A stretch of DNA of 64,000 nt from Halarcobacter sp. (GTDB lineage Bacteria > Campylobacterota > Campylobacteria > Campylobacterales > Arcobacteraceae). The notes under the pieces are model-generated. The model was not told the origin of the DNA. It did no database searches and saw only the letters and a program-made list of their open reading frames with translations. Of the stretch, positions 1 through 64,000 are shown piece after piece. Every line of letters starts with the position of its first letter. Positions within the stretch are counted from its first letter, which is position 1. Position numbers and translations under genes: made by a program. The DNA lies in the NCBI GenBank assembly GCA_048571215.1, contig CP182352.1, positions 1,792,001 to 1,856,000 of the forward strand, written 5' to 3'.

Positions 1-385
1 GATTGGCATCTAAAGCTGATACTACATCAACCCAATCTAAACCATGAAGATGATAAAAATGCACAACATGGTCATGCATAAATAAAGCTTGATTCATCAA
101 ACTTCTAGTTAGCTTTGCGTTTAATGGTGGGATAATATCTAAGGCATTTTCAACAGCTTCAATTCCAGCTCTATAGTGTGAAAAAGTACAAACCCCACAG
201 ATTCTTTGCATCAAAAAACCTGCATCTCTTGGATCTCTATTTTTAACAATTGTTTCTAAACCTCTCCAAAGTGTAGCAGTAGAAAAAGCGTTTTTAACAA
301 CATTGTTTTCATCAACTTCAACTTCTATTCTTAAGTGTCCCTCTATTCTAGTAATAGGGTCAATGATAACTCTTTTATTTGCCAT
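1..385 (-). CDS. hydB: [NiFe]-hydrogenase large subunit, 5' part (runs off the window)
   Basis: Manual translation from ATG at 385: MANKRVIIDPITRIEGHLRIEVEVD...QRICGVCTFSHY (L1 CxxC motif); directly follows the small subunit gene. Confidence 0.93.
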   Translation of the reverse strand, partial: MANKRVIIDPITRIEGHLRIEVEVDENNVVKNAFSTATLWRGLETIVKNRDPRDAGFLMQRICGVCTFSHYRAGIEAVENALDIIPPLNAKLTRSLMNQALFMHDHVVHFYHLHGLDWVDVVSALDAN

Positions 386-387
386 TT

Positions 388-1545
388 CTACTCCTCATCT
401 TTTGGGTTTTTATATTTGGAGATTGCTGCATGTACTGCAATACCAATTCCTGTTACTGTTAATAATCCAATACCAATTTTATCTGCTGTTGCATCAGCTC
501 CAAGTCCTCCAAATACCGTATCATATAATTTATCAGTAACTGGTTCTTCAAAAGTACCCATAGAATCCCAAAAATCAGGCTCACTACAACCAATACATCC
601 ATGTCCTGCTTGAATAGGCCAAGAGGTGTGTTGATTGAATCTATTTTTTGAACAATTATTAAAAGTATAAGGTCCTTTACAACCCACTTTATATAAACAA
701 AATCCTTTTTTTGCTCCCTCATCACCAAACTCTTCTACAAATTCGCCTGCATCAAAATGACCTCTTCTTTCACACAAATCATGTACTCTTAATCCATATG
801 CCCATTTTGGTCTATTATATGCATCTAAAGCAGGTAAAGTTCCATATAAAATATAATGCATCAAAGTTCCCACAATATTTTTTTCACTTGGAGGACATCC
901 TGGTACATTAATAACTGGTTTATTTGTGATTTTTGATAAGGCTACCGAACCCGTAGGATTTGGATATGCCGCTTGTACTCCACCAAATGAAGAACAAGTA
1001 CCAATTGCAAAAATAGCTTTTGCATATTCACTAGCTTTTTTTGCAATCGTTTCACCACTATTTCCATGTCCACCAACTGTTAAATAAAAATCTTTATCTC
1101 CAGCTGGAATTCCACCCTCAACCATCAAGATATAGTTACCTTTATATTTTTCTATTGCATGTTCTAAATTTGTTTCTGCTTGCCAACCTGCACTAGCCAT
1201 CAAAGTTTCGTGGTACTCTAAAGAGATATAATCAAATATCAATGAATCTATACTTGGAGCATCTGTTCTTAAAAGTGATTCAGTACATCCAGTACACTCT
1301 GCCATATGTAACCAAATAATTGGAAGTCTATCACTAAGTTGTGCAGCTTTAGCTACAAGTGGAGTGAAACTTGCAGGTAAGGCTAACATTGTTGTTATTG
1401 CAGCGGCCCACTTTAAAAAATCTCTTCTTTCAAAATTTTTTTCTTCCAAAATTTTAGGTATTGATTTACTTTCATCTATCTTTGGAAGTTTTTCTATATC
1501 TTCTAATCTTTTAGTTATTTGTATAAATAAACTTGATTCCTTCAT
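388..1545 (-). CDS. hydA: Group 1 [NiFe]-hydrogenase small subunit (Tat-exported)
   Basis: RRDFLKW Tat motif, HMAECTGCTES, GCPP, distal Fe-S cysteines, C-terminal TM anchor. Confidence 0.93.
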   Translation of the reverse strand: MKESSLFIQITKRLEDIEKLPKIDESKSIPKILEEKNFERRDFLKWAAAITTMLALPASFTPLVAKAAQLSDRLPIIWLHMAECTGCTESLLRTDAPSIDSLIFDYISLEYHETLMASAGWQAETNLEHAIEKYKGNYILMVEGGIPAGDKDFYLTVGGHGNSGETIAKKASEYAKAIFAIGTCSSFGGVQAAYPNPTGSVALSKITNKPVINVPGCPPSEKNIVGTLMHYILYGTLPALDAYNRPKWAYGLRVHDLCERRGHFDAGEFVEEFGDEGAKKGFCLYKVGCKGPYTFNNCSKNRFNQHTSWPIQAGHGCIGCSEPDFWDSMGTFEEPVTDKLYDTVFGGLGADATADKIGIGLLTVTGIGIAVHAAISKYKNPKDEE

Positions 1546-1557
1546 TTATTTTCCTTG

Positions 1558-1629
1558 ATAAATGAATGTTCATTTATATAAATTTTAGACAAAAAAAATT
1601 GACTAATTTATATGAATGAGTATTCATTT
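1558..1629. promoter_or_regulatory. Two palindromic operators (TAAATGAA-N2-TTCATTTA type) upstream of hydA, probably bound by the local TetR
   Basis: ATAAATGAATGTTCATTTAT at 1558-1577 and variant AATGAGTATTCATT at 1615-1628; same motif recurs at 7752 and 7863. Confidence 0.7.
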
Positions 1630-1761
1630 AAATTTTAAAAAGTATCTTACATAACTAAAACTTAAGCCAAACTAAATTTTTAGATTAATTTTAAAAAATT
1701 AAGAAATCCAGCTTTTTGTGAGTAATAATCAATTTTTGAGAGCTGTTTTTTTATAAAATAG

Positions 1762-1800
1762 AAAAACTTATACCTATTATTTTCGATAATAAGTATAAGT
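1762..1800 (-). terminator. Probable intrinsic terminator
   Basis: ACTTATACCTATTAT/ATAATAAGTATAAGT hairpin followed by a T-run on the minus strand, after the stop at 1825. Confidence 0.55.
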
Positions 1801-1824
1801 TAATATTGGTAAGTTTTTATTGAC

Positions 1825-3360
1825 CTAAAAATCTAAGGGGTATTCTTTTGGGATTAAGATATTTATATTATTTATTGCTTTTTTTACTTTTGAAAGTAGT
1901 ATTGTGTTTCCAAACATATCTCCACAAAGTATTAAATCTTTTGCTTTTAATTCTGAGTTTATTTTTTCAACATTGTCTTTTATAAAATCACTTAGGCTTT
2001 CATAAAAAGAGTATGCTAACATACTATCTTGAACTCCTGCCATTTTATAACTCATAGTACTTTGAATAACTCTTCTATAATCTAAATAGTTTTTCCCATC
2101 AATTTTTACTATATTCATATCTATTTGAATACCACTTTTAGAATTATATGCTAAAGCTATATCTTCAAACTCTTTATAGTCTCTCATTCCTAAGATATAT
2201 GCTAAAAGATTTAAAATAGACTCAAAGCCATCTGAATCAGTATCTTTAAACTCTTTTTCAAAATAAGTAGCATATTTATTTTTATAATTATCTACTAATC
2301 TTAGAGTATTTTCATCTAAACTTTTTATATCTTCAAAACAATTTTCAATACTATTAAACACATTTGGTATGTGTATTACATCTTTTATTCCTACTCCTGG
2401 CAGATTAATTTTAATAGCGGACTCATCACTTTTGTAGGAAAAATATATCCCGATAGTTGGAACTAATTTTTTATAAAATTGATCAATACATGCCTTATAT
2501 ACACTGCCATATTCATCAAAATAATCTTTTATATTAATAACTTTTCTATCTAATTTATACTCATACTTAGGGAAAAGTCCCTTTTCACCATGGATAATAA
2601 TAGTTTGTCCCTCACTATATGTTACTTTTAATCCATCTTGATAAATATCATCTGCTGTGTATAAAATATAAGAAAATCCCTCTTTTTTTAGTGCATTCGC
2701 AAAAAGTAAAGTTTCTCTATCATCTGGTACTTTTGCATAAATAAATCTAGTCTTAGAAAATTCTGTATCTGAGTTTTGAAGTAATTTAAATTTTAACTTT
2801 ACAAGGGGTCTTTCTATTGAACATAATAATTGCAAATCTTTTTGTGAGATTTCTACCAAATCAGTTATATTATTTATATCTGTAATCAATAGCTTAACTT
2901 CATATCCCTTTTCTTCAAACTCTTCTCTTAATTTAGTAGATGGTAAAAAGAAATCTTTTACTCCATTATGGGTATCTATCCTTGATATCTTTCCTTTTTT
3001 TATAAGTTCAATATCATTAAAAAAATCTACATTGTTTTCTTCTATTGTTTTTGTTATCTCATCATTTGTTAAAAGTGCTAAATTAACTTTTACATCTTTG
3101 TCTTCTATCTCTTTAAAGGCATCAAAATCAAACTTTTCTATAACTTCTGCCTTCCCTAAAAAGATTGATAAGGGTAGTTTTTGTTCTAAAAGTTTAAACA
3201 AACTCTCAATTTTTTCTTCTACATCATCACAAACAATTAAAATCAAATCCTCATAAAACTTTGTATGTGCCTTGGTTCCTGATTTAGTAATTATCTCATC
3301 AATTATATGTTTATAATAAAAATTTGTAGAAAAGAATTCTATTTTATAAATCAATTCCAT
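1825..3360 (-). CDS. Hydrogenase-associated HydE-like protein (degenerate HypF-like)
   Basis: Position in the hydrogenase operon; C-terminus (LAYSFYESLSDF...LILCGDMFGN) resembles the HypF C-terminal domain. Confidence 0.6.
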   Translation of the reverse strand: MELIYKIEFFSTNFYYKHIIDEIITKSGTKAHTKFYEDLILIVCDDVEEKIESLFKLLEQKLPLSIFLGKAEVIEKFDFDAFKEIEDKDVKVNLALLTNDEITKTIEENNVDFFNDIELIKKGKISRIDTHNGVKDFFLPSTKLREEFEEKGYEVKLLITDINNITDLVEISQKDLQLLCSIERPLVKLKFKLLQNSDTEFSKTRFIYAKVPDDRETLLFANALKKEGFSYILYTADDIYQDGLKVTYSEGQTIIIHGEKGLFPKYEYKLDRKVINIKDYFDEYGSVYKACIDQFYKKLVPTIGIYFSYKSDESAIKINLPGVGIKDVIHIPNVFNSIENCFEDIKSLDENTLRLVDNYKNKYATYFEKEFKDTDSDGFESILNLLAYILGMRDYKEFEDIALAYNSKSGIQIDMNIVKIDGKNYLDYRRVIQSTMSYKMAGVQDSMLAYSFYESLSDFIKDNVEKINSELKAKDLILCGDMFGNTILLSKVKKAINNINILIPKEYPLDF

Positions 3361-3926
3361 GTGGTATCTTCCTCATTTGGGATTCTTGTTAAATGCTCTC
3401 CATTATAACTTCCAATTAACTCTTGGGCTATAGTTTTCACACTTTTATTATCTTTTTTTATTGCTTTAACTCCAATAGCTTCAATCTCTTTAATTGCTTG
3501 AAGTGTAAACTCTTCAAATCTATCCTCAATAGTTTTTGTAAGCCCAATCTCAACACTTACAATATCTTCTGGGATAATACCTAAAATAGTCACTTCTGCA
3601 TGTTTGTCTAAAACTGAGCATATCTCTAACATCTCTACAATCTCAACCTCATGGGCTGTTTTTCTATATTGTCCAAGTCCAAGTAAAACCTCTGAAGGCA
3701 ATCTAAAGATCTCCCCTACTCTATCTTCAATCGATACAGTATCTAGAATAATAACGTTGTCATACTCTTGAAAAAGTGCCATTAGTTTAAAGCCTAGTGT
3801 TCCACCTTCAATTATCTCTAAATCTCCATCAAACTCATAATTGTTTTCTAAATATTTAGCTGCATAAATACCTACACCCTCATCTTTAAATAAAACATTA
3901 CCAACACCAATTACAATATTTTTCAT
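3351..3926 (-). CDS. hyaD: Hydrogenase maturation endopeptidase (HyaD/HybD family)
   Basis: VIGVGNVLFKDEGVG, EGGT, ILDTV and TAHE motifs. Confidence 0.92.
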   Translation of the reverse strand: MKNIVIGVGNVLFKDEGVGIYAAKYLENNYEFDGDLEIIEGGTLGFKLMALFQEYDNVIILDTVSIEDRVGEIFRLPSEVLLGLGQYRKTAHEVEIVEMLEICSVLDKHAEVTILGIIPEDIVSVEIGLTKTIEDRFEEFTLQAIKEIEAIGVKAIKKDNKSVKTIAQELIGSYNGEHLTRIPNEEDTTWN

Positions 3927-3989
3927 ATAATACCTTCAAATTAAAAACTTATTAAAATCAAATAAATTAACTTAAATAAATTTTTAGGG

Positions 3990-4026
3990 AAAAAAATAGG
4001 CTATGGCATTTTAGCCATAGCCTATT
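3990..4026 (-). terminator. Intrinsic terminator after the cytochrome b gene
   Basis: 13-bp stem AATAGGCTATGGC/GCCATAGCCTATT followed by a T-run on the minus strand. Confidence 0.75.
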
Positions 4027-4050
4027 AATTATATATTAAAAGAGTTTAGT

Positions 4051-4761
4051 CTACTCTTCTATTTTTGATTTTTTGTGGGCAAATTTAGTTCCACCAAATA
4101 CAATATTGATATCACCCTCTCTCCAAAAAATAGTTCTCCAAATTTGATAATAAATATGAGACATAACCCACATAATAAGCAAATACATTGCTGTATGATG
4201 AGCAATTCTAACACCCATATTACCACCAAATAATAGATTTGTCCAATCAGTTGTTAGGTGTAAAAGTGAAGGCCACCAAGAACCTATAGAACTCATACCT
4301 GATGCTAATCCCTGAACATACATTTGTAGCCCTGTAAATAGCATAAATACTAATAGAATATGAAATAGTGTAAAAAACATAATGTTATAACTATCACTAT
4401 ATGTTGAATCAAATTTCTTTCTTCTATTAAATGTTATAAGATTAAAGAACACTTCACAAAACTCAATGAAGTTTTTCTTAGTTGGTAAAATTTTCTTATA
4501 TGGTTTTTCAAATCTTGAAAAAAGATATAAGTAACCAATTAAGATTGCTGTAACATCAAAGATAATTGCAACAATAAAATGTCCCCATCTATTCCATGCC
4601 ATCACATATTTATCAACAGCAGGCTCTGCAATAAGTGTTTGATAATACGGATGACCTATATATAGCCCGGTTATGACTGCTGCAACCATACAAATCGCAT
4701 TCACCCAGTGAATGGTTCGCATGATTGGAGTCATTCTCTCAACCCGCTTCATATTAGGCAC
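4051..4761 (-). CDS. hyaC: [NiFe]-hydrogenase cytochrome b subunit
   Basis: RTIHW, RWGH, RIAHH and SHIY heme-ligand His motifs; four TM segments. Confidence 0.92.
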   Translation of the reverse strand: MPNMKRVERMTPIMRTIHWVNAICMVAAVITGLYIGHPYYQTLIAEPAVDKYVMAWNRWGHFIVAIIFDVTAILIGYLYLFSRFEKPYKKILPTKKNFIEFCEVFFNLITFNRRKKFDSTYSDSYNIMFFTLFHILLVFMLFTGLQMYVQGLASGMSSIGSWWPSLLHLTTDWTNLLFGGNMGVRIAHHTAMYLLIMWVMSHIYYQIWRTIFWREGDINIVFGGTKFAHKKSKIEE

Positions 4762-6490
4762 GGCATCCTCCTACTGGATCTACTTTATATACTGCCAATT
4801 CTTTACCTTTTGTATCTATAATGTGAACTGCACAAGCGATACAAGGGTCAAAACTGTGCACTGTTTTAATAATCTCTAATGGTTGATCAGGATCAACAAC
4901 TTTAGTACCAACTAAAGATGCTTCATAAGCTCCCATTCTACCTTTATAATCTTTTGGTGCTGCATTCCAAGTTGATGGAACTACCGCTTGATAATTTACT
5001 ACCTTACCATCTTTGATTTTAACCCAATGACCTAAACTACCTCTTGGTGCTTCTGCCATTCCATAACCTTGTGCATCTTTTGCAACTTTGTCAAAATCAA
5101 ACTCAGTCCAAGTAGATAAGTCACCAGCTGCTGCATTTGCTGCAAGTTCATTACACCAGTCAATTACAACATCACACATCATCTCTGTTTCTATTGCACG
5201 TGCCGCTGTTCTTCCAACTGTTGAAAATAAAACTTTTGTTGGTAAGTTTCCATTTTTTAGGAAAGTTGTAACATATTTAGAGATTCTCTCATCACCTCTT
5301 GCTACACCAACAATCATCCTTGCAAGTGGTCCAACTTCTATTCTTTTGTCATCATATAATGGTGATTTAATCCAAGAGTATTTTTTCTCAGTATCTAAAT
5401 ATGCAATACCATCTTTTTTCTCTTTGAACCCAGTATATTTTGGATTTGTTTTTCCATCAAATGGGTGAAGATTTTCATTTCCTTCATACCAAGAGTGTGT
5501 TACATCTTCAGTAATTTTTGTTTGGTCTAAATCAAAAACTTTTGATAAATCTTTATTTAAAACTATACCACTTGGGAAAAGTTTTTTTGCTTCATAAAAT
5601 GGTGTGTCATCAAGATTAAAATCACCATAACACATATAGTTTCCTAAACCACCACCAACACCTTCAAGTGCTTCATCTGCATACATTGTACCTGCCATAT
5701 AAACATCTGGTAAATATGCTTGTTTAACAAATTTTTGAGCTTTTTGAATAATATCTTTAAACTCAGCAACTCTTACAGGGTTTTTAATATCTTGAACACA
5801 AGTTACCCCACCAACAACTATTGATTGTGGATGTGGGTTTTTACCACCAAAAATTGCTTGAGCTTTTGCAATATCTCTTTGTAAATCTAAAGCATCTAAA
5901 TAATGAGAAAGACCTATTAAATTTTGTTCAGGAGTTAATTTATAAGCTTTACTTCCCCAGTAAGCATTTCCAAATATACCAAGTCTACCTTGTTTTACAT
6001 ATTTAGTAACTCTTGCTTGAACCTCTGCAAAAACATCTTCACTAGCATTCCAAGGTCTTTGACCTGAAACTTTTGCCCACTTTTGAGCTTCTGCAACAGC
6101 AGCTTTTGGATCAGCTTCAAGTGCTTTTGTAATATCAACCCAATCTAAAGCGTGTAGATGATAGAAGTGAACAATATGGTCATGGATATATAAACCACCT
6201 TGCATTAGGTTTCTAACAAGTCTTGCATTCTTTGGAATAGTTACACCAAAAGCATGTTCAACAGCTTCTATACTTCTTTGATAATGTGTACCTGTACAAA
6301 CTCCACAAATTCTCATAGCTAAAAGACCACAATCTCTTGGGTCTCTACCTTTTAAAATCTCTTCAATCCCTCTAAACATAGTTGAAGAACTGTAAGCTTC
6401 TTTGATAACATTGTTATCATCTATTACAGCTTCAATTCTAAGGTGACCTTCAATCCTTGTTATTGGATCTATTACTACATGTTTACTCAT
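4754..6490 (-). CDS. hyaB: Group 1 [NiFe]-hydrogenase large subunit
   Basis: DPITRIEGHLR, RICGVC (L1), SFDPCIACAVH (L2) plus C-terminal extension. Confidence 0.95.
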   Translation of the reverse strand: MSKHVVIDPITRIEGHLRIEAVIDDNNVIKEAYSSSTMFRGIEEILKGRDPRDCGLLAMRICGVCTGTHYQRSIEAVEHAFGVTIPKNARLVRNLMQGGLYIHDHIVHFYHLHALDWVDITKALEADPKAAVAEAQKWAKVSGQRPWNASEDVFAEVQARVTKYVKQGRLGIFGNAYWGSKAYKLTPEQNLIGLSHYLDALDLQRDIAKAQAIFGGKNPHPQSIVVGGVTCVQDIKNPVRVAEFKDIIQKAQKFVKQAYLPDVYMAGTMYADEALEGVGGGLGNYMCYGDFNLDDTPFYEAKKLFPSGIVLNKDLSKVFDLDQTKITEDVTHSWYEGNENLHPFDGKTNPKYTGFKEKKDGIAYLDTEKKYSWIKSPLYDDKRIEVGPLARMIVGVARGDERISKYVTTFLKNGNLPTKVLFSTVGRTAARAIETEMMCDVVIDWCNELAANAAAGDLSTWTEFDFDKVAKDAQGYGMAEAPRGSLGHWVKIKDGKVVNYQAVVPSTWNAAPKDYKGRMGAYEASLVGTKVVDPDQPLEIIKTVHSFDPCIACAVHIIDTKGKELAVYKVDPVGGCRA

Positions 6491-7731
6491 TATTCTTCTC
6501 CATCTTCTTTATGTACTGTTCTTTTTCCTGCTACTGCTGAAGCTACTGCATGAACTCCAATACCAATTGTAGTTGCGGTTAATAATCCTAAACCAAACTC
6601 ATCAACAGTTTTTTCAACTCCACCTGTTGGTGCTTTGATATTCGCATCTGCCATTGGTCTTTCATAAGCATATTTATCCCAGAAATCTGGTTCAGAACAT
6701 CCAATACAACCTCGACCTACACCAATTGGCCAGTTTGCACCTTCGTTATATCTAATAATAGAACAGTTATTAAATGTCATAGGACCTTTACAACCCATTT
6801 TATATAAACAGAAGTTGTTTTTAGCACCTTCATCACCCCATTCTTCAACAAATTCACCTGCATCAAAATGAGCTCTTCTTTCACAGTTATCATGAATTCT
6901 ATAACCAAAAGCAAATTTTGGTCTTAATAATGAATCAAGCTCAGGAATTTGACCTGTTAATATAAATTGTAAAACTACACCAACCATATTAGCTGGATTT
7001 GCAGGACAGGCAGGGATATTAATAACAGGTTTACCTTTTACTAAATCCATAACACCAACTGCACCTGTAGGGTTTGGAGCTGCTGCTGGAACACCACCAA
7101 AAGTAGCACATGCACCAACTGCTATAACAGCTGCTGCATCAGAAGATAATCTCATTAGGTGTTCTTGGAAAGTTTCACCACTTGCACCAATTGTTCCATA
7201 TTGACCATTCATTCCTGTTGGAATTGAACCCTCAACAAATAGTAAATATTTACCTTTGAAATGCTCTACTGCATCTTCTAATTGAGCATCAGCTTGATGA
7301 CCAGAAGCTGCCATAAGAGTTTCATGGAACTCTAATGATAATACATCAAAAAGTAAATCATCAACTGTAGGAGCTGAACTTCTAAGTAATGCTTCTGAGT
7401 TACCAGCACAGTCTTGTAACTCAATCCAGATTACTGGAACTCTATTCATAAGTTCCGTAGCTTCAGCCACCAATGGAGTAAACATAGGAGGTAACATCAA
7501 TGTAGCAGTTGTAGCACTTGCCCATTTCATGAAATCTCTTCTGTTTACACCTTCACTCTCAATAACATCAATCATATCAATGTCTTTAAGTGCTGGTTGT
7601 TTTCTTAATGCCTCTAATCTACCTTTTGCTTTATTAAAAAGCGAATTATAATAAGCATCACCTTTATTCGTTTCAACTCTTGCAGAATTCTGGGTAAAAA
7701 CTTTTTTTACCATGTCTTGAGAATCAGCCAT
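6490..7731 (-). CDS. hyaA: Group 1 [NiFe]-hydrogenase small subunit (Tat-exported)
   Basis: RRDFMKW Tat motif and Fe-S cysteines; start moved to ATG 7731 (MADSQ), which follows an AAGGGGAAG RBS, whereas the longer ORF start overlaps the operator. Confidence 0.93.
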   Translation of the reverse strand: MADSQDMVKKVFTQNSARVETNKGDAYYNSLFNKAKGRLEALRKQPALKDIDMIDVIESEGVNRRDFMKWASATTATLMLPPMFTPLVAEATELMNRVPVIWIELQDCAGNSEALLRSSAPTVDDLLFDVLSLEFHETLMAASGHQADAQLEDAVEHFKGKYLLFVEGSIPTGMNGQYGTIGASGETFQEHLMRLSSDAAAVIAVGACATFGGVPAAAPNPTGAVGVMDLVKGKPVINIPACPANPANMVGVVLQFILTGQIPELDSLLRPKFAFGYRIHDNCERRAHFDAGEFVEEWGDEGAKNNFCLYKMGCKGPMTFNNCSIIRYNEGANWPIGVGRGCIGCSEPDFWDKYAYERPMADANIKAPTGGVEKTVDEFGLGLLTATTIGIGVHAVASAVAGKRTVHKEDGEE

Positions 7732-7751
7732 AAACTTCCCCTTTAGTTTTT

Positions 7752-7769
7752 TAAATGAATATTCATTTA
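7752..7769. promoter_or_regulatory. Perfect 18-bp palindromic operator
   Basis: TAAATGAATATTCATTTA just upstream of the hyaA RBS. Confidence 0.75.
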
Positions 7770-7862
7770 TCATCAGTATAAAGTTAGCTATTTTAAACTT
7801 AATATTATCTTAGAAAAAATACCCAAAATAGGAGCTTTAGTAGCAATAAAATAGCATGGCTA

Positions 7863-7878
7863 AAATGAACATTCATTT
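7863..7878. promoter_or_regulatory. Second operator copy upstream of hyaA
   Basis: AAATGAACATTCATTT. Confidence 0.7.
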
Positions 7879-7982
7879 ATATAAGCTTTAGTAACCACTT
7901 AGTACTAAAAATACATAAGTAATTTAATATTTAAAAAAAAATTGATTTTTTATTAAAATGTAACTTTTTAACTCAAATTATA

Positions 7983-9341
7983 TTAATGTGTAGTACATAC
8001 AGAACATACATCAAAACTTCTTAATATGATTTTTGCTTTTTCTATAGAATCAGTACCTACAATAGCCTTTTGGGTAGTACCTAAAGTATTATTATCACCT
8101 GGACCTAGGTTCCATACAGTGGGAGTTATGACATTGTACTCTTCTATTTTTCCATTTCTAATAGTAGCCTCATGAAATAATGAACCTCTACAAGCTTCAA
8201 CTACACTTAATGCTGATGAGTGTTCTAAATCATCCAATTTTATCTGTGGTTTTATATAAGATTCTTCATTTATATCTATTTTGGAGATAAGCTCTTTTGT
8301 ACTATATAAAAGGTGTGCTAGTTCATCCATTCTAGCTAATACTCTTGTAAATAGTGAATCTTCATATATGCTGTGTACATCTTTTAAAAGTTTTCTATTT
8401 GAAATAAGTGCTCTTGATAAGGGACCTGTTTCATAAAATAGATTATCATACTTAACAGTTTTTGCCCAACCATAAGCTTTTGGGTTTTCTTCATCTTTAT
8501 CTAAACTATAAGCAAAACTATCATCTTCATATATCTTTTTTAAATCTATTTTATGGCTAACTCTTTTATTTAATCTTCCTTTTTCAAAAAGAGCTGATTC
8601 ACCTAAACTAAGATGTCTATCGTAACTTTTTCCAATATTTTCAAAATCATTTTCAAAAGATATATCTATAAACTCTTTTAGATGTCCTCCAATTTTTGAT
8701 AACTCATAGGTTTTAGATAAGTCAAGATACTTTTCAAACTCCATATTTATTAAACTTTTTTCAAAAAACCTTATGCTTGAATCTAAATAGTTTTTCATTG
8801 TAGCTATATCCATAAGTGTTGGATCACTTACTACCCCTCCAGGTATCATATATGAAGTGTGTGGCCATTGACCACCTATAATCGCTAAAGCTTTTATTGT
8901 TTCACTTGCACACCCAAGTGCTTCTAACCAGTTTTTCCCTTTTAATGGTGTATATTCATTGAATTTTTTAGACGAAAGCTTTATTATATCAGGCATAATA
9001 AACATATAAAACCATTTTATATGAGAATCGATAATTTCAATATTTAAACCTATTTCCCTTAAAAGTTTTGCCTTTTGTGTCACTTGTAAATCAACGCCAG
9101 CGTTTTTATATAGATTTTCTAATAAATTAACAGTTGCAAGAAGATGTGCTTGTCCACAAATTCCACAAATTCTTGGGGTATAAACCAAGGCATCCAAAAT
9201 AGGTTTATTTTTTAAAATATATTCAAATCCTCTAAAGTTTAAAAACTCTATTCGTGCATCACTAATTTTTTCATTTTCCCAAGAACAAACAAGTTTTGCT
9301 TCACCTTCTATTCTTTCTACTAAATCTATTGTTTTCATCAT
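7983..9341 (-). CDS. hupL: Group 2-type cytoplasmic [NiFe]-hydrogenase large subunit (HupL/HupV-like)
   Basis: ERIEGEA, PRICGICGQAH; ends SFDVCSVCTTH with no C-terminal extension. Confidence 0.88.
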   Translation of the reverse strand: MMKTIDLVERIEGEAKLVCSWENEKISDARIEFLNFRGFEYILKNKPILDALVYTPRICGICGQAHLLATVNLLENLYKNAGVDLQVTQKAKLLREIGLNIEIIDSHIKWFYMFIMPDIIKLSSKKFNEYTPLKGKNWLEALGCASETIKALAIIGGQWPHTSYMIPGGVVSDPTLMDIATMKNYLDSSIRFFEKSLINMEFEKYLDLSKTYELSKIGGHLKEFIDISFENDFENIGKSYDRHLSLGESALFEKGRLNKRVSHKIDLKKIYEDDSFAYSLDKDEENPKAYGWAKTVKYDNLFYETGPLSRALISNRKLLKDVHSIYEDSLFTRVLARMDELAHLLYSTKELISKIDINEESYIKPQIKLDDLEHSSALSVVEACRGSLFHEATIRNGKIEEYNVITPTVWNLGPGDNNTLGTTQKAIVGTDSIEKAKIILRSFDVCSVCTTH

Positions 9342-9606
9342 AGCCTTTCAATGTGAAAAAAATTTTATCATATTTTTAATATGATTTAATAATAAGCGTT
9401 AGTTTTAGATATAAGAATTGAGTTAAAATAGTTTTTTTATACTTTTTAGTTTAATTTATCTTTTTTTTAAGTGTCCAAGCTGAATTGTATTGAGCAAATC
9501 CAATTTTGGGATAGTACTGTGTTACAACTAGTGATGAAAACAAAATCAGTTTGCATTTTGTACCAAGTAGTTCTTGTTTTTTAGGGTCAGATGCAATGCC
9601 TATGAG

Positions 9607-9876
9607 CTAATCATGAGCTTGTTGTCTGTGTTTAAAATCAACAACAGCTACAATAAGCTTATTACCCTCAATAAGATAAAAAAGTCTATAATTTCCAATT
9701 CTATATCTATAATAGCCTTCAAGATTATCTTTTAACTTTTTAATATTTGTTCCATAAAAAGGGTTTTCTCTAAGTTGAGGATAAACAAAGTTTTCAATTT
9801 TTGAATAAAGCTTTTTATCTATCTTTTTTTTAACTTTTTCAAAAGTTTTAGTTTCTGCAATTTGATACTTAGACAA
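9607..9876 (-). CDS. RelE/ParE family toxin
   Basis: IKKLK...YRYRIGNYRLFY...VVDFKHR; probable TTG start at 9876 overlapping the antitoxin stop. Confidence 0.88.
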   Translation of the reverse strand: MSKYQIAETKTFEKVKKKIDKKLYSKIENFVYPQLRENPFYGTNIKKLKDNLEGYYRYRIGNYRLFYLIEGNKLIVAVVDFKHRQQAHD

Positions 9877-10105
9877 TTGTATAGTCACCTTTTTTGAAAT
9901 CTTCTAGTCCATCCATAAGGTTTTTTACAAGCTCTTTATCATTCATAATTTCAGCCATTTCATCATTTTCTACAAATTGTGAAGATGTCAAGTATTGCAT
10001 TGTTGCAAACTCTATGAAATTTGAAAGATTTCTTTTTTGACCTTCAGCTGCAAGTTTTATCATATCGTAAACTGAATCATCTACTCTCATAGTTACTGTT
10101 TTCAT
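9869..10105 (-). CDS. Ribbon-helix-helix antitoxin
   Basis: MKTVTMRVDDSVYDMIKLAAEGQKRNLSNFIE RHH pattern, acidic C-terminus, upstream of the toxin. Confidence 0.85.
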   Translation of the reverse strand: MKTVTMRVDDSVYDMIKLAAEGQKRNLSNFIEFATMQYLTSSQFVENDEMAEIMNDKELVKNLMDGLEDFKKGDYTIV

Positions 10106-10134
10106 AATATATCCTTTGAATATTTATTAATACT

Positions 10135-10163
10135 ATTGTATTCAATTTTATTCATTTTGTCAA
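10135..10163 (-). promoter_or_regulatory. Sigma70-type promoter of the TA operon
   Basis: TTGACA-17 bp-TACAAT on the minus strand. Confidence 0.75.
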
Positions 10164-10176
10164 TTGAAGATGTTTC

Positions 10177-10247
10177 ATATAACGGTTGACTTGAGAAATA
10201 TTTGACCCGCACTTGGGTCAAATATTCGCTCCAGCATTTTGTTATCT
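10177..10247 (-). mobile_element. attC site
   Basis: Minus strand AGATAAC-AAAATGCTGGAGCG-AATATTTGACCC..GGGTCAAATATT-TCTCAAGTCAACC-GTTATAT; R'' overlaps the upstream stop codon. Confidence 0.88.
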
Positions 10248-10544
10248 AATAATATATTTGATGTGCGTACCAATTTTATTATTTTTAATAATATCTATAA
10301 ATTGTTTTATCGAAACTTCTTGTTCAGATTTTATATAATCTCCACTCCATATTGAAGTAAATGTTATTCCATTTTTTGAATAATTGAAAATTTTATTTAA
10401 TTCATTAGATATATGAGCCAACTTACTTTTTTCAAAAATCCAAAATTCATCATTCCAATCAGCTTCATCTGAAAGAAAATCATGTAAATTAATATGCATC
10501 TTTTCGTAAGTATCCATTAAAATAATTTCAGTAATTAAACTCAT
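10242..10544 (-). CDS. Hypothetical cassette protein
   Basis: 100-aa ORF with AAAGGA RBS, bounded by two attC sites. Confidence 0.7.
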   Translation of the reverse strand: MSLITEIILMDTYEKMHINLHDFLSDEADWNDEFWIFEKSKLAHISNELNKIFNYSKNGITFTSIWSGDYIKSEQEVSIKQFIDIIKNNKIGTHIKYIIR

Positions 10545-10560
10545 GGTAATTTTTCCTTTT

Positions 10561-10614
10561 AAATAACCTTTGACTTCAGTGACGCTCTGTGTTCACTGCG
10601 AGGATTTGTTATGA
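10561..10614 (-). mobile_element. attC site (short, 54 bp)
   Basis: TCATAAC-AAATC-CTCGCAGTGAAC..GTCACTGAAG-TCAAAG-GTTATTT. Confidence 0.82.
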
Positions 10615-11435
10615 GATTTTTTAATTTCATCCATTGTTTTAAATATTGATTTTACCCAATGGAAATCTGCATCCCACGAACCAGAGGGTGAAATAAGTAC
10701 ACCTAAAGGACCATCATGATTTAAATAATCTAAGACTTCAGAGTATTTTAAATCAATTATAATATTCCCACACATGCCAGGACTAACTTCATATTCACTA
10801 AATAGAAATTCTATGCTTTCATTTTTAATGAAAAACCTAGGTATAAAACTAGGTTCGTCAAATCTACTAAAAAAGTCACAATCATTTTTATTTTTAATAA
10901 TATTTTTCACTTCTTCAAGTGCATTACGTTTAGCATCAAAAACATCAAAAAAATCAAAATAATTGTTAGTCTTTGGGTTGATGTTAATTGACCATACCGA
11001 ATTATTTCCATTTAGTGCAGGATAATGGAAAGTATACTGAGTCATTTTTATAGATAATAAATTTGGGGAAATAATTCCTTTTTCATAATTAGAATTGTAA
11101 ATTATAAGGTCTTCAGTTATTGACTGAAGGACATTTTCTTTTATTTCATTATTAATATAATCCAAGAATTTATTGGAAAAAAATGGATAAATAATTTGAG
11201 GATAAAAGATATTATCTATTTCTCTATCATGTCCAGCATATTTTATGTCTTTAAATGTATAAGGATAATCTATTTTCTTTACTTCCAAGGAGTTGAAAAC
11301 ATAATCTTCAATAATAGTGCTTATCTTTAATGTTGCAAACGAAGTTAATGGAATTATTATTGCAAGAACTAAACCAATATAACTTGCTTTACTTGGTATA
11401 GACCATTTTGACCACTGCCGTATACTTGGAATCAT
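10593..11435 (-). CDS. Membrane-anchored DUF3298/RsiV-like cassette protein
   Basis: N-terminal TM; YPQI..INNEIK, LLSI and FFIKNESIEFLFSEYEVSPG motifs; ORF reads into the attC. Confidence 0.65.
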   Translation of the reverse strand: MIPSIRQWSKWSIPSKASYIGLVLAIIIPLTSFATLKISTIIEDYVFNSLEVKKIDYPYTFKDIKYAGHDREIDNIFYPQIIYPFFSNKFLDYINNEIKENVLQSITEDLIIYNSNYEKGIISPNLLSIKMTQYTFHYPALNGNNSVWSININPKTNNYFDFFDVFDAKRNALEEVKNIIKNKNDCDFFSRFDEPSFIPRFFIKNESIEFLFSEYEVSPGMCGNIIIDLKYSEVLDYLNHDGPLGVLISPSGSWDADFHWVKSIFKTMDEIKKSHNKSSQ

Positions 11436-11464
11436 GCGATTTACCTTTTATAATATTTCATATA

Positions 11465-11500
11465 CTCATAACTATTTATTCAACATACATTATATATAAA
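11465..11500 (-). mobile_element. attI-like site 1
   Basis: Minus strand TATATAATGTATGTTGAATAAATAG|TTATGAG; core is the exact complement of this cassette's R'' (CTCATAAC); no attC hairpin upstream. Confidence 0.75.
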
Positions 11501-11718
11501 ACACCCTAAAAATTAATAAATAACATACACAAAACATGTCGTATATTAAGACAACAAGAATTACCTAAAATAGAGAGTTCTTACGTATTTCAGTATAAAA
11601 AATATTGCAATATGTCATATTTTTTAAATTTATTTTAAGTTTTTAATATAGTTTTTATGTTCATTTATTATCGATATTTAGATGATAATAGTACATTGTG
11701 TATGTATATTATGTCAAT

Positions 11719-11746
11719 ATCGTGATAAACCTACATTATGTTAAAT
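11719..11746 (+). other. dif-like sequence with a perfect XerD-arm match
   Basis: ATCGTGATAAACCTACATTATGTTAAAT; last 11 bp equal the canonical XerD arm TTATGTTAAAT. Confidence 0.35.
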
Positions 11747-11763
11747 TTATTGAGAGGTATATT

Positions 11764-11805
11764 ATGGATAAAAAACTATTAGATATTATGAGAGATAAAT
11801 TCTAA
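11764..11805 (+). pseudogene. intI: 5' stub of an integron integrase gene
   Basis: GAGAGG RBS then MDKKLLDIMRDKF*, resembling the IntI N-terminus (KLLD..R..IR.KHYS); divergent from the cassettes, ~290 bp from attI-like site 1. Confidence 0.68.
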
Positions 11806-11810
11806 ATATT

Positions 11811-12086
11811 CACTTTTTTATTGAAAAAAGTAAAATAAAAACAACCCACAGATTTCGAAGGTGAAACTTCCCTCGCTTATTATTTCACTTTTCTGTTTTT
11901 CAAAACTCGCTCTTGTGCTTGCACTCTCTGTGAGAAAACGTAAGTTAGTTACGTTTTTTTACGCTCTAACAGTTGAAAAACTTTTCCGAAAAGCAAAATA
12001 AACACTCGGCTTCTCAAATGCGGGAAGGTGGGATAAGGACCTTTGCATTTTTTATACCATTTTATTTAAGCTGGTGTGATACTCAA
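11811..12086 (-). repeat. Structured repeat X, copy 1
   Basis: Similar copies at 12419, 15256 and 15848; nested inverted repeats. Confidence 0.9.
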
Positions 12087-12095
12087 TTACTAAGA

Positions 12096-12382
12096 GAAAG
12101 TTCGAGGCTAGAGTATTTGTCCAGACTTTGTTGAAGCCGGAAGTTTTCTAATTATTTTCGGAGAAGACCGAGGACCGTTCAACTGGATAAAAGGTACTGA
12201 ATGTACCTTTTAGGAAAGCGTTCCGCAGGTCAGGAAATAATTATAAAACTGTAGGGAACTTTAGCTTCGACAACCGTCTGGTGGCTTTTGTTTTACTTTT
12301 ACCACTAAAAGTAAAGAAAGCGAAGAACTTGTTCTTCAAGACAATTGCATACAATAAAAACTATTTTCAAAATATTTGAGTG
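12096..12382 (+). repeat. Structured repeat Y, copy 1
   Basis: Nested stems CCAGAC/GTCTGG, TTGTTGAAGC/GCTTCGACAA, AAAAGGTAC/GTACCTTTT; near-identical copy at 15522. Confidence 0.9.
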
Positions 12383-12418
12383 TGATTAAATTTTTACTGT
12401 ACGTCTTAACTTATTCCG

Positions 12419-12705
12419 ACTTTCTTTTATGAAAAAGAAAGTAGCAAAGAAACCATCCTACAGGTTTCGAAAGTGAAACTTCCCTCGCTTATTACTTATC
12501 CTTTTTGAGTGACTAAAAACTTGCTCTTGTGCTTGCACTCTCTGTGAGAAAACGTGAGTTAGTCACGTTTTTTTACGCTTCAAACAGTTTAGTCACTTGT
12601 TTTCAAAAGAGATAAATAAACACTCGGCTTCTCAAATGCGGGAAGATGGGAAACTGACCTTTGCATTTTTTAATACCATTTTATTTTAGTTGGTGTAATA
12701 CTCAA
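12419..12705 (-). repeat. Structured repeat X, copy 2
   Basis: Aligns by eye to copy 1, with compensatory stem changes. Confidence 0.9.
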
Positions 12706-12720
12706 CAATTATTATAAAAG

Positions 12721-12748
12721 TGGAGATTCATCCTCTAGGGTGTTATTT
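12721..12748 (-). mobile_element. Truncated attC (R'' side only)
   Basis: AAATAACACCCTAGAGGATGAATC just after the stop codon, then repeat X. Confidence 0.5.
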
Positions 12749-12752
12749 CGAA

Positions 12753-13430
12753 TTATTCTATATTTAGTAATGGATTTTCTTTATTGTTTTTTGTTAAATT
12801 TTCTAAAAGAGCATTTTTCTCATCTTTTTTTTCTTGATAATCTTTTTGTAATTCTTTATAATTATTTAATGTTTCTTCAGTCTCTTCTCTATCTAAGTAT
12901 GAAGGTAAGTTTAGTAACATCTCTGTATATGTTTCTATTATATTTTCGAGAAATTTTTCTATATCTAAGTTTTTATAATCATCATTACTAAGAGATGTAT
13001 AATTCCCTTGGGCTTCATCCACCGATATAGTTGGCCAAGGAAACTGTCTATTTCCTGCTTCATATTCAATGTTATGTTTGATTTCATCAAAGTAAAGGCC
13101 TGGATACTCTTTTGTTTTCATCGTTTCAAATAAAGTTTTATTAAAATCATCATCATTGCTGAAATTTGTAACTTGCAATAATGCACTTCCAAAAGAAATT
13201 CTCTGATCTCCATTTTTTGATTCTTCTAAATAACTATTCTCTTCGAGCTTTTTTCTTAATTCTTTTGCTTCTTCATAACTTAAATCTTTTAATTCAGATT
13301 CATCTATAAATACATTTAAATTACCTTCTTTATTAATTATATTTTCAAATAGATCATTTACTTTGGCAGAGCTTTCTGATTTCAAGTCACTCTGATAATT
13401 CGGGGATACCTGTGTTGTATTAATTACCAT
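12753..13430 (-). CDS. Hypothetical acidic cassette protein
   Basis: 225-aa ORF with AAGGAG RBS immediately after an attC R' core. Confidence 0.75.
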   Translation of the reverse strand: MVINTTQVSPNYQSDLKSESSAKVNDLFENIINKEGNLNVFIDESELKDLSYEEAKELRKKLEENSYLEESKNGDQRISFGSALLQVTNFSNDDDFNKTLFETMKTKEYPGLYFDEIKHNIEYEAGNRQFPWPTISVDEAQGNYTSLSNDDYKNLDIEKFLENIIETYTEMLLNLPSYLDREETEETLNNYKELQKDYQEKKDEKNALLENLTKNNKENPLLNIE

Positions 13431-13448
13431 TTTATTTACTCCTTATAT

Positions 13449-13583
13449 GGATAACGTTTGAACTTGAAAAACAAGGGTACAATAGCACTTGATTATTTCA
13501 ATTTTCATTTTAGCTTTTTTGTTCTAAAAAACTTAAATAAACCACTGTATACCCTTGTTTTTATTTCCAAAGTTTTATTAGAG
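13449..13583 (-). mobile_element. attC site (long, R'' mutated to CTCTAAT)
   Basis: CTCTAAT-AAAACTTTGGAAATAAAAACAAGGGTA...TACCCTTGTTTTTCAAGTTCAAAC-GTTATCC; R'' complements the cassette start GTTAGAG at 6/7. Confidence 0.8.
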
Positions 13584-13588
13584 GTTCT

Positions 13589-14269
13589 TTAAAGTTTAAT
13601 TGCTTTTGTAATAGCAAAATTATACATTCTCCAATAACAAGCACTTTGTTGAAATCCAACTTCTTTTAACCAATCAAAATGATTTGATAAAATAATTGGA
13701 AAATCTTTTTCAATATGTTTTTCATACCAAAACTCTGGGTTTTCACCTTGCTCTTTCATAAACTGTTTCCAAAGAGAATATTGATGTTCTCTAACATCTT
13801 TATCTTCATCTATGATAATATCATTTGAGATATAAACTGCATTTTGATTTGCACTATTAAAAAGTTTTTGATAAAAAACTTTTCTCTCTTCCCAATTTAG
13901 ATGATGTAGTGTCATACCTGTTAAAATTATATCATATGATTTTCCAATTGAATCTATTTTATAATCCCCTTGAATTAATTCATAGTTATTTGTATATTTT
14001 GATATTTTTTGTTCGTAAGCATCTAGCATTTCAGTAGTAATATCAAATCCAGTGATATGTGAATTTGGAAGTTTCTTTAAAACAATTTCAGATAATACAC
14101 CATTACCACAACCTAAATCCAATATTCTATAGTTTTTATTTTTATCACTTGGTAATAAATCAGATATGATTTTATGTTGTTCCAAATATTGTGGAACCAA
14201 TCTAGTCATCAATGCTTCATAATCAGAAGCTTGTTTTGCGAAATGTTCTTGTACATTTATATCTTTCAT
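13589..14269 (-). CDS. Class I SAM-dependent methyltransferase (cassette)
   Basis: ILDLGCGNG motif I, GFDI, YDIIL..MTLHHL. Confidence 0.88.
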   Translation of the reverse strand: MKDINVQEHFAKQASDYEALMTRLVPQYLEQHKIISDLLPSDKNKNYRILDLGCGNGVLSEIVLKKLPNSHITGFDITTEMLDAYEQKISKYTNNYELIQGDYKIDSIGKSYDIILTGMTLHHLNWEERKVFYQKLFNSANQNAVYISNDIIIDEDKDVREHQYSLWKQFMKEQGENPEFWYEKHIEKDFPIILSNHFDWLKEVGFQQSACYWRMYNFAITKAIKL

Positions 14270-14275
14270 TTTATC

Positions 14276-14344
14276 CTCTAACGTTTAAAATGAGCCGATG
14301 AATTGCCTGTAGGGTAATTTATTAGCTCTCCTGATTTGTTATAT
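14276..14344 (-). mobile_element. attC site
   Basis: ATATAAC-AAATCAGGAGAGCTAATAAATTACC..GGCAATTCATCGGCTCATTTTAAAC-GTTAGAG. Confidence 0.88.
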
Positions 14345-14353
14345 TTATCATGT

Positions 14354-15028
14354 CTAATAGACCTCCATATATATAACTTTTAATTTTTGTATCAACCCTT
14401 TTTTGTTAAATTTAATCTCAATTTTACCATTGGCATTATAGTAGTAATATTTACAGTTAATAGGCTCCTTATTACGTATATCTTGCTGAAGCATTATTTT
14501 TAGTTGTTTATTTGGTAATTTCAATCTTTTTTCGTAAAGATATTCTTGTTTCGCATCTGTTGCTAATGTAGGGTTCTGTAAATATTTTGATATTTGTTGT
14601 CTATTCATTCCAACTGCTAGACCAGATTTTGTACTGATACCTTGATATAGTTTATCGGTTTCTATGCAATGAGTTTGATTAATTTCTTGAGAATCGTCTG
14701 TAATTGAAAATCCATAGTAGTCCCAACCAGCATATTTATAATAAATTACTCCTACGCTTCTGTCTCTTGAAATATAACATGCTTCTTCATCACAAGAAGC
14801 ACATCCAGGTTTTCGCTTAAACGAATTGATCTCACCATAATATTTTTTTAAATCTTCAAAACTATGCTTGCCTATTGTTAGTCCAAGTAAAGTTTTATGT
14901 GATTCGTCCATTGTCATGCCAGAGACTTTGTTATCAACTTCAAGAACAGAAGGTGACAACTGACACAACTCATCATTTGCATAAACATTGACAAATATCA
15001 GTAAGCTCAATGTTAATAAAAGTCTCAT
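14354..15028 (-). CDS. Hypothetical secreted cassette protein
   Basis: Signal peptide, several Cys residues, GGAG RBS; first cassette after attI-like site 2. Confidence 0.75.
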   Translation of the reverse strand: MRLLLTLSLLIFVNVYANDELCQLSPSVLEVDNKVSGMTMDESHKTLLGLTIGKHSFEDLKKYYGEINSFKRKPGCASCDEEACYISRDRSVGVIYYKYAGWDYYGFSITDDSQEINQTHCIETDKLYQGISTKSGLAVGMNRQQISKYLQNPTLATDAKQEYLYEKRLKLPNKQLKIMLQQDIRNKEPINCKYYYYNANGKIEIKFNKKGLIQKLKVIYMEVY

Positions 15029-15043
15029 TATCTAGTCTCCATT

Positions 15044-15080
15044 AATATAACTATTTATTGAATATACATTATATAAATAA
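15044..15080 (-). mobile_element. attI-like site 2
   Basis: TATATAATGTATATTCAATAAATAG|TTATATT, nearly identical to site 1; core complements this cassette's R'' (AATATAAC). Confidence 0.75.
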
Positions 15081-15208
15081 AGTACTTAAATACACTAATT
15101 TATTATATATTTGCAAAGAAAGGTTGTTTTATGCATGTTTATAGAAAAGATATTACATAATGTCAAAATCTAATTTTAAAGTACATTTTTTATAATTTAG
15201 AAATAGTT

Positions 15209-15250
15209 GTAGATAAAAAACTATTTGATATTATCTGAAATAAATTTTAA
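15209..15250 (+). pseudogene. intI: Second, more decayed intI 5' stub
   Basis: GTA GAT AAA AAA CTA TTT GAT ATT ATC TGA AAT AAA TTT TAA aligns to 11764-11805 and has the same junction to repeat X. Confidence 0.6.
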
Positions 15251-15255
15251 ATATT

Positions 15256-15511
15256 CACTTTTTTATTAAAAAAAGTAAAATAAAAATAACCCGCGGGTTT
15301 CGAAGGTGAAACTACCCTCGCTTATTATTTATTGTTTCTGTTTTGTAAAACTCACATAAAAATATGCTCCTAGCATATTTGTTCTGTTCAAACAGTTACA
15401 AAACTATTTCGAAACAATAAATAAACACTCGGCTTCTCAAATGCAGGAAAGTGGGAAACTGACCTTTACATTTTTTTAGTACCATTTTTTTTGAATTGGT
15501 GTAATACTCAA
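15256..15511 (-). repeat. Structured repeat X, copy 3
   Basis: Same scaffold as copies 1 and 2, alternative apical hairpin AAATATGCT-CCT-AGCATATTT. Confidence 0.9.
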
Positions 15512-15521
15512 TTTATACAAA

Positions 15522-15813
15522 GAAAGTTTGTGGCTAGTGTATTTAGTCCAGACTTTGTTGAAGCCGGAAGTTTTCTAATTATTTTCGGAGAAGACCGAGG
15601 ACCGTTCAACTGGATAAAAGGTACTGAATGTACCTTTTAGGAAGGCGTTCCGCAGGTCAGAAGATAATTAGAAAACTGTAGGGGACTTTAGCTTCAACAA
15701 CGTGTCTGGTTGCTTTTTGCCATACTTTTTACAATTAAAAAGTATGAAAGCGGAGAGCTTTGCTCTACAAGACAACTGCATACAATAAAAACTATTATCA
15801 AAATATTTGAGTG
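15522..15813 (+). repeat. Structured repeat Y, copy 2
   Basis: Near-identical to 12096-12382. Confidence 0.9.
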
Positions 15814-15847
15814 TAAATAAACTTTTGCTGTACCTCTTGGCTTTCTC

Positions 15848-16107
15848 AACTTTCTTTTGTAAAAAAGAAAGTAGCAAAGAAATTATCCCGCAGGTTTCGA
15901 AGGTGAAACTTCCCTCATTTATTATTTATTGTTTCTGTTTTGTAAAACTCACATAAAAATATGCTCCTAGCATATTTGTTCTGTTCAAACAGTTACAAAA
16001 CTTTTCCGAAACAATAAATAAACACTCGGCTTCTCAAATGCGGGAAGGTGGGATAAGGACCTTTGCATTTTTTAGTACCATTTTATTTGTATTGGTGAGA
16101 TACTCAA
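15848..16107 (-). repeat. Structured repeat X, copy 4
   Basis: Near-identical to copy 3. Confidence 0.9.
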
Positions 16108-16117
16108 TATATATTTT

Positions 16118-16183
16118 GAAAGTTCAAGGCTAGAGCATTTCAGTCCAGACTTTGTTGAAGCCGGAAGTTTTCTAATTATTTTC
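16118..16183 (+). repeat. Structured repeat Y, truncated copy 3
   Basis: GAAAGTTCAAGGCTAGAG...CCAGACTTTGTTGAAGCCGGAAGTTTTCTAATTATTTTC, then similarity stops. Confidence 0.85.
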
Positions 16184-16229
16184 CATTTATCTAAACACTC
16201 ACTTATTTACTTCTGTATTTTGTTATAGG
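16184..16229 (-). mobile_element. Truncated attC (R'' side only)
   Basis: CCTATAACAAAATACAGAAG.. just after the MarR stop; matches the decayed cassette start GTATAGG at ~17241. Confidence 0.6.
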
Positions 16230-16232
16230 ATA

Positions 16233-16688
16233 CTATACTAAAAGCTCAAGAAATAGAGTATTTAATTGATTCTTATCTTTTTTGTTTAATTTTGAGAAAA
16301 ATAAATTATCAATATCTTCTACAATTTTTACAGACTTTATTGCTAATTCTATTCCACTATGTGTTAATGTTATCGTTTTAGCTCTAGTATCTATTTCATT
16401 TTCACTTCTTAATATAAAACCATTTTTTTCTAAAATTTTTAAACTTTTGGATACTGTCATTTTATCCAGTTTAGTATGTTCAATTATTGTTGTTTGAGTT
16501 GTAATGATTTCTTGTTCTTTAAACCAAAGCAAAGAAGCCAAGATAACAAATCCAGAGTGATTTAAATTAACTCCATCCAATGCAGTTTTTATTTCTCTTT
16601 GCCAAAGTGTTGTCACTTGCCATAATAAAAAACCAGAACTTTGTTCTGCTTTTTTAACTTGAAAATTACTTTCTTTTTTCATTTTCAA
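16233..16688 (-). CDS. MarR family transcriptional regulator
   Basis: GFLLWQ..LWQR, LDKMTVSKSLKILEKNGFILR..DTRAKTITLT. Confidence 0.9.
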   Translation of the reverse strand: MKMKKESNFQVKKAEQSSGFLLWQVTTLWQREIKTALDGVNLNHSGFVILASLLWFKEQEIITTQTTIIEHTKLDKMTVSKSLKILEKNGFILRSENEIDTRAKTITLTHSGIELAIKSVKIVEDIDNLFFSKLNKKDKNQLNTLFLELLV

Positions 16689-17097
16689 TTAACCGTATTA
16701 ATCTATCCATATCTTCACCTAACTTATCTGCAACTTCTTGAGCAACTATCTTTTTCCATAAAAAAGATAAAATTCCTTCTATTTTTATGCTTGCTTTAAT
16801 CTCAATTTTACCATTTTTTTCTGTAATTTCATGAATACCGTACATTTTGGCTAATGGGAACTTTGTTAAATCTGTAAAACTTTTATCTTTTTCAATTTTA
16901 ATAAGTTGAATTTTAACTTTTTGTCCACCTTTTAATCCTAAAGTAAAAAAATTACCCTCTTTAAATTCTCCATCAAGTTTTGCGTAATCAATATCATCAT
17001 TAAAAGTATGCCAATTATTTATATCTGCCCATTTGTTAAAAATCTCCTCTTTTGAAATATTTTCAACTATTCTTGAATCTGTTCCAACTAATTGCAT
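16666..17097 (-). CDS. SRPBCC/polyketide cyclase family protein
   Basis: EEIFNKWADINNWHTF..LDGEFKEG pattern; coupled to the MarR gene. Confidence 0.8.
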   Translation of the reverse strand: MQLVGTDSRIVENISKEEIFNKWADINNWHTFNDDIDYAKLDGEFKEGNFFTLGLKGGQKVKIQLIKIEKDKSFTDLTKFPLAKMYGIHEITEKNGKIEIKASIKIEGILSFLWKKIVAQEVADKLGEDMDRLIRLIENEKRK

Positions 17098-17268
17098 CTA
17101 TTCTCCTTTTAGTAAAAATATATATAATATGCAAGTTTACTATATTGAATCTAAAAAATTGCTTTTATTTTATAAGTCATTTAATCTTTAGGCACACAAT
17201 AAAAAAGCCTCCGCACTACTCAAAAGTATTTAGTCCTATACGAATTTTTTTAATAGTTGATTATGTGT

Positions 17269-17544
17269 TTAGCCAAGGATTTCATAGTGACGCTCAACAT
17301 TAGCTGTTAGTTTACCCCAATGAGATTCTTTAACTCTTTTTTGATGATATTCAAAAGCAACTTTATTCGAAAATTCCTCATAAACGTCAAATCGAAGAGG
17401 GTTTTCTGGATTTTGAGTGACCCTAAATGTAATACAACCTGACTCTTCACAAGTGATACGTTTATGGTTTACCAATTCACTTTTTATTAATTCAAGCTGT
17501 GATTTAGGAACCAAAATAAAACCTTTTAATGTTACTTTAGACAT
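17269..17544 (-). CDS. ABM (antibiotic biosynthesis monooxygenase) family protein
   Basis: EESGCITFRV..RFDVYEEF..AFEYHQ. Confidence 0.85.
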   Translation of the reverse strand: MSKVTLKGFILVPKSQLELIKSELVNHKRITCEESGCITFRVTQNPENPLRFDVYEEFSNKVAFEYHQKRVKESHWGKLTANVERHYEILG

Positions 17545-17626
17545 AAATATCCTTATTATAAATTAGACCTACTACACCAAACAATTTGGAACACAATTTG
17601 GAATTGTTTCGAGTGATTAACGTTTC

Positions 17627-17944
17627 TTAAATGCCGTAGTCACGTTCTACTTTCGATATACGAGTTTTGAATGATGAATACCATTTTTCATGACCAAGCC
17701 TTTGGGCTTCTTGGTGCTCTGCATTTGCTTTCCATTGCATTATAGACTCAAGGTCAGACCAATATGAAACAGTAATTCCAACATCTTCTCTTGCAGACTC
17801 TACACCTAAAAAACCTGATTGCTTTGAAGCTAATTCAATCATTCGGTTCGCCATTTGTCCATAACCATTATCACCTTCAGTACGCTGAGATGTGAAAATC
17901 ACCGCGTAATAAGGTGGTTTGGGTGTGTTAGCGATAAGAGACAT
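17627..17944 (-). CDS. ABM family / heme-degrading monooxygenase-like protein
   Basis: PPYYAVIFTS..GFLGVES..GITVSYW..WK.NAEH.EAQ..G...WY. Confidence 0.87.
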   Translation of the reverse strand: MSLIANTPKPPYYAVIFTSQRTEGDNGYGQMANRMIELASKQSGFLGVESAREDVGITVSYWSDLESIMQWKANAEHQEAQRLGHEKWYSSFKTRISKVERDYGI

Positions 17945-17960
17945 TTTTAATCCTTTTTAA

Positions 17961-17975
17961 AGTTAACTATTTATT
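17961..17975 (-). mobile_element. attI-like site 3 (partial)
   Basis: AATAAATAG|TTAACT shares the proximal bases of sites 1 and 2, then is fused to an X fragment. Confidence 0.5.
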
Positions 17976-18095
17976 ATTCATCCATTTTGAGTACATAAAA
18001 ACTTGCTCTTGTGCTTGTAGACAAAAAAGTTAGAAAGCATACCCACGTTCAGTGGGTGTAAAAAAGCGAAGAACATTAGTTCTTAAAGACAAAAT
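17971..18095. repeat. Remnants of repeats X and Y
   Basis: TTATTATTCATCCATTTTGAGTACATAAAAACTTGCTCTTGTGCTTG matches X copy 2; AAAGCGAAGAAC..GTTCTTAAAGACAA matches the end of Y. Confidence 0.75.
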
Positions 18096-18102
18096 GTATA
18101 CC

Positions 18103-18999
18103 TCAATCAATCAACTTCCTATGAAGTCTATCTATTTTAAAAGTTTTAGCAATACCTGTCAGTGATAGATATGCTCTTTTTGTTATACCTAAGGGAACTT
18201 CAGCGGGGATTCCTATGTTTTTCTTAGTTTCAAGCATATTTTCCCTTGGAAAATCAAACTCAGTACACCCAATACATGGCATACCAGCTCTAGTTTTTGT
18301 ATTTACATCATTCCATAAAACTTTATTACAATTTGAGTGGGTCATAGGTCCACGACATCCTTGTTCATAAAAAAGACAGCCCTCTTTTAATCCAAAGCTT
18401 TTTGCTTCTACCTTCCATTCAAAGTACTCATTTCTTGTACAACCATGGTGGGCCAAACCATAATATAATTCAACTGGTCTTCCATATTCATCGAGAGTTA
18501 TCTTTCCATACTCTTTTAAGCTAAATAGAGTTTGAAAAATCCATTCTGGATGGACTGGGCAACCTGTAAGGTTTATTATTGGATGATTTAATCCATACAT
18601 ATTATCTATCTCTAAAGATTTTTCAAGCCCATCTATGTCACTATTGAAAGTAAATCTACTGTGAACTCCACCATATGAAGCACACGAACCAACGGCTATA
18701 ATATATTTTGATTTTTTTACAAGTTTATTAAACTGTATATATGGAGATTGATTTGATATTTTAAAAAAGTTTTCATTTGAACTTATTGCACCCTCGACAA
18801 GTAAAAAGTCAATTTCAACTTCACTATTTAAAATATCATCTAAAATAATCCCTTCAGTTAAGGAAGGGTGATATATAAGATCAAAACTATCTAAAAATAG
18901 TTTCATCCTATTTTGATTTGCACTTAAAAAAGAGTGGGTATTTCCATTACAAGTTATAGCTTGAAACCATAAAAGCTTTGGTTTTCCACTAGTTGTCAT
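18103..18999 (-). CDS. hupS: Group 2-type cytoplasmic [NiFe]-hydrogenase small subunit (HupS/HupU-like)
   Basis: WFQAITCNGNTHS, GSCASYGG, GCPVHP, CTRNE, GCRGP; no Tat signal. Confidence 0.88.
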   Translation of the reverse strand: MTTSGKPKLLWFQAITCNGNTHSFLSANQNRMKLFLDSFDLIYHPSLTEGIILDDILNSEVEIDFLLVEGAISSNENFFKISNQSPYIQFNKLVKKSKYIIAVGSCASYGGVHSRFTFNSDIDGLEKSLEIDNMYGLNHPIINLTGCPVHPEWIFQTLFSLKEYGKITLDEYGRPVELYYGLAHHGCTRNEYFEWKVEAKSFGLKEGCLFYEQGCRGPMTHSNCNKVLWNDVNTKTRAGMPCIGCTEFDFPRENMLETKKNIGIPAEVPLGITKRAYLSLTGIAKTFKIDRLHRKLID

Positions 19000-19579
19000 A
19001 CTTTAATGCTCTATAAATGTTTTCAGCAACTTGATCTGAATACTCCAATAAATCTTTTTCCAAAACCTTTTCACCACTTAAAAAAGCAAATCCACCAAGT
19101 GCACCCATCAACATACCAAAGGCAGGGAAAAACTCTTGTTGCCTAAACTCTTTATTAGCTGCACCCTCATCAAGTAAAATCATAACCTCTGTTACAAATT
19201 CACTTACACATAAAAATCCTTCACAGCCTTGATTAAAAACCTCTCTATTTGATAGGTAAACTCTTAAAAAATACTCAATAACTTCAGGAGATTTTTTTAC
19301 ATTTTTCAAATATACTTCTGTAAAAACAAATATTTTCTCTTTTGAGGAGATATCCATTTGATTAATTTCTCTTAATTCTCTTGCTAAAATATTTGTAGAG
19401 TATTTTATAGCATATTTGGCTAACTCTTCTTTGGACTTAAAATAGTTGTACATATTACCAACACTCATACTCATAGCTTTTGCAATATCAGGAATAGTAG
19501 TGTTGTAAAAACCTTTTGTAGAAAAAAGTTTTAAAGCTTTTTCAATAATATTATTTTTTTTCTCTTCTTTTGCGGACAA
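18989..19579 (-). CDS. TetR/AcrR family regulator
   Basis: LFSTKGFYNTTIPDIAKAMSMSVGNMYNYFKSKEEL HTH. Confidence 0.92.
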   Translation of the reverse strand: MSAKEEKKNNIIEKALKLFSTKGFYNTTIPDIAKAMSMSVGNMYNYFKSKEELAKYAIKYSTNILARELREINQMDISSKEKIFVFTEVYLKNVKKSPEVIEYFLRVYLSNREVFNQGCEGFLCVSEFVTEVMILLDEGAANKEFRQQEFFPAFGMLMGALGGFAFLSGEKVLEKDLLEYSDQVAENIYRALKYDN

Positions 19580-19689
19580 GGTATGCCTTTTTAATTTTTA
19601 TATTTTTTAATTATATAACTTAATAAGTTAATAGTAAATGAATACTTATATTTAAAAGAATTATTATAAAAGATTATTATAAAAAGTAT

Positions 19690-19725
19690 AAAAAAAGCCC
19701 AAGCAAAAAATGCTTGGGCTTTTTT
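19690..19725 (-). terminator. Intrinsic terminator of acnB
   Basis: AAAAAAGCCCAAGCA..TGCTTGGGCTTTTTT. Confidence 0.85.
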
Positions 19726-19740
19726 CTATTCTAGTATCTA

Positions 19741-22317
19741 TTAAGAGTGAACTAAACTTGTTAATTCTTCTGGTGATACTTTGTGGAAATTTAAGTATTT
19801 ATAAATATCATCTCTTTTTTCTGGAGTGATTTTTTTAGGTACCATTTCTAAGTATTCTTCTTTTGTTGGAAGTCTTCCTAAAAGTGCAGATAGTGCTGCA
19901 ACTTCTGCAGATCCTAAATAAACTTTTGAATCTTTACCAAGTCTGTTATCAAAGTTTCTTGTAGATGTACTAAATACAACTGCACCTTGACCAACATTTG
20001 CTTGGTTACCCATACATAAAGAACAACCTGGGATCTCCATTCTAGCACCAGCTGCTCCAAAGATTGAGTAGTAACCCTCTTCGTTTAATTGTTTTTCATC
20101 CATTTTTGTTGGTGGTGCAATCCATAATTTAGTTGGTACTGGACCTTCACCTTTAAGTACTTCACCTAAAGCTCTAAATAATCCAATATTTGTCATACAA
20201 GAACCAACAAATACTTCATCAATTTTTTCAGTTGGTCTGTTTGGATCAGCTAAAATATTTGATAATGTATCAACATCATCTGGATCGTTAGGACAAGCTA
20301 ATAATGGCTCAGTGATTTCATTTAAGTTGATTTCAATAGTTGCTAAGTACTCTGCATCTGCATCTGGTTGTAATAACTCAGGATTAGCAATCCATTCTTT
20401 CATTTTATCAGCTCTTCTTTGTAAAGTTCTAGCGTCTTCATAACCCTCTTCAATCATTTTTTCAATTAAAGCGATATTTGAAGATAAGTACTCAATAATT
20501 GGTTCTTTATCTAATTGAACAGAACAAGCTGCTGCTGATCTTTCTGCTGCTGCATCAGATAATTCAAATGCTTGCTCAACTTTAAGTTGTGGAAGACCTG
20601 AAATTTCAATTACATTACCTGCGAAAATATTCTTTTTGTTTTTCTTAGGTACTGTTAATAATCCATCTTTAATTGCTTGGTAAGGGATAGCATTAACTAA
20701 ATCTCTTAAAGTTATACCTGGTTGTAATTCACCAGTAAATTTTACATGAACTGATTCAGGCATAGTTAAAGGCATCATACCAGTAACACCTGCAAACGCT
20801 ACAAGACCAGAACCAGCTGGGAATGAGATACCAATTGGGAATCTTGTATGTGAATCTCCACCAGTACCTACAGTATCTGGTAAACATAATCTATTTAACC
20901 AAGAGTGAATAACACCATCACCTGGTCTTAATGTAACACCACTTCTTGAAGTAATAAACTCTGGTAGTGTATGTTGTAAGTTAATATCTGCTGGTTTTGG
21001 ATAAGCAGCAGTGTGACAGAATGATTGCATAACCATATCAGCACCAAAAGATAGTGCAGCAAGCTCTTTAATCTCATCTCTTGTCATTGGTCCTGTAGTA
21101 TCTTGTGAACCTACAGTTGTACAAACTGGTTCTACATACATACCAGGTTTAACACCTTCCATTCCACAAGCACGTCCTACCATTTTTTGTGCTTGAGTAA
21201 ATCCATTTGTACTTGCAGCTGGTTGAGATGCAGTAATAAAAGCATCAGATGCTTCTAAACCTAAAGCTTCTCTTGCTTTTGCAGTAAGACCTTTACCAAT
21301 GATTAATGGGATTCTTCCCCCTGCTCTCATCTCATCTGTTAATGTATTTGGAGCTAATTTGAATTCAGATACAACTTTTCCATCTTTTTCAATTACACCA
21401 TCAAAAGGTTTAAGAGTAATAACATCACCAGTTTCTAACTCATCAACTGGAGCTTGGATTGGTAAACAACCTGAATCTTCTGCTGTATTGAAGAAAATAG
21501 GAGCAATAATAGAACCAATAACAACCCCACCAGTTCTTTTATTTGGAACACCTGGGATATCTCTACCCATGTGCCATTGAACAGAGTTAATACCTGATTT
21601 TCTTGATGAACCAGTACCAACAACATCACCAACATATGCTAAAGGATAACCTTTTTCTTTTAATGAAGCCATTGTTTCAAGTGGATTTTCCATTCTTGAT
21701 TGTAACATTGCTGTTGCATGTAATGGAATATCAGCTCTTGTAAATGCTACAGTTGCAGGAGATAAATCATCTGTATTTGTTTCACCAGGAATTTTATATA
21801 CTGTTAAAGTAATCTCTTTTTCTAATGCTGGTTTATTTGTAAACCATTCAGCATTTGCCCATGATTCAATAACTTCTTTTGCTTTTGCATTACCTGCATC
21901 TGCTAACTCTTTTACATCATTGAATGAATCATAAACTAAAATTGTATCTTTTAATTGTTTTGCAGCAGAATCTGCTACTTCATCAATTTTTAATGCATCT
22001 ACTAGTGGAGTTACATTGAATCCACCCATCATTGTTCCTAAAATTTCAATTGCTTCAAGCTTTGAAATAACTGAACATGCAACATTTCCTTGTACTATAT
22101 CATTTAAGAATGCAGCTTTTACATAAGCAGCATCATCAACACCTGGGTTGATTTTATTTTTAAATAATTCTAATGCATAATCTGCGTCTTCTACAGAGTC
22201 TGCTTTTAATAACTCTACTAATTCAGCTGTTTGCTCAGCTGTTAATGCTAATGGTGGTAAACCACCTTCGTTTAATCTTTCTTCTGTATGTGCTTTATAA
22301 GTAGCTAATAAACTCAT
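19741..22317 (-). CDS. acnB: Aconitate hydratase B
   Basis: [53 protein letters not shown]; start at 22317 after AGGAGG. Confidence 0.97.
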
Positions 22318-22705
22318 ATACACCTCCTATTTAATTTGTAGCGCTAGTATAGCATAATGTTTATTTTCTATGATGTACAATTTTTGCTATACATGTCACA
22401 ATTTTTTTATTATCTAATAAAAGTTACTAAAAGTAATAAAAAAACAACAAGTCTCTCTTTATTTTCACTATTTTATACATAATTACACTATATTTCACTT
22501 AGTTAATCAAACTAGTTTTCCTATTTATGCTTAAATACTCAATATTAACTATGTACAAAAAATGTACATCAATTAAACTATTGTACAACTATTCAATATT
22601 TGCAATTACCTAAGAGAAGAGATATTTGATAATATTAAAAATAAAGACTTTTTAAATATAAATACACATATAATATGTTTAATAAAATAAAAAACAAGGT
22701 TACAA

Positions 22706-23149
22706 ATGACAATAGGAAAATTACAAGACAAATTACATACTCAAATACCTTTAACTAAACTAATGAAACTAAGTATTGACTCCTATAAAGATAATAAACT
22801 TTTCACCAAAGCTCCTTTAAATGTAAATATCAATGATAAGGGTACAGGTTTTGCAGGAAGTTTACTTACAACTGCAACAATATCTGCTTGGAGTGTTGTA
22901 TATCTACTTTGTGAAGAGCTAAATTATAATCCCCCAATCATTGCAATAGTTAAAAACGAATCTACTTTTAATTTTCCTGTTACAAAAGATATATACTGTG
23001 TTAGTTATAAACCATCTTCAGAGCAAATAGAGCTTTTAAGAGAGAAACTTAAAACTAAAAAAAGTGGTTCAATAAAAATCAAATCACAAATTATTGAAGA
23101 TGAAAAAGTTTGTTTAGAATTTGAAGGTGTTTATGTTGTTAAACTATAA
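22706..23149 (+). CDS. YiiD C-terminal-like thioesterase domain protein
   Basis: LHTQIPL..M...APL..NINDKGTGFAGS. Confidence 0.8.
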   Translation: MTIGKLQDKLHTQIPLTKLMKLSIDSYKDNKLFTKAPLNVNINDKGTGFAGSLLTTATISAWSVVYLLCEELNYNPPIIAIVKNESTFNFPVTKDIYCVSYKPSSEQIELLREKLKTKKSGSIKIKSQIIEDEKVCLEFEGVYVVKL

Positions 23150-23190
23150 TCTTCACTTTTATTATACAATTGATGTGTTATAATGTGTTT

Positions 23191-24000
23191 ATGAAAATTA
23201 TTATTTTATTTTTAACATCTATACTAATACCTTTTTATCTTAGTGCTAGCAATATATCAGCAAAGTACAAAATAACCTATGGAGGCTTTCTAAATCTAGG
23301 GGAAGCTATTAGCACCCTAATAATAAAAGATAATAAATATGATATTAAAATTGAAGCAAAAACTACTGGTATGGCAAAATACCTTACAAATAATCGTGTG
23401 GAAATCTATGAGAGTCAAGGCAAATATATTGACAATAAATTTATTCCAGAAAAGTTTATAAAAACTAAAAAAGATAATCAAAAACAAAGAATTAGAACAT
23501 ATACCTTTGACATAAACAATAAAAAGATATTAGTGGAAGATATACACAAAGGTGTAAAGTACAAGATACAAAACGATTTTTCTAAAAAAGCAATTGCATT
23601 TTCTGAACATAATAATTCAACTTTAGATTATTATGCAAAGGATGATATATTATCACTTTTTTTTAATATGCAAGAGCTTATGCATAACTTTAAAGATGGG
23701 AAAGAGTATGTTCTAAAAGCGGTAGGAGCTAATAAAACAAAAGGCAATATTAATATTTTGATGCCATCAAAAGAGCAAATGAAAAACTTAAATAAAGATT
23801 TAAATATCAAATCAAAAACAAAATTTATAGCATATATAAATCAAAAGATATTCTCAAGCAAAAGGGGTGAATTGATGATTTCATTAAATGACCATGGCTT
23901 TTGTAATAAAGCAATATTAAAAGATGTATTACTTTTTGGAGATATCTTAGGAGAGATGATTGAATTTAAAATAAATAAGGATACAAATGAAAAAACTTAG
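23191..24000 (+). CDS. DUF3108-like exported protein
   Basis: Signal peptide; AKYKITYG..LGEA..YESQG...DDILSLFFN pattern. Confidence 0.65.
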   Translation: MKIIILFLTSILIPFYLSASNISAKYKITYGGFLNLGEAISTLIIKDNKYDIKIEAKTTGMAKYLTNNRVEIYESQGKYIDNKFIPEKFIKTKKDNQKQRIRTYTFDINNKKILVEDIHKGVKYKIQNDFSKKAIAFSEHNNSTLDYYAKDDILSLFFNMQELMHNFKDGKEYVLKAVGANKTKGNINILMPSKEQMKNLNKDLNIKSKTKFIAYINQKIFSSKRGELMISLNDHGFCNKAILKDVLLFGDILGEMIEFKINKDTNEKT

Positions 24001-24775
24001 CATATATCTTATGTCACTATTCTTGATACTATTTATATCAGCTTGTACAGCAAAGGCACCATATACAAATAGAAGTCAGATGATTTTAATCTCACAATCA
24101 CAAGAGCTAGCTTTGGGTGAAGAATCATATAAAAATACTTTAAAAAAAGAGAAAGTTATAAAAAATACAAAAGATGCCAATAGAATAAAAAGGATTGGTT
24201 CAAATATTGCAAGAGTTGTAAATAAACCAGAATACAAATGGGAATTTAATTTAGTTGAAAATAAAGCTAAAAATGCCTTTTGTTTGCCAGGTGGTAAGGT
24301 TGTAGTATATACAGGTATTTTAGAAGTTGCAAAAAATGATGATCAATTGGCAACTGTAATGTCCCATGAAATTGCCCATGCATTAGCTAGACATGGAGCT
24401 GAAAGAGTAAGTAGTGGTATGGTTGCAAATGGTATTCAAGTGGTTGGAAATATAGTACTTGGTTCGCAAGCACCTCAATTAACAAAAACATTTAATGTAG
24501 CTTATGGTTTAGGGGCTCAATATGGGGTCTTGTTACCTTATGGAAGAATGCAAGAGAGTGAAGCAGATGAAATAGGGATACATCTTATGTATAAAGCAGG
24601 TTATGATGTACATGAAGCATTAAAATTTTGGGAAAATATGAGTAAAGATAAAAAAGAATCAATAGAGTTTTTTTCAACCCATCCAAACTCATCAACTAGA
24701 ATTGAAAATATCAAAAGAGTAATCAATAGTTTAAAACCTATAAAACAAACAAATTTAGGTAAAAAAATAAACTAA
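23987..24775 (+). CDS. M48 family metallopeptidase lipoprotein
   Basis: Lipobox ISAC, NAFCLPGG, HEIAH, ESEAD, STHP. Confidence 0.92.
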   Translation: MKKLSIYLMSLFLILFISACTAKAPYTNRSQMILISQSQELALGEESYKNTLKKEKVIKNTKDANRIKRIGSNIARVVNKPEYKWEFNLVENKAKNAFCLPGGKVVVYTGILEVAKNDDQLATVMSHEIAHALARHGAERVSSGMVANGIQVVGNIVLGSQAPQLTKTFNVAYGLGAQYGVLLPYGRMQESEADEIGIHLMYKAGYDVHEALKFWENMSKDKKESIEFFSTHPNSSTRIENIKRVINSLKPIKQTNLGKKIN

Positions 24776-24780
24776 TATAT

Positions 24781-25893
24781 TTATAGGGGCAAATATATTG
24801 TAAAACAAGCCCCTATTTTTGTATTTTTTGCCTTGATTTTTCCAAATAGCCTTTCTTCAACTATTTTTTTACTCATATAAAGACCTACTCCACTACCCTC
24901 TTTATCCTTTTTAGTTGAAAAATATTTATCAAAAATTTTTTCTAAATATTCTTTTTTTATGCCACCTGCATTATCTTCTATTTTTAAGCAGATATCTTTA
25001 TCGTTTCTAAAAAATTCAATTTTTATAATTTTTTCACCTTTTTTTTCAAAAAGTGCTTCACTTGCATTTGATAAAATATTCATCAAAACTTGGATTAAGT
25101 CATTTTGATATGTAGTTATCTCAATATCTATTAAATCCCTTTCAATAAGTATATTATCAGCTTTAAATTTTATTTGTAAAAGTTTTACTGTTTTATTTAC
25201 AATATCTTTTAAATTAAATCTATGTTTTTTCGTATCTGTTACTAAAAAATTTTTAAAATCATCTATTGTTTGACAAAGATGGTTTACAGATAAATCGATA
25301 GTATCAATAAAATTAATCAATCTATCTTCTGTTAACATACCATGCTCTTTTTCTAACTTAATCCCAGTTGTGGATACACTAATAGCTGATAGTGGTTGTT
25401 TCCATTGATGTGTAATATTTTCAAACATCTCTCCTAGAACTACAAGTCTTGATTGATTTACTAATAATTCATCACGCTCTTTTAAATCTTGTATAAGCTT
25501 GTCTTGAAACTTTTTTAGTTTTAGATGGGTATCTATTCTTGCTTTTAAAACAATTGGTTCAATGGGTTTAACTACATAATCAACAGCTCCAAGTTCAAAC
25601 CCTTTTACTATATCATGTTCATTTTCTAATATGGTTACAAAAATAATAGGTATATCTTTAAACTTAGAATTGTTTTTTAAGATTTTACATAATTCATAAC
25701 CATCCATATTAGGCATTATAACATCTAATAAAATTAAATCGGGTACTAAGTCATCTGATAATATAGATAATGCTTTTTCACCACTTATTGCTACATGTAC
25801 TAAATAATCCTTTTTTAATACTTCTATCATCACTTGGATATTTTCTGGTGAATCATCAACTACAAGGATTTTTTGTTTATTATTATCTTTCAT
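24781..25893 (-). CDS. Response regulator / histidine kinase hybrid
   Basis: REC domain (VVDD, LLDVIMP) plus HQWKQPL, DNAGG and GSGVGL. Confidence 0.9.
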   Translation of the reverse strand: MKDNNKQKILVVDDSPENIQVMIEVLKKDYLVHVAISGEKALSILSDDLVPDLILLDVIMPNMDGYELCKILKNNSKFKDIPIIFVTILENEHDIVKGFELGAVDYVVKPIEPIVLKARIDTHLKLKKFQDKLIQDLKERDELLVNQSRLVVLGEMFENITHQWKQPLSAISVSTTGIKLEKEHGMLTEDRLINFIDTIDLSVNHLCQTIDDFKNFLVTDTKKHRFNLKDIVNKTVKLLQIKFKADNILIERDLIDIEITTYQNDLIQVLMNILSNASEALFEKKGEKIIKIEFFRNDKDICLKIEDNAGGIKKEYLEKIFDKYFSTKKDKEGSGVGLYMSKKIVEERLFGKIKAKNTKIGACFTIYLPL

Positions 25894-25907
25894 CTATTTC
25901 CCCTCAT

Positions 25908-26300
25908 CTAATCTAAATTTTCTTTTTCTTTAGATTCAAACTTATTTAAATATTTTTGGACTTTTTTCAAAACTATATCTTTTGTAAAAGGTTTACTTAT
26001 AAAATCATCTGCTTTTATTTTAAATACTTTTTCATCTTCCAAAGAAGTGATATATATAATAGGTATATGGGATGTATTTTTATCATCTCTTAATATTTTA
26101 CAAACCTCATAACCATCCATATTTGGCATAATAATATCAAGCAAAATAATATCAGGTTTTATTTTATTATAAATTATTTCTAAAGCTTTATGACCATTTG
26201 TTGCTGCAATAATTATATATTTTTCTTTTAAAATATCCATTAAAAAATGTATGTTTGCAGAAACATCATCAACAATCAAAACCCTTTTTTTATTTTGCAT
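25908..26300 (-). CDS. Single-domain response regulator
   Basis: IVDD, LLDIIMPNMDG, SKPF. Confidence 0.9.
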   Translation of the reverse strand: MQNKKRVLIVDDVSANIHFLMDILKEKYIIIAATNGHKALEIIYNKIKPDIILLDIIMPNMDGYEVCKILRDDKNTSHIPIIYITSLEDEKVFKIKADDFISKPFTKDIVLKKVQKYLNKFESKEKENLD

Positions 26301-29300
26301 TATTTAACTCCTCTAAAAAGTTTTCTATTAACTCTTCTGTTTTGTCCATGTCAAAACTATTTAAGGTATCACTTAATTCTAAATAAAATTCATTATAATC
26401 TTTTTGTAAGTATGTAGATAACTCCTCAAATATCTCTTCACAAAGAACAATATCTAAATTTAAATTGCTTTTTAGATTCTTTAATAACTCTACAACCTTC
26501 TTCTTATCAAACTTTTTTTCTTCATTCATATTTACAAAATCTATTTTTTCAATCTCTGAAATAACTTCTTTAAAAGAGCTTTTAAACTCTTCAATCAACT
26601 CCATATCCAAGATGGTTTTATTAATCAATTTTGCATTTATTAAAGATAAAACTCTATAAAGTTTTTTAGCAGCAATATTGCCAGATATACCTTTTAATTC
26701 ATGAATTTTTTTCTCTAAAAGTTCATGCTCATTATTCCGTAATAATTTCTCAATATAACTTAATAAATTTTTATAATTATTTGCAAATTGTTGCAAAATT
26801 TTAATATATACAAATTCATTTCCTGATACTCTATTTATAGCTTCCTCTATATCAAAAATTTCTGGATTTAAATTACTTATATATTTAAAATTATCTTTTT
26901 CTTTTATCTCTTTACCCTCTATATCTTTTTCAAGAATAAATTTTTTAAGTACGATATACAATTTATTTGGATCAATAGGCTTATTTAAATGTTCATTCAT
27001 ACCAACTTCTAAACTTTTTTCCTTATCACTAACTAAAGCATTTGCACTTAATGCTATTATTGGAAGAGTTTTAAAATAATCTTCTTTTAAAGATCTTATT
27101 TTTTTTGTTGCAGATAAACCATCTAATTTTGGCATTTGTATATCCATTAATACAAGTTTGTACTTTTTCGTTATAATTTTTTCAATAGCCTCAACTCCAT
27201 CAACTGCAATATCTACTTTAAGTCCAAAGCCTTCTAAAATGAGTGTAGCAAACTCTCTATTTAGTTCATTATCCTCAACTAAAAGAACATTCACGCTCTG
27301 TAAAACCTTATTATTATTTTGATTTTCCACCTTTATAATAGTTTTATTAGGATATAGTATTTCCATAATTTTATCATATAATGTTGAGGGAGAAATAGGT
27401 TTTAAAAGATAACCATATATACCATATTTTTCTATATCTTCTTGAATAATTTCTGTAGAATAAGCAGTAACTATTACAGTTTTAGGTGTTTTATCTTGTA
27501 AAATCTCTTTATATTTTATAAAAGTTTCTAAACCACTAAGTTTAGGCATTTTGTAGTCAAGAAAAACAATATCATATTTATTTTCTTGTACCATTTTTAT
27601 AGTTTCATATCCATTTGAAGTGTTATCAACTATATATTTAAATGATTCAAGCATATCAGTTAAAACTTCTGAAGCCAATCTATTATCATCAGCTACTAAA
27701 ACCTTTAAATTTGTAGTTGATGTTGGAAATATAAAACCTAAGTGCTCTTTTTTTGTAGTTATCTTTACTTTTGTTGTAAAACAAATAGTAGTACCCACTC
27801 CAATTGTACTTGACTCAATCCAAATATCTCCACCCAATAGATTTACAAGTTTTTTACATATGGCAAGTCCTAAACCTGTACCATGAAAACTCCTAGTAGC
27901 AGAATCATCTACTTGCATAAACTCTTGAAATAGTTTTTCTTGATTATCTTGTGATATTCCTACACCACTATCTTTTACACAAAATTTTAAAGTATCCTCT
28001 TCTAAACCTTTTGTTACTAAGCTTACAGATACTAAAACCTCTCCAGCTTGAGTAAACTTAATTGCATTTGAGATTAGATTATTTAAAACTTGAGCAAGTC
28101 TTAGTCTATCAGAAATGATATAAACAGGGATATCTTCATCAAACTGTGTTAAAAGTTCTAAACTATTATCTTCAGCTTTAACACTCATAATAGACATAAT
28201 ATCACTAACTAATTCAAAAATACTAAATTCACTATTTTTTATTTCAAGTTTATTTGCTTCTATTTTAGAAAAATCTAAGATATCATTTATTATTCCAAGT
28301 AATGTATTAGCAGCAATATTGGCTTTTTTAATATAGTTTTTTTGACTCTCTTTTAGATGCGTTTTTTCAAGTAGATATAACATACCAAGAACTGCATTCA
28401 TAGGGGTTCGTATCTCATGGCTCATTTTCGCTAAAAAGTCTGACTTAGATTCATTAGCCTTATTTGCCTCTTTTTGTGCAATTTGAAGTTTTTTTTGAAC
28501 TTTTATTCTTTCTGTTATATTTTGTTTAATAGAAACAAAAAACTTGATATTTTTATCTTCATCAAAAATAGGAGCAATAGTTGCACTTTCCCAATAAATA
28601 TCACCATTTTTCTTTTTATTTGAGAACTCTCCAGTCCATGTAAGACCTAAGTTAATAGTTGTCCAAAGATTATTATAGAATTTTTCATCCTGATACCCCG
28701 ATTTGAAAATATTTGGTTTATTTCCAAGTAACTCATTCTGGGTGTAACCACTTTCATTAATACAATATGGATTTACATAAATAATCTCTCCATTTAAATT
28801 TGTCAACATTATAGATACATCACTTTGCTCTATAATTTGAGAAAACTTATTTAACTCTTTTTGAGCTTTTGTCCTCTCATTTATCTCCTGTTTTAGTTTT
28901 CTATTCCAATAAATTATTACAAGAAAAACAACTAAAAACCAAGCTAAAATCTTATAAACTAAAGTATAATCTATAAGTTTTTGAACCTTTACCTTTAGCC
29001 AATTATCTTTTATACTATCTATACTATCTCTATCAGTTTTATTAATAACTTTGTTGAATATATCAACCAACAGTGTTTCATCATTTCGTGTTCCAACTCT
29101 TATTTTATAATCAAGTCCAACAGTAGTAGCAATTTTTAGATTTGTCATTCCATTATTTTCAATTGCATAATTTACTGTTGCAGTGGTATCAATAAAACCA
29201 AATAACTCTCCACTACTCACTTTAAACAAACCATCTAAGACATCTTTTGTTTCAACTAAATTTATTTGAGGATAATGGGCTTTAATCAATGTTGATATAG

Positions 29301-30456
29301 CATAGTCTTTAACAACACCAATTTTTTTATCAACAATATCTTCAAATTTTACAATAAATGGTTCTTTTTCTCTTGTTACTAAAACTTCAGGAAAACTCAT
29401 ATATGGTTTTGTAAAATCAAGAAATTTTTCTCTATATTGTGTTTTTACAGCTGCACTTAAAATATCACACTTTCTAACTTTTGCTAGGGTTAAAGATTCA
29501 CTCCAAGTTTTAGTCTCTACTAAATTTATTGGAACATTTAAATGATATTTAAATATTTTATAAATATCTGCAACCATTCCAGTATATTTCCCTTTTTCAA
29601 TATTTTCAAAGGGCAACCAAGATGGATCAACACACATCTTGATCTCTTTTTTATTATGCAAATAATCAAGCTCTTCTTTTGTAAAAGATACTTCTTTAAG
29701 AGTATTATTTAAAGTTTTAAAATTAAAATTTTTAGTCCACTTTAACTCAATGTCTTTAATCTGTTTTTCACTTATATCTTTAAAACCTTTTTCTATAATA
29801 TTTAATAATTCTTTATTTCCTTTTTTTACTGCTCCATAATATTTTTTTGAAAAGGCATAGGTGTTTTTATTATAATTATATAAAGATTCATCAATATTGT
29901 GTTTTCTTAGATAATAATAAAAAGTTGGAAGAGAAGATAAAACAACTTTAACTTCTCCATCAAAAAAAGTTTTATTTGCACTATTTGCACTTTTAAACTC
30001 TTTTCTGTAAAGTTCTGGATAATTATCCTTTAAATATGTAATTGCATATCCATTATCTACTGCAATTACATATGGTAAGAAATCATCTATTTTATATATA
30101 TTTTTAATACTTTTATAGTAGAAAAAATATTTTTTATTTGTATAAAGGGGCTTAGAAGTATAGTCTAAAAACTTATCACGTTTTTTTATATAGTATAAAC
30201 CTGCATGAATATCTGCTCTACCATCTTTTATCATCTCAAGAGTATCTGCCCAAGAACTTTCAATAAATTCTATTTTATGATTATTTTTTTTGGCCCAGAG
30301 TCTCCAGATATCTATTATCATCCCATTAGCAGTATTATTTGTATCGGTAAACTTTAAAGGTGGGGTGTCACTATTATAGACAATTTTTATTGTATCATCA
30401 GCAAAAATACATAACTTTAGTAGTATAATAAAGGTTATTATTTTTATAAAATACAT
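26290..30456 (-). CDS. Hybrid sensor kinase (2 PBPb, PAS, HisKA/HATPase, 2 REC, Hpt)
   Basis: MSHEIRTPMN, GTGLGL, two REC domains, HELKG Hpt motif. Confidence 0.92.
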   Translation of the reverse strand: MYFIKIITFIILLKLCIFADDTIKIVYNSDTPPLKFTDTNNTANGMIIDIWRLWAKKNNHKIEFIESSWADTLEMIKDGRADIHAGLYYIKKRDKFLDYTSKPLYTNKKYFFYYKSIKNIYKIDDFLPYVIAVDNGYAITYLKDNYPELYRKEFKSANSANKTFFDGEVKVVLSSLPTFYYYLRKHNIDESLYNYNKNTYAFSKKYYGAVKKGNKELLNIIEKGFKDISEKQIKDIELKWTKNFNFKTLNNTLKEVSFTKEELDYLHNKKEIKMCVDPSWLPFENIEKGKYTGMVADIYKIFKYHLNVPINLVETKTWSESLTLAKVRKCDILSAAVKTQYREKFLDFTKPYMSFPEVLVTREKEPFIVKFEDIVDKKIGVVKDYAISTLIKAHYPQINLVETKDVLDGLFKVSSGELFGFIDTTATVNYAIENNGMTNLKIATTVGLDYKIRVGTRNDETLLVDIFNKVINKTDRDSIDSIKDNWLKVKVQKLIDYTLVYKILAWFLVVFLVIIYWNRKLKQEINERTKAQKELNKFSQIIEQSDVSIMLTNLNGEIIYVNPYCINESGYTQNELLGNKPNIFKSGYQDEKFYNNLWTTINLGLTWTGEFSNKKKNGDIYWESATIAPIFDEDKNIKFFVSIKQNITERIKVQKKLQIAQKEANKANESKSDFLAKMSHEIRTPMNAVLGMLYLLEKTHLKESQKNYIKKANIAANTLLGIINDILDFSKIEANKLEIKNSEFSIFELVSDIMSIMSVKAEDNSLELLTQFDEDIPVYIISDRLRLAQVLNNLISNAIKFTQAGEVLVSVSLVTKGLEEDTLKFCVKDSGVGISQDNQEKLFQEFMQVDDSATRSFHGTGLGLAICKKLVNLLGGDIWIESSTIGVGTTICFTTKVKITTKKEHLGFIFPTSTTNLKVLVADDNRLASEVLTDMLESFKYIVDNTSNGYETIKMVQENKYDIVFLDYKMPKLSGLETFIKYKEILQDKTPKTVIVTAYSTEIIQEDIEKYGIYGYLLKPISPSTLYDKIMEILYPNKTIIKVENQNNNKVLQSVNVLLVEDNELNREFATLILEGFGLKVDIAVDGVEAIEKIITKKYKLVLMDIQMPKLDGLSATKKIRSLKEDYFKTLPIIALSANALVSDKEKSLEVGMNEHLNKPIDPNKLYIVLKKFILEKDIEGKEIKEKDNFKYISNLNPEIFDIEEAINRVSGNEFVYIKILQQFANNYKNLLSYIEKLLRNNEHELLEKKIHELKGISGNIAAKKLYRVLSLINAKLINKTILDMELIEEFKSSFKEVISEIEKIDFVNMNEEKKFDKKKVVELLKNLKSNLNLDIVLCEEIFEELSTYLQKDYNEFYLELSDTLNSFDMDKTEELIENFLEELNNAK

Positions 30457-30543
30457 CTATATGCCTTTAAAATATATTTATACATTATAATCTAAATATA
30501 GATTAAAGTAAATATAGTTAAAAACAAATAGATAAATTTATAT

Positions 30544-30813
30544 TTATTGTTTCTTTTTTCTTATAGCATCTTTTGATTTATTAAAACAAAACATGCCCAT
30601 TTTTTCATTTGTAAAAGTCATAATACAAGTGCTTCCTGGGTCACTTACAGGGGTAAATTCATATACTCTAACATTATACCCTTCTGTTTCAATATTGTAT
30701 TTAACATCAGGTTCAATTGTTTTATTACCCCAACTTTTTAATTGTGACCAAGATATTGCATTTGCAACACTCAAACTTATAAGTGTAAAAAATAAAATTT
30801 TTTTCAAAATCAA
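30544..30813 (-). CDS. Small secreted hypothetical protein
   Basis: Signal peptide, RVYEFTP..C...C; AAGG RBS. Confidence 0.65.
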   Translation of the reverse strand: MILKKILFFTLISLSVANAISWSQLKSWGNKTIEPDVKYNIETEGYNVRVYEFTPVSDPGSTCIMTFTNEKMGMFCFNKSKDAIRKKKQ

Positions 30814-30846
30814 TCCTTTTTAATTTAAATAAAAAGTCTGCTGTGT

Positions 30847-31557
30847 TTATGCCATATTTGTATAAACTGCTTGAACATCATCATCTTCATCAAGCTTTTC
30901 TAATAGTTTTGATATCTCTTCTTGCTGCTCTTCTGTAAACTCTTGTGGATTGTTAGAGATTCTTTCAAGTTTAGCTTTTGTAAGTTCTATTCCCATATCT
31001 TCAAAAGCTTTATTCAATGAACCAAAATCTTTATAATCAGCCGTAACTAATACAATTCCATCTTCCTCTTCAATCTCTTCTAAACCAAAATCAATTAACT
31101 CTAACTCTAACTCTTCAATATCCATATCTTCAGTTTTATTAAACTCAAAAATAGCTTTTCTATCAAACATAAACTCTAATGAACCTGTTGGTGCCATTGA
31201 ACCACCATTTTTATTAAAGTACATTTTTACATTTGCAACTGTTCTAGTATTGTTATCTGTTGCTGTTTCAACAAAAATCAAAACCCCATGAGGTCCTTTC
31301 CCTTCAAAATTAACTTCTGTAAAGTTTGCAGAATCTTTTCCTGTTGCTCTTTTTATTGCTGCATCAATATTTGTTTTTGGCATATTTTCAGCTTTAGCAT
31401 TTAAAATTGCTGTTCTAAGTGCTGAATTCATTTCAGGATCTGGAACCCCAGCTTTTGCTGCCATCTCAATTGCTTTTGCTAATTTTGGGAAAACTCTTGA
31501 CATATTTCCCCATCTTTTCATTTTTGCTGCTTTTCTATACTCAAAGGCTCTACCCAT
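30847..31557 (-). CDS. yebC: YebC/PmpR family protein
   Basis: MGRAFEYRK, NMPK.NI..AI, ETATDNNTRT, DDDVQAVYTN. Confidence 0.93.
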   Translation of the reverse strand: MGRAFEYRKAAKMKRWGNMSRVFPKLAKAIEMAAKAGVPDPEMNSALRTAILNAKAENMPKTNIDAAIKRATGKDSANFTEVNFEGKGPHGVLIFVETATDNNTRTVANVKMYFNKNGGSMAPTGSLEFMFDRKAIFEFNKTEDMDIEELELELIDFGLEEIEEEDGIVLVTADYKDFGSLNKAFEDMGIELTKAKLERISNNPQEFTEEQQEEISKLLEKLDEDDDVQAVYTNMA

Positions 31558-31783
31558 AAAAATCTCCATTAAATATTTTATTTTTAAAATTTTTGTGATT
31601 ATACCTTTTTTGGAATAATAGCTTTATAAGAGAATAAACATCAAATAAATTATACTTAAAAATGATATATTTTTACACAATTGTTAACTTTTTGTTAACT
31701 TTTTGATAATTAAATAAAATAATAAGTATTTTTTTCAAAAAAATTAGATAAAATCTTAAGACTTCAAACAACAAGGTTTTTTT

Positions 31784-32527
31784 ATGCAAAGTATTAAAAG
31801 ATTTATACCTTTATTTTTTATATCTTTATTTTTTATCTCATTTACTTGTTATGCACAAGATTTAGAAAATTTTGAAAATGAATTTAGCACACCTAAAAAA
31901 GAGATATTTGATCCATTAGAAGGTTATAATAGAAGTATGACAACATTTAATGACTATGTTTATACAAATATATTGGAACCAACAGCAAAGGGTTATGCTG
32001 TAGTTGTACCAGAACCTGCAAGGATTGGTATATCTAACTTTATCTATAATATAAAATTTCCAATTAGATTTGTAAACAATATTTTACAATTTAAACTAAC
32101 AAATGCTGTTAAAGAGCTTGGAAGATTTACAGTAAATAGTACATTTGGACTTTTGGGATTTTTAGATCCAGCTAGTGAAAACTTAGGTATGGAAAAATAT
32201 GATGAAGATTTTGGTCAAACCTTAGGTTTCTATGGTATTGGTGGAGGCTTCCATGTAGTTTTACCATTTTTAGGCCCATCAAACTTAAGAGATATGGTTG
32301 GAATTGTTGGTGATGGTTATGTTAATCCATTAAACGCTACAAGTGCAATGAACTATAAAATCCCAGAAAATAGTGAACAAACTTTAGGTATTTCAGTATT
32401 TAAAGCTGTAAATAATGTATCATTAAATTTAGGTAAATATGAAAATATCAAAAAAGATGCAATCGATTTATACCCATTTTTTAGAGATACATACAATCAA
32501 AAAAGAGAAAAAGAGATTAGGGAGTAA
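31784..32527 (+). CDS. mlaA: VacJ/MlaA family protein
   Basis: DPLEGYNR, RFTVNSTFG, EDFGQTLG, LPFLGPSNLRD. Confidence 0.9.
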   Translation: MQSIKRFIPLFFISLFFISFTCYAQDLENFENEFSTPKKEIFDPLEGYNRSMTTFNDYVYTNILEPTAKGYAVVVPEPARIGISNFIYNIKFPIRFVNNILQFKLTNAVKELGRFTVNSTFGLLGFLDPASENLGMEKYDEDFGQTLGFYGIGGGFHVVLPFLGPSNLRDMVGIVGDGYVNPLNATSAMNYKIPENSEQTLGISVFKAVNNVSLNLGKYENIKKDAIDLYPFFRDTYNQKREKEIRE

Positions 32528-32529
32528 AT

Positions 32530-33120
32530 ATGTTAAAAAAACTAATAATTATAACTACACTTTTTATATTATCAATTTCAGCATTTGCTTTGACAAAAGA
32601 GCAAATAGAACCTGAGATGAGAAATAAAATTGATAAAGTATTAATGATTTTAAAAGATAGTAAAATAAATAAAAATGCAAAAGCAAAAGAGATAATCAAT
32701 ATTATGGATTCAGTTTTTGATTATCCATTAATGTCAAGATTATCTTTAGGAAGAACCTGGAAAGAATTAAGTGATGCTCAACAAAAAGAGTTTATTGAAC
32801 TATTTACAAAAGAGTTAAAAGGCTCATATGTTAGTAAACTTGATTTATATACAGATGAACTTGTAAAAATCTTAGGAACAAAAAGCCCTAAAGCGAACAG
32901 AATTGAGCTTCAAACTGTTTTAGTAGGAAAATCAGATAAATATGAGATTAATTACAAATTTTATGAGGCTTCAAAAGAGGAAAACAAGTGGTTAATTTAT
33001 GATGTTGAATTAGTTGGAGTTAGTATAATCCAAACCTATAGACAACAATACGCAGGTTATTTAAAAAACAACTCATTTGATGATTTATTAAAATTTATGA
33101 AAAATAAAAAAATAAACTAA
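32530..33120 (+). CDS. mlaC: MlaC/Ttg2D family lipid-binding protein
   Basis: FDYPLMSRLSLG..W, WLIYDVELVGVSIIQTYRQQY. Confidence 0.87.
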   Translation: MLKKLIIITTLFILSISAFALTKEQIEPEMRNKIDKVLMILKDSKINKNAKAKEIINIMDSVFDYPLMSRLSLGRTWKELSDAQQKEFIELFTKELKGSYVSKLDLYTDELVKILGTKSPKANRIELQTVLVGKSDKYEINYKFYEASKEENKWLIYDVELVGVSIIQTYRQQYAGYLKNNSFDDLLKFMKNKKIN

Positions 33121-35601
33121 ATGTTCAAAAAAATTTACGATTCGGTAATTTTAAAACACCCAATTAAAATTATATCACTAGTTTTACTTGCAGTACTTTT
33201 TTTAGGATATTATTCTACAAAACTTGAAATTGATGCTTCAGCTGAAACGCTACTTTTAGATAATGACAAAGATTTAGAATTTTCTAGGGTTATTTCAAAA
33301 AGATATTATACTCCTGATTTTTTACTAGTTACCTATAGACCAAAAGAGGCTCTCTTATCAGATGCTAGTTTAGATAGATTAAAAGAGATAATTAAAGATT
33401 TAAAAAAAATAGATGATATTGAATCAGTAACATCTATTTTAAACGTTCCCCTGCTTCAATCTCCTGTACAAGAGTTAACCAAACTAGTTGATAATGTAAG
33501 AACCCTTTCAAATAGCAAAGTTGATAAGAAACTAGTAAAACATGAATTTTTAAACTCAGAACTTTATAAAAATAGCTTAGTTAGTAGTGATTTCAAAACA
33601 ACTGCAATAGTATTAAACTTTAAAAATGATGGAGAATATTTTAAACTACTTGATAAAAGAAATGCCCTTTTAGATAAGAAAAGAGCAAATACATTAAGTA
33701 AAGAAGATGCACAAAAGTTAGAAGAAGCATCCAAAGAGTTTAAAGATTTCAGGGATATACAAAGGGAAAAAGACCATAAGGATATTCAACGAGTAAGAGA
33801 TATAATAGCTAAATATCAAAATCAAGCCACTCTATTTTTAGGTGGAGTAAATATGATTGCTGATGATATAATCAGCTTTGTTAAAAATGATCTTGTTATT
33901 TATGGTACCACTTTAATATTTCTTTTAATAGCTATTTTATGGATTATATTTAGACAAATAATCTGGATAGTTTTACCTGTTTTAATATGTACCCTATCTG
34001 TTATCTCAACAGCAGGAACTTTAGGACTATTTGGATGGGAAGTTACGGTAATCTCTTCAAATTTCATTGCCCTTCAACTTATAATTACCCTCTCTATTGT
34101 TTTACACTTAATAGTTAGATATAGAGAATTAAGTTTAAAATATAAAAAAGCAAGCCAATATAAGCTAGTTATAAATACTATTCTCTCAAAATTTAATCCC
34201 TCATTTTTTGCAATTATAACCACTATTGCAGGTTTTGGTTCTTTGGTTTTATCGGGAATTGAACCAGTTAAAAACTTAGGTTGGATGATGAGTGCAGGGA
34301 TTGCTATATCTTTAGTTATCTCATTTATTCTTTTTCCAACGATTTTAATTCTAATGAAAAAAATCAAAATAACAAAAGAATCAGACTTTAAACTATCGAT
34401 TATTCCACTAAGTACTAAATTAGTTGAGAATAAAGGTTCTTGGATTTTAGTTGTAAGTTTTTTAGTTGTTATTTTTAGTCTTACTGGGGCTTCAAAACTA
34501 ATAGTAGAAAATAGTTTTATAAACTACTTTAAAAAGAGTACTGAAATCTACAAAGGGATGAAGGTTATAGATGAAAAGCTAGGAGGGACAACTCCTTTAG
34601 ATGTAATATTAACCTTTAAAGAGAAGAAAAAACAATCAAAACCAAAAGTTGAAGATGAGTTTGCCTCTTTTGAAGATGAATTTGCTCAAGAAGAAAATAG
34701 TGCACAATACTGGTTTAGTAAAGATAAAATGGATACTATTATGAAAGTTCATAATTACTTAGAATCTATACCAGAGATTGGAAAAGTTCAATCACTTGCA
34801 ACTCTTTTAAAGGTTGGGAAGCTATTAAATAACAATGAGGATTTAGATGGTTTTAAATTAGCTCTACTTTATAATAAACTTCCAAGAGAGTATAAAGAGA
34901 TGATTTTAGATCCTTATGTAAGTATAGAACATGATCAAACTAGAATAAGTGTAAGAATAGTTGACTCAAACCCAAAACTTAGAAGAAATGAATTGATATC
35001 AAAAATAAACAATGATTTATCTAAAATGTTAAATAGTGATTATGTTGAATTTAGACTCTCAAATTTAATGATTTTATATAATAATATGCTTCAATCACTT
35101 TTTGATTCACAAATAAAAACCTTAGGTTTTGTTTTGATTATACTTTTTATTATGTTTATAGTTTTATTTAGATCAGTCCTTATAGCTTTTATTGCAATCA
35201 TAACAAATATGGTTCCTATTAGTATAATCTTCGGAATAATGGGATGGCTAAATATCCCTTTAGATATCATGACTATAACTATTGCTGCTATCTCTATAGG
35301 TATTGGTGTAGATGATACTATTCACTATATCCATAGATTCCATGAAGAGTATAAAAAAGATCACGATTATATTAAATCAATGGAAAGATCGCATGAGAGT
35401 ATTGGTTATGCTATGACTTACACCTCATTGGTTGTTGTAGTTGGTTTTTCAATATTAGTTTTATCAAACTTAATACCAACTATATATTTTGGGCTTTTAA
35501 CAGTAATCGTTATGATTACTATGTTATGTTCAGCCCTACTTCTTCTTCCAAAACTTTTAGTACTATTTAAACCCTATGGGAACAAAGCTAGAAATGTTTG
35601 A
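33121..35601 (+). CDS. MMPL/RND family transporter
   Basis: Two TM bundles with periplasmic loops; GIGVDDTIH. Confidence 0.88.
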   Translation: MFKKIYDSVILKHPIKIISLVLLAVLFLGYYSTKLEIDASAETLLLDNDKDLEFSRVISKRYYTPDFLLVTYRPKEALLSDASLDRLKEIIKDLKKIDDIESVTSILNVPLLQSPVQELTKLVDNVRTLSNSKVDKKLVKHEFLNSELYKNSLVSSDFKTTAIVLNFKNDGEYFKLLDKRNALLDKKRANTLSKEDAQKLEEASKEFKDFRDIQREKDHKDIQRVRDIIAKYQNQATLFLGGVNMIADDIISFVKNDLVIYGTTLIFLLIAILWIIFRQIIWIVLPVLICTLSVISTAGTLGLFGWEVTVISSNFIALQLIITLSIVLHLIVRYRELSLKYKKASQYKLVINTILSKFNPSFFAIITTIAGFGSLVLSGIEPVKNLGWMMSAGIAISLVISFILFPTILILMKKIKITKESDFKLSIIPLSTKLVENKGSWILVVSFLVVIFSLTGASKLIVENSFINYFKKSTEIYKGMKVIDEKLGGTTPLDVILTFKEKKKQSKPKVEDEFASFEDEFAQEENSAQYWFSKDKMDTIMKVHNYLESIPEIGKVQSLATLLKVGKLLNNNEDLDGFKLALLYNKLPREYKEMILDPYVSIEHDQTRISVRIVDSNPKLRRNELISKINNDLSKMLNSDYVEFRLSNLMILYNNMLQSLFDSQIKTLGFVLIILFIMFIVLFRSVLIAFIAIITNMVPISIIFGIMGWLNIPLDIMTITIAAISIGIGVDDTIHYIHRFHEEYKKDHDYIKSMERSHESIGYAMTYTSLVVVVGFSILVLSNLIPTIYFGLLTVIVMITMLCSALLLLPKLLVLFKPYGNKARNV

Positions 35602-35788
35602 ACAACATTTACAGTGCCCTTATTGTAGAGAAGCTATTACAGTTCTACTTGATTTGGGAGTTGAAGGTTATAACAATATAGTAGATGATTGTGAAGTTTG
35701 CTGTAGACCAATTGAAATAGATTATTATTGTGAAGATTCAGAAGTAAAATCTTTTTCATATAGTCCAATAGAAGGAAATGAATTTTAA
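35594..35788 (+). CDS. CPXCG-motif-type cysteine-rich protein
   Basis: CPYCRE...DDCEVCCRPI. Confidence 0.8.
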   Translation: MFEQHLQCPYCREAITVLLDLGVEGYNNIVDDCEVCCRPIEIDYYCEDSEVKSFSYSPIEGNEF

Positions 35789-36366
35789 TGAATATAGCAA
35801 TTTATTGTGGATCAAGTTACGGAAATGATAAAAAATATAATGAAAAAGCTAAAGAAGTTATCAAATATCTATCTACAAAAGAGGTAAATATAGTTTATGG
35901 TGGTAGTAATTCAGGTTTGATGAGTACCATCTCAAATGAAGCGATATCTTATGGTATGAATATTACAGGAGTGATTACCCATAAACTTGCTTTAAAAGAG
36001 ATAGAAAACAAAAACTTAAATGAAATTTTCAAAGTTAATAATATTAGAGAAAGAAAAGCTAAAATGGAAGAGTTATCTGATGCTTTTTTAGCCCTACCTG
36101 GTGGATTTGGAACCCTAGAAGAGATATCAGAAGTTTTCACCTCAATACAAATTGGAAATCATAATAAGCCTTGTGCTTTATATAATTTGGATGGTTATTA
36201 CAATAAACTTATAGATTTTTTACAAAACTGTGTAGATGAAGGTTTTTTAAAACAAAACCATTTAGATGCTATTATAATTAGTGATGATATAGAGTATATT
36301 TATAACTCATTTATAAACTATACTCCTCCAAAAAGCAAATGGGAACTTATTCAAGATTCAATTTAA
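35788..36366 (+). CDS. LOG family protein (TIGR00730-like)
   Basis: YCGSS, VYGG, ERK, ALPGGFGTLEE. Confidence 0.9.
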   Translation: MNIAIYCGSSYGNDKKYNEKAKEVIKYLSTKEVNIVYGGSNSGLMSTISNEAISYGMNITGVITHKLALKEIENKNLNEIFKVNNIRERKAKMEELSDAFLALPGGFGTLEEISEVFTSIQIGNHNKPCALYNLDGYYNKLIDFLQNCVDEGFLKQNHLDAIIISDDIEYIYNSFINYTPPKSKWELIQDSI

Positions 36367-36632
36367 ATATTAACTATCTATTAATACTTTATTTTTTATT
36401 TGTTAATTATAAACAGATACAATTATATTATAAGAAATTTAACAACTTATTTGCATTTTTGCAAAATTCTCCTATAGGTAGAGATTTTTTTCTCTACCTT
36501 CTATTAAAATATAAAAATTGTTTATTTTCGTTACTAATCTTACATTTAACTTACAAACTTATTTTAATTTATTGTTATATTATTGAGACTATTGTATATT
36601 AAAGTACTACTAAAGGACAAAAGGTAATATTT

Positions 36633-37037
36633 ATGAAAAGGCTTGATAATATCCAAAAAGATTTACTCTATACAAATCTGGATGAAGATGGAAAGTTATC
36701 TTGTCTAAAAGCTTTCAAAGTTGCAAGACTTATTGGTATGAAACCCAAAGATATGGCAGAGATTACAAGTTCACTTAATATCAAGATTACAAACTGTGAA
36801 TTAGGTGTATTTGGTAAACTAAAATTTGAAGAATTAGATGAGAATGTTTATGATAAATTATCTAGAAATTTTAATCATGAAAAAAAAATAGATTGTGAAG
36901 TTGCTTGGCATGTGGCAAAACAAAAAGGGGTTAACCTAAAACAAGTTGGTTCAACAGTTAAAGCCTCTGATGTTAAAGTTAGACATTGTCAACTAGGATG
37001 TTTTTATGATGAAGAGTTTGAGAAGTATAATGACTAA
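36633..37037 (+). CDS. Hypothetical Cys-containing protein with internal duplication
   Basis: Two C..A......G...K(I/V)..C(E/Q)LG.F units. Confidence 0.75.
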   Translation: MKRLDNIQKDLLYTNLDEDGKLSCLKAFKVARLIGMKPKDMAEITSSLNIKITNCELGVFGKLKFEELDENVYDKLSRNFNHEKKIDCEVAWHVAKQKGVNLKQVGSTVKASDVKVRHCQLGCFYDEEFEKYND

Positions 37038-37053
37038 TTATACTTTCTCAATA

Positions 37054-37686
37054 TTATAAAATATCAAAAAGATTTTCTAAACTTTTTATTTTATATTTAG
37101 CTTTAGAAAAATCTTGTGTTTTTGTGAACTCGTTATGAACCACTACACAATCTATACCCGCACTATGTGCTGATGTTAATCCCCTTTGAGAATCTTCAAC
37201 TACTATAGCTTCATCTTTATTTGCTTTAAAAATTTCTAATCCTTTTAAATATGGCTCAGGATGTGGTTTACAATAGGTATAATCCTCCTCACAAAGCACA
37301 AAATCCATAAAGTCTACAATCCCTCTATTTTTATGTATTAATTCAAAATCTACCCTTCTTGAAGTGGTAACTATCCCCATTTTAAAATCTTTTGAAAGTT
37401 TAGTTAAAATATCTTTTATACCAGTTATTTCTATATCTCTTGTGCTTAAAAACTTTTGATAATAAATATTTCTTTGTTCTCTTGCTTTTATGATTTTATC
37501 ATGGCTAAAACCTAAAGCAATAGCTTTTTCCCAAGCTGTTCCACCCCTTGCCATAATATCCATATAATCATCAAACTCTAAATCTAAATCAAAAAACTCT
37601 TTCAAGGCAATTTTACTAGCCTCATAATATAAAGGCTCCGTATGTACTAAAACCCCATCATTATCAAATAATATATATCTCTTCAA
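37054..37686 (-). CDS. HAD family phosphatase
   Basis: FDNDGVL, KPHPEPY, VEDS. Confidence 0.9.
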   Translation of the reverse strand: MKRYILFDNDGVLVHTEPLYYEASKIALKEFFDLDLEFDDYMDIMARGGTAWEKAIALGFSHDKIIKAREQRNIYYQKFLSTRDIEITGIKDILTKLSKDFKMGIVTTSRRVDFELIHKNRGIVDFMDFVLCEEDYTYCKPHPEPYLKGLEIFKANKDEAIVVEDSQRGLTSAHSAGIDCVVVHNEFTKTQDFSKAKYKIKSLENLFDIL

Positions 37687-37704
37687 TCTTCACTCCATAA
37701 AATT

Positions 37705-38817
37705 TTAAACTCTTAAATACTCTTTTAATCTCTTTATCCCCTCTTTCATATGCTCTATATCCCTTGTGTAGGCAAACCTAAGGTATTGTTCTGTTTTATT
37801 TGAACCAAAATCAACCCCTGGAGTTGTAGCTATATGTATATTTTCAAGTAGTTCTTTTGCAAAATCAAAACTATCTTTTGTATATTTAGAAACATTTGCC
37901 CACAAATAAAATGCTCCATCAGGTTTTGCATCAACCTCAAAGATACTATTTAGCTCCCTATACAAATAATCCCGTCTTTGTTTAAAGATATTTTTAATTG
38001 ATTCTAAATACTCATAATCAAAAGCTTCAAGCGCAGCATACTGAGAAAGGGTTGGTGCTGAAATAAAAATATTTTGAGCTATAATCTCAGATTCCCTTAC
38101 TAAATGTTTTGGAACAATTATCCAACCAAGCCTTAGTCCTGGCATACAATAATACTTTGAGAAACCATTTATAACAAAAACATTATCACTAAACTCTAAT
38201 GCAGAACTTGCCTCTTTTTCATAGACTAAACCATGATATAACTCATCTGAAATAAAATTAATACTATTTTTATCGCAATACTCAATCAACTCTTTTAGAT
38301 TCTTTTTTTCATAAATATTTCCAGTTGGATTTGAAGGGGATGAGATCTGTAAGGCATCAATCTTTTGTTTTTTTAGATGCTCTGTAGTTAACTGATAATT
38401 TGTTGATTTATCAATATCCATAAATACAGGTTCAATATCAAACATATAAGCAAAATTCTTATAACAAGGATATGAAGGATCACTAAGCCCTAATCTACCC
38501 TCTTTTTTTAAACATAGGGTGTATGCTATTAAAAAAGCCCCTGAAGTTCCTGGAGTAAGAAGTATTTGATTTGCTTCTATATTTACATTGTAGATTTCTT
38601 TATAATGTTTAACTAGTTTTTCTCTTAAACTCAATAAGCCTAAACTCTCTGTGTATGAAAAGTTTTCATCACTTACAGCTTTTTCTAAAGCCTTTTTTAC
38701 TTTAGAACTTGGTTTTAAATCTGGTTGTCCAATCTCAAAATGTATTGTATCTTCATATTTTAAAGCATCTCTTACAATATCCATTACAATAAAAGAGCTC
38801 ATTTTATCATATCTCAT
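37705..38817 (-). CDS. PLP-dependent aminotransferase class I/II
   Basis: SPSNPTG, SDELY, GFSKYYCMPGLRLGW. Confidence 0.92.
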   Translation of the reverse strand: MRYDKMSSFIVMDIVRDALKYEDTIHFEIGQPDLKPSSKVKKALEKAVSDENFSYTESLGLLSLREKLVKHYKEIYNVNIEANQILLTPGTSGAFLIAYTLCLKKEGRLGLSDPSYPCYKNFAYMFDIEPVFMDIDKSTNYQLTTEHLKKQKIDALQISSPSNPTGNIYEKKNLKELIEYCDKNSINFISDELYHGLVYEKEASSALEFSDNVFVINGFSKYYCMPGLRLGWIIVPKHLVRESEIIAQNIFISAPTLSQYAALEAFDYEYLESIKNIFKQRRDYLYRELNSIFEVDAKPDGAFYLWANVSKYTKDSFDFAKELLENIHIATTPGVDFGSNKTEQYLRFAYTRDIEHMKEGIKRLKEYLRV

Positions 38818-39169
38818 AAATAGTCCTAAAATTAAAAAAGGTATTATATCTTAGATTTGGTTAGGATAAAACAATGAAATCAATTAAAGCGAAGGAGAAG
38901 AATAAATACTTTAATTGATTTTCATTATATGTTTTGGCTGTGTAGTTTTACATCAAATTTTTTAATGTAATGAAAATATAACACATTTGACTTAAATTAT
39001 ATTTTAATATCTAAAACAAATAAGAGTATTTTAGTCTTATTTAAGTTTAAAGGATAATTTTTATTAAAAACTAAATATTTTATAGAGAAATATATATTAA
39101 TAAAAATTGACATAATTAGATTTGTGTGATATTATTTATATTACAATCTTAATACACAAAGGGAAAAGT

Positions 39170-39637
39170 ATGAATGTTTATGAATATGCTATGAAAGTTG
39201 AAAAAGATGGGGAAGCTTATTATAGAGAATTAGCTTCAAAATCACCAAATAATGGTTTAAAAAGAATCTTTACAATGCTTGCTGAAGAGGAAATCAAACA
39301 CTACAATGTTTTTAAAAACATGATGAAAAAAAATGATATAGATTTAGATAAGCTTGATATCATAACTGATACAAAAACAATATTTGAAACCCTATTAAAT
39401 GAAAAAGATAATATCAACTTTAGTGATGAACAAATTGCTTATTATAAAGAGGCTATAAAAAAAGAGGAAAACTCTGAGCAATTTTATTTAGATAAATCAA
39501 AAGAGTTAGAAAATGAAAATGAAAAAGCTATTTTCATAAAAATCGCAGCTGAAGAGGTAAAACATAAAAAAGTTTTAGAAGAGATTGTATTATTTATTCA
39601 AGAACCTGATAACTGGGTAGCTAGTGCAGAGTTTTAG
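39170..39637 (+). CDS. Rubrerythrin/ferritin-like diiron protein
   Basis: Two E..Y...EExxH repeats (AEEEIKH, AAEEVKH). Confidence 0.87.
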   Translation: MNVYEYAMKVEKDGEAYYRELASKSPNNGLKRIFTMLAEEEIKHYNVFKNMMKKNDIDLDKLDIITDTKTIFETLLNEKDNINFSDEQIAYYKEAIKKEENSEQFYLDKSKELENENEKAIFIKIAAEEVKHKKVLEEIVLFIQEPDNWVASAEF

Positions 39638-39641
39638 GATC

Positions 39642-39660
39642 TAAGAGGTTATACCTCTTA
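39642..39660. terminator. Hairpin between convergent genes
   Basis: TAAGAGGT-TAT-ACCTCTTA. Confidence 0.5.
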
Positions 39661-39664
39661 AATC

Positions 39665-39949
39665 TTAAAAAGATGCTAATCTTTGGATTATTTGTTTAAC
39701 TTCTGCTTCATCAAAAAATATATTATTGTGAAGCTCTTTACTTGCATTTTTTATATACTCTAATTTCTTTTGATTTAAACTTTCTTTATCATGTTGATTA
39801 TCATTTATTAAAGCTTTTAAACCATCTTCATAACTTTTTACTAACTCACTTTTTTTCTCATATGAGGGTTTAATTGAAGCTTTTTTATTAGTAAAAATAT
39901 ATAATAAAACACCCCCAACTATTAAAAGTAAAACTATTAATATCTCCAT
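39665..39949 (-). CDS. Hypothetical membrane-anchored protein
   Basis: N-terminal TM, 94 aa. Confidence 0.7.
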   Translation of the reverse strand: MEILIVLLLIVGGVLLYIFTNKKASIKPSYEKKSELVKSYEDGLKALINDNQHDKESLNQKKLEYIKNASKELHNNIFFDEAEVKQIIQRLASF

Positions 39950-39954
39950 AAGTA

Positions 39955-41169
39955 TTATGACTCTTGTGTAGTGTTTTTTACAACTTGTGTTATTGGTCTT
40001 TTATTTAAGGATTTTGCTTCTAATGCAATTGATTCAGCTCTTTTTGCAATAGTTAGTGCTTCTTGTACCATTTTTCTATTTTCACACTCAATTGCTAAGT
40101 TATCAACCCTTTCTATTAATGTTCTAAACTCCATATGTCCTAAAACATCTAAAACCCCAGGTGATTTTGATACAAACTCTATATGATCTGAATCTCTCCA
40201 ATTATTTGTTAAAGACTCATCAATATATTTTTTATACTCATTTTCAATTTTTGTAGGATTTGCAATAAAGGCCAAATCTAAATTAAGATTATCTTTTTTG
40301 TTAAATAGTTGATTATATAGTTGTTGGAGATACTCTTCTTTTGTTAGAGTTGAAATATAATCATATACTATTTGCTCTTCATTGTATTCTAACATATGTT
40401 CTAATATCAAAATTGAAACTTCATGCTTTTTACTTGTAAATATAGCCTCAAGTTTTTCATTACAAAAGGTATATACTTGTTTAGCATCCTCTTTTGATAA
40501 TTTCTTTATAAATTTATATAAATCAAGATTATATGTAAAGCTAAACTTATCAAGGGTATCAAAAAGTTTTTCTAGAATTAGTGAAGGGTTTTGTGTAGAA
40601 TTTGCATACTTAACAATACTAGTTACATTTTCTAACTCTTGTTCATCAAAATGGCTACTTTGAATATAATAAATAATCTCTTCATATAAATTGACTTCCA
40701 ATAACTCTTTTGCTTTTGTTTCATAAAAAGAGCTTAACTGGGTATTTGTAAATTTTTTTGAACCTTGTGCCAATTTTTCATATTTTTTTGAGATGTCTTG
40801 ATATTTTTCAATTTTTTCACAAATAGGTAAATTTGATAAAAGTTTTGATGTTCTTAAAAGTATATGCTCTTTTGCTGCATCTAAAAGTTGAGCTACTTGT
40901 TCTCCCCTTTTTGGCAATTCAATAACAAGTTTTGATATTTTTTTATTATATTCATCAAAATCTTTTACATCTTGAAGATTCTCAATAAGCTTTATTGTAT
41001 TTGCTATTTTTATATTTCTTTGTATATAAAAATATATTGCAAATAATACAAATAAAACTATGGTTACTACTATTAAAGATTCGTTTGGTGCTTGTTTAAA
41101 AATTTCTACTATATTATAATTTGAGTCTTTTATAATCTTTATAAAATCACTAAATGGCATAATGTTCAT
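39955..41169 (-). CDS. Hypothetical protein with N-terminal TM
   Basis: 404-aa ORF with AAGGA RBS. Confidence 0.8.
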   Translation of the reverse strand: MNIMPFSDFIKIIKDSNYNIVEIFKQAPNESLIVVTIVLFVLFAIYFYIQRNIKIANTIKLIENLQDVKDFDEYNKKISKLVIELPKRGEQVAQLLDAAKEHILLRTSKLLSNLPICEKIEKYQDISKKYEKLAQGSKKFTNTQLSSFYETKAKELLEVNLYEEIIYYIQSSHFDEQELENVTSIVKYANSTQNPSLILEKLFDTLDKFSFTYNLDLYKFIKKLSKEDAKQVYTFCNEKLEAIFTSKKHEVSILILEHMLEYNEEQIVYDYISTLTKEEYLQQLYNQLFNKKDNLNLDLAFIANPTKIENEYKKYIDESLTNNWRDSDHIEFVSKSPGVLDVLGHMEFRTLIERVDNLAIECENRKMVQEALTIAKRAESIALEAKSLNKRPITQVVKNTTQES

Positions 41170-41281
41170 ATGATTCCTTTAATTAAATATGAACATATAG
41201 TATACTGTAAAAAGTTTAAGATTAATAGAAAATTTAATTATTTTATCTTTTAAAAGAGTTTAAGTAACTTTTTGAAAATGA

Positions 41282-41839
41282 CTACTTTTTTAAGACATTT
41301 TCTAAATCTACTGCATCAACTTCTCCAATATACTTTCTTATATACTTTCCATCTTTAGAATAAAGAAAAGACTCTGGAACTTTCTTTACATCATCTAAAA
41401 GCTTTGCAAGTCTAAAGTTTTCTTCACCTATAACTACAGGAAATTTTATATTATGTTTTTTTATGAAATCTTTTAATTCATCTATATTTTTATCATGTTC
41501 ATATAAAACACCAATTATTTCAAACTTATCTTTGTATTTTTCATAAATTCTATTAAAAGTTGGTATCTCTTTAATACAAGGTGGACACCAAGTAGCCCAA
41601 AAATTAACTAAAACATATTTACCATTTAAAGTTTTTGAACTTAAAATACCATTTTCTATTGTTAATTCTAATTTTTTATTGTCAAGTTTTGTTAATTTGA
41701 AATTTTTATTACTCTCTTTTTTTAATTGGCTAAAACTTTTACTATCATCTACTATGGTTTTAGCTTCATCTTCTGAACTACAAGCAGCAAAAAATCCAAT
41801 TACAACAAATAAAAATGCAAATTTTAAAAATAATTTCAC
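41282..41839 (-). CDS. TlpA family thioredoxin-like lipoprotein
   Basis: Lipobox FAAC, VNFWATWCPPC. Confidence 0.9.
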   Translation of the reverse strand: MKLFLKFAFLFVVIGFFAACSSEDEAKTIVDDSKSFSQLKKESNKNFKLTKLDNKKLELTIENGILSSKTLNGKYVLVNFWATWCPPCIKEIPTFNRIYEKYKDKFEIIGVLYEHDKNIDELKDFIKKHNIKFPVVIGEENFRLAKLLDDVKKVPESFLYSKDGKYIRKYIGEVDAVDLENVLKK

Positions 41840-42277
41840 TTAAACTTCCTTATATTCTGTTTTTTTATTTTTACCAATAATCAATAAAATTAAAATTAAA
41901 ATATATGAACTCAATGATAAAAATGGTATATTTATAAATCCAAAATAATTAAAATATTCTGTAGAACATGGGACACCTTGTCTACACGGAACTATTGATT
42001 CTGGAATAATTCCCCACATTAATAGATTGTGATAAATAGAGATTCCCAAACCTACTAAAATCAAGCTAAATGCATATTTAAATACTTTATCATCAGGATA
42101 AAGCAGATTTACTAAAAATATTAAAACCAAAGGATATAAGAATATTCTTTGATACCAACACATGGTACATGGTATAAACTCCATAACCTCACTAAAAAAA
42201 AGAGAACCTAAAGTTGCAACTGAAGCCACTAAAAAACATAAAAAGATTATTGTTTGATTTATATTATTTTTTGACAT
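41840..42277 (-). CDS. dsbB: Disulfide bond formation protein DsbB/BdbC
   Basis: PCTMCWYQR, second Cys pair, four TM segments. Confidence 0.88.
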   Translation of the reverse strand: MSKNNINQTIIFLCFLVASVATLGSLFFSEVMEFIPCTMCWYQRIFLYPLVLIFLVNLLYPDDKVFKYAFSLILVGLGISIYHNLLMWGIIPESIVPCRQGVPCSTEYFNYFGFINIPFLSLSSYILILILLIIGKNKKTEYKEV

Positions 42278-42330
42278 ATATTTCCTGTTTTTTTAATATT
42301 ATATCAATAAGTTTGTGTAGAAGATGTGGA

Positions 42331-43326
42331 TTATTTTTGATTTAAATATGCTGTTCTTATCTCTTTTGCTAATTGATAAACACCCATCACATAATAAACA
42401 CTTCTATTGTATTTACTTATCACTTTATAATTTTTTGTACCATACCATAATTCATCATAATTTTCCCTACTTAGTTTTAATAAATAAACCTTATCATTAT
42501 AAAAAAAGTCTTTAGATTTTGGTTTTATACCTTTTAAATCTTTCCTATCATAGTTTTGATTTAATCCAGTCTTATATTTTGTAAATCTATTTCCCTTATA
42601 TGAAACTCTAGTTGCAACAGGGATTTTTGAGTTCCAACCAAGTTTCTTTAAGAAGTTAGCTATACTTCCTATAGCATCAGCACCATTATTTAAATCAATT
42701 TTCCCATCATTATCAAAATCTACTGCATATGCCATAAAGCTACTTGGCATAAATTGAGCTAAACCAATAGCTCCTGCAAAAGAACCCTTTTGAGTAGCTA
42801 TATCAATTTTGTTTTCTTTTGCTAAAGTTAAATATGCTTTTAATTGCCTTTTGAAAAATTTATTTCGTCTATTTTTTTTAAAAGCTAAGCTTGTTAAACA
42901 ATCAAATACATTTTGCCTTCCCATATATGAGCCAAAATGGGTTTCTATACCTATAATAGCAGTTATATATGTTGAAGGTATTTTATACTCTTTTTGAGCT
43001 TTTAAAAAATATTTTCTATATTTTTGCATAAACTTCAAACCATTTTTTACTCTTTGTTCATTTATAATTTTATTTTCATATTTATCCCAACTTGCTAAAA
43101 AAGTACCCTTAACTTCAAAATCTTTTTTTACCTCTTTTGTATAATAATCTAAAGAAAGTTTTTGCACTTCAACTTTAGAAAAGAGTTTCAAAAGAGATTT
43201 TTTTGTGTAACTAGACTCTTTTGAAAACGATTCAATAAACCTTTTAACATCCTCATTTTTTGTAAAATCTTCAATTTTTGCATCTAAAAATGAAAAAAAG
43301 AGTATTAAATATATAAACAATTTCAT
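42331..43326 (-). CDS. mltB: Lytic murein transglycosylase (MltB family)
   Basis: AIIGIETHFG, GSFAGAIGLAQFMPSS, DFDNDG, YNRS. Confidence 0.9.
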   Translation of the reverse strand: MKLFIYLILFFSFLDAKIEDFTKNEDVKRFIESFSKESSYTKKSLLKLFSKVEVQKLSLDYYTKEVKKDFEVKGTFLASWDKYENKIINEQRVKNGLKFMQKYRKYFLKAQKEYKIPSTYITAIIGIETHFGSYMGRQNVFDCLTSLAFKKNRRNKFFKRQLKAYLTLAKENKIDIATQKGSFAGAIGLAQFMPSSFMAYAVDFDNDGKIDLNNGADAIGSIANFLKKLGWNSKIPVATRVSYKGNRFTKYKTGLNQNYDRKDLKGIKPKSKDFFYNDKVYLLKLSRENYDELWYGTKNYKVISKYNRSVYYVMGVYQLAKEIRTAYLNQK

Positions 43327-43327
43327 A

Positions 43328-44263
43328 CTATTTTCTTATTGAACTTGCAGTTAAAAAAATATAATATTTACCTGTTAAGGTGACACGAAACTTTTTTTGT
43401 TGCAGATATTTTTTACAAAACATCGCATCTTTATATAAAACTGACATCTCTGAATAGGAATAATTAGCTGCTTTTGCTCCATAAATCAACTCTCCATCAA
43501 GCCATCTACAATTTGGAAAACCTAAAATCATCGCTCCATCTTTTTTTAAATAATTTTGAACTGTAGACATAAATATTTCATTAAAATTTAAATTTGAACT
43601 TTGTAGAGTTCCAATTGAAATAATCAAATCAAATCTACCTAAATCAAGTGCTTTCAAATCATTTATATCGTGGCAATAAAATTTACAATTTTTATCTTCT
43701 TTAAAAAGCTCTTTTGCTTTAGCAATTGCACTTTGGCTATAATCAATCCCTACAAATTCTATCTTAGAAAAAAAAGCAAAACAATCCTTAATAAGTTTAA
43801 ACTCACTACCACTATTTATTCCAAGATTTAATACTCTAGCTCTTTTTTCAATTTTTACTTCACTTAAAGCTTTTAGATATGTACTTAGTATTTCAGGTTC
43901 TTCGTTTTTATTTATAGAGTTAAACTGTGAAGAAACACCATATTTTTCACTACTTTTATCTTCCATATGAAAAGAGTTATTTAAATTGAGTTTTCGAAAC
44001 CTAATTACCACACTATTTTCATCAAGAAATCTAGGTATTAACATCTTGCAAAAAAGCTTTTGAGCTAAATCATTCCAAGAGTTAAGTGACCTATAAATAT
44101 GTATTTTTCCATCTATTTCAATATTAGTTCCAGAATATATAGAATCACCAAAATCAGGATTTAATACTTGAAATTCAATTATTTCATCACTATTCATTTT
44201 TTTAAGATTATCTCTTAAAATATTATAAATATAAAACATTGGTTCATTTGTAAATTTAATCAT
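43328..44263 (-). CDS. SAM-dependent methyltransferase domain protein
   Basis: VLNLGINSG, GIDYS, FDLIISIG. Confidence 0.8.
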   Translation of the reverse strand: MIKFTNEPMFYIYNILRDNLKKMNSDEIIEFQVLNPDFGDSIYSGTNIEIDGKIHIYRSLNSWNDLAQKLFCKMLIPRFLDENSVVIRFRKLNLNNSFHMEDKSSEKYGVSSQFNSINKNEEPEILSTYLKALSEVKIEKRARVLNLGINSGSEFKLIKDCFAFFSKIEFVGIDYSQSAIAKAKELFKEDKNCKFYCHDINDLKALDLGRFDLIISIGTLQSSNLNFNEIFMSTVQNYLKKDGAMILGFPNCRWLDGELIYGAKAANYSYSEMSVLYKDAMFCKKYLQQKKFRVTLTGKYYIFLTASSIRK

Positions 44264-44396
44264 TTTGTATTATAACAATTTTTTTTATATAAGATATTAG
44301 GTGGTAAATATAAGACTTACTTATATTAATATTTAATTAAATTTTAGCTATAATCTTTTTTTATAATATAATTGTAATATACTAAATAGGTCAAAA

Positions 44397-46319
44397 ATGA
44401 TATTTCAAAATGAAAAAAAACTTTTAAAAATAATTAAATACACCCCTTCAATATTTATTATTGTTATCTCAATTATAATCCTTTCTTTACAATTTATTGA
44501 AAAAAATAGCTCAATACAAAAAGAGAAATATAGAATAAAACAAGAGTATAAAAATAAAAATAAAGAGATTATCAAACAAAGAGTCAACGAGGTTTATAAC
44601 TATATAAAAAGAGAAAAAGAATTAACTACTATACAATTAAAAAAATCTTTGAAAGATGAACTTACAAATGCTTATAATATTGCAAATGCAATTTATGAAA
44701 AAAATAAAGACCTACCCAAAGAAAAAATCAAAAAAATTATAATAGAAGCTTTAAGAGAGATAAGATTCAACAATAACAGAGGTTATTTTTTTATTTATGA
44801 AAAAAGTGGAATTAATCTATTACTTCCTCATAATCCTGAACTTGAAGGAAAAGACTTTTTAAATCACAAAGATTCTAAAGGAACCTTGATAATTCAAAAT
44901 ATGATTAAAATACTTTCAAAAAAAAATGAGAGTTATTATGAATGGTTTTGGTATAACCCCATTAGTCCTGATATTATGAGAAAAAAAATTGGTTTAGTTA
45001 AAAACTTTAAACCCTTTAATTGGTTTATAGGAACAGGAGAATATATTGAAGATTTTGAAAAAGAGGTTCAAGAAAAAGTTTTAAGAAATATAAAAGAGAT
45101 GAGATTTGGGAAAAATGGCTACATATTTATAATAAGATATGATACCGTTTATTTAAGTCATATTAGAAAAAACTTTATTGGAAACAGTGCAGTTAAAAAT
45201 AATGATACTATTAGTATTAAAAAAGTAATTAAAGATCTTGTAAAGATTGCAAAAAAAGGTGAAGGTTACTATACCTATGTTCAAAATAAAAAGCCAGATA
45301 ACAATAGAACTATTTATAAAACTAGTTATGTAAAAGGTTTCAATGATTGGAAATGGATGATAGGTACAGGATATTATGAAGATGATATTAATAATCAAAT
45401 AGAATTAAGGAAAAAACAATTAGATGAAAACTTTAGAAAATCTGCAATACAAATAATAAAATATGCAGGGATACTAATAGTCTTACTTCTTTTGTGTTCG
45501 ATTTATTTTTCAAAAATATTACAAAGAAGATTTGAAAAATATAAAGATGAAATAAACCTACATATAAAAGAAAGTAATAAACAACAAAACTTAATAGCTC
45601 ACCAATCAAAAATGGCTGCAATGGGTGAGATGATAGGTAATATTGCACATCAATGGAGACAACCCTTATCTACAATAACAACAACAGCGACAGGATTAAA
45701 ACTTCAAAAAGAGATGGATTTATTAAAAGATGATTTTTTAATAGAAGGATTAGATGGGATAAATAACTCAGCTCAATACCTTTCTCAAACTATAGATGAT
45801 TTTAGAAACTTCTTTAAATCTGACAATAAAGTAGAAAACTTTGAAATAAGTGAAGTTATCAACAAAGCACTTGCTTTAGTTAGTGTGCAATTTCACAACA
45901 GTAATATAGAGATAATTAAAAAAATAGAAAAAATAGAATTAAAAGGGTATCCAAATCAATTAATTCAAGTAATAATTAACCTTTTAAATAATGCAAAAGA
46001 TGAATTGATAAAAAAGAAAGCAGATGAAAGAAAAATTATTTATATAAATATTTTTAAAAATAATTTTAAAATACATATTCAAATTAAAGATAATGCAGGT
46101 GGAATTCCAGAAGAGATTATCTCAAGAATTTTTGAGCCATATTTTACTACAAAGTATAAATCACAAGGTACAGGTATAGGTTTATTTATGAGTAGAGAAA
46201 TTATTATTAAAAATATGTTTGGTTCCATTGAAGTTGAAAACTATATGCTTAAAGATAAAAATATTGAATACAAAGGTGCTCTATTTGAAATAATACTACC
46301 TTTAGATATTACTATATAA
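44397..46319 (+). CDS. Double-Cache sensor histidine kinase
   Basis: Two Cache repeats (GYFFIY..W.IGTG.Y), IAHQWRQPL, GTGIGL. Confidence 0.9.
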   Translation: MIFQNEKKLLKIIKYTPSIFIIVISIIILSLQFIEKNSSIQKEKYRIKQEYKNKNKEIIKQRVNEVYNYIKREKELTTIQLKKSLKDELTNAYNIANAIYEKNKDLPKEKIKKIIIEALREIRFNNNRGYFFIYEKSGINLLLPHNPELEGKDFLNHKDSKGTLIIQNMIKILSKKNESYYEWFWYNPISPDIMRKKIGLVKNFKPFNWFIGTGEYIEDFEKEVQEKVLRNIKEMRFGKNGYIFIIRYDTVYLSHIRKNFIGNSAVKNNDTISIKKVIKDLVKIAKKGEGYYTYVQNKKPDNNRTIYKTSYVKGFNDWKWMIGTGYYEDDINNQIELRKKQLDENFRKSAIQIIKYAGILIVLLLLCSIYFSKILQRRFEKYKDEINLHIKESNKQQNLIAHQSKMAAMGEMIGNIAHQWRQPLSTITTTATGLKLQKEMDLLKDDFLIEGLDGINNSAQYLSQTIDDFRNFFKSDNKVENFEISEVINKALALVSVQFHNSNIEIIKKIEKIELKGYPNQLIQVIINLLNNAKDELIKKKADERKIIYINIFKNNFKIHIQIKDNAGGIPEEIISRIFEPYFTTKYKSQGTGIGLFMSREIIIKNMFGSIEVENYMLKDKNIEYKGALFEIILPLDITI

Positions 46320-46438
46320 AATTATTTTATTTTTTTAAATACACTATTTTTTATACAGAAATAAATGAATACTTAATCATAAATTGATTACAATATCAAC
46401 AATATATATAAGTTATGCCTAAAATTAAAGGAGCAGAA

Positions 46439-47674
46439 ATGTTTGGTAATGTTTCTAATAAAGATTTAAAAATAATAGATGATTATTTTGTACAATTACT
46501 AGATTATAGCCGATATAAGAAGAATCGATTTGATTATATAAAATCAACAGGTAATAAAAGAATAGATACATTGCTTACAAAATGGAATAGTTTAATCGAA
46601 GCTGCGGATAAAGATATTAAAAATGATATGAAAGTTATTGGTGAGGTTGTTCTAACTTCAGATAAAGTTGATCAAGGTATTTATAAATGTAGAATTAAAT
46701 CTACTTCAACAAACCCAATGATTGCAACATTAATTAAAACTATGAATACAATGCTTGATAGTCTAAATGATTCTACAAGTAGAATATTAAGAGTTATGAA
46801 TAGCTATACTAATAATGACTTTAGGGACAAAATCAATATAAATCCTAGAACTAAAGATGAACTTTTAGAATTAATGCAAAGTATTAATATCTTAGGTGAA
46901 GCCTTAGGTGAAGCTGCAAAAATGAACTTAGAAAATGGTCAAACTTTAGAAAACAACTCTTCAACTATGACAGCATCTATGAATAATTTAGCAGCAAAAG
47001 CAAATGAACAAGCAGCTTCACTAGAACAAACGGCAGCTGCCTTAGAGGAGATTACAAGTATTACAAGAAGTAATGCTGACAATGCTTCAAAAATGGCTAC
47101 CCTAGGACAAACGGTTAAAAACTCTGTAAATGTAGGAGAAGATCTTGCTGCAAAAACAGCCTCTTCAATGGAAGAGATAAATGAAAAAGTTACAGCAATC
47201 AATGAAGCAATAACAGTAATAGACCAAATTGCCTTTCAAACAAACATTTTATCACTAAATGCAGCAGTTGAAGCAGCAACGGCAGGTGAAGCTGGAAAAG
47301 GTTTTGCAGTTGTTGCAGCAGAAGTAAGAAACTTAGCCTCAAGAAGTGCAGAAGCAGCAAAAGAGATTAAAAATTTAGTTGAAGATGCTAATAATAAAGC
47401 AAATGAAGGTAAATCTATCTCAGCAGATATGATTAATGGATATGAACAATTAAATAAACATATTTCTGAAACGATACATATTATTGAAGATGTTAGTACA
47501 GCTTCAAAAGAACAGATGACAGGAATCGAACAAATAAATGATGCAATGAATATGTTAGATAAAGTTACTCAAGAAAATGCAAATGAAGCTAACAATGTAA
47601 AATCTATATCTAAAGCAGTATTTAAAATGGCAAATGAATTAGTAAATGATGCTCAAAATAAACAATTTAATTAA
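46439..47674 (+). CDS. Methyl-accepting chemotaxis protein (no obvious TM)
   Basis: [37 protein letters not shown]; start after AAGGAG. Confidence 0.92.
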
Positions 47675-47690
47675 CTAGTAGGAGATTATT

Positions 47691-48095
47691 ATGGCAACAG
47701 GACAAGAAACAGTATTGGATGAATATGCCTTTCTAGTAAGTGAAACAAATGAAAAAGGAATTATAACTTTTGCTAATGACGATTTTTGTAAAATTGCAGA
47801 ATATGAATTAGATGAACTTATAGGAAAACCTCACAATTTAGTTAGAAGTCAAACTATGCCTAAAAAAGCTTTTAAAAGCTTATGGGACACAGTACAAAAA
47901 GATGAAGTTTGGACAGGACTTGTGAAAAACTCTACAAAATCAGGTGGATTTTATTGGGTATTTGCAACGGTTTATCCTTTTGAGAGTTATGATGGTTCTA
48001 GAGGATACTTATCGTGTAGAAGAAAACCAACAAAAGATGAGATAGCCCAAGCAGAAGAACTTTATATTCAATGGAATAAGCAAGAGGGAAAATAA
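47691..48095 (+). CDS. Stand-alone Aer-type PAS protein (CetB-like)
   Basis: VSETNEKGIITFAN..F...ELIGKPHNLVR...F..LW. Confidence 0.87.
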   Translation: MATGQETVLDEYAFLVSETNEKGIITFANDDFCKIAEYELDELIGKPHNLVRSQTMPKKAFKSLWDTVQKDEVWTGLVKNSTKSGGFYWVFATVYPFESYDGSRGYLSCRRKPTKDEIAQAEELYIQWNKQEGK

Positions 48096-48312
48096 GTTAT
48101 AAAAACTCTATTTTATAAATTTCAAATCCTTTTATTTTGTTTCTATTATTTGTAAACTTAAACTACTTTTTTCCTCAAAACTTATAAAAAAATATATAAT
48201 TTTTATTATAGTTATATAATATTTTGATAAAATTAACACTTATATCACGGGTTATGGTATATGTTTAATTTACAAATAAATATTTTATATTTAAAATACT
48301 CAAAGGCCAAAA

Positions 48313-50853
48313 ATGAAAATAAAAACTTTAAAAAACTATTTTAGAATATCAATCTTGACAATTACTATAAGCCTTTTTTTTATTTTTTATCTTTTTTCAT
48401 CAACTATCCACACTAACTTAACTAAACAAGAAAACCAAAAGACATCAGAGTCTTTATCAAAACAAATTTTTAATTCAATGTACCAAGTGATGAGAAAAGG
48501 TTGGTCAAGGGAAGATCTTGTAACATTTATAAATGTTACAAAAAGCTCATTTAAAGAGAGTTCTTACAAGGTTGAAATATTTAGATCTCATAAAGTTGAA
48601 GAGCTTTTTGGGACTATACCACAAGCTGATATTACAAATGATATAAAAAAAGTATTTGATACAAAAAAGAAATATTTTACATCAAAAGATAATAAGACAC
48701 AAATCATCACTCCAATACTTGCAAATGAGGAATGTTTAACTTGTCATACAAATGCAAAAAAAGGGGATATTTTAGGTGCAGTTGAAATCTCCTATGATTT
48801 TAACGATATTATAAATGAAACACAATTTAATTATTTTATTTTTTCTCTTATTATTTTGCCAGTTATGATAATAGCAGCTTTCTTATTATCAGGTAATCTA
48901 CTAAAAAAAATCAATCGCTCATTAACTAATTTTAATGAAAAATTAGAAAATATCAATAGTGTAAAAGATTTTAAAAATTTAGACACTACAAATACAAAAG
49001 AGAGTTTTAAAGAGTTTCATCTACTTATGAATGGTTTAAATGATTTAAGTAACAAACTAAAAAATATAGCAGTTGATAAAAGTATTTTGGAGTTTGAAGT
49101 TAAACTACTTGATAAGATGGTTATTACCTCAGATATAATTAGAGATTGGAAAGATTATATAAAAGATTTATTACACGAAATAAATATTGTTTTACCAGTT
49201 TATTGCTTAATAACTATTTTTAAAACAAATGATGAATTTTATGAAATAGAGATATTTTGGCTTGGTAAACCTAGTGATAAAGTATTAAAATATATGAATA
49301 ATATAGCAAAAGACTTAATAAAAACCCATCATAACTTAGATATTGTAGAGTGTGTTATTAATAATAACTTTACAAATGAAGAGTTTTGTTTAACCTCTCT
49401 TGCAATAGATGATATAGAGCATGAAGCAAAATCTTTATTGTTAGATTCTCCTAAAATTGGGGGAATAGTAGGTCTTGGTATCCAATCTAAACTAAATAAA
49501 GACTCTATTCAATCTATAGTTATAGATTCAATTTTAACCACTTTACTAAATCTTGTAGGTTCTATAAAAGCTATAAACAAATACACTGAAAATTTAGAGT
49601 TTTATGCCACAAGAGACCCACTTACTGGTTTATTTTCTCAAAGAGTATTTAGAGACTTAGTTGAATATGAAATAAAAAGAGCTGGAAGACATGAATATAA
49701 ATTTGGACTTCTAGTAATTGATTGTGATAATTTTAAACCAATAAATGATACTTATGGTCATAGTTTTGGTGATGAATTTTTAAAAGCATTTGCTGATGTT
49801 TTAACCTCTTCAAAAAGGGATGAAGATATTTTATCTAGATATGGGGGAGATGAATTTACTGTAATTTTACCTGAAAGTAATGAACAAGAGACATATACTG
49901 TAGCAAATAGAATTCTACGAAATGTAGAAAACTTAAAACTAAATGCACCTGATGGAACAAAATGTAATATGACTGTATCGATAGGTATTGCAGTGTTTCC
50001 TGACCACTCAAAAGAATCAAAAGAGTTGTTTAATATTGCTGATGCGATGATGTATGAAGCAAAAAATGAGGGTAAAAACTCAATAAGATTCCCTAATGAA
50101 GCAGAAATTGAAGAGATTCATAGGGATAGTGAAGATAAATCTATGATAGTTTTAGATGCAATTAGAAATGAAAATATAATTCCACACTTCCAACCTATTG
50201 TTGATGTTAAAACTGGTGTTTGTGAGATAAATGAACTTCTTATGAGAATTGAGATTGATGATGAAATATTACCAGCTGGAAGATTTATCGAAACAGCAGA
50301 AAGTCTTGGAATTGTTCATAAAATGGATTATATAGTTATAGAAAAAGCTTTTGAAAAAATCAAAGAGACTAATTATAAAGGCTTATTATTTGTAAACCTA
50401 TCACCAAAGGCACTAATAATTGGTGAATTTATTAATAAAATCGTTAATCTTACAAATATATATGAGATAGACAAATCTCAAATAGTATTTGAGATAACAG
50501 AAAGGGAAACTGTAAAAAGTTTCTCATTACTTGAAAAGTTTGTTCAAAACCTTAAACTTGAAGGCTTTAGTTTTGCCATAGATGATTTTGGTTCTGGATT
50601 TTCATCTTTTCACTATATAAAAAGATTCCCTATTGATTATATAAAAATTGATGGTGATTTTATTGTAAATATACACAAAGATGAAAAAGATTATGCCTTT
50701 GTTAAATCAATTGTTGCTTTAGCAAAAGATTTAAATGTAAAAACTATTGCTGAATTTGTTGAAAATGAAGAGATTTTAAAATTTTTAAAAGATATTGATA
50801 TTAATTTTGCACAAGGATATCACTTAGGTAAACCTAATAAAAACCTTTCATAA
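48313..50853 (+). CDS. GGDEF/EAL protein with periplasmic CxxCH domain
   Basis: CLTCH between TM segments, RYGGDEF, ELL-type EAL, DDFGSG. Confidence 0.9.
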   Translation: MKIKTLKNYFRISILTITISLFFIFYLFSSTIHTNLTKQENQKTSESLSKQIFNSMYQVMRKGWSREDLVTFINVTKSSFKESSYKVEIFRSHKVEELFGTIPQADITNDIKKVFDTKKKYFTSKDNKTQIITPILANEECLTCHTNAKKGDILGAVEISYDFNDIINETQFNYFIFSLIILPVMIIAAFLLSGNLLKKINRSLTNFNEKLENINSVKDFKNLDTTNTKESFKEFHLLMNGLNDLSNKLKNIAVDKSILEFEVKLLDKMVITSDIIRDWKDYIKDLLHEINIVLPVYCLITIFKTNDEFYEIEIFWLGKPSDKVLKYMNNIAKDLIKTHHNLDIVECVINNNFTNEEFCLTSLAIDDIEHEAKSLLLDSPKIGGIVGLGIQSKLNKDSIQSIVIDSILTTLLNLVGSIKAINKYTENLEFYATRDPLTGLFSQRVFRDLVEYEIKRAGRHEYKFGLLVIDCDNFKPINDTYGHSFGDEFLKAFADVLTSSKRDEDILSRYGGDEFTVILPESNEQETYTVANRILRNVENLKLNAPDGTKCNMTVSIGIAVFPDHSKESKELFNIADAMMYEAKNEGKNSIRFPNEAEIEEIHRDSEDKSMIVLDAIRNENIIPHFQPIVDVKTGVCEINELLMRIEIDDEILPAGRFIETAESLGIVHKMDYIVIEKAFEKIKETNYKGLLFVNLSPKALIIGEFINKIVNLTNIYEIDKSQIVFEITERETVKSFSLLEKFVQNLKLEGFSFAIDDFGSGFSSFHYIKRFPIDYIKIDGDFIVNIHKDEKDYAFVKSIVALAKDLNVKTIAEFVENEEILKFLKDIDINFAQGYHLGKPNKNLS

Positions 50854-50891
50854 TGTTATTGTTTTGTTATTAATAAATGGTATAATACATT

Positions 50892-52265
50892 ATGAAAGAT
50901 AAAGTATATGTATTAGATACCAATATTATCCTACAAAATGTACAAAACCTAAATAGAATATCTGACAATAACACTAATGTACTTGTTATACCTGAAACAG
51001 TTTTATTAGAATTAGAGGACAAAAAAAAACTAACAAATGAGTTAGGTTATTATTCTAGAGAATTTGCACGACTGCTAGCTAATATGAAAATAAAAGAGGT
51101 TGATTATAAAAGTGGCTTTAAGGTTGTTAAACTCTTCAATAATGAGTTAAACTTACATATTATCTCAAAAGATAAATACGAATCCCAAATTGAACAAGTT
51201 CATATAAGTGAAAGCAATGACAAAAGAATAATTGAGGTTGCAGTTATTGCCCAAGATTATTATAAGGGTGCAAAAACATTCTTCTTATCACTTGATGTTT
51301 ATGCTAGAACTTTTGCTTTATTTAAAGGAATTAAAGCTGAAACTTTACATGATGATAAATCTACAGTTCCTAAATTTGAGTTTCTCAAATATCTAAAACT
51401 TGACTCATCACTATTTAATAGTTTAGAAGGTAGTGATATAGAATTATATGACCCTGAGTATAGTTATGAAAACTTTTGTTATGCCTTTGAAAGTGAAGAT
51501 GGAAACTCAACTTTTGCAATAATCATAAATAAAAAGATTTTTCTTTTAAATGAATCAGATTTTAAAGCCTTGCAAGTAAAACCTGTAAATCTAAAACAAA
51601 AACTATTTATGAAAGCTATTTTATCTAAGATGTTTGATTTACTTGTAATTGATGCAAAAGCAGGTTCTGGAAAAACTTTGATGTCTATAGTTTCAGCAAT
51701 GAGACTAATTGATTTAGGACAATATACTAAAATAGTTTATGTTAGAAACTCTATTGAATCTCTTGATAAAGGTGCTGATGTAGGTTTTTTATCTGGAAAT
51801 GATGAAAAATTTAGAATCTATAATATGGCTTTACAAGATACTTTAGAGTTTATCGCAAAAAAACAATTAAAAAAGAATGAAAATAGAGAAAATAAAGAAT
51901 CAATTGAGTCTAAAATATCTGAACTAACCTCAAGATATTGTATAGAAACTTTATGGCCAGGGGAAGCTAGAGGAAGAACTCTATCAGAAGCTATTGTTAT
52001 AATGGATGAATGGCAAAACTCTTCTGAAAAAACCACACAACTAATCCTTAGTAGACTTGATGAGTCGTGTATGGCTATAATTATTGGTTCAAATAGACAA
52101 ATTGATAACTTATATCTAAATAAATATAATAATGGTTTAACAACCCTACTTAAACGAACAAAAGAAAAACATCCAGAACTAAATATGTTTGCAATAGAAC
52201 TTGAAAAAGCAGTTCGTGGTAAATTTGCAGAGTTTACCGAAAGAATATTTGAAAGGAAAAAATAA
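50892..52265 (+). CDS. PIN-PhoH family protein
   Basis: YVLDTN PIN start, AGSGKT, RGRT, DEWQN. Confidence 0.9.
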   Translation: MKDKVYVLDTNIILQNVQNLNRISDNNTNVLVIPETVLLELEDKKKLTNELGYYSREFARLLANMKIKEVDYKSGFKVVKLFNNELNLHIISKDKYESQIEQVHISESNDKRIIEVAVIAQDYYKGAKTFFLSLDVYARTFALFKGIKAETLHDDKSTVPKFEFLKYLKLDSSLFNSLEGSDIELYDPEYSYENFCYAFESEDGNSTFAIIINKKIFLLNESDFKALQVKPVNLKQKLFMKAILSKMFDLLVIDAKAGSGKTLMSIVSAMRLIDLGQYTKIVYVRNSIESLDKGADVGFLSGNDEKFRIYNMALQDTLEFIAKKQLKKNENRENKESIESKISELTSRYCIETLWPGEARGRTLSEAIVIMDEWQNSSEKTTQLILSRLDESCMAIIIGSNRQIDNLYLNKYNNGLTTLLKRTKEKHPELNMFAIELEKAVRGKFAEFTERIFERKK

Positions 52266-53938
52266 TTCAAAATCGAATAATAAATGATACTATTTACAAT
52301 CATATCCAATACACAAAACTTGAAGATAAACTACTTCAAACAAAGATTGTAAATAGATTACAGTTTATAACACAAAATGCCCTTGCATATTTTTCTTACC
52401 CTTCAATTACAACTAAAAGATTTATACACTCTTTAGGGTGTATGCATCTAAGTTCATTTATTTTTAAAAATGCCCTACTAAATGCCAATAAAGATACAAA
52501 AGATGAATTCTTAAAATCACTTAAAAAAGTTTTAAAAGGGGTTATTAAAGATAATAATCTAAATATAAAAATAGATGATTTAAGTTATTTTGATAATAAA
52601 GCTTTATATCAATTTACTATCCCAACAAAGAGTAAAAAAAATAGAGTTGTATATACTATAATTTTACAAACAATTAGAGTAGTTGCCCTACTTCATGATG
52701 TGGGACATTTACCCTTTTCCCATCAAGTTGAAAACTCTTTAAAAAATGTTTATGAAAATCTAAAAAATAAAACCATGCTCAATGCAAAGGAGTTGGAGTT
52801 TAAAGAGATTTATGAAAATATAACAAATAATGAAAACCTAATTCTGCATGAAGCTATAGGAAAACAGTTTTTAAATCTTCTTTTTGAGTATGAAATCTTT
52901 GATTTTATAAATACAAAAGAGGAACAAGAATATATAAAACTTATAAAAATTGTTGCAAGTTATATGCTTGAAAACAGAGTCTATAAAGGTTTTGACTTTA
53001 AGGTTTTACATAGAATAATTGATAGTACAGTTGATGCAGATAGATTAGATTATATAAATAGAGACATGCTTGCAAGTGGTTATATAACAGGGGCGAATGA
53101 TCATATTAGAATCACAAAAGAAGCAGTTCTAATAAAAGATAAAAAAGAGTTTTATATTAGCTTCTTTGATATGAGTTTAATCGACATAGAACATATGTTA
53201 GAGATGAGATTTAATCTATATAAAAAAGTGATTTACAATCATGGTATTGCTAAAACTGATGCTCTTTTGGAAAATGTTGTGCAATATCTATGTGATAAAT
53301 ATTTTGATAATAAAATCATAGATGATAAACCATCAAACTCCATATCTATGCTTTGGAAGTTTTTCTATGAAAAAAATGATGATAAAAAACTTGATTTGAT
53401 TAGTTTACTTGATGAAAACTGGCTAATTTCATTTTTCAAAACTGAATATTTTAATATAAAAAAGAAAAAAACTCTAAGCCAAGAGGACATAAAATATAAA
53501 TACTGTTTTGAAGAAGTACTTTTTGGAAAAAGATTTTTTAGATCGCCATGGAAAAATTTAAATGAATTTTATAATGTTTTAGAGTTTTCTACAGTTCAAA
53601 GATATCAATTTAGGGAAAGTTTTGGTTATATAAGTGGAAACAAATATAAAAACTTAAAAGATAGTCTTGAAGAGTTTGTAAAAAAATTTGAATCAGAAGA
53701 TAAAAATATATTTTTTACTTACCAAATAGTATCCTTCAGTCTAGGAGTAGAAAAAGACTTTAAACTCTTTGACGGTCAGAATATAATCTTTATAGATGAG
53801 ATTTCAACCCTAAGAAAAAGATTAAAACAATCAATGAGAAATACAGTCCCTTTTTATATCTACTCAAACAACAAAGAACTAAGCCAAGAGATGAAAGACA
53901 AGTTAAGAGATATAATCTTTGAAGTTTTCAAAGATTAA
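52265..53938 (+). CDS. HD domain phosphohydrolase (dNTPase-like), probable ATT start
   Basis: LLHDVGHLPFSH, DADRLDY; conserved N-terminus (IINDTIY..RLQFITQ..YP...RFIHSLG) lies upstream of the first ATG at 52442. Confidence 0.82.
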   Translation: MQNRIINDTIYNHIQYTKLEDKLLQTKIVNRLQFITQNALAYFSYPSITTKRFIHSLGCMHLSSFIFKNALLNANKDTKDEFLKSLKKVLKGVIKDNNLNIKIDDLSYFDNKALYQFTIPTKSKKNRVVYTIILQTIRVVALLHDVGHLPFSHQVENSLKNVYENLKNKTMLNAKELEFKEIYENITNNENLILHEAIGKQFLNLLFEYEIFDFINTKEEQEYIKLIKIVASYMLENRVYKGFDFKVLHRIIDSTVDADRLDYINRDMLASGYITGANDHIRITKEAVLIKDKKEFYISFFDMSLIDIEHMLEMRFNLYKKVIYNHGIAKTDALLENVVQYLCDKYFDNKIIDDKPSNSISMLWKFFYEKNDDKKLDLISLLDENWLISFFKTEYFNIKKKKTLSQEDIKYKYCFEEVLFGKRFFRSPWKNLNEFYNVLEFSTVQRYQFRESFGYISGNKYKNLKDSLEEFVKKFESEDKNIFFTYQIVSFSLGVEKDFKLFDGQNIIFIDEISTLRKRLKQSMRNTVPFYIYSNNKELSQEMKDKLRDIIFEVFKD

Positions 53939-54010
53939 TATTTCAAATTGCAATATTTTTAATAAAAAACTTTTTTTATTGTTAAAATACAAATAAAAAA
54001 GGTTATTTCA

Positions 54011-54376
54011 ATGTCTATTTTGGGAAAGTGTCCCTACTGTGATGGAAGTGTAATTTCAAAAAAAATCACGGTGAAGGGGAAGAATATCAAACTATATACT
54101 TGTGAAAATGCAAAAAAAGAGTATGATGAAGCTGAACAATATGTTTTTACACATGATTCAACTTGTAGGTTTAGAGTATATTCAAATACATTTTTAAGAT
54201 ATAACAAACGCTCATTTAGTGAATATGAGATGAGAAATCTACTTAAAGACAATCAAGTTATTGTAAGACTTCATGGGAAAAAAGGTGGAAATGAATACTT
54301 TAAATACGCCATACCACATGAAGAGTATGGAGTATCTATTTTATGGGAAGAGGAAGTTGAAAAAGAGGTCTCTTAA
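54011..54376 (+). CDS. Hypothetical zinc-ribbon protein (topoisomerase C-terminal repeat-like)
   Basis: LGKCPYC...YTC.N...C.F. Confidence 0.65.
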   Translation: MSILGKCPYCDGSVISKKITVKGKNIKLYTCENAKKEYDEAEQYVFTHDSTCRFRVYSNTFLRYNKRSFSEYEMRNLLKDNQVIVRLHGKKGGNEYFKYAIPHEEYGVSILWEEEVEKEVS

Positions 54377-54966
54377 TCACAAATATTATCTTTTAAAATT
54401 GCTTCCTCTTTTTTTAAATATGCACATTTTTCTTTACTAAGTGTAGAGTTTGAGATTTTTGCATTCCAAAAAATCACCCCATCTATTTTAAGTGATGAAA
54501 AATCTACACCATTAAAACTAGAATAAGCAGCTCCTGCATTGGAAAAATCTACATTTTCAAAACTTGCCTCAAAAAATCTTGCAGACCAAATAGATAAGTT
54601 CATACATTTTAGGTTTGCAAAAGTTGCAGTTGAGAAATTCACACCTTTGAAAATAGTATTATCACATTTTGCATCTACTAACTCAACAGCCTCTAAATTT
54701 GAAGCTCTGATATTTGCATTATTCAAATTTGTATTGCTAAGATTTACTCCCCACATATTTGACTTTACAAAACTTGAGTTTTCTAAATTCGCTCCATTTA
54801 GATTTGAGCCAGATAAATTAGCTCCATCAAAATTTTTATTTGATAAATCTGCCCCACTTAGATCACACTCTTGGCAATCTTTTGTATTTAAAAATTTATC
54901 TAAATCTATTTGATTATATGCAAAAAGTGAAATAAAACTAAAAAATAAAACAATTATTGATTTCAT
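54373..54966 (-). CDS. Pentapeptide repeat protein
   Basis: CQECDLSGADLS..ANLSGSNLNGANL repeats; signal peptide. Confidence 0.9.
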   Translation of the reverse strand: MKSIIVLFFSFISLFAYNQIDLDKFLNTKDCQECDLSGADLSNKNFDGANLSGSNLNGANLENSSFVKSNMWGVNLSNTNLNNANIRASNLEAVELVDAKCDNTIFKGVNFSTATFANLKCMNLSIWSARFFEASFENVDFSNAGAAYSSFNGVDFSSLKIDGVIFWNAKISNSTLSKEKCAYLKKEEAILKDNICD

Positions 54967-54972
54967 AATATA

Positions 54973-55356
54973 CTACTTTACACTTTTTAATATTTCTAAA
55001 AGTTGGGCTTCTCTTGTACCACCAATTTTTTTTGATATAAGTTTCATATCCTTGGCATCTGCAAAAAAAAGTGTTGGGATACCTATAAATTTATATGGTA
55101 AAATATCTTTATCTTTTTTTATATCCATAACAACAGATAGAAAATTAGAATTCACATATGAAGCCACCTCTTTATCTTTAAAAACTTTTTTCTTCATATA
55201 GTTACACTCAGGGCAAGTTGGTGTTGAATACATAATCATAAGTTTTTTATTTTGAGAAATTGCCTTTTGTTTTGCTGTATCTAAATCTTTTTCAAAATTT
55301 ATAGATGAAGCAAAAAGTGAAAAACAAAATATAAACAAAAATATTAAAACTCTCAT
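54973..55356 (-). CDS. Thioredoxin-like periplasmic protein
   Basis: Signal peptide, CPEC, GIPT. Confidence 0.85.
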   Translation of the reverse strand: MRVLIFLFIFCFSLFASSINFEKDLDTAKQKAISQNKKLMIMYSTPTCPECNYMKKKVFKDKEVASYVNSNFLSVVMDIKKDKDILPYKFIGIPTLFFADAKDMKLISKKIGGTREAQLLEILKSVK

Positions 55357-55368
55357 TATAATCCTTTT

Positions 55369-55650
55369 TTAATCTTCTCTTGAAGTTGTTTCTAAAAGAT
55401 GGTATCCAAACTCAGTTTTAACAGGACCATGTACAACATTTACAGCCTCATTAAATACTACTTTATCAAACTCTTCAACCATATCACCCTCTCTAAACTT
55501 ACCTAAATCTCCACCATTTGCTCCAGATGGACAAGTAGAATACTCTTTTGCTAAATCTTCAAACTTCTCACCATTTTCAATTCTTTTTTTTAAATCTAAA
55601 CATAAATCTTCACTATCTACTAAAAGATGTCTTGCTGTTGCTATTGCCAT
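55369..55650 (-). CDS. ppiC: Parvulin peptidyl-prolyl isomerase
   Basis: ARHLLV, CPSG..GGDLG, PVKTEFGYH. Confidence 0.92.
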   Translation of the reverse strand: MAIATARHLLVDSEDLCLDLKKRIENGEKFEDLAKEYSTCPSGANGGDLGKFREGDMVEEFDKVVFNEAVNVVHGPVKTEFGYHLLETTSRED

Positions 55651-55677
55651 TTTTTTTCCTTATTTTTAATAATCAAA

Positions 55678-57045
55678 TCACTTCTCATAAGCTTTTAAAA
55701 ATTTTCCTTTAACTTTGTTTTTATTTAAACCAATTAAAGCCTTATCTAAAACCTCTTTTTTAACTGCCACATAAGATGAAAAAGGCAGAATATCTATTTT
55801 TCCAATATCATCTTTATTAAGTTTTATACCTGCTGTCAAAGCACCTAGTATATCCCCTGCTCTTAGTTTATTTTTTTTGCCACTATTTAAATATATAGTT
55901 CTATATTTTGCATCAATATCATAAACTTTATCATTATTTATATTAGAAATATCTTCTATATTTAAATTAAATTTCTCTTCTAAAAACTCTTTTTTATTTT
56001 CATCTTTTGAGGTCAATAAACTAACAGCTAAACCTTTTTTCCCTGCCCTTGCTGTTCTTCCTATACGATGGGTATGGGTATGCAAATCTCTTGCCATATC
56101 ATAGTTTATAACTAAAGAGATATCATCTATATCTAAACCCCTTGAAGCTATATCTGTTGCAATTAGAATTGGATAAGATTTATTTGAAAAAAGTATTATT
56201 ATCTCATCCCTTTGTTTTTGGTCCATATCTGAGTGTAAAACTAAAACATCCAAACCAAAATCATACAAACTATTTGATAACTCATCACACTCAACTTTTG
56301 TATTACAAAAAATCAAAGTTGAATCTGCTTCATTTGATGTTATTAGGGGAATAATTAAATTAGTTTTTTGAGTGTCTAAAACCTCATAGAACTTTTGGTT
56401 TATAGTTTTTTCATCATGACTTGTTTCATCTTTTATATATAGTGGGTCTTTTGTTATTGCTTCACATAAACTTTTTACCCCATCATCATATGTTGCAGAA
56501 AATAAAAGGGTTTGTCTCGTTTTTGAAAGGCTATCTATAATCTTCATTATATCTTCATGAAAACCCATGTCTAACATTCTATCTGCTTCATCCAAAACTA
56601 AAAAACTTAATTTTGGAAATTCAATTTTAGTTTCAAAAATATGTTGTAAAACTCTACCAGGAGTTCCTACAGCTATATGAGCTCCAAACTTTAAAGACTC
56701 AACTTGAGCTTTATAAGGAACTCCTCCAATCAAAGTCAAAACCTTTACATTATGAATATGTCGAGCAAGTTTTCTAATCTCCAAAGCAACTTGATTTGCT
56801 AATTCTCTAGTAGGAACTAAAATCAAAGCTTGTATATTGAAATCTTTTACATCTAAGTTCTTAATTATTGGGATTGAAAAAGCTGCTGTTTTTCCAGAAC
56901 CTGTTTTAGCTTGTGCAACCACATCATTTTTTTCTAAAATAGGTTTTATACACAATGACTGAATTTTAGTCATTTGACTAAAACCCATTGAGTCTATATT
57001 TTTTACAAACTCTTCACTTATATTTAGTGTCTTAAACTTTTCTAT
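55678..57045 (-). CDS. dbpA: DEAD-box RNA helicase DbpA, probable ATA start
   Basis: GSGKT, PTRELA, DEAD, SAT, HRIGRTAR, C-terminal GKKNKLRAGDILGAL; the Q motif begins upstream of ATG 56988. Confidence 0.9.
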   Translation of the reverse strand: MEKFKTLNISEEFVKNIDSMGFSQMTKIQSLCIKPILEKNDVVAQAKTGSGKTAAFSIPIIKNLDVKDFNIQALILVPTRELANQVALEIRKLARHIHNVKVLTLIGGVPYKAQVESLKFGAHIAVGTPGRVLQHIFETKIEFPKLSFLVLDEADRMLDMGFHEDIMKIIDSLSKTRQTLLFSATYDDGVKSLCEAITKDPLYIKDETSHDEKTINQKFYEVLDTQKTNLIIPLITSNEADSTLIFCNTKVECDELSNSLYDFGLDVLVLHSDMDQKQRDEIIILFSNKSYPILIATDIASRGLDIDDISLVINYDMARDLHTHTHRIGRTARAGKKGLAVSLLTSKDENKKEFLEEKFNLNIEDISNINNDKVYDIDAKYRTIYLNSGKKNKLRAGDILGALTAGIKLNKDDIGKIDILPFSSYVAVKKEVLDKALIGLNKNKVKGKFLKAYEK

Positions 57046-57055
57046 ATCGCCCTCT

Positions 57056-57595
57056 TTATATTTTTTTGAAATAGTATGTCCCTATTAATACAATTAGTAA
57101 TATTATAGCTATCCCATAATATTTATACTCATCAGCATAAGTTAAAACAACTTCTCCCAACATAAAACTTACACTTCCTACTACAATTGCCCATAAAACC
57201 GTAGCAAAACCATTATAAATAGTAAACTTTTTAAATGAGTATTTTGTAAGTCCCATTGCAAGTGGTATTAAAGTTTTTACCCCATAAATATATTTTTGTA
57301 TAAATACAACTAAAGAACCATACCTTCTCATCAAAAGGTGAGATAAAGCCACTTTTCTACCATATTTTTTCATAATATCACTTGCATAAACTTTATTGGT
57401 TCTTGCCATATAAAACAAAAACTGATCACCAATAAAATTTGAACTTCCAGCAACAATCATTGAGATAAATATATTTAAATCTCCTGCATAAGATAAAACC
57501 CCAGCTATTACAAGTCCTACAAATCCTCCACCAAACGAATATAAAAAAAGTATCAAGTATGCTAAATACCCACCATTTCTTATTAAATCTTCCAA
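57056..57595 (-). CDS. DedA family membrane protein
   Basis: GDQFLFY, KYIYGVKT..P..G, hydrophobic. Confidence 0.85.
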   Translation of the reverse strand: MEDLIRNGGYLAYLILFLYSFGGGFVGLVIAGVLSYAGDLNIFISMIVAGSSNFIGDQFLFYMARTNKVYASDIMKKYGRKVALSHLLMRRYGSLVVFIQKYIYGVKTLIPLAMGLTKYSFKKFTIYNGFATVLWAIVVGSVSFMLGEVVLTYADEYKYYGIAIILLIVLIGTYYFKKI

Positions 57596-57596
57596 A

Positions 57597-58229
57597 TTAT
57601 ACCTCTATATTAAAATATTCTAATGACTCTAAAATTTCGTCATCATCCAAATCCAAACTATCATCTGCTAACATTTTTTTTAATCTTTTTATTATAAATA
57701 AATATACTTTTTCTCTTACATCTTTTATATCATCTACAATAACAAAACCATTAAACTGAATATCATTGTCATAAAATACCAAGATACCATCACAGTTATT
57801 TTCAATAAACTCAGAAATATCTCTATATGTGATATCACAAGGGATACAATGCCAACCATACTCTTCTAAAATATCATCTTCAAATATCTCTATTCCATCT
57901 GTTTGATGATCGAAATAAAGCATTTTTGATTGGTTTAATGAAATCACCTCTTGCCAAGCATTGATTGGATTTAAAACGCATATACTACCATTTATTTCTG
58001 GTTTATAATCTTTAAAGATATTAGAGGCTAAGTTTTTTGCATCTAATAATAATGATTTATTATCATTTTTATTATATTTATATATAATTGGTTTTTTTAT
58101 ATCACTATTTATATCTTGATTAATTTCTCCAAAAATATCAATCTCAAACTCTTTTTTAGAAGAAATAATATTTAATATTTTTATAATGTCAATTTTTATT
58201 TTTATATCTTTTATAGCTATATGTTCCAA
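57597..58229 (-). CDS. Hypothetical protein
   Basis: TTG start at 58229 after GGAGG. Confidence 0.7.
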   Translation of the reverse strand: MEHIAIKDIKIKIDIIKILNIISSKKEFEIDIFGEINQDINSDIKKPIIYKYNKNDNKSLLLDAKNLASNIFKDYKPEINGSICVLNPINAWQEVISLNQSKMLYFDHQTDGIEIFEDDILEEYGWHCIPCDITYRDISEFIENNCDGILVFYDNDIQFNGFVIVDDIKDVREKVYLFIIKRLKKMLADDSLDLDDDEILESLEYFNIEV

Positions 58230-58403
58230 TATAACACCTCCAAATGAAATCAGATTGTAACAAAATAAAGATAAAATCCATAATCTACAATAAATTAGTA
58301 ATAAAATAAGAAATTTTCTAATTTTAAACAAATTTTGTCTATTTTTTTACATTTCTTAAGTTTAATTTATGCTATACTAACTCATCAAAAAAAAAGGTTT
58401 TGT

Positions 58404-59633
58404 ATGTCTTTCCCTCGGAACATATGTAAATATCTCTATAAAAATAAGACTAAAACAGTTTTTATTGTTGATATTCTCTTTATGAAAGATATCAATGCTT
58501 TATATGGTTTTAACAATGGAGACTATATTATCTCACAACTTCATAAGCTTTTAAAAACAAATATAAAAAAAGAAATTTTAGCTTCACTTAAAAAGAGTGT
58601 TTGCATGCAAATAAAAAATTCTCATGTTGATGTTTTTTTGATTACTATTTATGAAGATCTTGAAAAAATTGATATTATTAAAATAAAAAACATAATTTTC
58701 AATACAATAATATCCCATGAATTTAAACTTATCGACACAGCCCATACAATTGATATTGATATTACAATAGGTTGTAGTAAAGGCAATGACAAAGATCTAA
58801 AAATTTTTGCTGAAAAAGCACTACATAATGCAAAATTAAACTATATTAACTTTATGTATTATGATTCAAATCTTTATAAAAACAACTTTTTAAATGCAGA
58901 ACTCTTGTCAATTTTACATAAAAATATTGATGAAAAAAGTGTTGAACCATTTTTTCAACCAATACAAGATAACAAATCTTCAGTTATAGTTAAATATGAA
59001 GCGCTTATGAGAATATATGATAAAAATGGGAATATTATCTTACCTCAAGTTTTTATAGAAAAATCAAGGAAATATAGACTTTTTAATAAACTTATGGAAC
59101 TTATGATTTTAAAAGTTATTGAATATATCAAAAAATATAAAATCAATGTAAGCATAAACCTCGATTATAATGATATTTTAAATCCTACTATGAAAAAACT
59201 TATTATCAACAATATAAAAGAATCAAATATTGGTGAGTATTTAACAGTAGAGATATTAGAGAGTAAAAAGATAAATAACTATTATCTGGTAAATGATTTT
59301 ATAAATGATTTAAAACAACATAATGTAAAAATAGCCATAGATGATTTTGGAAGTGGTTTTTCAAACTATGAACAAATTTTAAATATAAATACTGACTATA
59401 TAAAACTTGATGGGAGTTTAATAAAAAAAATTGATGAAGAGGTATACTATAACTTAGTAAAAAGTATAGTTCAATTTTCAAAAGAGCAAAATATAAAAAT
59501 TATTGCTGAATTTGTAAGTGATTTAAAAATCTTAAGATATGTAAAATCTTTAGATATAGATTATTCACAAGGATACTATATTAGTAAACCAAAAAAAATA
59601 GATGAAATAGTTGGAAATGGATATGAAAGATAA
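58404..59633 (+). CDS. EAL phosphodiesterase with degenerate GGDEF domain
   Basis: YEALMR, EILE, DDFGSG; GGDEF replaced by HVDVF. Confidence 0.87.
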   Translation: MSFPRNICKYLYKNKTKTVFIVDILFMKDINALYGFNNGDYIISQLHKLLKTNIKKEILASLKKSVCMQIKNSHVDVFLITIYEDLEKIDIIKIKNIIFNTIISHEFKLIDTAHTIDIDITIGCSKGNDKDLKIFAEKALHNAKLNYINFMYYDSNLYKNNFLNAELLSILHKNIDEKSVEPFFQPIQDNKSSVIVKYEALMRIYDKNGNIILPQVFIEKSRKYRLFNKLMELMILKVIEYIKKYKINVSINLDYNDILNPTMKKLIINNIKESNIGEYLTVEILESKKINNYYLVNDFINDLKQHNVKIAIDDFGSGFSNYEQILNINTDYIKLDGSLIKKIDEEVYYNLVKSIVQFSKEQNIKIIAEFVSDLKILRYVKSLDIDYSQGYYISKPKKIDEIVGNGYER

Positions 59634-60435
59634 ATTAAAAGAGATAACAGATAGCACCGTAAGTGAGCTTTTAGGAAATGATATAATATTACCTTCAACA
59701 TATTTTGAATGTTTTGATAAACATTCTAGAACCATAAATGTAAACATAGATAGCCAAGAGTTTGAAAAAGATTTACATAGTTTTTTACTAGAAGAATATA
59801 AACAAATAGATGACTATATGCATGATGCTATGAAGACTATTGATCAAGTTTCAGAGATAACATTAGATGCGCAAGAAGCAATCAAAAACAAAAATGGTTC
59901 CCTATTGGATACTTTGTATTCCCAAATCAAAACCTTACAGTCTGAACTTGAAAATATAAAAAGTGATGTATATAAAGATTATCTAACTAAAACAAATAAC
60001 AAAAAATGGATATATCAAAAACTCCTTACAGAAAAAAGTACTTTCAAAAATGATTGTTTACTTATTTTAATAGAAGTAGATGATTATGATTATATAAAAG
60101 ACAACTACAGCAAACTTATTTCAAATAACCTTCTAGTATTTGTATCAACTTATTTAAAAGATAAATTAAAAGATGAAAAAATAGATTTTGAGATAGCAAG
60201 ATATTTGAAAAATAAATTTTTATTAATAGTCAATAATGATACCTTGTCAAACTTAACTAATATTATAAATAATATACTAAGTTTATTACAAAATACTACA
60301 CTAAAAAGTAATTCTGGAATAATTATTAATCCAAGTTTTAAATACACAATCGGTGAAGTAAGTAAAAATGCTGTATTTCATGATGTATTCAATATCTTAC
60401 TAAAAGATATAAAGGAAAATACTATAAAAAACTAG
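59617..60435 (+). CDS. Degenerate GGDEF domain protein
   Basis: DYLTKTNN, EVDDY, ARYLKNKF in place of GGDEF; start uncertain. Confidence 0.7.
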   Translation: MDMKDKLKEITDSTVSELLGNDIILPSTYFECFDKHSRTINVNIDSQEFEKDLHSFLLEEYKQIDDYMHDAMKTIDQVSEITLDAQEAIKNKNGSLLDTLYSQIKTLQSELENIKSDVYKDYLTKTNNKKWIYQKLLTEKSTFKNDCLLILIEVDDYDYIKDNYSKLISNNLLVFVSTYLKDKLKDEKIDFEIARYLKNKFLLIVNNDTLSNLTNIINNILSLLQNTTLKSNSGIIINPSFKYTIGEVSKNAVFHDVFNILLKDIKENTIKN

Positions 60436-61333
60436 AATAAAACAATCTAAGTTTTTGTTGAGCTTTTTCTATACTTATTGGTTCAAATCTGACTTTTGAA
60501 GCAACTTTCATTTGAGCTAATTTAAAACAATCAATACTTAATACACTTCCGATTTTTGGATATCCACCAATAGTTTGTCTCTCTTTTAAAAGAATGATTG
60601 GCTGTCCATCACTTGGTATTTGTATAGCTCCAAAGGCAATACCCTCTGAAACTATTCCATTTATATCACACTTTATAGCCTCACCACTTAATTTACAAGC
60701 CATCCTATTAAAATCATTTGTGATTGTATATGTACTTGAAAAAAACTTCTTTTTTTGCTCTTTTGAAAAGTTTTGTTCTTGATAAGAAAGGATTACTCTA
60801 AGAGTTAGTTCATCACTATATTTTGGTATATACTCTTCTTTTAATCTTTTGCTATGATTATCTAAAGTGGTTTTAAAAGGTAAGATATCACCTTTTTTTA
60901 GTTTTTCTCCATATAAACCACCAAGTTTTTCTTTAATAGTTGTGCTATTACTTCCAAACTCTTTATCTATATCAAAGCCACCACTTACACCTAAATATAC
61001 CCTTGAGCCTTCAAGTATTTTACCTATTTTTAAAATATCACCACTTTTTACACTATAAGTATGCCAACACTTTTTTTTAATATCATTTATAAAAAACTCA
61101 CATATGGCCCCGGTAATCGCTATATTTGTATTTCCATTTACTTTTAATATTAAATTTGAAAATGATATTTCTAAGATATTTGTTTGGGGTGGATTTAAAA
61201 GCATTTTATTTGCATATAAATAAGCAGATTCATCCATAACACCTGAGGGAGTGACACCTAGATGAGTATAAGAGTATCTTCCACTATCTTGTAAGGTGGT
61301 AAATATTGGATTATTTAAAACCTCTAAACTCAT
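60422..61333 (-). CDS. pxpC: 5-oxoprolinase subunit C
   Basis: TTLQDSGR, GVMD, QIPSDGQPIILL..QTIGGYPKI. Confidence 0.9.
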   Translation of the reverse strand: MSLEVLNNPIFTTLQDSGRYSYTHLGVTPSGVMDESAYLYANKMLLNPPQTNILEISFSNLILKVNGNTNIAITGAICEFFINDIKKKCWHTYSVKSGDILKIGKILEGSRVYLGVSGGFDIDKEFGSNSTTIKEKLGGLYGEKLKKGDILPFKTTLDNHSKRLKEEYIPKYSDELTLRVILSYQEQNFSKEQKKKFFSSTYTITNDFNRMACKLSGEAIKCDINGIVSEGIAFGAIQIPSDGQPIILLKERQTIGGYPKIGSVLSIDCFKLAQMKVASKVRFEPISIEKAQQKLRLFYSSFL

Positions 61334-62004
61334 ATAACACCCCCTGAAGATAGAAACTTCTCTTTTGATATAGAGTTAAACTTCACCTTATCCCCTACAC
61401 TCAAAGGAGATAGTTTTTCTAGTTTTTTATCAAATAACTCCATAGTAGTTTTTCCCACAATATTCCAGCCACCTGGACTATTTTGAGGGTATACAGCTGT
61501 TTGGGTATCTGCAATAGCAACACTTCCTTTTGGTATTTGTTTTCTTGGCGTATCAAGTCTTGGAAAAGCTATTCTTTCATCAACACTAGCAAGGTATGCA
61601 AAACCTGGCAAAAATCCAATAGCATATACATCATATAATCTATTTGAGTGTATTTGTATTATCTCATCTATTGAAAGTTTTGTTTTCTGGCTCATATTTT
61701 TTAAATCTAAGCCAACCTCTTCTCCATAATAAACATCTATATTGATAATATTCTCTTTTGAATTATCATCATAGTCCAAATGAATACTACTTTTTAGAAG
61801 CTCTTTTAAGGTGGTATAATCATATTTTAAAACATCATATGAGATAAATATAGAAGTGTAAGAGGGGATAATCTGCACTAAACCTTCAATATTCAAACCC
61901 TTTAAACATAAATATGCTTTTTTTACATCTTGGGCTATTTTTTCATTTATTTCATTGCCAAAGTAGATAATTAAAGAATCAACTGAAGCTATTTTAAATA
62001 CCAT
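61330..62004 (-). CDS. pxpB: 5-oxoprolinase subunit B
   Basis: GFLPGFAYL, PR..PR, GSVAIA, YP..SPGGWNIVG. Confidence 0.9.
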   Translation of the reverse strand: MVFKIASVDSLIIYFGNEINEKIAQDVKKAYLCLKGLNIEGLVQIIPSYTSIFISYDVLKYDYTTLKELLKSSIHLDYDDNSKENIINIDVYYGEEVGLDLKNMSQKTKLSIDEIIQIHSNRLYDVYAIGFLPGFAYLASVDERIAFPRLDTPRKQIPKGSVAIADTQTAVYPQNSPGGWNIVGKTTMELFDKKLEKLSPLSVGDKVKFNSISKEKFLSSGGVI

Positions 62005-62736
62005 CTATATTGCCTTTCTAAGTATCTTTATAAAATCCAAAGCTTTTTCATTGTCACCATGTACACATATTGTATCAGTTTTCAAAAATAGTTCTTTTCC
62101 ACTAATACTATATAAAAAACCATTCTCTTTTAAAGTTATAACTCTATTTATAACTTCTTTTTCATCAACAATTACAGCATTTGTTTCTGCTCTTGAAACT
62201 AAAGATCCATCATCATTATAGTTTCTATCTGCAAACACTTCATAAAGTAAATCTATACCATACTCTTTTGAAATAGTTTCATACTCATCATTTTTTGAAC
62301 TTGATAGTATCATAAGATTTATATTCTTATCAAAAGATGAAACAGCACTTAAAATTGCCCTAAATATATCTTCATCTTTCATCATATCATTATATAAAGC
62401 ACCATGTGGTTTAACATAAGATATATTGCTTTCTTGTGCCACACAAAACCCACTCAATGCTGCTATTTGATACAAAACTATTGAACTTATCTCCTCTTTA
62501 GTGCAAGTGATACTTCGTCTTCCAAAACCTACTAAATCTTGGTATCCAGGGTGTGCCCCAATACTTACTTTGTTTTTTTTGGCTAAGGCTACAGATTTTT
62601 TCATAGTAAGAGCATCCCCTGCATGGAAACCACAAGCAAGATTTGCCATATCAATATATGGCATAATCTTATCATCTAATCCCATTTTCCAAATACCAAA
62701 ACTCTCTCCCATATCACAGTTTAATTTTATACTCAT
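62005..62736 (-). CDS. pxpA: 5-oxoprolinase subunit A (LamB/YcsF family)
   Basis: LNCDMGESFG, ACGFHAGD, KPHGALYN, TICVHGD. Confidence 0.93.
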   Translation of the reverse strand: MSIKLNCDMGESFGIWKMGLDDKIMPYIDMANLACGFHAGDALTMKKSVALAKKNKVSIGAHPGYQDLVGFGRRSITCTKEEISSIVLYQIAALSGFCVAQESNISYVKPHGALYNDMMKDEDIFRAILSAVSSFDKNINLMILSSSKNDEYETISKEYGIDLLYEVFADRNYNDDGSLVSRAETNAVIVDEKEVINRVITLKENGFLYSISGKELFLKTDTICVHGDNEKALDFIKILRKAI

Positions 62737-62755
62737 AATCTTCTCTATCTATAAA

Positions 62756-64000
62756 TTATTTTGCCGTCATATACTTAGGTAAATAGTGAACTATTTCAGG
62801 AAAAGCTGTGATTAAAACAACTGCAATTATCATTAAAATAAAAAATGGTAAGGTTGCTTTTAATATATACTCTATTTTTTCACCACTTATACTTTGTATT
62901 ACAAAAAGAGAAAAGCCAACAGGTGGGGTAATTTGTGATAACTCAACCATAAATACTAGAAATATACCAAACCATAAAGGATCAAATCCTGCTAAAACAA
63001 TAATAGGTAAAACAATAGGTAAAGTCATAACAACAATAGATATACCATCTAAAATCATTCCTAAAAATACATACATAATACCAATGATTAATATTAAAAC
63101 AAAAGGTGATAAACCTAAGGTTCCTATATATTCACTAATAGCTCTAGCAATACCTAAAAACCCAACAACTTGTGATAAAAATCCAGCTCCTACTATAATA
63201 AAACTAATCATAACTGAAGTTTTAATAGAGTTCAAAAGTGCATTTTTAAATATCTCAAAACTAAAACTTCTAAAATAAACTGCAAGAATAATAGAACCCA
63301 AAACACCTAAAGCAGCAGCCTCAGTTGGGGTTGCAAATCCACCATAAATAGAACCTAAAACAACAGCTATCAATAAAAACACTGGAAACAAATCTTTTAT
63401 AGAATGGGTAAAATCATCTATTGTATAATTATCTTTATTTTTTGGTACAACACTACTATCAACCTTTGAAGCTATCATTATATAAAATGAATACAAAGAA
63501 GCAAGTAATAGTCCAGGAAGTACCCCTGCCATAAAAAGTTTTCCTATGGAAACATCTGATAAAACCCCATAAATAATCATTATAAGTGAGGGAGGAATCA
63601 AAAAACCTAAAGTACCACTTCCTGCAAGAGAACCTAAAGCTAATGATTTTGAATATCCCCTTTTTTTAAGTTCATCCAAGGTTATTTTCCCAACAGTAGC
63701 AGTTGTAGCTGCACTTGAACCAGAAATTGCAGCAAATAAAGAACAAGCAGCTACATTTACATGAAGTAATTTTCCAGGTACAAAATTTAACCAAGGCATC
63801 AAACCATTTAAAAGCCTAGTTGATATAGATGACTTATATAATATCTCACCCATCAAAATAAACATAGGAAGAGCTGCTAAGGACCAAGAATTTAGCGAAT
63901 CATATATAGATGATGCCAACAAATCCCCTATCTTGTCATATATTGAGATAACAGGTGGTAGATTGTGGTCAAATATCAACATCCCTACGATTCCTGTTAA
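62756..64000 (-). CDS. dctM: TRAP transporter large permease (5' end outside the window)
   Basis: ALPMFILMG, GTLGFLIPPS, TPTEAAA, ITPPVG; frame is open to the window edge. Confidence 0.9.
   Translation of the reverse strand, partial: LTGIVGMLIFDHNLPPVISIYDKIGDLLASSIYDSLNSWSLAALPMFILMGEILYKSSISTRLLNGLMPWLNFVPGKLLHVNVAACSLFAAISGSSAATTATVGKITLDELKKRGYSKSLALGSLAGSGTLGFLIPPSLIMIIYGVLSDVSIGKLFMAGVLPGLLLASLYSFYIMIASKVDSSVVPKNKDNYTIDDFTHSIKDLFPVFLLIAVVLGSIYGGFATPTEAAALGVLGSIILAVYFRSFSFEIFKNALLNSIKTSVMISFIIVGAGFLSQVVGFLGIARAISEYIGTLGLSPFVLILIIGIMYVFLGMILDGISIVVMTLPIVLPIIVLAGFDPLWFGIFLVFMVELSQITPPVGFSLFVIQSISGEKIEYILKATLPFFILMIIAVVLITAFPEIVHYLPKYMTAK

What the first reader, a model, noticed from the sequence alone, without database searches (positions are those of the whole stretch)
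9400..18100. Integrase-less integron island made of three tandem attI modules
Seen: on the minus strand the order is [repeat remnant, attI-3, 3 cassettes, cut attC] [X/Y repeats, intI stub, attI-2, 3 cassettes, cut attC] [X/Y repeats, intI stub, attI-1, 2 cassettes, TA pair]. The first cassette at attI-1 and attI-2 has exactly complementary ends (GTTATGAG/CTCATAAC and GTTATATT/AATATAAC), as expected for IntI-mediated insertion. No integrase ORF occurs in the window. Known: canonical integrons have one intI and one attI, and CALINs are attC clusters without intI. Inference: this is a multiplied, non-autonomous capture platform, each copy with a different cassette set, either loaded in trans by an integrase elsewhere or assembled from formerly separate arrays.
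Basis: partly seen in the sequence, partly recalled or inferred. Interest (0 to 1): 0.85.

Follow-up and report, generated by a model that had tools for sequence, protein, structure and literature searches.

The report
Many integron docking sites, one integrase
This island holds two intact integron docking sites and the remnant of a third, each heading its own captured genes. They are part of about 21 integrase-less docking sites of mixed origin in a genome with a single integrase, which likely loads them all from a distance.

Summary
Largely confirmed, but the island has two working modules and one decayed one, not three, and it is part of a genome-wide system. attI-1 and attI-2 score against a profile built only from relatives' intI-linked sites (E 2e-5 and 2e-9). 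attI-3 scores at chance level. Four attC sites score 27–75 bits, all in modules 1 and 2.

The genome has one intact IntI, at guaA, about 0.9 Mb away, and 21 orphan attI sites. Of these, 18 sit behind the X/Y hairpin repeat, and 15 of 19 testable ones have a first cassette with exactly complementary ends (permutation mean 2.4).

The orphans come from several integron alleles: attI-1 resembles this genome's own, attI-2 those of other species. The island is therefore a mosaic, not a local triplication. One orphan clade with no intI-linked member found spans four genomes, and its copies in this genome carry unrelated first cassettes, which points to loading after integrase loss. A GTDB-wide exact motif search gave 38 orphan and 8 intI-linked sites. 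X/Y is lineage-specific and not required.

In-trans loading and spread by recombination are inferred, not shown. The scan found this system before on other DNA of this genome.

The parts
18103..18999 (-). NiFe hydrogenase small subunit gene, upstream flank
   Evidence: PF14720 and PF01058. Lies within 1.5 kb upstream of the large subunit in 19 of 21 relatives.
17971..18090 (-). X/Y repeat remnant directly after the small-subunit stop
   Evidence: 17971-18017 is 87% identical to X/Y. The extension to ~18090 is my reading by eye. G002 also has X/Y here.
17961..17976 (-). attI-3 remnant, AATAAATAG|TT only; GTT at 17967-17965
   Evidence: E 2.4, chance level; not found by the genome-wide profile.
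17560..17964 (-). Decayed cassette 3.1: ABM monooxygenase-family gene (17627-17944), attC eroded
   Evidence: PF03992. 75% homologue in G002 is followed by a 44.7-bit attC.
17175..17560 (-). Probable decayed cassette 3.2: second ABM gene (17269-17544)
   Evidence: PF03992. No scoring attC; cassette status inferred from position only.
16186..17175 (-). Cassette 3.3: unassigned ORF (16666-17097) plus MarR gene (16233-16688), attC cut by X/Y
   Evidence: 88% identical to a complete two-gene cassette with a 68-bit attC in G002, L075 1027-2041. MarR PF01047.
15230..16185 (-). X/Y hairpin repeat block 2
   Evidence: folding z -11.6.
15209..15250 (+). Degenerate intI stub 2
   Evidence: Translation V-D-K-K-L-F-D-I-I-stop-N-K-F-stop; same break point as other stubs.
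15049..15102 (-). attI-2 with embedded TATAAT box; foreign-allele type
   Evidence: E 1.6e-9. Last 120 nt are 87% identical to G019's intI-linked site and 63% to this genome's own.
14276..15051 (-). Cassette 2.1: 224-aa unknown protein (14354-15028) plus attC 14276-14344
   Evidence: 47.8 bits; exact ends; no Pfam or PADLOC hit.
13449..14282 (-). Cassette 2.2: SAM methyltransferase (13589-14269) plus long attC 13449-13583
   Evidence: 74.7 bits. 97.0% over 723 nt to a cassette in G002's intI-linked array and 96.4% to a second orphan array in this genome.
12749..13455 (-). Cassette 2.3: 225-aa unknown protein (12753-13430), attC lost
   Evidence: Starts GTTATCC at the preceding attC; no Pfam hit.
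11785..12750 (-). X/Y hairpin repeat block 1, beginning with the conserved motif at 12748-12720
   Evidence: One of 49 blocks (19.7 kb) in the genome.
11764..11805 (+). intI stub 1: 12 codons, then F-stop at the X/Y junction
11470..11763 (-). intI-attI intergenic region with attI-1 (11470-11526); own-allele type
   Evidence: 87% to the intact integron; E 2.2e-5.
10561..11472 (-). Cassette 1.1: 280-aa DUF3298 protein (10593-11435) plus attC 10561-10614
   Evidence: PF11738; 26.8 and 29.2 bits; exact ends.
10177..10567 (-). Cassette 1.2: 100-aa unknown protein (10242-10544) plus attC 10177-10247
   Evidence: 62 bits.
9600..10183 (-). TA cassette: putative antitoxin (9869-10105) and ParE-type toxin (9607-9888), attC lost
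   Evidence: PF05016; TTGACA-17-TACAAT at 10163-10135. An 86% homologue in a G022 array is followed by an attC-like site of 21 bits.
7983..9341 (-). NiFe hydrogenase large subunit gene, downstream flank
   Evidence: PF00374.

Best explanation
The island holds two integrase-less integron platforms (12-codon intI stub, promoter region, attI, cassettes) and one eroded one, out of about 21 in this chromosome, and the single intact IntI at guaA likely loads and reshuffles them in trans. Step 1, shown: the sites are true attI copies heading attC cassettes inserted at G|TT. Step 2, shown: they descend from several different intI-attI alleles, most of which are linked to intI in other Campylobacterota. 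Step 3, inferred: whole integrons or their 5' ends were imported repeatedly and lost intI, while attI and its TATAAT box were kept. Step 4, inferred: cassettes kept arriving after integrase loss. Step 5, inferred and weakest (about 0.45): in this lineage, platforms fused to the X/Y repeat are copied and stacked head to tail by homologous recombination through X/Y and the stub, which would give tandem mosaics like this one.
For: One IntI over the TIGR02249 cut-off, 398 bits, with the catalytic motifs and IntI patch. The motif lies upstream of intI in 36 of 80 IntI loci. 22 profile hits at E<0.002 among 29 at E<=10, and 0 in the reversed genome. First-cassette ends are exact in 15 of 19; permutation mean 2.4, maximum 9 in 20,000. 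All 15 platform pairs with 88-97% upstream identity have unrelated first cassettes. A clade of 6 orphans here plus 5 in G002, G017 and G012 (relatives' copies 84-97% identical to their best match here) is at most 71% identical to any of 45 linked references. The same hydrogenase site in G002 holds another platform type with three different cassettes. Cassette 2.2 is 97% identical to a cassette in G002's intI-linked array. Identity to the nearest linked allele is highest at the core: 94, 95, 87, 77, 81% with distance from GTT. X/Y lies within 400 nt upstream of 18 of 21 orphans against 0.35% of random sites. A whole X/Y-platform-cassette module is 97.9% identical over 4,071 nt in G002.
Against: No recombination or expression was observed; the contig data show no alternative first cassette that I could separate from repeat artefacts. 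Exact ends prove insertion at G|TT but not when or in which cell. 7 of 24 same-genus genomes have two or more motif copies and no intI match at E<=1e-40, so orphans also persist without a resident enzyme. Core conservation is partly built in, because sites were found by that core and 15 of the 22 were profile seeds; linked alleles of different types also share 90% of the last 12 nt. 12 of 28 X/Y blocks of 200 nt or more have no attI behind them. Whether this IntI accepts foreign-type attI such as attI-2 is untested. Promoter-like matches in the region are at chance level, 50 against 49.9.
Confidence: 0.72

Rival explanations
1. Frozen relics: each platform is what is left of a complete integron that lost intI, and its array has not changed since. 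These would be ordinary CALINs with a visible attI.
For: Module 3 is clearly eroding. Terminal attCs are lost or cut. Elsewhere in the family, stubs break at many different codons, as independent deletions would. Relatives keep orphans without any intI.
Against: Near-identical orphan twins, and a clade with no linked member found, carry unrelated cassettes, mostly with exact ends. Cassette 2.2 is 97% identical to one in another species' intI-linked array.
Confidence: 0.12
2. Platforms are kept as promoters and landing pads for homologous recombination. Arrays were loaded in donor cells and imported whole by natural transformation, with no role for the resident IntI.
For: 4,071 nt of module shared at 97.9% with G002. 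Stubs keep donor-allele residues up to a common break. TATAAT is conserved 16 nt before GTT. Integron type at guaA does not follow guaA or hydrogenase similarity.
Against: It still needs IntI acting on orphan-type sites somewhere, because the orphan-only clade has no linked donor among 45 references. Competence of this organism is assumed from memory of the group, not tested.
Confidence: 0.1
3. X/Y-stub-attI is a non-autonomous transposon moved by the genome's HUH (TIRYT-like) Y1 transposase or by an IS110 recombinase. This competes with step 5 only.
For: A single Y1 gene exists (NF047646 at 78.2 bits, cut-off 80). Its GGGG[AT]CAG-type repeats resemble X/Y sub-motifs, and X/Y end pieces lie in its neighbourhood. 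X/Y has conserved end motifs. IS110 copies sit inside X/Y.
Against: No empty and filled site pair was found. X/Y blocks vary widely in length and make-up. Only 1 of 38 orphans in other genomes had an X/Y match within 400 nt, and that one looks spurious. The Y1 frame seems to shift near its C-terminus. The IS110 target lies inside X/Y, not at the stub junction.
Confidence: 0.12
4. One platform was triplicated locally and each copy then took different cassettes.
For: Same orientation; the X/Y blocks are 78% alike; same stub break.
Against: attI-1 groups with the genome's own allele (100/97) and attI-2 with the G019/G024 type (97/90). Each X/Y block has closer matches elsewhere in the genome, 82-84%.
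Confidence: 0.03

Closest known systems
CALIN and SALIN (Cury et al., bioRxiv 10.1101/030866, passages read; Loot et al., bioRxiv 10.1101/2022.09.11.507474, passages read)
   Same: attC cassettes with no nearby intI, short arrays, often in a replicon that encodes IntI. Mobilisation in trans is acknowledged (Xanthomonas preprint 10.1101/2025.06.18.660453, passages read).
   Different: In those papers CALINs are cassette donors or products of insertion at attG sites; 95% lack an intI pseudogene, and attI was searchable only for classes 1-3. Here each array keeps a full attI and leader, so it can be an acceptor, and there are about 21 from several alleles.
Sedentary chromosomal integron (intI, one attI, one array)
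   Same: The guaA locus fits: intact IntI, divergent attI, small array. The orphans share its leader architecture.
   Different: One intI to about 22 attI. Storage is spread over many short arrays, each with a first position, instead of one long array.
attG insertion (Loot et al.)
   Same: IntI-made cassette insertions away from the integron.
   Different: attG sites differ in sequence from attI. These sites are homologues of intI-linked attI, with up to 93% identity over 250 nt.
REP/REPIN and TIRYT repeats (Quentin et al., PMC6006769, passages read); IS110 targeting of REP (PMC1525189, PMC12288879, listing and start of abstract only)
   Same: X/Y is a dispersed, intergenic, strongly palindromic repeat that is an IS110 target, in a genome with one class 2 Y1 gene.
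   Different: X/Y blocks reach 1.8 kb and are mosaic. A GTAG/CGTC foot was not tested, and a link to the Y1 enzyme is not shown.

Membership tests
Complete integron | intI next to the array | tested here: not met
   Only 12-codon stubs; the nearest intact intI is at C1:895k.
Complete integron | attI site | tested here: met
   attI-1 and attI-2 pass the independent profile; attI-3 does not.
Complete integron | attC-bounded cassettes in one orientation | tested here: met
   4 attC sites, 27-75 bits, all on the expected strand. Models were home-built from relatives' linked arrays (two training sites of the long model came from this genome's linked array), not IntegronFinder's.
Complete integron | IntI-catalysed attI x attC recombination | not testable with these tools
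   Only indirect: exact cassette ends in 15 of 19.
Complete integron | Pc promoter driving cassettes | tested here: inconclusive
   TATAAT conserved in the site; the promoter scan is at chance level; no usable RNA data.
CALIN | At least 2 attC sites | tested here: met
   definition read.
CALIN | No nearby intI | tested here: met
REPIN/TIRYT non-autonomous element (X/Y) | Dispersed palindromic intergenic repeat | tested here: met
   49 blocks; z -11.6.
REPIN/TIRYT non-autonomous element (X/Y) | Cognate Y1 gene flanked by the same repeat | tested here: inconclusive
   The Y1 gene is flanked by related short palindromes and X/Y end pieces, not by full X/Y.
REPIN/TIRYT non-autonomous element (X/Y) | Fixed ends with empty and filled sites | tested here: inconclusive
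   Conserved end motifs; no empty platform found, and the pattern used was probably too narrow.

The most novel reading that the evidence does not exclude
Arcobacteraceae run a distributed integron. One integrase serves about 20 self-promoted docking sites collected from many species' integron alleles. The docking site itself spreads as a module, hitch-hiking on a hairpin repeat that swaps new attI alleles in at a fixed 12-codon intI stub. Many so-called CALINs would then be active capture sites, and a cell would express some 20 first-position cassettes at once instead of one.
Probability: 0.45. Interest if true: 0.85.

Novelty: new variant of a known kind. Interest (0 to 1): 0.7.

Why it matters
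The standard model has one attI per integrase, so only the cassettes near one promoter are expressed, and integrase-less arrays count as relics or donors. Current tools cannot see attI outside classes 1-3, so this arrangement would be filed as scattered CALINs. If the orphans are active, they bear directly on the open question of where CALINs come from and what they do. They also give a natural panel of attI variants for mapping what an integrase needs. In a family that includes water- and food-associated bacteria, gene capture would have many more entry points than intI counts suggest.

Tried and rejected
- Rfam scan of 9000-18500: 2 chance-level hits.
- Two home-made attC heuristics: the first missed the window's attCs through a pattern error; the second did not separate from controls. 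Both were replaced by covariance models. One search was used to pick training sites and 6 of the attC calls.
- PADLOC: 0 of 7 cassette proteins hit.
- GNAT reading of 9451-9606 is recalled; no Pfam hit.
- Exact X/Y-stub junction search in GTDB: 1 hit.
- Search for an empty platform: uninformative.
- Shared hairpin repeat upstream of orphans in distant genomes: none convincing in 8 loci.
- Sequencing runs: the best holders may be the source sample and are not independent. Their contigs confirm the unique segments with 0 differences but none spans X/Y; the listed joints fall in repeats and are not used. The RNA run has too small a share to use.
- Literature search matched 'attitude' and is void.
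- Rejected readings: three equal modules; local triplication; X/Y as a required part; 'cut attC' for the 12720-12748 motif.
Full report
SETTING. The window is C1:1792001-1856000 of a complete 3.61-Mb, 28.5% GC chromosome. Records that share its attI motif and integrase are nearly all Arcobacteraceae or other Campylobacterota, so I treat it as an Arcobacter-type genome. The island lies between the small- and large-subunit genes of a NiFe hydrogenase. In 19 of 21 relatives with the large subunit, the small subunit is within 1.5 kb upstream; the exceptions are the two closest, G017 and G002.

OBSERVATION CHECK. To avoid circularity I built an attI profile from 8 intI-linked sites of other genomes only. 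It scores attI-2 at E 1.6e-9 and attI-1 at 2.2e-5. attI-3 scores 2.4, no better than the best reversed-window hit, 2.2. Two covariance models were trained on 14 short and 8 long attCs from intI-linked arrays, none from the window. They find four attCs, all in modules 1 and 2 and on the expected strand: 62, 48, 27-29 and 75 bits. The next best hit is 16 bits (the long model covered 1-40000). Module 3 has none, but it is a decayed array: homologues of 3.1 and 3.3 are complete cassettes in G002, with attCs of 44.7 and 68 bits. The TA pair has lost its attC here but has an attC-like site behind it in G022. The motif ending module 2 belongs to X/Y, not to the cassette. Short-read contigs reproduce the unique segments with no differences, but may come from the source sample.

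THE INTEGRASE. The genome has one IntI over the TIGR02249 cut-off, of 10 matches, directly behind guaA. It is 320 aa with the R, K, HxxR, H and Y motifs and the IntI-specific patch (motif roles recalled). Its attI carries the same motif, and window 11470-11799 is 87% identical to its first codons plus leader. The motif lies upstream of intI in 36 of 80 IntI loci from GTDB, many of the rest being distant taxa or cut short. It is therefore the real attI of this group.

GENOME-WIDE SYSTEM. A profile from 15 seeds gives 29 hits at E<=10 and 0 in the reversed genome; 22 are at E<0.002, one linked and 21 orphan, 7 of them not seeds. Of the 21, 19 have a called attC within 3.5 kb. In 15 of the 19 the four variable bases of the first cassette's two ends are exactly complementary, 17 match at three or more, and shuffling gives a mean of 2.4 and a maximum of 9 in 20,000. 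X/Y lies within 400 nt upstream, same orientation, for 18 of 21, against 0.35% of random sites. Conversely 16 of 28 X/Y blocks of 200 nt or more are followed by an attI.

FAMILY-WIDE. The motif with up to 3 mismatches occurs in 19 of 24 same-genus genomes, twice or more in 13, and in 1 of 16 other families; the reversed control gave 1 hit. A full intI is in 6 of those 24 and broken ones in 3. An exact search of GTDB gave 53 loci: 8 with intI upstream, 38 without (5 of them with 24-121 aa of intI), 7 too short to tell. That pattern favours two attI types, so the ratio is indicative only. X/Y of this genome's kind lay within 400 nt of only 1 of the 38, apparently a spurious match, and stubs there break at various codons. 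X/Y is thus a lineage-specific partner. In G012 the hydrogenase spacer holds only a hairpin repeat and no attI, which fits the repeat arriving first.

ORIGIN. Among 17 intI-linked loci, leader type co-varies with the intI 5' allele (Mantel r 0.73, p 1e-4; kin are not independent), so leader types mark integron alleles. The orphans here fall into at least six lineages. Several are closer to other genomes' linked leaders than to the resident one: 93% against 62%, 90-91% against 68-69%, 90% against 60%; one is 80% identical to a Sulfurospirillum-linked leader. In the window, attI-1 is the resident type (87%). attI-2 has a shortened leader whose last 120 nt are 87% identical to G019's linked site and 63% to the resident one. 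The island is a mosaic. Six stubs from four tree clades break at the same point, after codon 12, and keep donor-specific residues up to it. I read that as recombination of incoming alleles into an old X/Y-stub fusion. A site-specific event at that point is not excluded.

LOADING AFTER ORPHANING. All 15 orphan pairs that are 88-97% identical upstream have unrelated first 200 nt downstream. Six orphans here form a clade (100/99). Five more in G002, G017 and G012 are 84-97% identical to its members, and all eleven are at most 71% identical to any of 45 linked references, some of which are the same record twice. The simplest reading is multiplication as orphans followed by separate loading. G002 has a different platform type and three different cassettes at this same hydrogenase site. 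Cassette 2.2 is 97.0% identical to a cassette in G002's linked array, while the neighbouring hydrogenase proteins are 75% identical. All of this is indirect. Import of ready-loaded modules also occurs, since 4,071 nt are shared at 97.9% with G002, and 7 of 24 relatives keep multiple copies with no intI found.

MECHANISM. Shown: site identity, cassette structure, multi-allele origin, association with X/Y. Inferred: capture in trans by the guaA IntI (about 0.72); self-promotion through the TATAAT box in the site (no data); spread by homologous recombination through X/Y (about 0.45). The same-orientation clusters, mosaic X/Y blocks and attCs truncated where a following X/Y begins fit stacking of modules. 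Transposition by the Y1 or IS110 enzymes is the alternative; natural competence is recalled, not tested.

COMPARISON. The island meets the CALIN definition and fails that of a complete integron. It works like the capture half of an integron. Cury et al. (passages) could not search attI outside classes 1-3 and found intI pseudogenes near 5% of CALINs. Loot et al. (passages) explain small CALINs by attG insertion and report that attI sites do not themselves recombine into genomes at a significant rate, which argues against IntI spreading the platforms. PMC12614218 (passages) notes recruitment into attI sites of other integrons and during transformation. I found no description of multiple integrase-less attI platforms in searches; one search was void, most subscription journals are not in the library, and I opened no supplements.

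EARLIER NOTES. Seven AI notes on other windows of this genome reach the same reading. I had formed it before looking, and they are not independent evidence. What I tested here that their short summaries do not state: independent training sets, multi-allele origin, the orphan-only clade, the GTDB-wide ratio and IS110 targeting of X/Y.

VERDICT. A real feature, a new variant of a known kind. Interest 0.70.

Noticed in passing
G000 C1:1467506-1468801, 1705063-1706358, 2521360-2522655, 2826475-2827770 (L052 4274-5257): A 1,296-nt IS110 element (PF01548 and PF02371, about 270 nt non-coding 5' end) in four 100% identical copies, all at one position inside X/Y. A second element, 75% identical to it, has three copies that also lie beside X/Y pieces. 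The window's X/Y blocks carry the empty target.
   Followed up: partly
G000 C1:2555500-2560911: The single TIRYT-like Y1 HUH gene (177 aa, frame seems to shift near the C-terminus) heads an array of ORFs that look like Rhs-type toxin tips with immunity genes (label recalled), separated by GGGG[AT]CAG-type palindromes. This could be a repeat-punctuated cassette array of another kind.
   Followed up: partly
   Followed up: no
guaA locus in G018 (L047), G023 (L046), L108, L110: At the usual integron site next to guaA, attI and array remain while intI is gone or reduced to a stub. Integron allele type at guaA does not track guaA identity.
   Followed up: partly
window 11600-11630; C1:896339-896369: A palindrome (AAAAAATAT...ATATTTTT) in the leader is kept in linked and orphan copies; possibly a regulator binding site.
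   Followed up: no
window 9451-9606: A 52-codon fragment after the TA pair resembles the C-terminus of a GNAT acetyltransferase by recall; no Pfam hit. It may be a further decayed cassette.
   Followed up: partly
window 12753-13430 and C1:899760-900470: Two unknown proteins of about 230 aa with similar-looking N- and C-termini, each in the last position of an array; similarity judged by eye only.
   Followed up: no
G000 C1:1929044-1945846 against L074: Two segments of about 5 kb are 98.5% and 92.6% identical to G002 around an orthologous orphan attI whose first cassette differs.
   Followed up: partly
whole genome: Cumulative GC skew has its minimum at 3.43 Mb and maximum at 1.17 Mb, which gives unequal arms.
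   Followed up: no

What the first reader, a model, noticed from the sequence alone, without database searches (positions are those of the whole stretch)
11811..16183. Alternating inverted array of two large structured non-coding repeats (X and Y) with covariation
Seen: X-Y-X at 11811-12705 and X-Y-X-Y' at 15256-16183, period about 600 bp, with no credible ORF. X stems covary between copies: GTTTTTCAA/TTGAAAAAC, AGTGACTAAA/TTTAGTCACT, GTTTTGTAA/TTACAAAAC, and AAAACGTAA/TTACGTTTT versus AAAACGTGA/TCACGTTTT. The apical domain of X differs between modules while the scaffold is kept. The stem mismatches I checked in Y are G-T on the plus strand; one in X is G-T on the minus strand. Inference: a fold conserved as RNA or ssDNA, i.e. 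an unnamed structured ncRNA or a REPIN/BIME-like non-autonomous element.
Basis: partly seen in the sequence, partly recalled or inferred. Interest (0 to 1): 0.82.

Follow-up and report, generated by a model that had tools for sequence, protein, structure and literature searches.

The report
Triple-helix repeats capping integron platforms
The X and Y repeats are back-to-back versions of one ~260-base element, present in about 65 copies in this genome and in related form across many bacterial phyla; it is predicted to fold into a rod ending in a triple-helix knot, is the insertion site of all seven IS110 elements here, and stands where the integrase gene should be at most integron cassette platforms, which it likely helps to multiply.

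Summary
X is an inverted homolog of Y. One model finds 65 copies in this genome and 1-65 in 22 of 25 genus genomes. On 32 Y copies 94.6% of cells pair, and 45 of 63 pairs change on both sides.

The scaffold occurs in many phyla. Its 3' end is a pseudoknot whose pyrimidine tract covaries as a parallel triple helix (C opposite G-C in 84 of 90; register kept in 114 of 120). The same 3' module follows some TwoAYGGAY RNAs, whose extended multicopy form a 2026 preprint describes. X/Y lack the AYGGAY loops, so this is a new variant of that kind.

Two links are new. All 7 IS110 copies sit in X/Y, with matching bridge-RNA target loops. And 16 of 19 integron attI platforms carry X in place of intI, as polyphyletic fusions.

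No mobilising enzyme was found, RNA versus ssDNA is unresolved, and expression is untested. This scan noted the repeat family earlier in another genome (e1-5231860); the few lines I saw did not mention these links.

The parts
11470..11763 (-). Integron attI core (G|TT at 11470-11472 read on -) and integrase promoter region, platform 1
   Evidence: 87% identical over 330 nt to the region upstream of the genome's one intact integron integrase (TIGR02249 over cut-off); first cassette ORF 35 nt away
11764..11805 (+). 13-codon stub of the integrase gene, cut off where X1 begins
   Evidence: matches the N-terminus of intact IntI
11811..12086 (-). X1 element (folding strand -); 3' pseudoknot/triple-helix module at 11811-11847; 23-nt hairpin insert at about 11912-11934
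12095..12344 (+). Y1 element; pseudoknot/triple-helix module at 12280-12312
12345..12418 (+). Y-to-X linker of about 75 nt, resembling a decayed integrase 5' stub (inferred by eye)
   Evidence: flank listing
12419..12705 (-). X2 element; module at 12419-12458; the IS110-A target lies at about 12451-12455 (empty here, filled in 4 other copies); promoter-like site at 12705-12678
12717..12748 (.). Short repeat joining X2 to the end of the cassette array; 11 exact-core copies in the genome; role unknown
12753..15028 (-). Three cassette-like genes of platform 2 (224 aa, 226-aa methyltransferase, 225 aa) with attC-like sites at about 14270-14345 and 13447-13582
15049..15250 (-). attI core and shortened promoter region with a decayed integrase stub, platform 2
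15255..15511 (-). X3 element; module at 15256-15292
15521..15775 (+). Y2 element; module at 15708-15743
15849..16107 (-). X4 element; module at 15849-15888
16118..16183 (+). Y', truncated 5' quarter of a Y
   Evidence: model positions 2-65
9607..11435 (-). Cassette array of platform 1 (280 aa, 100 aa, then a ParE/YoeB-like toxin-antitoxin pair), with an attC-like site at about 10170-10250
17965..18090 (.). Third attI-like core fused directly to a collapsed X/Y remnant; its genes run back to Y'
   Evidence: seen by eye, not among the 19 profile hits

Best explanation
X and Y are two subtypes of one non-coding, multicopy, REP-like element that is predicted to fold on one strand into a long rod plus a 3' pseudoknot with a triple helix, is likely spread as single-stranded DNA by an enzyme encoded elsewhere, and serves as a landing pad for IS110 elements and likely as the portable end that multiplies integrase-less integron platforms. 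Shown: the homology of X and Y, the covarying fold, copy-number variation, IS110 insertion with matching guides, and X standing at the cut 5' end of intI beside attI and cassettes. Inferred: that the fold acts as ssDNA; that the mover is an HUH (RAYT/TIRYT-type) transposase; that copies are homogenised by gene conversion; that [cassettes-attI-stub-X] units are copied or swapped between X sites by recombination and are served in trans by the one intact IntI.
For: Copy number runs from 0 to 65 among 25 genus genomes, with presence or absence at one orthologous site. Arrays alternate head-to-head like BIMEs. The apical cap of distant copies is a 2-bp stem with a GNA triloop in 131 of 147, a position left free in the search pattern; there is no cUUCGg and GNRA is 9 of 214 tetraloops versus 6 of 174 in flanks. 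G stands opposite T-A inversions in 4 of 4 cases. That GNA mini-hairpins and G.T-A triplets are DNA-type features is recalled, not from a call. All 7 IS110 copies lie in X or Y, at one position per subtype, and their 5' non-coding loops carry the left and right target sequences (model of PMC11208160). 16 of 19 attI regions are followed within 11-72 nt by X; 18 of 19 read G|TT and 12 of 19 have an ORF 18-48 nt on. The region is the normal upstream of intact intI in 24 of 30 family loci, none of which has X/Y within 1.5 kb. X-fused platforms are not one clade (at least 7 changes forced, p-AU 9e-51), yet one supported clade of 16 sits at many host loci. All 6 genomes with 11 or more copies have a Y1_Tnp match versus 6 of 19 others.
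Against: No enzyme gene is flanked by the element: 0 of 46 Y1_Tnp loci, and no transposase, integrase or RT family among 73 of 150 neighbours scanned. The Y1_Tnp genes have their own short GGGGWCAG-type flanks; the one in this genome has a premature stop; two of the six high-copy genomes hold only a long fusion protein; a complete genome with 9 copies has none. Kin are not independent. No target duplication or exact ends could be read. A pseudoknot with a U-rich loop in the major groove is a classic RNA architecture (recalled), and 47 of 73 X copies start with a promoter-like site. The G.T-A count is 4 loci, perhaps 2 lineages. The attI profile was trained partly on X-adjacent regions, and relatives' loci were chosen for holding X/Y (17 of 18 adjacent). 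Polyphyly can come from recombination inside the stub rather than from repeated insertion.
Confidence: 0.5

Rival explanations
This can hold together with REP-like spread.
For: H-type pseudoknot topology with a covarying pyrimidine third strand. G-T over A-C bias on one strand. Promoter-like hexamers at the X 5' end in 47 of 73 copies. The related TwoAYGGAY motif is rated 'probably' an RNA in PMC2864571. The K-turn-like look of the cap and the CsrA-like look of AYGGAY loops are recalled resemblances, untested.
Against: GNA triloops in 131 of 147 and no UUCG or GNRA enrichment. Copy number 0-65 without loss of viability is not typical of a needed RNA gene. Many copies are broken by IS110 or truncated. 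No usable expression data.
Confidence: 0.3
2. X/Y are integron-specific mobilisation units or giant attC-like sites handled by IntI itself.
For: 15 of 33 intact X left ends in this genome join an attI region; modules stack as X-cassettes-attI-X.
Against: The scaffold sits beside unrelated, mostly housekeeping genes in distant phyla. No X/Y near 30 intact intI loci. Genomes with copies but no intI match exist (G012, G023). No terminal inverted repeats or paired attC R boxes are seen by inspection.
Confidence: 0.08
3. The element is a retro-mobilised or retron/UG27-like RNA whose central rod is reverse transcribed.
For: Conserved scaffold with an exchangeable central hairpin and a pseudoknot, like the UG27 ncRNA units described in the same preprint.
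Against: No RVT_1 match in this genome or in three other multicopy genomes (G002, G003, G006), and no RT among scanned neighbours.
Confidence: 0.07

Closest known systems
Extended TwoAYGGAY element (Rfam RF01731; bioRxiv 10.64898/2026.09.22.753630; sections 8 and 43 read)
   Same: Multicopy intergenic element with strain-variable copy number, long basal stem with an inner hairpin, 3' pseudoknot, divergent doublets. A profile of the 3' module hits behind 9 of 25 RF01731 loci fetched (2 of 7 genomes) and only X ends in this genome, 9 of 9.
   Different: X/Y have no AYGGAY loops and no RF01731 match; their tip is a tandem G.A cap with a hairpin. The preprint finds the extension mainly in Pseudomonadota; its main text has no 'triplex', 'kink', 'integron' or 'Campylobacter' (supplements not seen). 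The Y model alone does not hit TwoAYGGAY loci significantly.
REP / BIME / REPIN with RAYT or TIRYT transposases (PMC3733652, passages)
   Same: Extragenic, multicopy, two subtypes alternating in inverted order with a short and a long linker; targeted by IS110 elements (listings).
   Different: About 260 nt with tertiary structure rather than 20-40 nt palindromes; no conserved GTAG or CGTC foot seen; no transposase gene flanked by the element.
IS110 bridge-RNA elements that target repeats, such as IS621 and ISPpu9/10 (PMC11208160 passages; listings)
   Same: Left and right target guides in the 5' non-coding region match the insertion site.
   Different: Two sister elements (63% protein identity, near-identical donor loop) are programmed for two different conserved positions of one large repeat.
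Integrase-less integrons (CALIN) and MITE-flanked defective integrons / integron mobilisation units (the latter recalled, no call)
   Same: attI plus cassettes with intI truncated next to a ~280-bp non-coding element.
   Different: Here 16 chromosomal platforms in one genome, of several lineages, all capped by one structured repeat that lacks terminal inverted repeats.

Membership tests
TwoAYGGAY (RF01731) | Two hairpins with AYGGAY loops; score over the gathering threshold | tested here: not met
   No Rfam hit at gathering in the window or in 20 distant loci; none by E-value; alignments lack the loops
Extended TwoAYGGAY scaffold | Long basal stem with inner hairpin and 3' pseudoknot | tested here: met
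   direct model hit to TwoAYGGAY loci not significant, so the link runs through the 3' module
Extended TwoAYGGAY scaffold | Multicopy, divergent doublets | tested here: met
   12 of 15 multi-match loci among the 80 listed hold a divergent pair
Extended TwoAYGGAY scaffold | Upstream 5-6-mer repeat arrays | not tested
   seen by eye before a few distant copies (L111, L116), not counted
REP/BIME/REPIN | 20-40 nt palindrome with a GTAG or CGTC foot | tested here: not met
   unit is about 260 nt and no such conserved foot is seen
REP/BIME/REPIN | Cognate Y1 transposase gene flanked by the repeat | tested here: not met
   0 of 46 Y1_Tnp loci
REP/BIME/REPIN | Extragenic, multicopy, alternating inverted subtypes, IS110 target | tested here: met
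REP/BIME/REPIN | ssDNA cleavage and transfer by an HUH transposase | not testable with these tools
   needs an in vitro assay
MITE / integron mobilisation unit | Terminal inverted repeats and target-site duplication | tested here: inconclusive
   no terminal repeats seen; empty orthologous sites too diverged to read a duplication
attC site | Paired R'' and R' boxes, unpaired spacer, L box with extrahelical bases, directly after a cassette gene | tested here: not met
   by inspection; ordinary attC-like sites lie separately after the cassettes
Integron platform (for the flanking region) | attI core G|TT, homology to the intI upstream region, cassette ORF and attC downstream | tested here: met
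   attC sites judged mostly by eye, the scripted detector called only 4 of 17
Retron / UG27 ncRNA | Adjacent reverse transcriptase gene | tested here: not met

The most novel reading that the evidence does not exclude
X/Y, TwoAYGGAY and further unnamed repeats form one pan-bacterial superfamily of non-autonomous elements built on a triple-helix pseudoknot end with exchangeable tips, moved by a still unidentified single-strand enzyme; in this family of bacteria the element has captured integron attI platforms and spreads them round the chromosome, turning one integrase into a distributed multi-site gene-capture system.
Probability: 0.3. Interest if true: 0.9.

Novelty: new variant of a known kind. 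Interest (0 to 1): 0.74.

Why it matters
It ties a repeat seen in many phyla to a testable three-dimensional motif, a natural single-strand triple helix with very strong covariation, and shows that TwoAYGGAY is probably one tip on a wider scaffold. It offers a route by which integrase-less integron platforms arise and multiply, which bears on how accessory and defence genes turn over. It also supplies a natural pair of IS110 bridge recombinases reprogrammed to two sites of one repeat.

Tried and rejected
Rfam: nothing at gathering (only Flavo-1 beside one distant copy) and only chance hits by E-value.

Expression: one metatranscriptome run held as contigs with a 0.13 share. It gives no strand, ends or level, so it was not used as evidence. 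Its X1-to-X3 joint can come from any other X copy.

Mobiliser: RAYT/TIRYT adjacency 0 of 46; no RT in this genome; GIY-YIG only as a 610-aa ORF; 73 of 150 distant neighbours scanned without a recurrent mobile-element family; the 55 viral-contig neighbours were listed but not scanned.

An AYGGAY pattern scan of viral contigs gave chance matches only. RF01731 was not found in 5 genomes with the G.A-capped type (controls also silent). My scripted pseudoknot test on TwoAYGGAY loci parsed only 8 and was negative (2.62 vs 2.76 shuffled); the pairing is visible by eye in L351, L358 and L375. Unguided mutual information was dominated by subtype structure. The pair count was off by one column and is discarded. 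The empty-site comparison could not define ends. BLAST with one Y found nothing outside the family in 285 phylum genomes; the structure model found 3 of 140.

Paper searches without a description of this element, its triple helix or the attI fusion.
Full report
**1. Observation.** The two modules are as described. The window lies in a complete 3.61-Mb, 28.5% GC genome. Profiles find 31 near-full X and 22 near-full Y copies, in 37 arrays of up to six units. X read on the minus strand is a homolog of Y read on the plus strand. The arrays are therefore head-to-head pairs with about 10 nt between the 5' ends and about 75 nt between the 3' ends.

**2. Structure.** On 32 Y copies a 63-pair model (two closing helices, an 18-bp stem, an exchangeable tip, a 3' hairpin, a 4-bp pseudoknot) pairs in 94.6% of 1983 cells. 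45 of 63 pairs change on both sides, no shuffle of 500 reaches this, and slid controls give 37-55%. X gives 82.9% versus 43-56% on 27 copies. G-T exceeds A-C on Y(+) by 96 to 26 and on X(-) by 88 to 56. That strand folds better in 22 of 22 Y and 26 of 31 X copies. Related copies are not independent, but X and Y keep the same helices with different sequences.

**3. Distribution.** The Y covariance model matches 22 of 25 genus genomes with 1-65 copies, and 3 of 140 genomes outside the family in an order-wide sample. The model matches 30 places in those 80 loci at E up to 0.05, best 1e-10; these loci were pre-selected by motifs that the model contains. Twelve of 15 multi-match loci hold a divergent pair. 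Neighbours are mostly unrelated host genes.

**4. A triple helix at the 3' end.** The T-rich tract between the two pseudoknot stems reads parallel to the A-rich arm of the last hairpin. In 140 parsed GTDB copies (of 147) the tract has T opposite A in 774 of 790 positions and C opposite G in 84 of 90. In X it is C opposite G in 32 of 33 (57 of 73 copies parsed). When the G sits 4, 5 or 6 bases from the end of the arm, the C sits at the same place in 114 of 120 modules. This fixed register argues for a third strand rather than an alternative hairpin. The triple helix is predicted, not observed. The same module precedes other tips in metagenome contigs: 21 of the G.A-capped type, 10 with two AYGGAY-like loops and 64 others of 95 classified; some of the 64 may be chance matches.

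**5. Relation to TwoAYGGAY.** bioRxiv 10.64898/2026.09.22.753630 (abstract, sections 8 and 43, passages; supplements not seen) describes an extended TwoAYGGAY element: multicopy, long basal stem, 3' pseudoknot, 68% divergent doublets, mainly Pseudomonadota. A profile of the 3' module built from the G.A-capped copies hits behind 9 of 25 RF01731 loci, in 2 of 7 genomes, and in an Aeromonas record with AYGGAY loops. In this genome all 9 hits fall on X ends. The Y model itself gives only non-significant hits there, and 16 of 25 RF01731 loci show no module hit. X/Y are thus relatives by scaffold, not members. The 320-bp, 47-copy R200 repeat of P. fluorescens SBW25 (PMC2718517, passages) may be the same thing; I did not test that.

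**6. IS110 landing pad.** All 7 IS110 transposase copies in the genome lie in X or Y: four identical ones at one position of X and three of a sister type (63% identical protein) at one position in the tip stem of Y-type copies. Their 5' non-coding regions share the donor-side sequence and differ in an internal loop whose two strands carry the left and right halves of each target, as in the bridge-RNA model (PMC11208160, passages). The sister type sits in Y in relatives too.

**7. Integron platforms.** Left of X1 lie an attI core, the integrase promoter region (87% identical to that of the genome's one intact intI) and the first 12 codons of intI, cut where X begins. A profile of this region has 19 hits; 16 are followed within 11-72 nt by X, one by an IS110-split X, one is the intact integron and one has no X. 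18 of 19 read G|TT at the point where homology ends, and 12 of 19 have an ORF 18-48 nt on, usually with an attC-like site behind it, judged mostly by eye. The region precedes intact intI in 24 of 30 family loci, none with X/Y within 1.5 kb. In relatives 17 of 18 hits lie within 120 nt of an element (loci chosen for X/Y), with different cargo genes at orthologous sites. On a 59-row tree the X-fused regions are not one clade (at least 7 changes, p-AU 9e-51), while one supported clade of 16 occupies many host loci (one row is fused to Y and one lies 184 nt away). Both repeated fusion or exchange and later spread are therefore implied. The profile was trained partly on X-adjacent regions, but BLAST with the intact integron's own upstream region finds many of the same sites.

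**8. How it likely works.** Shown: one folded strand, variable copy number, IS110 targeting, and fusion to attI platforms. Inferred: a trans-acting single-strand enzyme spreads the element; copies exchange tips and stems by conversion; direct X repeats bracket [cassettes-attI-stub] units, as between X2 and X3 in this window, so that recombination can copy or swap them; the one IntI serves them in trans. For ssDNA: GNA mini-hairpin caps in 131 of 147, no UUCG or GNRA excess, and G opposite T-A in 4 of 4; reading these as DNA-type is recalled knowledge. For RNA: the pseudoknot topology, a promoter-like start in 47 of 73 X copies, and the TwoAYGGAY kinship. No mover was found. The Y1_Tnp co-occurrence (6 of 6 versus 6 of 19) is weak because the proteins differ in type and kin are not independent. 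The expression data were unusable.

**9. Prior notice and novelty.** Finding e1-5231860 noted the same family in another genome as a 'rod-and-knot' element (a few lines seen). Word look-ups for the triple helix, TwoAYGGAY or integron links returned nothing. Nine paper searches gave no description of the element, the third strand or the attI fusion; the library lacks most subscription papers. Other papers used: PMC3733652 (passages), PMC2864571 (passages), PMC3116915 (term search, no hits).

**Verdict.** Real, widespread and structurally striking; a new variant of a kind just described for TwoAYGGAY, with two new functional links. Interest 0.74.

Noticed in passing
window 11912-11934 and 12526-12548; other copies listed: Two 20-23 nt hairpin mini-inserts occur at several different positions inside X and Y, always next to a run of four T; they look like tiny mobile units of their own.
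   Followed up: partly
G000:C1:2558911-2562246 (L001) and 807400-811800, 2553800-2559100: The genome's only Y1 transposase is TIRYT-like with a premature stop and lies beside arrays of orphan toxin-like C-terminal fragments. Short repeats there share a stretch with the IS110 right end and twice adjoin X fragments.
   Followed up: partly
window 12717-12748: A 32-nt repeat sits at cassette-array ends next to X and also after small genes in the orphan-fragment arrays; it is not a full attC by inspection.
   Followed up: partly
L385, L388, L398, L405 and L384, L399, L403, just 3' of intI: Two other structured repeat types follow some intact intI genes; integrons of this family sit at many different housekeeping-gene 3' ends, so they appear mobile.
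   Followed up: no
L447, L448, L450, L456: A Y1_Tnp-like domain is fused to a second domain in a ~445-aa protein inside a secretion-type gene cluster in four genomes; possibly a domesticated transposase.
   Followed up: no
L155:2621-2695: A Flavo-1 RNA match lies directly 3' of a G.A-capped element in a Flavobacterium record.
   Followed up: no
window 17965-18090: A third attI-like core is fused straight to a collapsed X/Y remnant; its genes (two ABM-type, one unknown, one MarR) run back to Y'.
   Followed up: partly
window 13589-14269 and G000:C1:1719002-1719715: A similar methyltransferase cassette occurs at two different platforms of this genome.
   Followed up: no
L030 (G012:C1:1199000-1207000): A reverse transcriptase match lies about 1.3 kb from an attI-X-Y platform in this relative, on the cassette side, probably as cargo.
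   Followed up: no
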